This document shows, piece by piece, positions 1 through 13,257 of a stretch of DNA of 13,257 nucleotides; the first letter of the stretch is position 1, and each line of letters starts with the position of its first letter. Location: positions 1 through 13,257 of the IMG/VR virus record IMGVR_UViG_3300045988_112188. One strand, given 5' to 3'. Below the pieces are notes generated by a model. The model worked only from the letters and a program-made list of their open reading frames with translations. It was not told the origin of the DNA and did no database searches. The position numbers and the translations under genes are program-made. Source of the stretch: a virus.

Positions 1-170
1 ACCACCCAGTCTGTCCGCGGCGAACGCACACGAAACACAAACATATGTTCGAAATGGCTTCGCTCCCTCCGGTCGCTCCGCCCATGAGTTAGTAGCATTT
101 AACTCTGACGGGAACAAAGTTAGTTCCAACTAACTCACTCGCGAAAAAAGAGGGCAACCGAAGTCACCCT
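1..170. repeat. Left inverted terminal repeat (ITR), 170 bp
   Basis: Bases 1-170 equal the reverse complement of 13088-13257 except at left-arm positions 78, 105, 106, 126 and 148. The first 77 nt are identical, and homology stops abruptly at 171/13087. It is visibly more GC-rich than the genome body. Long ITRs with a protein-primed polymerase gene are typical of linear TP-capped genomes. Confidence 0.95.
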
Positions 171-172
171 CT
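144..172 (-). terminator. Intrinsic terminator of the leftward operon, inside the left ITR
   Basis: The minus-sense RNA reads AGAGGGUGAC-UUCG-GUUGCCCUCU. This is a 10-bp stem including two G.U pairs with a UUCG tetraloop, followed by UUUUUU. It lies 10 nt after the stop of the last leftward ORF (182). Confidence 0.75.
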
Positions 173-181
173 CACAGAAAA

Positions 182-340
182 TCACTTTTCAATTTCTTTT
201 CTAAGTTCTATATCATATCTAAGAAGTTCTGCACAAACACTCACAAGAAGTTTGTCTAACTCTTCATTAGTTTTTACATATGTCATAGCGTCAATAGTTT
301 CTTTCAATTTATCCCTAGCGTTGTAAACTTTCAAGTTCAT
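182..340 (-). CDS. Hypothetical small protein, 52 aa (below the ORF-track length cutoff)
   Basis: Hand translation gives ATG at 340 to TGA at 184-182: MNLKVYNARDKLKETIDAMTYVKTNEELDKLLVSVCAELLRYDIELRKEIEK. A GAGAGG lies 10 nt upstream of the ATG. The ORF overlaps the polymerase 3' end by 26 nt, fills the otherwise empty gap between the polymerase and the terminator, and is predicted helical. I recognise no family. Confidence 0.35.
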   Translation of the reverse strand: MNLKVYNARDKLKETIDAMTYVKTNEELDKLLVSVCAELLRYDIELRKEIEK

Positions 341-2444
341 ATCTTTTTAACCTCTCATTCTCTAAAAATTCATTCCAATTTCCAACAGATGCCAGAATAT
401 ACATATATTCAGCCGATAAACCGATCTCATATGTTGATTCTCGTAGCACAACATTTGAACGAATTTCAATTCTATGTTCTGGTGAATCATCCGTATAGTA
501 AGTTCCATAATCACAGTCATTGTAGACTGATTCCAACTTACCCGTATCACGGAATATGAAGCCAACATTGAAGTTCTCGATTTTTCCCATTTCTCTTGCT
601 CCTGATTTCTTCGGTACTCCCGCAATTGTAATTTTAAATTGTCCATCTTCATCAACATATGCATACTTTTTCGCTCCTAACGTTTTAAATTGTTTATATG
701 TTTCTTCATATTCATACACACCTAAGTAGTGTGTAACGCCTTTCTTATCATCGGCATATCCCTTATTTGAAATACTGAGTTCTTTAAGTTCTTGATTATA
801 TTCTTCTATTTTCTGAATAATTCTTTCATAATCATCACGAACAAGGAACTTGACAGAATCAGTGTCGCAATATACAAAATTATCTCCAACAATGTTTATC
901 ATCTCTTTCAGCTTTAATCTCGCCCAGGCAGTCACCCAGCAACCCCATGCATAAAGAAGAAATGCTTTTTTGTTGTATTTCTCAAGTTTTTCACCTATGT
1001 CCGCGATTTCTTCAAGTTTAAATGCTTGTTCTGGTTCGTCCATGTATATTATATCTGGCTTGACAGGGTTCTGAGCGCACATTCCATACAGTGAGTTGAT
1101 TAATTCCTTACTCCGCATATAGTTTAGTTCTTGCCCCTCGACATTCTTGAGTGATGTTTTCTTGTGAAACAAGTCAATGACCAGATCCCTAAATGCCCGC
1201 GGTAAATACTCGTATTTTGCAATATACACTTGACTAATCTCGACTTCACCAACATATTCACTCTTGACTATCTTCCAATCAATATCATTAAACACATACA
1301 CAGCCTTATCAGCACTCAGTACCCTACCATTATCAACAACTTGACCACTTATCTCAACAGCCTTGTCAAGACTGAGGTATGGTGCACCATAGTATATATC
1401 CCTCTGTTGTAGATGTGTGATAGTGAACACAGCAATGAAACAACAATCTCTGACTTTGCATTTCCGTTCGAGTTCTTCTATGTCAGTTATCATTCTCGGT
1501 GTGAATGCACTCATAGGGAATCTATAATTAAGCATAACATCTGGATAGCTACTTGCCCTATCAAAACTTGCCACGTTTTCAAGTATCTGATTAACATGAT
1601 ACCTATTAGCGTGTGTATCACCACCACGAAATTCGAGTCTTAACAGTCTATACACATCTTCATTGCACATCATGGCGTGAAGCTGATTATAGTTGTATGA
1701 CCTCATTGCATTCTTAGCAAGCCGTCTGACATATCCCGTAGAGGTAAGTGGTAACGAATAGAGTGTGTCATTTTCCATTTTCATTCGTACCCTCATAGCT
1801 TCAAGTAGACCAACAACGTCATTACAGCAATAGTGCAATTCCTCTTGTGTCATTTCAGTCCATGGGAAACGTTTCTTAGAGTAGTCAAAAATAACCCCAC
1901 TGAGCTTCTGATGCGCAACACCCATGTCTTTTGTAAATGCGTCAAGGCTTTTGTTAGTCTGTATATAAGAACAGCGGAACTGTATTCCGTCAATGTCTGC
2001 TCTCACAACCTTTCGTGACTTGAGTGAGAATACCTTGTCTTTCATAAAGGGAAGCCAATGTCTCAAGAACTGAAATTCATAACTCAAGTTATGCACCCAT
2101 ATCATTATGGTGATACCGTCATGGTAGAAGCTGTTTAGCAACTCAATAAACTCATCCCATGTCCTACCAAAACAATACCAGATATTATCTGTTCTCAAGT
2201 CCATTACAGCGAATTGCCATATATACATTATACTCTGTTCGATTTCGTCCAGATATGTAGTCTCAATGTCAAAAGCACACATACAGTTACGAAATAATGT
2301 CTTGTCAACTTTCTTCCGTCTGTTGTAGTTTCTGGCAATCGGGATACCTCTGATAATATCAGAAAGATACTCTCTTTGGACTTCTTTTACGAAATTCTGA
2401 TTCAAAATCTCTATACCTCTCAATAATCTTTTCTGGTTTCTCAT
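315..2444 (-). CDS. Protein-primed family B DNA polymerase (phi29 gp2-type)
   Basis: All signature motifs are present. ExoI is FDIETT. ExoII is NLSYEFQFL. ExoIII is YCCNDVVGL. Motif A is DRASSYPDVM (Dx2SLYP type). Motif B is KELINSLYG. Motif C is YCDTDS. The KxY motif is GAKKYAY. The start is uncertain: ATG 2444 has no good SD and overlaps the upstream ORF by 86 nt. The next in-frame ATG (residue 55, MCAFDIETT) is also conceivable. Confidence 0.95.
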   Translation of the reverse strand: MRNQKRLLRGIEILNQNFVKEVQREYLSDIIRGIPIARNYNRRKKVDKTLFRNCMCAFDIETTYLDEIEQSIMYIWQFAVMDLRTDNIWYCFGRTWDEFIELLNSFYHDGITIMIWVHNLSYEFQFLRHWLPFMKDKVFSLKSRKVVRADIDGIQFRCSYIQTNKSLDAFTKDMGVAHQKLSGVIFDYSKKRFPWTEMTQEELHYCCNDVVGLLEAMRVRMKMENDTLYSLPLTSTGYVRRLAKNAMRSYNYNQLHAMMCNEDVYRLLRLEFRGGDTHANRYHVNQILENVASFDRASSYPDVMLNYRFPMSAFTPRMITDIEELERKCKVRDCCFIAVFTITHLQQRDIYYGAPYLSLDKAVEISGQVVDNGRVLSADKAVYVFNDIDWKIVKSEYVGEVEISQVYIAKYEYLPRAFRDLVIDLFHKKTSLKNVEGQELNYMRSKELINSLYGMCAQNPVKPDIIYMDEPEQAFKLEEIADIGEKLEKYNKKAFLLYAWGCWVTAWARLKLKEMINIVGDNFVYCDTDSVKFLVRDDYERIIQKIEEYNQELKELSISNKGYADDKKGVTHYLGVYEYEETYKQFKTLGAKKYAYVDEDGQFKITIAGVPKKSGAREMGKIENFNVGFIFRDTGKLESVYNDCDYGTYYTDDSPEHRIEIRSNVVLRESTYEIGLSAEYMYILASVGNWNEFLENERLKRYELESLQR

Positions 2445-2865
2445 CCGAGTGTTCTAAAAATATGTCTACTGCCTTGTCGCTGTCATAGATAATATCTTGT
2501 GAATGTTCTCTTACTTTTTCCATGAACTCATAGAATTTTGATGCCTGTCGATAGTTCTTAAAGTAGTTAGTACCAAAAGTTTCATTAAGACGTTTTACAG
2601 CTTTTTTTCTTGCGCGTTTTCTCTCAGCAATAACGAAAGTCTTATTTTTCAGTGCCGCTTCTGCTTCACGGATTGCCAATTCCAGATTTCTTTTAGAACC
2701 AACCTTAGACACACTAGGTATTCTAGGCTCTATATATGCTTTAGCTTTCTCTACATCTCTAGCGTAAGCACTTTTAGATACTTTCTCAATCTGTCCTACC
2801 AGTTTCTTTCTCAACTCTCTATACTTGACTTCAAGCTGTATTCTACTTGCAGATTTCTTTGCCAT
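2359..2865 (-). CDS. Putative terminal protein (assigned by position immediately upstream of the polymerase); basic 168-aa protein
   Basis: The ORF-track start at 2874 is a GTG only 1 nt after the AGGAG. The ATG at 2865 (MAKKSAS...) sits 10 nt after the AGGAG and is preferred. The N-terminal two thirds are Lys/Arg-rich and helical, and the C-terminal third is acidic and rich in Ser/Tyr/Asp (IIYDSDKAVDIF...). In phi29-type genomes the TP gene directly precedes the polymerase gene on the same strand. I recognise no sequence motif, so the function is inference. Confidence 0.5.
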   Translation of the reverse strand: MAKKSASRIQLEVKYRELRKKLVGQIEKVSKSAYARDVEKAKAYIEPRIPSVSKVGSKRNLELAIREAEAALKNKTFVIAERKRARKKAVKRLNETFGTNYFKNYRQASKFYEFMEKVREHSQDIIYDSDKAVDIFLEHSDEKPEKIIERYRDFESEFRKRSPKRVSF

Positions 2866-3016
2866 ATTTTCCACACTCCTTATTTAAGAGGGAGAGTATA
2901 ACGTTCTCCCTCAATACAATCATTAACGTGTTACTTCTTGACGTTCCCAACTTTTCAGCTAGTGAATCAAGGTTACTTAATATTCTTTCGTCGAAGTTAA
3001 TGCTCACTGTTTTCAT
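2843..3016 (-). CDS. Ribbon-helix-helix (Arc/CopG/MetJ-type) DNA-binding protein, 57 aa
   Basis: The ATG at 3016 lies 7 nt after AGGAG (the track start at 3043 is a TTG). MKTVSINFDERILSNLDSLAEKLGTSRSNTLMIVLRE fits the beta-strand/helix/helix RHH pattern. It overlaps both neighbours, which suggests translational coupling. Confidence 0.7.
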   Translation of the reverse strand: MKTVSINFDERILSNLDSLAEKLGTSRSNTLMIVLRENVILSLLNKECGKYGKEICK

Positions 3017-3287
3017 GTTCATACTCCTTTGTATCAATAACAAGTTCGCAATCTGATGTTAAATTATCAATAAATGGTTCATCCCATTCATCTTCTCCTT
3101 GTATTTCGTCAAATGGCATTAACATATCATCTTCTATGAGTTCAGCGAAAATTTTACGAAACTGTTCAACAACATTTCCTATATATAAATCCAGATTATT
3201 AAATGACCTGTAAAATGCTTTTACTGTGATACCATCGGTGGCGAACAAAATATTGTTTCCGTTAGTTTCTTTAAAATATATCTTCAT
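2997..3287 (-). CDS. Hypothetical acidic early protein, 96 aa
   Basis: AGAGGAG lies 6 nt before the ATG at 3287. Of the last 49 residues, 19 are D/E and only one is K. I recognise no family. Confidence 0.65.
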   Translation of the reverse strand: MKIYFKETNGNNILFATDGITVKAFYRSFNNLDLYIGNVVEQFRKIFAELIEDDMLMPFDEIQGEDEWDEPFIDNLTSDCELVIDTKEYEHENSEH

Positions 3288-3367
3288 TTCTTTCTCCTCT
3301 CGTCCAGACCAAATATAACCATACCTAACATATAACCTATTGTGATACCTAAAATTAAAAGACTCAT
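3284..3367 (-). CDS. Micro-ORF encoding a 27-aa single-pass membrane peptide (not in the ORF track)
   Basis: Hand translation gives MSLLILGITIGYMLGMVIFGLDERRKK, a hydrophobic helix with a basic tail. Its ATG overlaps the stop of the upstream gene (ATGA at 3367-3364). Its stop overlaps the ATG of the downstream gene (ATGA at 3287-3284). It therefore exactly fills the gap between two genes, and AAGGTGA lies upstream. Confidence 0.45.
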   Translation of the reverse strand: MSLLILGITIGYMLGMVIFGLDERRKK

Positions 3368-3597
3368 TTTATAATCACCTTAAAATCAATATTTGTAATA
3401 TCATCCTCCCACATACTAGCTGATAACATACCCTCATTATCCTTGATGTAAATGGTGTAGCCCGTGTTATCCTTTTTAAATTCCAGACTGCTGTAGTCAA
3501 CGTAGAAACGAAGATAATTAACTCTTAATGCTAATGTGTGATAATCCTTAGTGTTTTCAAGTTCCTCTAATTTTTTTCTTATTTCCTGTTTACTCAT
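3364..3597 (-). CDS. Hypothetical protein, 77 aa, first gene of the leftward operon
   Basis: AAGGAG lies 7 nt before the ATG at 3597. The gene sits directly downstream of the leftward promoter. I recognise no family. Confidence 0.65.
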   Translation of the reverse strand: MSKQEIRKKLEELENTKDYHTLALRVNYLRFYVDYSSLEFKKDNTGYTIYIKDNEGMLSASMWEDDITNIDFKVIIK

Positions 3598-3640
3598 TTT
3601 TAATCTCCTTATTATTTAGCTAGTTTCCTGTTACAAGTAT

Positions 3641-3669
3641 ATAATACCACGCTTATTGCTGAATGTCAA
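3641..3669 (-). promoter_or_regulatory. Leftward sigma-A/sigma-70-type promoter
   Basis: On the minus strand there is a -35 TTGACA (3669-3664), a 17-nt spacer, and a -10 TATTAT (3646-3641) preceded by TGg (extended -10). It lies about 45 nt upstream of the first leftward gene. Confidence 0.75.
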
Positions 3670-3690
3670 CAACCAATTCGAAAAAAATTG

Positions 3691-3719
3691 CTGACAAACC
3701 AAAAATATTATGCTATTAT
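3691..3719 (+). promoter_or_regulatory. Rightward sigma-A/sigma-70-type promoter
   Basis: There is a -35 CTGACA (3691-3696), a 17-nt spacer, and a -10 TATTAT (3714-3719) preceded by TGc (extended -10). Its -35 box is 21 bp from the -35 box of the leftward promoter, so the two are back to back. Confidence 0.65.
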
Positions 3720-3724
3720 AATAA

Positions 3725-3741
3725 TGTACTCAAGAAGTACA
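3725..3741. promoter_or_regulatory. Inverted repeat TGTACT-N5-AGTACA at the predicted rightward transcription start (operator or 5' stem-loop candidate)
   Basis: The 6-bp arms are at 3725-3730 and 3736-3741. The element begins 6 nt after the -10 box. Confidence 0.35.
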
Positions 3742-3781
3742 CAGAAACGACACTATAATAAGAAAAAGGAGTGAAAACAAA

Positions 3782-4090
3782 ATGGTTAGAACTATTACAA
3801 CCACAGTGATGAATCTGTACTATAAAGAACAGGATTCAGACGAGATCAAAGTAGCAACACGTGAGTTTGTTGGAACGGCATGGACTCAGACAAAAATGTA
3901 TAATGATATGAAAAAAGATGAACTTGTTCCGGCAGGTGCGACTGTAGAAAACATCACGACAGAAACAAAATTCTGCACATATCATCTGACAGATGAAAAC
4001 TTCATCAAGGCGGCGATCAAGGAACTCGAAGACAGCAGAGTACCATCAGAACCGACAGAAGAAGCAGATATGAAACCCGTAGTGGATTAA
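3782..4090 (+). CDS. Putative phi29 p6-like histone-like dsDNA-binding protein, 102 aa
   Basis: AAGGAGTG lies 8 nt before the ATG. RTITTTVMNL, REFVGTAWTQTKMYNDMKK and an acidic C-terminal tail resemble the phi29 p6 layout as I recall it (ITKTTVNV, ETFVGNLTMEQAQWRMKRK, acidic tail), and the size matches. The similarity is recalled from memory and needs a profile search. Confidence 0.4.
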   Translation: MVRTITTTVMNLYYKEQDSDEIKVATREFVGTAWTQTKMYNDMKKDELVPAGATVENITTETKFCTYHLTDENFIKAAIKELEDSRVPSEPTEEADMKPVVD

Positions 4091-4133
4091 CATTGCGCAC
4101 AGCTTTTCGATCACTATTATAATCACTAATAAC

Positions 4134-4148
4134 GTTCACGTGAAACAT
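4134..4148. promoter_or_regulatory. Palindromic motif copy 1 (GTTCACGTGAAACAT, core TTCACGTGAA)
   Basis: Its reverse complement ATGTTTCACGTGAAC is identical over 15/15 nt to 8010-8024. The 10-bp core is a perfect palindrome. Confidence 0.6.
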
Positions 4149-4170
4149 CACATATATGTTTATCAAGTTA

Positions 4171-4188
4171 ATGTTTCATGTGAAACAT
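4171..4188. promoter_or_regulatory. Palindromic motif copy 2 (ATGTTTCA-TG-TGAAACAT)
   Basis: It has perfect 8-bp inverted arms. It lies 40 bp centre to centre from copy 1 and 13 nt upstream of the AGGAG of the 4214 gene. It shares TTAATGTTTCAyGTGAA..CATG with copy 3. Confidence 0.6.
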
Positions 4189-4213
4189 GAACAAAGAAAA
4201 AAGGAGAAATAAC

Positions 4214-4567
4214 ATGAACATTATTAAAACAAATATTGCAGATGATGATTGGACTATGGATTTATCGTATGATATGTTTGAATCACCTGACCGGCTTCGT
4301 GGCTTAGATCTCAAGGGAGAGCAGGTACACATTGACAAGTATTGTCTCTATGAAGAAGACAACATGAATGGTGATACAGTGAGGGTTCTCACAGTTTCAA
4401 CCACTGAGGGACATGTATTCGCTACTACATCAGCGGCGTTTGTACGCACATTCGACAGAATCATGGAACTTGCGAAAAAATGTGGTGTCACAAATGTTTG
4501 TGTTGAAATTGTAGCAGAACGTAGCAAGAACAACCGTGAATACATTACTGCAAAATATGTCAAGTAA
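4214..4567 (+). CDS. Putative phi29 p5-like single-stranded DNA-binding protein, 117 aa
   Basis: The ATG at 4214 is 7 nt after AGGAG, whereas the track start at 4187 lies inside palindrome copy 2. VLTVSTTEGHVFATTSAAFVRTFDRIMEL...VCVEIVAERSKNNREYITAKY resembles the C-terminal half of phi29 p5 as I recall it (...FAADGSLYSAISKTVAEAASDLIDLV...KVKVVQGTSSKGNVFFSLQL), and the size is similar. The similarity is recalled from memory. Confidence 0.4.
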   Translation: MNIIKTNIADDDWTMDLSYDMFESPDRLRGLDLKGEQVHIDKYCLYEEDNMNGDTVRVLTVSTTEGHVFATTSAAFVRTFDRIMELAKKCGVTNVCVEIVAERSKNNREYITAKYVK

Positions 4568-5621
4568 GAAGAAATCCAACCTGTACACAGCACAGGGATA
4601 CCTAAATATTAGAGGGATAGTTGAAAATGGCTATCCCTTTAATTTTATTTGGGGAGGCAGAGGTACAGGAAAGACATATGGTGGTCTGAAATATGCCTTA
4701 GAAGAACACAAGACCTTTATGTATTCTAGAACAAAACAGACTCAACTTGACAAAATCAAAAACAAAGAACTATCTCCACTTAAACCTCTTAATGATGATC
4801 TAGGTTACAACATACAGCCTTACGCCATTAATAACATTGCGGGATATTATCATACATCAGAAGATGAAGATGGTAAAACAACACCAGTGGGAAAACCTGT
4901 AGGCTATGGATCGGCTATCACCACACTGTCAAACTTACGTGGTTTTTCAGCAGAGGACGTTTCTCTATGGATATGGGACGAATTCATTCCACAGAAAGGT
5001 GATAGAGTTCCTAGAGGAATAGCAGAATCATTCCTGCATGGTTATGAAACCATGAACCGAAACAGGGAGTTGAAAGGACTACCGCCGCTACAGGTGCTAT
5101 GCTTCTCGAACTCAGACAATGTAGGCTGTGAACTGTTCGCCAGTCTAGGACTTATCCGCAAAGTCGCGGATATGTCACGGAAAAGACAGGAAACAGCTTT
5201 CCTCAAGTCAAGAGGCATCGCTTTATATAACTTATGTAATAGTCCTATCTCACAGGCGAAAAAAGAAACAGCACTCTATAAGATGGTAGGCGAACACAGC
5301 GGCTTTTCTCAAATGGCTTTAGGAAATGAATTCTATGATACTGACTATTCGGATGTAAGATCGCAAAACCTATCAGAATATCTTCCGTTAGTATTTTTCG
5401 AAGAAATCGCAATCTATGAACACAAGTCCTCAGATATGCTCTATGTGTGCAAGCATAAACAGGGTACGCCAATTCGAACATTTACAGGAATAAACGAAAA
5501 GAACATCAAAGCCTTTAAACGGTACTATTCATGGATATGGAATGTAAATTATCTCGAAGACAAAATCTTTTTCGAGGACATAGAATCTAAATTTCTACTT
5601 GACAGCTATTTTCATATGTAG
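4557..5621 (+). CDS. DNA packaging (encapsidation) ATPase, phi29 gp16-type
   Basis: Walker A is GGRGTGKTYG. Walker B is LWIWDEFI. MNRNRE and CFSNSDNV match the phi29 gp16 pattern (GARGIGKSY, IVFDEFI, RNRER, LSNA). The start is either the ATG at 4557 (overlapping the upstream stop) or the GTG at 4536, and neither has a strong SD. Confidence 0.9.
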   Translation: MSSKKKSNLYTAQGYLNIRGIVENGYPFNFIWGGRGTGKTYGGLKYALEEHKTFMYSRTKQTQLDKIKNKELSPLKPLNDDLGYNIQPYAINNIAGYYHTSEDEDGKTTPVGKPVGYGSAITTLSNLRGFSAEDVSLWIWDEFIPQKGDRVPRGIAESFLHGYETMNRNRELKGLPPLQVLCFSNSDNVGCELFASLGLIRKVADMSRKRQETAFLKSRGIALYNLCNSPISQAKKETALYKMVGEHSGFSQMALGNEFYDTDYSDVRSQNLSEYLPLVFFEEIAIYEHKSSDMLYVCKHKQGTPIRTFTGINEKNIKAFKRYYSWIWNVNYLEDKIFFEDIESKFLLDSYFHM

Positions 5622-5627
5622 TACAAT
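5599..5627 (+). promoter_or_regulatory. Consensus-like promoter embedded in the 3' end of the ATPase gene
   Basis: There is a -35 TTGACA (5599-5604), an exactly 17-nt spacer, and a -10 TACAAT (5622-5627). The predicted start at about 5633-5635 coincides with the first base pairs of the structured element. Confidence 0.6.
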
Positions 5628-5632
5628 GTTTG

Positions 5633-5723
5633 TATAGGGAAAACAAAAGTCCGTGGCACAAGGACATACAGCGGAACTGTAGTGCGAGGATTCGTCCAAT
5701 CCATGATACGGACTTTCCCTATA
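5633..5723 (+). ncRNA. Candidate packaging RNA (pRNA-like) or structured leader; 91-nt three-way-junction RNA
   Basis: The closing helix P1 pairs TATAGGG 5633-5639 with CCCTATA 5717-5723, and AAAGTCCGT 5646-5654 with ACGGACTTT 5708-5716. P2 pairs GCAC 5656-5659 with GTGC 5682-5685, and TACAG 5667-5671 with CTGTA 5677-5681, and carries a bulge AAGGACA 5660-5666. P3 pairs GGAT 5688-5691 with ATCC 5699-5702 and has the loop TCGTCCA. The bulge GGAC is complementary to the loop GUCC. The region is non-coding and lies between the ATPase gene and the next gene. Confidence 0.45.
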
Positions 5724-5758
5724 TTTAACAGTTCCAAAAAAGAAAGCGGGTGAATAAA

Positions 5759-5956
5759 ATGGACATTAATTCATTAAGTACAATTTTTGCAAATTTGGGC
5801 GTGCCTGTGGCATGTCTCACTGTAACATTCTATCTGTGGTATCAGGAGATGCAGTCGCACAAAGAAGAAGTGAGTAAGTTGCAGGATGCTCTCAACAACA
5901 ACACGCTTGTCTTACAGAAACTTCTTGACAGACTGGGAGAGGGTGATTCACATTGA
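5759..5956 (+). CDS. YvrJ-like small membrane protein; holin candidate
   Basis: The ATG at 5759 follows GGGTGA (the track start at 5750 is the GTG inside that SD). A single hydrophobic helix (IFANLGVPVACLTVTFYLWY) is followed by a charged coiled-coil tail. The pattern G-(F/V)-P...TFYL...E...L resembles the YvrJ family that is common in Firmicutes prophages. Confidence 0.55.
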   Translation: MDINSLSTIFANLGVPVACLTVTFYLWYQEMQSHKEEVSKLQDALNNNTLVLQKLLDRLGEGDSH

Positions 5957-6279
5957 ACATATCAGCAGAAATCATTGCAAAAACATCTGAAAGCGTAAAG
6001 GGATATATGCTTCATCCGCACACGGATGTATACGGCGAATTAAAAGTTGATACCAAAAACCTTGACTTGATGTTACGCGATGCACCGACTTATGACAGCA
6101 ATGTGATCGCTTCTATGCCAAAAGGCAGTACATTTTTTGGATATGGATTTACCGATTCCACCCTTAAATGGGTACTCGGACAGTATACCATGCCGAACGG
6201 AAAAATGATTGCAGGATTCGCCCACATTGACTATCTAATCAGAATCAGAAAGGAGAATAAAAGACATGACAATGGATGA
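5953..6279 (+). CDS. Stand-alone bacterial SH3 (SH3b)-like domain protein, 108 aa
   Basis: The TTG start at 5953 is 6 nt after GAGGGTGA and overlaps the upstream stop (TTGA). LMLRDAPTYDSNVIASMPKGSTFFGYGF...KWVLGQYTMPNGKMIAGFAHIDYL fits the SH3_3 cell-wall-binding pattern (LxxRxxPxxxSxVIxxxxKGxxF...W...G..G.v...YL). No catalytic domain is attached. Confidence 0.55.
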   Translation: MNISAEIIAKTSESVKGYMLHPHTDVYGELKVDTKNLDLMLRDAPTYDSNVIASMPKGSTFFGYGFTDSTLKWVLGQYTMPNGKMIAGFAHIDYLIRIRKENKRHDNG

Positions 6280-6766
6280 TATTATCGCACTCGCGGGTGC
6301 GGGATTTACAAAAAATGACATTATTTCATTAATTAATACCACACCAGCACCAGCACCAGCACCAGCACCAGCACCAGCACCAGCACCAGCACCAGCACCA
6401 GCACCAGCACCAGCACCACAGTTAGGAATTCCACCAGTACCAGTAGGAGTTATAGCACAGCAGGTAGTCACACCACCGGAGTTATTACAGGATCAGCTTA
6501 CAAGTCCGTCAACAGCAGGACAGGCTCAGAGTCAGTTAGTTGATTATGCTTTTCAGCAGGGGAATTATGCAGGGAGTCCGACACAGAATGTAGTAGGGCG
6601 GCAGTTTCCGAATAATGACCAGTTAACGAATTCTATCAATGCACTGACCAGAGCGGTGCAGGCTAATGGGATCACACAGAATCTTGCAGGAGTTAATCAT
6701 GTTCCGACTGTCGATGAAATGACAGCGGCTATTATTAATCCACCGGAAATTATGCAGAGGGGGTAA
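6266..6766 (+). CDS. Putative head scaffolding protein with a (Pro-Ala)12 linker
   Basis: AAGGAG lies 9 nt before the ATG. The gene sits immediately upstream of the major capsid gene, as phi29 gene 7 does. The protein has a small helical N-terminal module, a (PA)12P linker, and a Q/N/P-rich low-complexity C-terminal part. The function is assigned by synteny only. Confidence 0.5.
   Translation: MTMDDIIALAGAGFTKNDIISLINTTPAPAPAPAPAPAPAPAPAPAPAPAPQLGIPPVPVGVIAQQVVTPPELLQDQLTSPSTAGQAQSQLVDYAFQQGNYAGSPTQNVVGRQFPNNDQLTNSINALTRAVQANGITQNLAGVNHVPTVDEMTAAIINPPEIMQRG
6344..6418. repeat. Perfect hexanucleotide tandem repeat (CCAGCA) x 12.5
   Basis: I counted unit by unit from 6344 to 6418 and found no interruption. 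The repeat is in frame and encodes (PA)12P. Confidence 0.95.
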
Positions 6767-6769
6767 AGT

Positions 6770-7963
6770 ATGGCTAGTTCGACTTTTATATCGGTTGATA
6801 AACCATCAATCGGAAATTTCAATGCAGTTGCTACGTTAAATGCTATTATTTCACAAGCTACTGGCAAAACTGCTGTGAGTGCTGTTAATAATAATTTTGT
6901 GTCAGTTGCTACCACAGCAATAGGAATTGCACCAGACGCATTACTTAATGCTATTTCACAGGTTATTTCAAGGACTATTTTTTCCATACGTCCATACAAT
7001 AGAAAGTTTGCAGGACTTTTTGTGGATAGCATGAAATGGGGCAACCACGTTCGTAAAATTAACATCGGAGACAAAGACTGGGAAGCAAATGTTTCTTACG
7101 ACTTAACAGATGGACAGAGCATAGATGCTGACATTGTAAGCAAACCAGATATTTTACAGACCAATTTTTATGGACAGTGTGTATACAGTAAGCACTATAC
7201 CATTTTCCGTGACCAGTTGAACATTGCTTTGCAGAATGAAGAGGAGTTTGAGAGATTCTATACCATGCTTGTTCAGAATACCATGGATATGATTGAACAG
7301 TGCCATGAAAACACAGCAAGGGCAACTATCGCAAACTTAATCGGCGGCAAGGTTAAAGGTGATACCACAAATGTTATTCACCTTGTCACAGAATATAATG
7401 ATGTGACAGGTCTTGAACTTGACAGTGATACTGTGAAAAAACCAGAAAATTTTGTTCCATTTTACAAATGGGCATTTTCTAGAATCAAAACAATCTCCGG
7501 TTTTATGACGGAAAGAAGTTTGCAGTATCACATCAATGTTACTGGTCACAATATTATGAGACATACACCTGTGCAGAATCAAAGACTGTATCTCTACACG
7601 CCAGAAATGAACAACGTGGAAAGTTCTGTATTTTCAAGTGTGTTCAACGAACAGTACTTGAAGATGATGGACTATGAGGGAGTTAATTTTTGGCAATCAA
7701 TTAAAACTCCTATGGGTATTAATGTACAGGCAAGATATATGTTACCTAATGGTTCTATAACACCAGACAGTACAGGTACAGCAACTTCAAACATTTTCGG
7801 TATTCTCATGGATGAAGAAGCGGCAGGAATCACTACCTACGGTGCAAGAACTGCTGTCACACCATATAATGCAAGAGGTGAGTACACTAATGTTTGGTGG
7901 CACTTCAACGATCGGTATTGGAATGATTTTACTGAGAACGCTGTTGTGTTTTTACTTGACTAA
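6770..7963 (+). CDS. Major capsid protein (phi29 gp8-type, HK97 fold), 397 aa
   Basis: GAGGGGG lies before the ATG. The C-terminus RGEYTNVWWHFNDRYWNDFTENAVVFL parallels phi29 gp8 [27 protein letters not shown]. The N-terminal NAISQVISRTIFSIRPYNRKF parallels [25 protein letters not shown]. The gene lies between the scaffold candidate and a strong terminator. It lacks the C-terminal Ig-like extension of phi29 gp8. Confidence 0.85.
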   Translation: MASSTFISVDKPSIGNFNAVATLNAIISQATGKTAVSAVNNNFVSVATTAIGIAPDALLNAISQVISRTIFSIRPYNRKFAGLFVDSMKWGNHVRKINIGDKDWEANVSYDLTDGQSIDADIVSKPDILQTNFYGQCVYSKHYTIFRDQLNIALQNEEEFERFYTMLVQNTMDMIEQCHENTARATIANLIGGKVKGDTTNVIHLVTEYNDVTGLELDSDTVKKPENFVPFYKWAFSRIKTISGFMTERSLQYHINVTGHNIMRHTPVQNQRLYLYTPEMNNVESSVFSSVFNEQYLKMMDYEGVNFWQSIKTPMGINVQARYMLPNGSITPDSTGTATSNIFGILMDEEAAGITTYGARTAVTPYNARGEYTNVWWHFNDRYWNDFTENAVVFLLD

Positions 7964-7979
7964 GTTCTCTTTCTCCTAT

Positions 7980-8004
7980 GGGCGGGTGTTATGCCCGCTC
8001 TTTT
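7980..8004 (+). terminator. Intrinsic terminator or attenuator after the capsid gene
   Basis: GGGCGGG-tgttatg-CCCGCTC forms a 7-bp GC-rich stem with one G.U pair, followed by TTTT. It begins 17 nt after the capsid stop codon. Confidence 0.7.
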
Positions 8005-8009
8005 AATTA

Positions 8010-8026
8010 ATGTTTCACGTGAACAT
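8010..8026. promoter_or_regulatory. Palindromic motif copy 3 (ATGTTTCACGTGAACAT)
   Basis: It starts 6 nt after the terminator T-tract and ends 2 nt before the GAGGTG SD of the tail-knob gene. It is identical over 15 nt to the reverse complement of copy 1. Confidence 0.6.
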
Positions 8027-8039
8027 GCGAGGTGATAAT

Positions 8040-9443
8040 ATGAGTTTTAATGTTGAGTTTTTCCGGGTGGCAAAAAGAAAAAATTCTACTTTTGTTCCTG
8101 AGACTAAAGACGTTGTAAGAACAGAGATGTGTACCATCAAAGAGGGTACAGGGGTGTTAAATCCTGTTATTACTATCGCAAATTCTTCTGCATCTTTCAA
8201 TCCGTCAAGATGGAACTATTGTCATATTAGTACATTTTCACGATATTACTGGATTAGTGACTGGAAAAATGAGGATAATTTGTGGACGGCTCAATTAAAA
8301 GTTGATGTTCTTGCGTCTTATAGAGAAACCATTAAAGACTATAACTACTATGTGGTAAGGTCTTCTACTTCCTTTGACGGCGGTATTGCTGACGCTCTTT
8401 ATCCGAAAAAGCCACAGGTCAACAGGCAAACTGTGACTGGCAATCCTCTATGGCAGATTGAACAGGGGTTTGATATTGCAGGTTCTTATGTAGTAGGTAT
8501 TGTGAACAAACAAGGTCTTTGCAACTACTATGCCATGAATCCTGCAAACTTTAAAAAACTCGCCAATTCAATATTCAGCAATATTAAGTGGATGGTAGGA
8601 GATGGAATCTCGGGAGTATCTGACAATCTGATACAGATAGCTGTTAATCCCGCTCAGTACATTACGTCAGTGACATGGTTTCCATTCACACTTGGCGGTA
8701 CACAAATGTCTGGCATTTCTATCGGTTGGTGGGATGTTACAGGATTAACATTATACAAGTTGGATGATGACTTGTGGAAAACAAAAGAAACTTCTGTCAC
8801 TCCTACATCACATCCACAGTTAGAACGTGGCAATTATCTTAATTGTCAGCCATACAGATATATCAGAGTATATATTCCACCTTTCGGTTGTCTCACTGTT
8901 GACAGTGGCAAAATAAGAGATGGTGAAAGTATTAAGATAAGTGCAGACGTAGACCCACGTACAGGTCATGCATTATGTCGCATATCAGTTGATAATACTG
9001 GTGGTGGAAATGAGTTACTCGGAATCATGTACTCCAATATTGGCGTTTCTATTTCAACCAGTGATATCAAAACCAATTACTCAAACGTAGCATCAGGTGT
9101 AAGCAACGCATTAGGTTCATTATTTAAGCTTGATGTTGGCGGCTTCGCAAAAGGAGTTGTGAACAGTGCTATGGCTGTAGGTTCGGCAGAAGTTTCCACA
9201 AAAGGCGGTCAGGGGTCAACTATTGGATTGACTTCTTATGTGTATTGCTATATTGACTGTATGCTATTAGTTGATGAAGACAGAGCGGATAATGGTAGAC
9301 CTTACTGTAAAAACAGTAAATTCTCAACACTTGGGGACGGTTATTATGAGGTTGAAAATGGTAGTACTCCCATATCAGGAGCATATCAGAGTGAAATTGA
9401 CGAGGTTAAAAACTTCTTGGAAAGCGGGGTATATTATGCGTAG
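8040..9443 (+). CDS. Tail knob / distal tail tube protein (phi29 gp9-type), 467 aa
   Basis: The ATG at 8040 lies 5 nt after GAGGTG, whereas the track start at 8010 is inside the palindrome. SRYYWISDWKNEDNLWTAQLKVDVLASY parallels phi29 gp9 [31 protein letters not shown]. The Gly/Ala/Ser-rich segment NVASGVSNALGSLFKLDVGGFAKGVVNSAMAVGSAEVSTKGGQGS (9084-9218) parallels the gp9 hydrophobic loop. The C-terminal SEIDEVKNFLESGVYY parallels NDLQEIRTIFDNGITLW. Confidence 0.7.
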   Translation: MSFNVEFFRVAKRKNSTFVPETKDVVRTEMCTIKEGTGVLNPVITIANSSASFNPSRWNYCHISTFSRYYWISDWKNEDNLWTAQLKVDVLASYRETIKDYNYYVVRSSTSFDGGIADALYPKKPQVNRQTVTGNPLWQIEQGFDIAGSYVVGIVNKQGLCNYYAMNPANFKKLANSIFSNIKWMVGDGISGVSDNLIQIAVNPAQYITSVTWFPFTLGGTQMSGISIGWWDVTGLTLYKLDDDLWKTKETSVTPTSHPQLERGNYLNCQPYRYIRVYIPPFGCLTVDSGKIRDGESIKISADVDPRTGHALCRISVDNTGGGNELLGIMYSNIGVSISTSDIKTNYSNVASGVSNALGSLFKLDVGGFAKGVVNSAMAVGSAEVSTKGGQGSTIGLTSYVYCYIDCMLLVDEDRADNGRPYCKNSKFSTLGDGYYEVENGSTPISGAYQSEIDEVKNFLESGVYYA

Positions 9444-10092
9444 TTACTACAATGAGGGCAAAGGAACGGCTCTTATCTTCTATCTGTTAGGAAAACAGCA
9501 AGGCGGGGGCACAGTACCACCAATTACACCGGCAGGTGAATGGAAAACCATTGTTACTGACACAACATCAGGTTATCTTTCGCAGTCAGACATGGAAAGT
9601 AATGCCACTATTATTTGGGACTATTTCTATCAGAAACTTGGATGGAATGTTAACAGTGTGGCGGCATTACTTGGAAACATGCAAGGCGAAAGTACTTTGA
9701 ATCCGGGTCTTATTGAGGTTGGCGGTGGTACTACATCAGCAGGAGCAGGACACGGACTTGTACAGTGGACACCCGCCAGCGATTTATATGCTGTTCTCGA
9801 TGTTCTGTACGGTGATCACACTGACTGGTATGATGGAAATAAACAGCTTGGTGTAATCTATGCTGAGTATCAGGAAAGCGTTGGCGAAGCGCATAGAGGT
9901 ATTGAACCACAGTGGTATAAGACTACTAAATATCCATGCGATTTCAGACAGTGGGCGTTTAATCAGCTTAACTACGACTTGGAAAAATTAACCTATGCTT
10001 TTGCGGCAAATTACTTGCGTCCGGCTGTAGTAGAACAACCACAAAGAGTCACATATACGCGTCAGTGGCTTGATTATTTTTTAAAGGGGTGA
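9436..10092 (+). CDS. Tail-associated peptidoglycan hydrolase (phage tail lysozyme domain, phi29 gp13 N-terminal type), 218 aa
   Basis: The ATG at 9436 overlaps the upstream stop (ATGCGTAG). The 165-nt upstream extension in the ORF track lies inside the tail-knob gene. NATIIWDYFYQKLGWNVNSVAALLGNMQGESTLNP...GHGLVQWT matches the tail-lysozyme signature (aAgilGNxxxESxxnP ... GxGlxQWt). Confidence 0.7.
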   Translation: MRSYYNEGKGTALIFYLLGKQQGGGTVPPITPAGEWKTIVTDTTSGYLSQSDMESNATIIWDYFYQKLGWNVNSVAALLGNMQGESTLNPGLIEVGGGTTSAGAGHGLVQWTPASDLYAVLDVLYGDHTDWYDGNKQLGVIYAEYQESVGEAHRGIEPQWYKTTKYPCDFRQWAFNQLNYDLEKLTYAFAANYLRPAVVEQPQRVTYTRQWLDYFLKG

Positions 10093-10096
10093 GAAA

Positions 10097-11020
10097 ATGA
10101 TTAATTATTTGAATAATTGTGGTGTACCGGTTAATTATGACATGATTAATTTATACACCTCTAGTTATTCGCCATCTACATTGCATTGCAAAAACACTCA
10201 GTTATATTCCTATTTTTTGAGATATCTTCTACAGAAATGCATGTCAGTGTTTAAGTGGGAGTTGCCAGAAGAATGGGATAAGAATTACTTCTTATATACG
10301 TTATACTGCTGGGGGTTTTTATGTGTGTTTTACACCGACAAGTACGGTGTGATTCCGCAGGCGTGTGGTATTCAAGGTTATAATATCTTTTATCAACCGA
10401 CTCAAGTTAATATTGCTAATCCATTATTAGTAGGTATTAACACAAGGACTATCAACAAGGATTGCATAATTATAAGATTACAACCAGACTGGCGTGGTGT
10501 AATAGACATATGTTCTTACTACGCAGACAATATGGCATTAACTGCTGAAACTTGTGAAATTAACATCGCTAACAGTAAGTTAACATATATGTTTGGCGTT
10601 GATGGAAAAGCACAAGCAGAGTCCTTGAAAGAAACGTTTGATCAGATTATGAAAGGAAATACCTCGGTATATTATGGAAATAATCTCAGACGAAGAGATT
10701 CTATGGGAAATACTACTGAACCATGGTCAACGTTCGCAAATAAATTGCGGGATAATTTCATAGCACCAGATTTACAGGACACTCTAAGGAGATGGGAAGA
10801 AATGTTCTGTAATGACGTTGGAATTCCTAACGTACGGTCTGACAAAAAAGAAAGGTTGATAACTGCTGAAGCTGAGAGTAATAATTTCGAGACACAGAGC
10901 AAGTGTGATTTATGGCTCGAAGAATTACAGAAAAGTTGCGATAAAATTAATAAAATGTTTGGTGATAAACTTAGCAGTAGAGTGTGGGTTAATTGGCGAA
11001 AGGGTGAGAAAAATGTGTAA
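10097..11020 (+). CDS. Portal / upper collar connector protein (phi29 gp10-type), 307 aa
   Basis: GGGGTGA lies before the ATG. [28 protein letters not shown] parallels phi29 gp10 [57 protein letters not shown] parallels [38 protein letters not shown] parallels CEKINELYG. The length is nearly identical to gp10. Confidence 0.9.
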   Translation: [307 protein letters not shown]

Positions 11021-11070
11021 ATAACTATTATAGTGTATACAAATTTGACAAAAATAAAGTAGGTGAGTGT

Positions 11071-11736
11071 ATGAGTTCTTATATTTCAATTATAGGATTA
11101 CTAAACTGGGACGAGAATATAATCGACAGTACATTTCTTGATGTATTTGTCTCATTGTTCGAGACTGAAACAATTGCTATGAATATGTTGGAACGCTTAG
11201 AAGATTTGATTGTGTACGAGTGTGGTGAGTTAGAGGTTACTTTGCCTAACCCGACATTTTTCAAAAGAATCGTAAAAAGTTGGGCTGATAACCAGACAGA
11301 AGTATGGAAAGCGTACTATTCCGCACAAAAAGCTGTAGACGTTGACTCAAATAATATATTGTTAGGTGGCACACAGGAAGTGTTGACAGGAAAAGACGGA
11401 GCTTCAAGTACTAGAGCATTAGAGCGTGGTGGTAATACTTCAATACAGCATACCGGCAATAACGTTGTTGACACCTCAGTATTTGGATTCAATGAGAGTG
11501 CCGCAAAACCGAAAGATAATACCGTGTCAACAGATAATTTTACAGATACTAATAATGTTAATCTATCTGATAATGAAACATTCAAAAATGATGTGATTAG
11601 GAATCAGACAAAAACATTTACGGATTATGGAAAATTTTTTGACATGGCTAGTAAATTTGATACACTGTCGGGAATGAATGTAATCAATAAAATTGTATAT
11701 GATTTTAGAGATAGATTCTGTCTTAGTGTTTATTAA
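11071..11736 (+). CDS. Putative lower collar protein (phi29 gp11-type), 221 aa
   Basis: AGGTGA lies before the ATG. The gene sits directly after the portal gene, as in phi29. It has a long polar T/N/S/G-rich central segment compatible with the extended beta-hairpin tube of lower collar proteins. The assignment rests mainly on synteny. Confidence 0.55.
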   Translation: MSSYISIIGLLNWDENIIDSTFLDVFVSLFETETIAMNMLERLEDLIVYECGELEVTLPNPTFFKRIVKSWADNQTEVWKAYYSAQKAVDVDSNNILLGGTQEVLTGKDGASSTRALERGGNTSIQHTGNNVVDTSVFGFNESAAKPKDNTVSTDNFTDTNNVNLSDNETFKNDVIRNQTKTFTDYGKFFDMASKFDTLSGMNVINKIVYDFRDRFCLSVY

Positions 11737-11750
11737 CAGGAGGTATAAAT

Positions 11751-13082
11751 ATGGCATTCTGGAATAAATTTCCTTTTACAAATTTTCACGAAATGAATCT
11801 GGATTGGTTAATTGCTACCATGAAAGAATTAACGGACGGTTTTAATGTTCTTGACAATAGTGTTAAACAGCAGTTAAAAGACTTTAACACCACAATGACT
11901 AACACGCTCACTTCTCAGAATACGAAGATTAACGACTTTGTTAATAATTATGAAGCGAAAGTTAATGATATTCCGAATCAGGTGTTGAAAGACGTTAGAA
12001 CTGTTATGCATGATTATGAAACCGCTGGCGTTTTTGAAGAAATTATTGAAGAAACATATGGAGCAGTAAGTTATTTAAATGACATGCAGAACAAAAAAAT
12101 TGTACTTCTCGGAGACAGTTTAACAGATGAAACTAGGTCTGTAAGTTGGGTTAAAAGCTTTAAGAACATGCTGACGAATACAGGCTGTACCGTATTAAGT
12201 TATGCTAAGTCTGGAGAAAAAATGGCAGAACAGGCTACGAGATTCGAAGCATGTACCGTAAAACCAGATATTCTGTGGATATGGTGTGGTATTAATGATG
12301 TGAGAGATCAGACAAGTTTATCTGCATTAGATACCGCTTTGGATAAGATAAGAACAAAAGTACAGAAACTTAATCCAAAATGTCAGGTGTATCTAATGAG
12401 TACATACAAAAATAATAGAGGTATGCAGTCAGGATGGATTATTCCGCAAACAGCATATTGGCGTTATATGAGTCAGTACGCTATAATCAACGGATGGACT
12501 TTTATTGATGGATTTTCAAGTGCGCCTGTTATTACACCAGAGACATCAATTATGCAGAGTACTTTTTATTCTGAAACCGACGGACATTATTTACATTACA
12601 CAGCCGCTTACACCGATATTTTAGCAAGATGGATTTTAAATTGCATGATTAATCAGTCACCCGTTCCATTAGGAGACTATAAAGAACTTGTTCCAGCGGC
12701 TAACTTTTCAGCAAAAATCAATGCAACCTCTAAGTTTGTACCTAACAGTGGTGGTACATTCTGTGAATTCGGAACACATATGGTTCATGTAAGATTAGTG
12801 GGTGCTTTCACGCCAGGCTCTAATAGTCCGCAATACACTAAAATTTGTACGTTGCCAGAATTTTGTAGACCAAAACAGACTTTAGGACATGAACTTGCTT
12901 TTCGTGGTGGTGGTATTGGTTCTGATGGTGGTCAGTATGTAGTTCCTGTTTATCTTGATTCTGATGGTAGTGTTTATTTTTATAACAGGTCATTGACATT
13001 AGAAAGTTTCACCTCAGCCACATTGTCGTGTGATATTTATATTCACGACCTTAAAACTGATTGGGAGAGAACAGCTTCCTAA
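11751..13082 (+). CDS. Tail appendage / receptor-binding protein with a central SGNH (GDSL) esterase domain, 443 aa
   Basis: AGGAGG lies 7 nt before the ATG. The N-terminal FPFTNFHEMNLDWLI plus a coiled-coil-like segment is typical of virion-anchoring N-termini in small podophage fibres. SGNH block I is IVLLGDSLTDE, block II is SGEKM, block III is WCGINDV, and a block V-like TDGHYLH is present. A roughly 130-aa beta-rich C-terminal domain follows. It is the last gene of the late operon. Confidence 0.7.
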   Translation: MAFWNKFPFTNFHEMNLDWLIATMKELTDGFNVLDNSVKQQLKDFNTTMTNTLTSQNTKINDFVNNYEAKVNDIPNQVLKDVRTVMHDYETAGVFEEIIEETYGAVSYLNDMQNKKIVLLGDSLTDETRSVSWVKSFKNMLTNTGCTVLSYAKSGEKMAEQATRFEACTVKPDILWIWCGINDVRDQTSLSALDTALDKIRTKVQKLNPKCQVYLMSTYKNNRGMQSGWIIPQTAYWRYMSQYAIINGWTFIDGFSSAPVITPETSIMQSTFYSETDGHYLHYTAAYTDILARWILNCMINQSPVPLGDYKELVPAANFSAKINATSKFVPNSGGTFCEFGTHMVHVRLVGAFTPGSNSPQYTKICTLPEFCRPKQTLGHELAFRGGGIGSDGGQYVVPVYLDSDGSVYFYNRSLTLESFTSATLSCDIYIHDLKTDWERTAS

Positions 13083-13087
13083 ACGTT

Positions 13088-13114
13088 AGGGTGACTTCGG
13101 TTGCCCTCTCTTTT
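13088..13114 (+). terminator. Intrinsic terminator of the rightward operon, inside the right ITR
   Basis: The plus-sense RNA reads AGGGUGAC-UUCG-GUUGCCCU, an 8-bp stem with two G.U pairs, followed by CUCUUUUC. It starts 6 nt after the last stop codon. It is a weaker copy of the left-end terminator, with a shorter stem and an interrupted U-tract. Confidence 0.6.
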
Positions 13115-13257
13115 CGCGAGTGAGTTAGTTGAAACTAACTTTGTTCCCGTCTAAGTTAAATGCTACTAACTCATGGGCGAAGCGACCGGAGGGAGCGAAG
13201 CCATTTCGAACATATGTTTGTGTTTCGTGTGCGTTCGCCGCGGACAGACTGGGTGGT
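13088..13257. repeat. Right inverted terminal repeat (ITR), 170 bp
   Basis: It is the reverse complement of 1-170 with 5 mismatches, and the window ends exactly at the repeat end. Confidence 0.95.

Follow-up and report, generated by a model that had tools for sequence, protein, structure and literature searches.

The short palindrome repeated in a small phage genome from the human gut is very probably a set of chromosomal-type parS sites, that is, candidate copies of the 16-bp palindrome TGTTTCACGTGAAACA that serves as the nucleation site for dimers of ParB, a host protein known in Bacillus as Spo0J. The consensus of the closest relatives is letter-for-letter the chromosomal parS consensus tGTTNCACGTGAAACa, agreeing at 16 of 16 positions, and the copies in the genome studied here are slightly decayed parS sequences, with one C>T change and two 1-nt deletions among them. 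By analogy with phi29, which does the same, the phage probably borrows the DNA-segregation machinery of its host.

The window, meaning the whole stretch of DNA that was analysed (13,257 bp), is regarded as a complete linear genome because it has inverted terminal repeats (170 nt, 97% complementary) and carries the gene set of a phi29-like podophage. It is a phi29-like, protein-primed podophage of the human gut, with a GC content of 38%, strong Shine-Dalgarno (SD) sites, and a coding fraction of about 90%. In addition to the genes listed in Table 1, it encodes a gp16-type packaging ATPase, a gp10-type connector, a tail lysozyme, and a GDSL hydrolase. The 467-aa gene downstream of copy 3 found no family match in PHROG/Pfam-type profile searches of the window's ORFs, and its tail role is assigned because of synteny with phi29 gene 9. 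The divergent early promoters serve the leftward replication arm and the rightward arm; they are strongly conserved in relatives and are the only strong promoters 5′ of site A, the location of copies 1 and 2. A scan of the whole window against Rfam (E <= 1) returned nothing relevant. At the nucleotide level, megablast against GenBank phages found similarity to only one unannotated human-faecal contig; by protein, the closest cultured relatives are the Amedibacillus phages AD70P2 and AD70P3 (Guelinviridae) and Clostridium phage HM2, and the DNA polymerase (PolB) of phi29 shares 22% identity with that of the window.

Table 1. Positions and strands of the motif copies and other features of the window, with the sequence or match behind each.
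Feature	Position	Strand	Sequence or evidence
Protein-primed family-B DNA polymerase (PolB)	315-2444	-	Pfam DNA_pol_B_2 match
57-aa ribbon-helix-helix (RHH) protein	2843-3016	-	Weak matches to CopG, NikR, BrnA, VapB
Divergent consensus sigma-A-type early promoters	3641-3719		Leftward and rightward promoters below
Leftward early promoter	3641-3669	-	TTGACA-17-TATTAT
Rightward early promoter	3691-3719	+	CTGACA-17-TATTAT
Motif copy 1 (distal, site A)	4134-4148 (4133-4148 in the feature list)		GTTCACGTGAAACAT; CGTT-CACGTGAAACA(T), one half-site intact, 1-nt deletion in the other arm (one T lost)
Motif copy 2 (proximal, site A)	4171-4188		ATGTTTCATGTGAAACAT; 16-mer at 4172-4187 agrees with 15/16 parS consensus positions (C8>T)
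phi29 p5-like SSB gene, first gene 3′ of copies 1 and 2	4214-4567	+	PHROG SSB E = 0.0015; Pfam Phi29_Phage_SSB E = 0.01, under the curated cut-off; SD GGAG at 4204-4207
Phi29_MCP capsid protein	6770-7963		Family match
Intrinsic terminator after the major capsid gene, directly 5′ of copy 3	7980-8004	+	GGGCGGG..CCCGC stem and T-tract
Motif copy 3 (site C)	8010-8026		ATGTTTCACGTGAACAT; ATGTTTCACGTGA-ACAT, parS with a 1-nt deletion in the right arm (one A lost)
467-aa gene in tail-protein position, first gene 3′ of copy 3	8040-9443	+	SD GAGGTG at 8030-8035

Set against the 16-bp palindrome tGTTNCACGTGAAACa, copy 2 departs at a single position, and copies 1 and 3 match save for the 1-nt deletion in one arm. 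The same consensus is found in print: Table 1 of PMC7022226 gives TGTTTCACGTGAAACA for Hyphomonas, with variants in Caulobacter and Burkholderia, and lists B. subtilis parS as TGTTNCACGTGAAACA. The S. pneumoniae parS consensus is tGTTTCACGtGAAACa (PMC4488948), and a published parS oligonucleotide, GGATGTTTCACGTGAAACATCC, has the A..T flanks that are also present in the phage clade (PMC7053999). Among the matches listed in a full-text search for the 16-mer TGTTTCACGTGAAACA, all concern ParB/parS or origin regions. The binding site of the paralogous protein Noc (NBS, TATTTCCCGGGAAATA) differs from parS at four positions; the window's copies carry the parS-type bases G2, A7, T10, and C15 and so are distinct from NBS. 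NBS-like sites are likewise not enriched in the phage family, with 1 such site against 38 parS-like sites in the 80 PolB-chosen relatives described below. Several other regulator sites were compared by eye and rejected: those of ECF sigma factors (TGAAAC-N16-CGT), cre/CcpA, Rex, LexA, and PadR (ATGT-N8-ACAT) do not fit in spacing or half-site orientation.

The three copies lie where the first-pass annotation had placed them and are far in excess of chance. The core TTCAYGTGAA is found at these three sites alone in the window (5 strand-matches, compared with 0.14 expected), in keeping with the earlier failure to find further copies by eye, and the 18-mer at up to three mismatches gives 2 matches against 0.03 expected. 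Copies 1 and 3 do share an identical 15-mer in opposite orientation (4134-4148 on the plus strand and 8010-8024 on the minus strand), with 2 matches against 0.00 expected in 200 shuffles. A longer inverted similarity of 36 nt (4113-4148 versus 8010-8045) was attributed to chance; beyond the shared 15-mer, its arms are only about 57% identical. As had been noted, the motif includes or overlaps the ATG codons at 4187 and 8010, which share a reading frame with the starts at 4214 and 8040, respectively, that follow an SD. The motif therefore makes spurious in-frame ATG starts at these two positions, an annotation trap that is corrected here.

Copy 2 is the best parS match of the window genome and ends 25 nt 5′ of the ATG of the SSB-like gene. 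Its ortholog is the perfect TGTTTCACGTGAAACA in L002-L004, L006, L221-L226, and L228-L230, carries one mismatch in L005 and L007-L012, and has a 1-nt deletion in L227; the C8>T variant itself is seen again in L151 and L210. Copies 1 and 3 each retain one intact half-site, leaving copy 2 as the only near-consensus copy, and the 1-nt deletions in the other two should, judging from the sequence, weaken ParB binding. The deleted form of copy 1 is also present in the closest relatives (L221, L224-L226, and L228) and is therefore a real shared variant rather than a sequencing error; its ortholog is intact in L008-L012, where it reads CGTTTCACGTGAAACA. Copy 3, with the capsid-gene terminator on one side and the SD of the 467-aa tail gene on the other, has perfect parS orthologs in L001-L006, L008-L012, and L221-L228, and orthologs with one mismatch in L007, L229, and L230. 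The window thus has no perfect parS site, a state found in only 2 of the 22 genomes of its close clade.

This clade consists of the window and 21 relatives, of which 11 come from IMG/VR and share 84-98% identity in the 467-aa protein, and 10 are further human-gut genomes with an identical 57-aa RHH protein. Throughout the 21 relatives the motif hardly varies from the palindrome (A)TGTTTCACGTGAAACA(T). The IMG/VR relatives carry it in the form A[T/C]GTTTCACGTGAAACAT, at one to four copies per genome, and the 10 gut genomes have the same form. The perfect 16-mer occurs at least once in 20 of the 22 clade genomes, and all 22 carry a site with at most one mismatch. Flanking intergenic DNA diverges freely in the clade, and the retention of sites within diverging flanks is a visible sign of purifying selection on the motif.

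The first-pass annotation had held that absence of the motif from equivalent positions in relatives would count against a function; when the relatives were searched, it was present at four orthologous positions, here designated sites A to D. Site A lies 5′ of the SSB gene and often has a second copy 25-50 bp further 5′, whereas site B, between a conserved small RNA and a 65-aa gene, occurs in L002-L006 only. Site C follows the capsid-gene terminator and precedes the tail gene. Site D, on the minus strand 5′ of the RHH gene, is found in L004-L006, with a perfect parS just before the RHH SD.

The motif extends well beyond the close clade. A motif-independent sample was drawn by choosing 80 relatives from GTDB contigs (837 kb) on PolB homology alone, and this contained 38 parS-like sites (<=2 mismatches) in 15 loci, compared with a mean of 0.31 for 300 control palindromes having the same half-site composition as parS. 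Parsed in this way, parS-like sites are enriched approximately 100-fold in these distant relatives; they are missing from 65 of the 80, and parS is therefore not essential to the lifestyle. Copy number can be high, with 15 copies in the 11.8-kb genome of L207, and in L210 copies are located in both terminal regions, within the terminal repeats. Across the family, 87 sites divide into 63 that are intergenic, 23 inside ORFs, and 1 across a gene edge, a placement based on a rough ORF caller in which a few of the hosting ORFs are short, antisense, and probably spurious. Perfect parS copies lie within the PolB gene itself in L020, L043, L163, and L132. A scan of IMG/VR with the 14-mer core found at least 119 loci, ranging from 30% to 69% GC and often carrying several copies with the same A..T flanks; at least 14 of these encode a phi29-type PolB. 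The same 16-mer is shared by parS-bearing phi29-like phages with only 33-55% PolB identity.

Among cultured phages, with parS-like again defined as <=2 mismatches, sites are present in Firmicutes phages of this type and in none of the Gram-negative relatives examined. Our scan recorded four parS-like sites each in phi29 (four copies of TGTTTCACGTGGAACA) and Goe6 (three copies of TGTTTCACGTGGAACA and a fourth site with two mismatches), two in Clostridium phage HM2, and one each in Amedibacillus phages AD70P2 and AD70P3. The Salmonella phage astrithr, the Acinetobacter phage Phanie, and Vibrio K58 g2 have none.

The motif had been described as standing always just upstream of a ribosome-binding site (RBS). 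This is true of every close-clade copy and, in the window, of copy 2 (25 nt from its end to the start codon) and copy 3 (13 nt), but copy 1 lies 65 nt upstream of its start. In the clade, the distance from motif to SD is 2-13 nt, and each site class has a copy spaced in this way. Intergenic sites across the family are nearer to the downstream start in 15 cases and nearer to the upstream stop in 9, which is not a significant difference, and several abut a stop codon. Because family-wide sites also occur in ORFs and at stops, and have no start bias, proximity to the RBS is a property of the clade rather than of the element. RBS adjacency is best explained by where a 16-18-bp palindrome can fit in a genome that is about 90% coding, albeit a pure 'anywhere intergenic' model does not fully account for the 2-13-nt SD spacing of the clade.

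Proximity to the SD in the close clade is also the main attraction of the idea that the motif acts in RNA, as an SD-adjacent hairpin tuning translation or processing, or that it forms the core of a phage middle or late promoter. A new promoter would be reasonable at copy 3, which comes after a terminator, and the palindrome can fold. Nevertheless, we consider such a role extremely unlikely. With 2-13 nt between motif and SD there is no room for a downstream -10 element and a transcription start, and no -10/-35 pair is conserved at a fixed distance upstream, the hexamer 5′ of the motif being variable (ATTAAT, TATAAT, TGGAAT, ACTAAT, and TGTTAC). A sigma-70 promoter scan found no coding-strand promoter overlapping the motif; the sole promoter match touching it, TTCACG-17-TATAAT at 4144-4116, is antisense and not conserved in relatives. 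A p4-like activator, as for a phi29 A3/p4-type late promoter, was sought among the window's ORFs, none of which matched any transcription-regulator family, and an RNA polymerase or sigma-like ORF was not found among the window ORFs examined. The earlier proposal of an activator-dependent middle or late promoter is therefore not supported. As for RNA, folding gives a weak hairpin of -5.9 kcal/mol for the consensus and -8.2 kcal/mol in the context of copy 2. The sequence is invariant, including its self-complementary loop, and the relatives show no covariation or compensatory changes. Copies are found in both gene orientations, within ORFs, after stops, and in terminal repeats, and a hairpin acting on translation thus finds no support as the primary role.

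Half of a further suggestion, that the motif is the operator of a dimeric regulator, has held up: the relatives' consensus is the exact chromosomal parS bound by ParB/Spo0J dimers, in line with a host factor. The other half, naming the phage RHH protein, has not. Under that proposal the motif would be an operator through which the RHH protein controls middle or late genes, its likeness to parS being coincidental. Dimeric repressors do suit palindromes, the RHH gene is conserved in 22 of 22 close-clade genomes, and the site D copy just before the gene's own SD in L004-L006 could suggest autoregulation. However, coincidence sits poorly with an exact 16/16 match to the parS consensus, and the same sequence recurs in phi29, in phages of 33-55% PolB identity with no detectable RHH protein, and in unrelated contigs of 30-69% GC. 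No recognisable promoter overlaps the motif (for a CopG/Arc-type operator, a coding-strand sigma-A promoter was looked for at the sites), and the two do not co-vary: within the clade, the RHH protein diverges to 82% identity while the motif stays unchanged. A tBLASTn search detected no RHH homologue in distant parS-bearing phages, a result that the shortness of the 57-aa query makes uninformative beyond the close clade. We judge an RHH operator to be highly unlikely and retain the reading of the motif as parS.

If the sites are parS, a protein to bind them is required from somewhere. Profile searches gave no match to a ParB domain among the window's main ORFs, and none of ten ORFs examined in the 15-copy relative L207 had a Pfam match to one; the ParB would therefore have to be the host's. 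Strong SDs, the 38% GC content, bin labels that are mostly Clostridia, and Amedibacillus and Clostridium as hosts of the nearest cultured relatives point to a host among the Firmicutes; the GTDB contigs containing relatives are MAG bins with mutually inconsistent labels (Clostridia, Bacteroidales, and Methanobrevibacter) and were not used for host calls. Amedibacillus, the host of the nearest cultured relatives, is not known as a spore-former. The window does present the combination on which the phi29-type strategy is built: its virulent, protein-primed genome bears several parS sites of host type, and no ParB is detectable in it. In phi29, five parS sites are reported, with Spo0J involved in moving the genome into the prespore (Meijer et al. 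2005, as summarised in PMC2731898), and this parS/Spo0J-mediated prespore segregation is restated in bioRxiv 10.1101/2024.05.22.595388.

From that precedent we infer both ParB binding to the phage sites and a segregation outcome. After injection, host ParB dimers would bind the phage parS sites via their helix-turn-helix domains, and the bound ParB would then close as CTP-dependent clamps that slide along the 13-kb genome and spread across it. ParB would link the phage DNA to the host chromosome-segregation apparatus by way of ParA/Soj and/or SMC. In this manner an unintegrated phage genome could escape loss, being delivered either to the forespore, as in phi29 entrapment, or to daughter cells in a carrier state. 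Spore entrapment is only one of several plausible uses of the sites, by analogy. The other component of the phi29 entrapment strategy, Spo0A boxes (TGTCGAA), is not enriched: the window contains 1, within the SSB gene at 4451, where 1.8 would be expected. The conserved early promoter region lacks such boxes, as do the genomes L008-L012.

Where the sites stand in the close clade also leaves room for a possible, minority contribution in which bound ParB secondarily dampens downstream transcription. A stronger version would make ParB at parS primarily a transcriptional gate or silencer that holds down lytic genes until it is titrated by replication, as with KorB-OB of RK2 or P1 ParB, with the sites separating each early operon's first gene from the replication, structural, or tail modules. 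All four site classes of the clade do lie at expression-module boundaries, each with 2-13 nt separating it from the SD that follows. One comes after the first gene (102 aa) of the rightward operon, one after the first gene of the leftward operon (L004-L006), one after the conserved small RNA (L002-L006), and one after the capsid-gene terminator. [quoted passage not shown] Sites in the wider family fall in coding regions, after stops, and in terminal repeats, with the start bias absent (15 versus 9). Silencing as the primary role is, on balance, improbable. Also unlikely is a dual role in which host ParB, loaded at parS exactly where promoter-proximal first genes give way to the replication, head, and tail modules, would both silence and segregate the 13-kb genome. 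Such a role would provide a strictly virulent gut phage with a dormant, vertically inherited state, in a spore or carrier cell, without integrase or repressor, and the switch would be common to parts of a very large family of tiny gut podophages.

The sites might, alternatively, act on the host. A replicating phage, present in hundreds of copies each with several parS, could serve as a sponge for ParB, stripping it from the host origin and disturbing ParA/Soj-DnaA control, segregation, or entry into sporulation to its own advantage. The presence of several copies in one small genome, as many as 15 in L207, would suit this, and B. subtilis parB mutants have sporulation and replication-control defects (PMC7022226 Table 1). 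The common case of one or two sites per genome suits a cis-acting tag equally, however, and the phi29 data indicate segregation of the phage genome itself. Titration of ParB is very unlikely to be the purpose of the sites, and their use as a host-read segregation tag is the reading we carry forward.

The principle of host-type parS on a virulent phage is not new; phi29 and its close relatives infecting Bacillus are the only phages for which it has been worked out. What is new is the setting and the scale: parS of perfect consensus occurs in a human-gut phage of worldwide distribution, for which 153 blocks of the public assembly collection index one exact protein sequence, and parS recurs in roughly one in five members of a large family of protein-primed phages with 12-14-kb genomes. 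Such recurrence suggests that hijack of the host partition machinery may be a common persistence route for non-temperate gut phages. A phage might persist in this way inside spores of gut Clostridia or within carrier cells, which has implications for how lytic phages remain stable in the gut. In practice, parS on a small phage genome that has no par genes of its own offers a simple searchable marker.

The nearest known system is thus phi29 parS. Both phages are virulent protein-primed podophages with no detectable ParB gene and with several copies of the host's chromosomal parS; the phage described here, however, is smaller (13 kb versus 19 kb), is only 22% identical in PolB, and comes from the human gut. 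Its clade has the fully palindromic TGTTTCACGTGAAACA, whereas phi29 has TGTTTCACGTGGAACA. The sites of the phage described here are all intergenic and beside SDs; of the four near-consensus sites in phi29, three are inside annotated CDSs. The lack of Spo0A box enrichment is a further departure from the phi29 strategy. Compared with chromosomal parS/ParB (Spo0J), the 16-bp sequence is identical to tGTTNCACGTGAAACa, and the A..T flanks are those of the native Caulobacter 22-mer. The differences are ones of location and density: these sites are in a viral genome rather than near oriC, occupy intergenic spacers in the clade, and number 1-4 per 13 kb (up to 15 in a relative), compared with about 4-10 per chromosome.

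Maintenance or segregation of a phage genome via a ParB-type centromere is also familiar from P1 parS/ParAB and N15 sopC/SopAB. Those plasmid-prophages encode ParA and ParB themselves and use a centromere sequence that is particular to them and not chromosomal, whereas no par gene was detected here and the site is the host's own consensus. KorB-OB of RK2 and silencing by ParB of P1 and F demonstrate that a ParB-family protein at short, gene-adjacent palindromes can repress, which matches the module-boundary placement seen here; the proteins concerned are ParB homologues encoded on plasmids, and they have sites and partner proteins of their own. Finally, the stoperators and start-associated sequences of mycobacteriophages (clusters A and K) are likewise short conserved motifs repeated in small intergenic gaps beside gene starts. 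They are asymmetric, lineage-specific, and bound by the phage's own repressor or of unknown function; the motif described here, in contrast, has the sequence of a pan-bacterial host site.

An extreme instance of parS carriage by these phages is the distant relative L207 (JAZUKR010000061.1, 11,840 bp), in which 15 parS-like sites with no more than two mismatches lie within 11.8 kb, three of the 15 sharing the variant TGTTTCACGTAAAACA, and no ParB match was found in Pfam among the ten ORFs searched. Several further distant relatives hold copies in or beside their terminal repeats (L210, positions 131 and 11843; also L204, L178, and L132, near the contig ends); these copies are thus located at protein-primed replication origins and not between genes.

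Presence of the site also varies at the start of the gene encoding the 57-aa ribbon-helix-helix (RHH) protein. The window has an acidic 96-aa ORF here, as do the ten genomes closest to it, and the close relatives L002–L007 are without it (positions 3174–3284 of L004 being set against the ORF's interval in the window). In L004–L006, the spacer at the ORF's position holds a perfect parS. ORF and parS spacer represent a small indel polymorphism, in which a gene is exchanged for the site. In the public assembly collection, the exact RHH sequence has index entries in 153 blocks; among the matches listed, all encoding contigs are metagenome assemblies from many different studies, most with human-gut-style sample names, and the phage therefore appears to be common and geographically widespread.

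Features of the window
Feature	Position	Strand	Remarks
Inverted terminal repeats, 170 nt	1–170 and 13088–13257		97 % identical
96-aa acidic ORF	2997–3287	-	overlaps RHH gene start
CTTTTCGAT(C/T)..CTATT(A/C)TAATCACTAA block	4093–4130		directly 3′ of 102-aa gene stop, upstream of copy 1 (distal parS-like copy)
Near-consensus promoter, TTGACA-17-TACAAT	5599–5627	+	precedes the noncoding stretch
Promoter with noncoding stretch	5599–5740	+	
Hexanucleotide tandem repeat (CCAGCA)n	6341–6386		within + strand gene 6266–6766

In the spacer that separates the packaging ATPase gene from the gene after it, a near-consensus promoter precedes a noncoding stretch of around 105 nt, which is strongly conserved in all relatives and has a homologue in L020 and in L043, both distant relatives. 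In the multi-helix fold given by RNAalifold, seven of the 24 predicted pairs show compensatory changes; the stretch matches no Rfam family. It probably represents this phage group's packaging RNA (pRNA).

The block upstream of copy 1 is retained across sub-clades, in L007–L012, and corresponds neither to a terminator nor to a good sigma-A promoter. By hand translation, the hexanucleotide repeat encodes a Pro-Ala repeat near the N terminus of a protein of 166 aa in the window and 155 to 187 aa among relatives.

The inverted terminal repeats at both ends identify the window as a complete linear genome. Terminal sequence differs from sub-clade to sub-clade; in the window, each repeat contains AAACATATGTTCG at 39–51, which differs by one mismatch from GAAC-N4-GTTC, the LexA (Cheo) box of Gram-positive bacteria.

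Follow-up and report, generated by a model that had tools for sequence, protein, structure and literature searches.

A conserved three-way-junction RNA beside the packaging ATPase gene of phi29-like human-gut podoviruses, a candidate minimal packaging RNA

We analysed a stretch of viral DNA of 13,257 bp (the window), a complete phi29-like genome with terminal inverted repeats, which encodes a protein-primed polymerase (polB), a gp16-type ATPase and a gp10-type portal. Phages of this clade are among the smallest tailed phages. The two motor proteins had been named in the original prediction, and profile comparisons confirmed both. The ATPase matched the PHROG 2150 terminase over its full length (E = 5e-21) and, weakly, the Pfam family Podovirus_Gp16, and its profile aligned with phi29 gp16 (7JQQ; E = 1.4e-21) across chain residues 84-321, covering the C-terminal domain. 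In phi29 this domain of gp16 contacts pRNA. The portal was identified by Pfam Phage_connector (E = 3e-20) and by matches to 7PV2 and phi29 1H5W, and the capsid protein is of the phi29 type (Pfam Phi29_MCP, E = 2e-15). The features at the end of the ATPase gene and beyond it are as follows.

4536-5621, + strand: gp16-type DNA-packaging (encapsidation) ATPase gene, 361 aa; stop codon TAG at 5619-5621
5599-5604, + strand: -35 hexamer TTGACA in the last ATPase codons, part of an 11/12 sigma-70 match
5622-5627, + strand: -10 hexamer TACAAT directly 3' of the ATPase stop TAG; 17-nt spacer; predicted start at about 5632-5635
5633-5723, + strand: small RNA of about 91 nt with a three-way junction and paired 5' and 3' ends (predicted ends), from MFE folding, covariance models and covariation
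5633-5641, + strand: outer segment of the A helix, 5' strand (UAUAGGGAA), pairing with 5715-5723
5642-5647, + strand: one-sided 6-nt A-helix bulge AACAAA, analogous in position to the CCA bulge of phi29 pRNA
5648-5655, + strand: inner segment of the A helix, 5' strand (AGUCCGUG), pairing with 5707-5714
5656-5685, + strand: hairpin arm 1 (C helix, bulge and E hairpin), from the fold
5656-5659, + strand: C helix, 5' strand GCAC, pairing with GUGC at 5682-5685
5660-5666, + strand: one-sided 7-nt CE-type bulge AAGGACA; GGAC at 5662-5665 is the 'right-hand' motif, complementary to 5694-5697
5667-5681, + strand: E hairpin, 5-bp stem (5667-5671/5677-5681) and pentaloop CGGAA (5672-5676)
5688-5702, + strand: D hairpin, 5-bp stem and 5-nt loop CGUCC; GUCC at 5694-5697, the 'left-hand' motif, fills loop positions 2-5, as does that of phi29
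5707-5723, + strand: A helix, 3' strand (ACGGACU followed by UUCCCUAUA), after which come only UUUAAC and no terminator
5759-5956, + strand: small membrane protein gene, the first downstream of the RNA, labelled holin-like from its hydrophobic N-terminal stretch (MDINSLSTIFANLGVPVACL...)

The promoter at 5599-5627 matched the sigma-70 consensus at 11 of 12 positions, a score unsurpassed in the window and equalled by one minus-strand site (3669-3641). A promoter matching at 9 or more of the 12 positions was present in 86 of 87 related loci, and the spacer was 17 nt long in 80. The original prediction had placed a near-consensus promoter (TTGACA, 17 nt, TACAAT) at the end of the ATPase gene, with transcription starting at the first bases of a closing helix; both proposals held, the predicted start (about 5632-5635) coinciding with the start of the A helix at 5633. 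It had also held that no strong terminator follows, and a terminator scan of the window indeed called none after the element (none at 5620-5730). In the clade of the window the RNA would therefore share a transcript with the late genes unless processing sets it free, as the promoter there apparently serves the late operon too. The holin-like gene, which gave no family match and has its ribosome-binding site at about 5743-5753, stands at the head of the scaffold/capsid operon, and its homologue comes after the RNA in most relatives.

Folding of 5633-5723 gave a minimum free energy of -29.8 kcal/mol, compared to -17.6 +/- 3.0 kcal/mol for 200 dinucleotide shuffles (z = -4.05; none of the 200 was as good). 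This comparison with shuffled controls bore out the three-way junction with a long closing helix that had been proposed, and the GGAC of a bulge was found complementary to the GUCC of the other hairpin's loop, at the positions predicted for them.

Since a blastn search with 4536-6300 gave no match among 50,697 phage records, relatives were reached through the ATPase protein, of which human-gut metagenomes held 494 relatives. Each of 87 related human-gut loci (ATPase identity 31-98%) carried a single copy of the element, and among the metagenome loci all that were untruncated had it (78 of 78). A model trained only on close relatives produced one match per locus in 87/87, and no others at E <= 5 when both strands of the 398 kb were scanned. 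The window copy scored 101 bits with covariance model R1, whose training set included that copy, and 91.5 bits with model R2; it was the sole match in the genome. The proposal that the genome holds no second candidate for a packaging RNA therefore stood, neither the Rfam scan nor the covariance models giving one elsewhere. We rejected the view that MT835998.1, with no copy beside its ATPase gene, lacks the RNA, as a scan of the whole record found a copy about 8 kb from that gene, upstream of the holin-like gene. This placement indicates that linkage to the ATPase gene is not absolute. No description of the element was found in any Rfam family or in the literature; it is a new structured RNA family, present in every clade member examined, even if a role in packaging should prove wrong.

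Covariation was examined first in an unfitted MAFFT alignment of 26 distinct copies. Standard pairs filled 97.4% of the pair cells, against 76.7% in shuffled controls and 27-39% with slid partners, and double changes occurred at 17 of 25 pairs. With 75 distinct sequences, 88.4% of cells were paired compared to 63.3% after shuffling, and 29 of 32 pairs showed double changes. All helices covaried, so that the compensatory changes anticipated for relatives were seen in the closing helix and in both arms. The outer A helix was swapped in relatives for GUGAGGG/CCCUCAC, GUCAGGAG/CUCCUGAC, GGGCAG/CUGCCC or AGGAGGAA/UUCCUCCU, and the inner A helix carried double changes at six pairs. In the C helix 100% of cells were paired, GCAC/GUGC being replaced by GUUC/GAAC, GUAC/GUAC, GAGC/GCUC and others, and compensatory changes were present at all 5 pairs of the E stem. 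The E loop CGGAA was almost invariant in the family, with CAGAA, CCGAA or UYGGGAG in distant clades. The A-helix bulge was kept in the clade of the window (consensus AAC-A-A) and was missing from several distant clades (L035, L064-L079), where the A helix is continuous. G-U or U-G cells numbered 149 and A-C or C-A cells 69, an excess which points to the + strand as that of the RNA.

The bulge and the D loop covaried as well. In the 26 sequences their facing positions were 100% paired, with 2 compensatory positions, and in the 75 sequences they were 93-97% paired, with up to 5 pair types. All 39 of 39 distinct bulge/loop combinations were complementary over 3-6 contiguous Watson-Crick pairs (mean 4.8, compared to 2.6 for non-cognate combinations). 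The co-variation expected of GGAC and GUCC was thus observed across about 14 bulge/loop motifs with complementarity kept, for example GAAC/GUUC and AACCA/UGGUU; further pairs seen by eye were UAAUCA/UGAUUA (L040), UCGCC/GGCGA (L036) and an 8-bp AAAAGGAA/UUCCUUUU (L129).

To our knowledge, pRNA has since 1987 been the sole known RNA essential to a viral DNA-packaging motor. Reviews as recent as 2024-2025 still treat it as restricted to phi29 and the Bacillus phages related to it (PMC5066667, PMC11476376, PMC12670572). Those phages (phi29, PZA, B103/M2/Nf, SF5, GA1 and the DLc1 group; Salasmaviridae) are likewise phi29-like, with a protein-primed polymerase, a gp10-type portal and a gp16-type ATPase, and their pRNA is likewise transcribed from a strong host-type promoter. 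The Rfam model of phage pRNA (RF00044, Phage_pRNA; gathering score 100 bits), with which a control phi29 pRNA scored 145 bits, found nothing in the window even with a cut-off of E <= 10, nor in six related loci at E <= 5. The element is therefore not a member of the curated family, and the scan proposed along with the original prediction came out negative. Conversely, R1 run with filters off against the phi29 pRNA locus returned noise only (<=4.5 bits). With no detection in either direction, homology to known pRNAs is not demonstrable.

The likeness lies in the layout. In phi29 pRNA the 5' and 3' ends are likewise paired in an A helix, which, as in the clade of the window, has a bulge in the 5' strand, and domain I, as drawn in the Rfam structure line, has the same order of C helix, 5'-only CE bulge, E hairpin, short junction and D hairpin. 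The CE-bulge motif is likewise complementary to positions 2-5 of a 5-nt D loop. Between known pRNAs the loop sequences vary while complementarity is kept (PMC5066667; PMC12670572), and the same holds here. The A-helix bulge of phi29, C18C19A20, is needed for packaging (PMC5066667). The gut RNA is smaller, at about 75-120 nt, whereas in phi29 domain I alone has 117-120 nt and the full RNA 174 nt, and it is without domain II, unlike phi29 pRNA. Its C helix has 4-5 bp (4 in the window) whereas that of phi29 has 9, its A helix 10-17 bp compared to about 24, and its junction strands 2, 2 and 4-6 nt compared to 1, 3 (UUU) and 0; the conserved CGGAA pentaloop of the E hairpin also sets it apart from phi29 pRNA. 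The gut RNA gene occupies the middle of the genome, in most cases immediately after the ATPase gene and ahead of the late operon, in contrast to the phi29 pRNA gene at the left genome end (201-318), which has early promoter A1 and the 3' domain II. At 91 nt and 5633-5723, the window RNA is thus both shorter than known pRNAs and differently placed, as had been stated. The hosts are probably gut Firmicutes and not Bacillus, which we guess from the two cultured relatives that come nearest; they infect Amedibacillus, and their ATPase is only 27% identical.

A second RNA of roughly 115 nt, with the same layout and a sequence unrelated to that of the gut family, adjoins the ATPase gene of cultured C. 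innocuum phages. With default filters R2 found nothing in AD70P3, CI461P1, CI644P4, CI130P1, L129 or L131. With filters off, it gave 16 bits (E = 0.027) at the expected site in AD70P3, and non-significant matches at the expected sites in L131 and L129; the AD70P3 and L129 folds were no better than shuffles (z = -1.2 and -0.3). The elements of AD70P3, L129 and L131 are therefore assigned by architecture only.

We take the element to encode a discrete small non-coding RNA, about 90 nt long, of a large, undescribed family in 12-15-kb phi29-like human-gut podoviruses, and consider it probably a new, minimal class of packaging RNA outside the Bacillus phages. The sequence-level predictions of this reading that were open to test were all borne out, and the phi29-type motor genes of the genome, the layout in common with pRNA domain I and the second RNA of the C. 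innocuum phages speak for it as well. The near-consensus sigma-70-type host promoter overlapping the end of the ATPase gene would drive transcription from the first bases of the A helix, which would join the 5' and 3' ends of the RNA. The remainder would fold into a three-way junction, one arm being the C helix, the one-sided bulge and the E hairpin with its conserved CGGAA loop, the other the D hairpin, with 4-6 bulge bases complementary to the D loop. We infer that such an RNA would bind prohead and ATPase, pair between copies, form a ring and be required for packaging: as phi29 prohead RNA does, copies would encircle the gp10-type portal of the empty prohead, attached by the junction and arm domain, neighbouring copies would be linked 'hand in hand' by bulge-to-D-loop pairing, and the A helices would dock the gp16-type ATPase, allowing DNA packaging to proceed. 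The missing match to RF00044, the displaced copy of MT835998.1 and the lack of a terminator in the clade of the window weigh on the other side, as do two further points. A five-membered ring of such short arms may, on a rough geometric estimate, be too small for the portal. The portal N-terminus did not align to phi29 gp10 and is without the basic RKR stretch of gp10, an absence that, given the role of this stretch in phi29, we counted against the packaging-RNA reading. A wider proposal, which we put forward tentatively and with more doubt, is that packaging RNAs are general, and probably ancestral, in gp16-type motors, with at least three sequence-unrelated classes of equivalent architecture, of which the gut class is the minimal pRNA. 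Under this proposal the three would possibly be that of Bacillus (RF00044), one of 75-120 nt in hundreds of human-gut phage genomes, and one of about 115 nt in C. innocuum phages.

The alternative that comes closest, which we nevertheless hold to be unlikely, is a discrete small RNA in which the bulge and the D loop form an intramolecular pseudoknot, fixing a compact fold, and whose job is not packaging, for example binding or titration of a phage or host protein, or late regulation in trans. With a C helix of 4-5 bp and a D helix of 3-5 bp, bulge and loop stand about equally far from the junction, which leaves room for pairing within a single molecule; sequence, helix lengths and junction-strand lengths do not separate cis from trans pairing here. 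In the RNA of the C. innocuum phages, however, about 9-10 bp separate the bulge from the junction and about 3 bp the D loop, arm lengths that make an intramolecular contact unlikely in a molecule of the same layout. The displaced copy of MT835998.1, not beside the ATPase gene, and the lack of detectable similarity to RF00044 also favour a job outside packaging, and the near-invariant CGGAA loop resembles a specific protein- or RNA-contact site. Such a job would leave unexplained the element-by-element match to the layout of pRNA and the single copy in each examined phage of the clade with a gp16 motor. An accessory regulator would moreover be expected to be patchy in its presence, yet the element is in every related locus.

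The original prediction had named another reading, a structured 5' leader of the late (holin-like/scaffold/capsid) transcript acting in cis as a stabiliser, as an attenuator (A helix and U-tract) or in translational control. Most relatives, like the window, do carry the element downstream of a strong promoter and upstream of the ribosome-binding site that serves the holin-like gene, and no terminator intervenes; the MT835998.1 copy has stayed with the holin-like gene and not with the ATPase gene, and in some clades the pyrimidine-rich 3' strand of the A helix (CUCCCCCU or UUCCUCCU) could pair with the downstream Shine-Dalgarno sequence. Phage leader RNAs such as the HK022 put antitermination RNA are likewise the structured 5' end of a late or early phage transcript, and in some gut clades a terminator and then late genes follow. 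Uninterrupted continuity with a co-directional coding region, which holds in the window, nevertheless fails in three lineages, and the leader reading is contradicted there. In L039 the RNA has its own promoter and a terminator at 4130-4160, followed by convergent genes; with no co-directional gene downstream there is nothing to lead, or to be antiterminated as by put. In the large L080-L119 clade a terminator comes directly after the RNA, then two ATGTTTCACGTGAAACAT palindromes and an apparent separate promoter ahead of the late genes, and in L131 a tRNA-Gln starts 2 nt past the A helix. L033 and L149 have U5-U7 directly 3' of the A helix. In lineages other than that of the window, a terminator, tRNA or U-tract immediately past the helix marks the 3' boundary. 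An own terminator, a tRNA 2 nt on, or the lack of a co-directional gene implies that the small RNA is discrete and more than a 5' leader. Mere stabilisation or attenuation, furthermore, would not call for a three-way junction with a covarying bulge/loop pairing and an invariant pentaloop. The put RNA consists of two stem-loops that act on the transcribing polymerase, and has neither a three-way junction nor covarying bulge/loop pairing. We regard a leader as improbable, and less credible than the pseudoknotted small RNA discussed above.

A ligand-sensing riboswitch or self-cleaving ribozyme of an undescribed class appears very improbable. A three-way junction with a loop/bulge pseudoknot is typical of several aptamers: those of the purine and THF riboswitch types likewise have a closing helix and two arms, with Watson-Crick pairing of an unpaired segment of one arm to the loop of the other, and they too can be promoter-proximal and upstream of genes, which fits the location of the element ahead of an operon. 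Unlike them, the gut RNA has no match to an Rfam family at E <= 10. It also differs from them in its junction strands, which are short and variable with no conserved, pocket-like core, the only strongly conserved unpaired motif being a hairpin loop. There is no conserved expression platform, and stand-alone copies occur with their own terminator or a tRNA after them and, in places, no downstream gene. The gut RNA is, in addition, found in every examined member of one phage clade and is not tied to a metabolic gene.

Several known elements were considered individually. Known riboswitch, ribozyme, tRNA-like and pRNA families are not supported, as no Rfam overlap was found (window at E <= 10, six loci at E <= 5). 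The CUGAUGA/GAAA core of a hammerhead is absent. A GGA decoy of the CsrA type was rejected, the bulge motif being unconserved and the E loop being CAGAA or CCGAA in some clades. A chance fold, a terminator of the ATPase gene or a DNA-level palindrome, suggested by the position immediately past the stop codon and the short U-rich stretch after the closing helix, can hardly be entertained and is already refuted by the comparative data, with massive compensatory variation across 87 loci. The z-score was -4.05, no intrinsic terminator is called and the element, preceded by a conserved promoter of its own, does not close a transcript, and the 2:1 excess of G-U over A-C pairs points to RNA from the + strand.

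The reading of the element as a packaging RNA is testable in cultured relatives, namely Amedibacillus phage AD70P3 and C. innocuum phage CI461P1. If it is true, the family would give RNA nanotechnology a source of self-assembling three-way-junction modules of much smaller size, and about 14 orthogonal loop pairs taken from nature. Comparison of such very different solutions would then reveal which features are truly required, such as paired ends, a three-way junction and an interlocking bulge and loop. The existence of such a class would also bear on the origin of pRNA, as an ancient relic or as a substitute for a terminase domain that was lost. A second class of packaging RNA in abundant gut phages, with no detectable sequence similarity to the first, would mean that the RNA-dependent motor design is widespread.

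The first 77 bases of the window are repeated exactly, in inverted orientation, at its other end, and the repeat is near-perfect over 120 bases (1-120 and 13138-13257). These ends show the window to be a whole linear genome, presumably capped by terminal protein, which at 13,257 bp ranks among the smallest of the tailed phages. In addition to a tail lysozyme, it encodes the following proteins.

315-2444, minus strand: protein-primed family-B DNA polymerase (polB)
4536-5621, plus strand: gp16-type packaging ATPase
6770-7963: phi29-type major capsid protein
10097-11020: gp10-type portal

A profile of the window ATPase and its relatives matched phi29 gp16 in the packaging-motor structure 7JQQ (E = 1.4e-21) over chain residues 84-321, and therefore takes in the C-terminal domain, while the portal matched 7PV2 and phi29 1H5W. 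The genomic setting of a gp16-type ATPase and a gp10-type portal had therefore been described correctly. The capsid gene is preceded, after the small downstream genes, by a 166-aa open reading frame (6266-6766) in which a GCTCCT-type tandem repeat (6341-6386) specifies ~12 consecutive Pro-Ala dipeptides; the predicted protein had no family match and, judged by its position, is possibly the scaffolding protein. Where the leftward replication genes meet the rightward ones, the intergenic stretch 3598-3781 carries two back-to-back near-consensus promoters with TG-extended -10 elements (minus strand, 3669-3641, 11/12; plus strand, 3691-3719, 10/12), and is probably the early control region.

At the 3' end of the ATPase gene, we found a promoter and, behind it, a small structured RNA (5633-5723) with these parts, all on the plus strand.

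5599-5604 and 5622-5627: promoter, TTGACA, 17 nt, TACAAT (11/12 sigma-70)
5633-5641 with 5715-5723: A helix, outer
5642-5647: one-sided bulge in the A helix, AACAAA
5648-5655 with 5707-5714: A helix, inner
5656-5659 with 5682-5685: C helix, 4 bp
5660-5666: one-sided bulge of the C/E arm, AAGGACA
5667-5671 with 5677-5681: E hairpin stem, 5 bp
5672-5676: E loop, CGGAA
5686-5687: junction between C arm and D hairpin, 2 nt
5688-5702: D hairpin, loop CGUCC
5703-5706: junction between D hairpin and A helix, 4 nt

No sigma-70 site in the window scores higher than this promoter, and only the minus-strand site at 3669-3641 equals it; the ATPase stop codon (5619-5621) falls between the promoter's two hexamers. 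The predicted fold (-29.8 kcal/mol) was more stable than that of shuffled sequences (-17.6 +/- 3.0; z = -4.05), and the complementary GGAC (5662-5665) and GUCC (5694-5697) lie where the original prediction of a packaging RNA (pRNA) had placed them. That identity found no support in Rfam, where no model, that of the phage pRNA included, matched the small RNA in the window at E <= 10. The 5' strand of the A helix (5633-5641 and its equivalents in relatives) is purine-rich in every case and frequently resembles a Shine-Dalgarno sequence (GGGAAAA, GGAGGAA, GGGGGAG); its 3' strand is CU-rich to match, and in some clades could pair alternatively with the next gene's ribosome-binding site.

A nucleotide search of phage records gave no relatives. 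Those retrieved by the ATPase protein were 33 IMG/VR contigs of ~13 kb (54-95% ATPase identity), 11 remoter contigs, several unannotated 'human fecal' phage records and, from human-gut metagenomes, 80 contigs taken of 494 candidates. All close relatives carried the promoter and element 3' of the ATPase stop codon. When 26 distinct copies were aligned by MAFFT, with no fitting to any structure, the RNAalifold consensus equalled the single-sequence fold, with compensatory double changes in 15 of 21 pairs. The proposed structure, bulge/loop pairing included, left 97.4% of pair cells paired in this alignment (76.7% in column shuffles; 27-39% with partners slid by 1-3 columns). Double changes at 17 of its 25 pairs bore out the expected covariation of the closing helix and arms, as well as that of GGAC and GUCC, whose four pairs were 100% paired despite changes from G-C to A-U (L024, L025) and from A-U to U-A (L033) in related loci.

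A covariance model (R1) trained solely on the close copies recovered the element from unseen loci (L035-L039, E = 7.5e-6 to 1.8e-3), its position and strand unchanged, and was marginal in L040 and L041. It matched 77 of the 80 metagenome loci and one further locus with filters off, the other two contigs stopping short of the site, as well as three fecal phage records. Each of 87 loci (398 kb searched on both strands) gave a single match, with no other at E <= 5; a sigma-70-type promoter scoring at least 9/12 lay upstream in 86 of these, with a 17-nt spacer in 80. In a larger alignment of 75 distinct rows, with the helices fitted to the model and the bulge/loop pairing unfitted, 88.4% of cells were paired (63.3% shuffled, 26-51% slid), and double changes occurred in 29 of 32 pairs. 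Pairing at the four core bulge/loop positions was 93-97%, and as many as five pair types occurred there. Cells with G-U or U-G outnumbered those with A-C or C-A (149 versus 69), and the structure is therefore that of the plus-strand RNA. Thus, 5633-5723 is a real, strand-specific, promoter-driven structured RNA, with one copy at each locus examined in a large clade of gut phages.

A scripted comparison of every bulge against every D loop gave 3-6 contiguous Watson-Crick pairs in all 39 distinct bulge/loop combinations (mean 4.8), compared with a mean of 2.6 for non-cognate combinations. The motifs were varied (GGAC, GAAC, GGUC, AACC(A), GCACA, GACA, GAAAC, GUACA, UGUGC, AAUCA, GGUAA, GUCG, UCGCC and UAAUCA), and by eye we found an 8-bp AAAAGGAA/UUCCUUUU pairing in L129 and GCUA/UAGC in MT835998.1.

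In the Rfam alignment (145 bits), the A helix of phi29 pRNA carries a 3-nt bulge in its 5' strand. After it come a C helix, 9 nt bulged from the 5' strand alone, an E hairpin, UUU and a D hairpin, in which positions 2-5 of the 5-nt loop pair. The small RNA has the identical elements in identical order and loop register. It differs in its shorter A helix, a C helix of 4-5 bp rather than 9, its junction strands, the lack of domain II and a conserved E pentaloop, CGGAA. Neither the RF00044 (Phage_pRNA) model nor ours recognised the other family. The small RNA is pRNA-like on every sequence-level criterion, yet is not an RF00044 member, and common ancestry with known pRNAs cannot be shown by such comparison. 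Reviews from 2016 (PMC5066667) and 2024 (PMC11476376) describe pRNA solely from phi29 and related Bacillus phages, and an Infernal survey from 2025 contributed 12 more pRNAs, naming no phages other than those of Bacillus (PMC12670572). We found no report of pRNA in gut or Clostridium phi29-like phages.

Among cultured relatives, Amedibacillus phage AD70P3 (OP172639.1; 12.2 kb, Guelinviridae; ATPase 27% identical) has a 123-nt gap after its ATPase gene with a TTGACA promoter and an element of the same layout (5860-5935; C helix UUGC/GCAA, bulge AUAUCCAA, E loop CCGAA, D hairpin AGUA-GGGA-UACU). The match was weak (16 bits, E = 0.027), with a 3-bp UCC/GGA pairing and a fold no better than shuffles (z = -1.2), and we tentatively regard it as the same kind of RNA. 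The C. innocuum phages CI461P1 (OP172763.1; ~9900-10025, minus strand) and CI130P1, and 13 IMG/VR relatives (in all, L133, L135 and L136-L148), have a different RNA, ~115 nt long, which is encoded between the polB and ATPase genes and has no Rfam match and no similarity to that of the window. This promoter-driven RNA combines a 23-bp A helix, with a U-tract at its end, and a three-way junction with a one-sided bulge whose last bases are ACCA, an E hairpin and a D loop CUGGUAA; compensatory changes occur at nine pairs, and ACCA/UGGU, though complementary, does not vary. The short C and D helices of the small RNA are compatible with an intramolecular pseudoknot, and thus with some other trans-acting role. 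In the C. innocuum-phage RNA, which shares the layout, ~9-10 bp separate the junction from the bulge and ~3 bp separate it from the D loop, so that contact within one molecule is unlikely; for the small RNA, we consider a different trans-acting role possible, at rather low probability.

The original prediction had named a 5' leader of the late transcript as its alternative. No terminator-like site was called after the small RNA in the window; here and in most relatives, what comes next, as for a purely cis-acting leader, is a ribosome-binding site for a small membrane protein, then the scaffold and capsid genes. The membrane protein had no family match and is putatively holin-like, from its hydrophobic N-terminus. 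Several lineages contradict this alternative. In L039, where polymerase and ATPase share one strand, a promoter of its own (TTTACA, 17 nt, TATAAT with TG; 4029-4057) serves the small RNA, and a 14-bp terminator (4130-4160) directly after the RNA is followed by convergent genes. In the large L080-L119 clade, a terminator comes after the small RNA (114-121 nt, with one extra hairpin), and a pair of ATGTTTCACGTGAAACAT palindromes and an apparent separate promoter then precede the late genes. In L131 (MT836587.1, 2583-2728), a tRNA-Gln (UUG) matched by Rfam starts 2 nt past the A helix, which suggests co-transcription and release of the small RNA's 3' end by RNase P. A tRNA-like acceptor/T-arm minihelix (7-bp stem GCGGAAG/CUUCCGU, loop consensus GGUUCGAUUCC), followed by UUUU, directly adjoins the small RNA in L040 (4160-4205) and L041 (4100-4145); ARAGORN called no tRNA there, and the minihelix may act as a terminator or else as a signal for RNase P/Z processing. 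In L033 and MT835998.1, the A helix is directly followed by a U5-U7 run. The A helix therefore sets the bounds of the mature small RNA, which in several lineages is a discrete, independent gene, and a role solely as a leader is improbable.

In MT835998.1 (14 kb), the small RNA (1043-1133; 45.5 bits, E = 1e-12) is found ahead of the holin-like gene and ~1 kb from a genome end, with the ATPase gene ~8 kb off on the other strand. Linkage to the ATPase gene is therefore usual, not obligatory, and the RNA gene has moved relative to it in evolution. A perfect palindrome, (A)TGTTTCACGTGAAACAT, absent from the window, occurs once or twice between small RNA and late genes in several clades (L089, 2726-2773; just upstream of the holin-like gene in L011-L019 and L021-L025), and resembles an operator at which a dimeric regulator would control late transcription.

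That the small RNA is a riboswitch or ribozyme is very unlikely, and an artefact is hardly credible. With its pRNA-type layout and covarying interlocking motifs, we consider the small RNA to be, somewhat probably, a packaging RNA. Doubt arises from the short C and D helices, which would also permit a pseudoknot within one molecule and make it questionable whether a pentameric ring could enclose the portal, from the missing terminator in the window's clade, from the lack of detectable homology to known pRNAs, and from a portal N-terminus that is not conserved with phi29. As a packaging RNA, it would bind the portal and the ATPase, form a ring, and be required for packaging in these gut phages.
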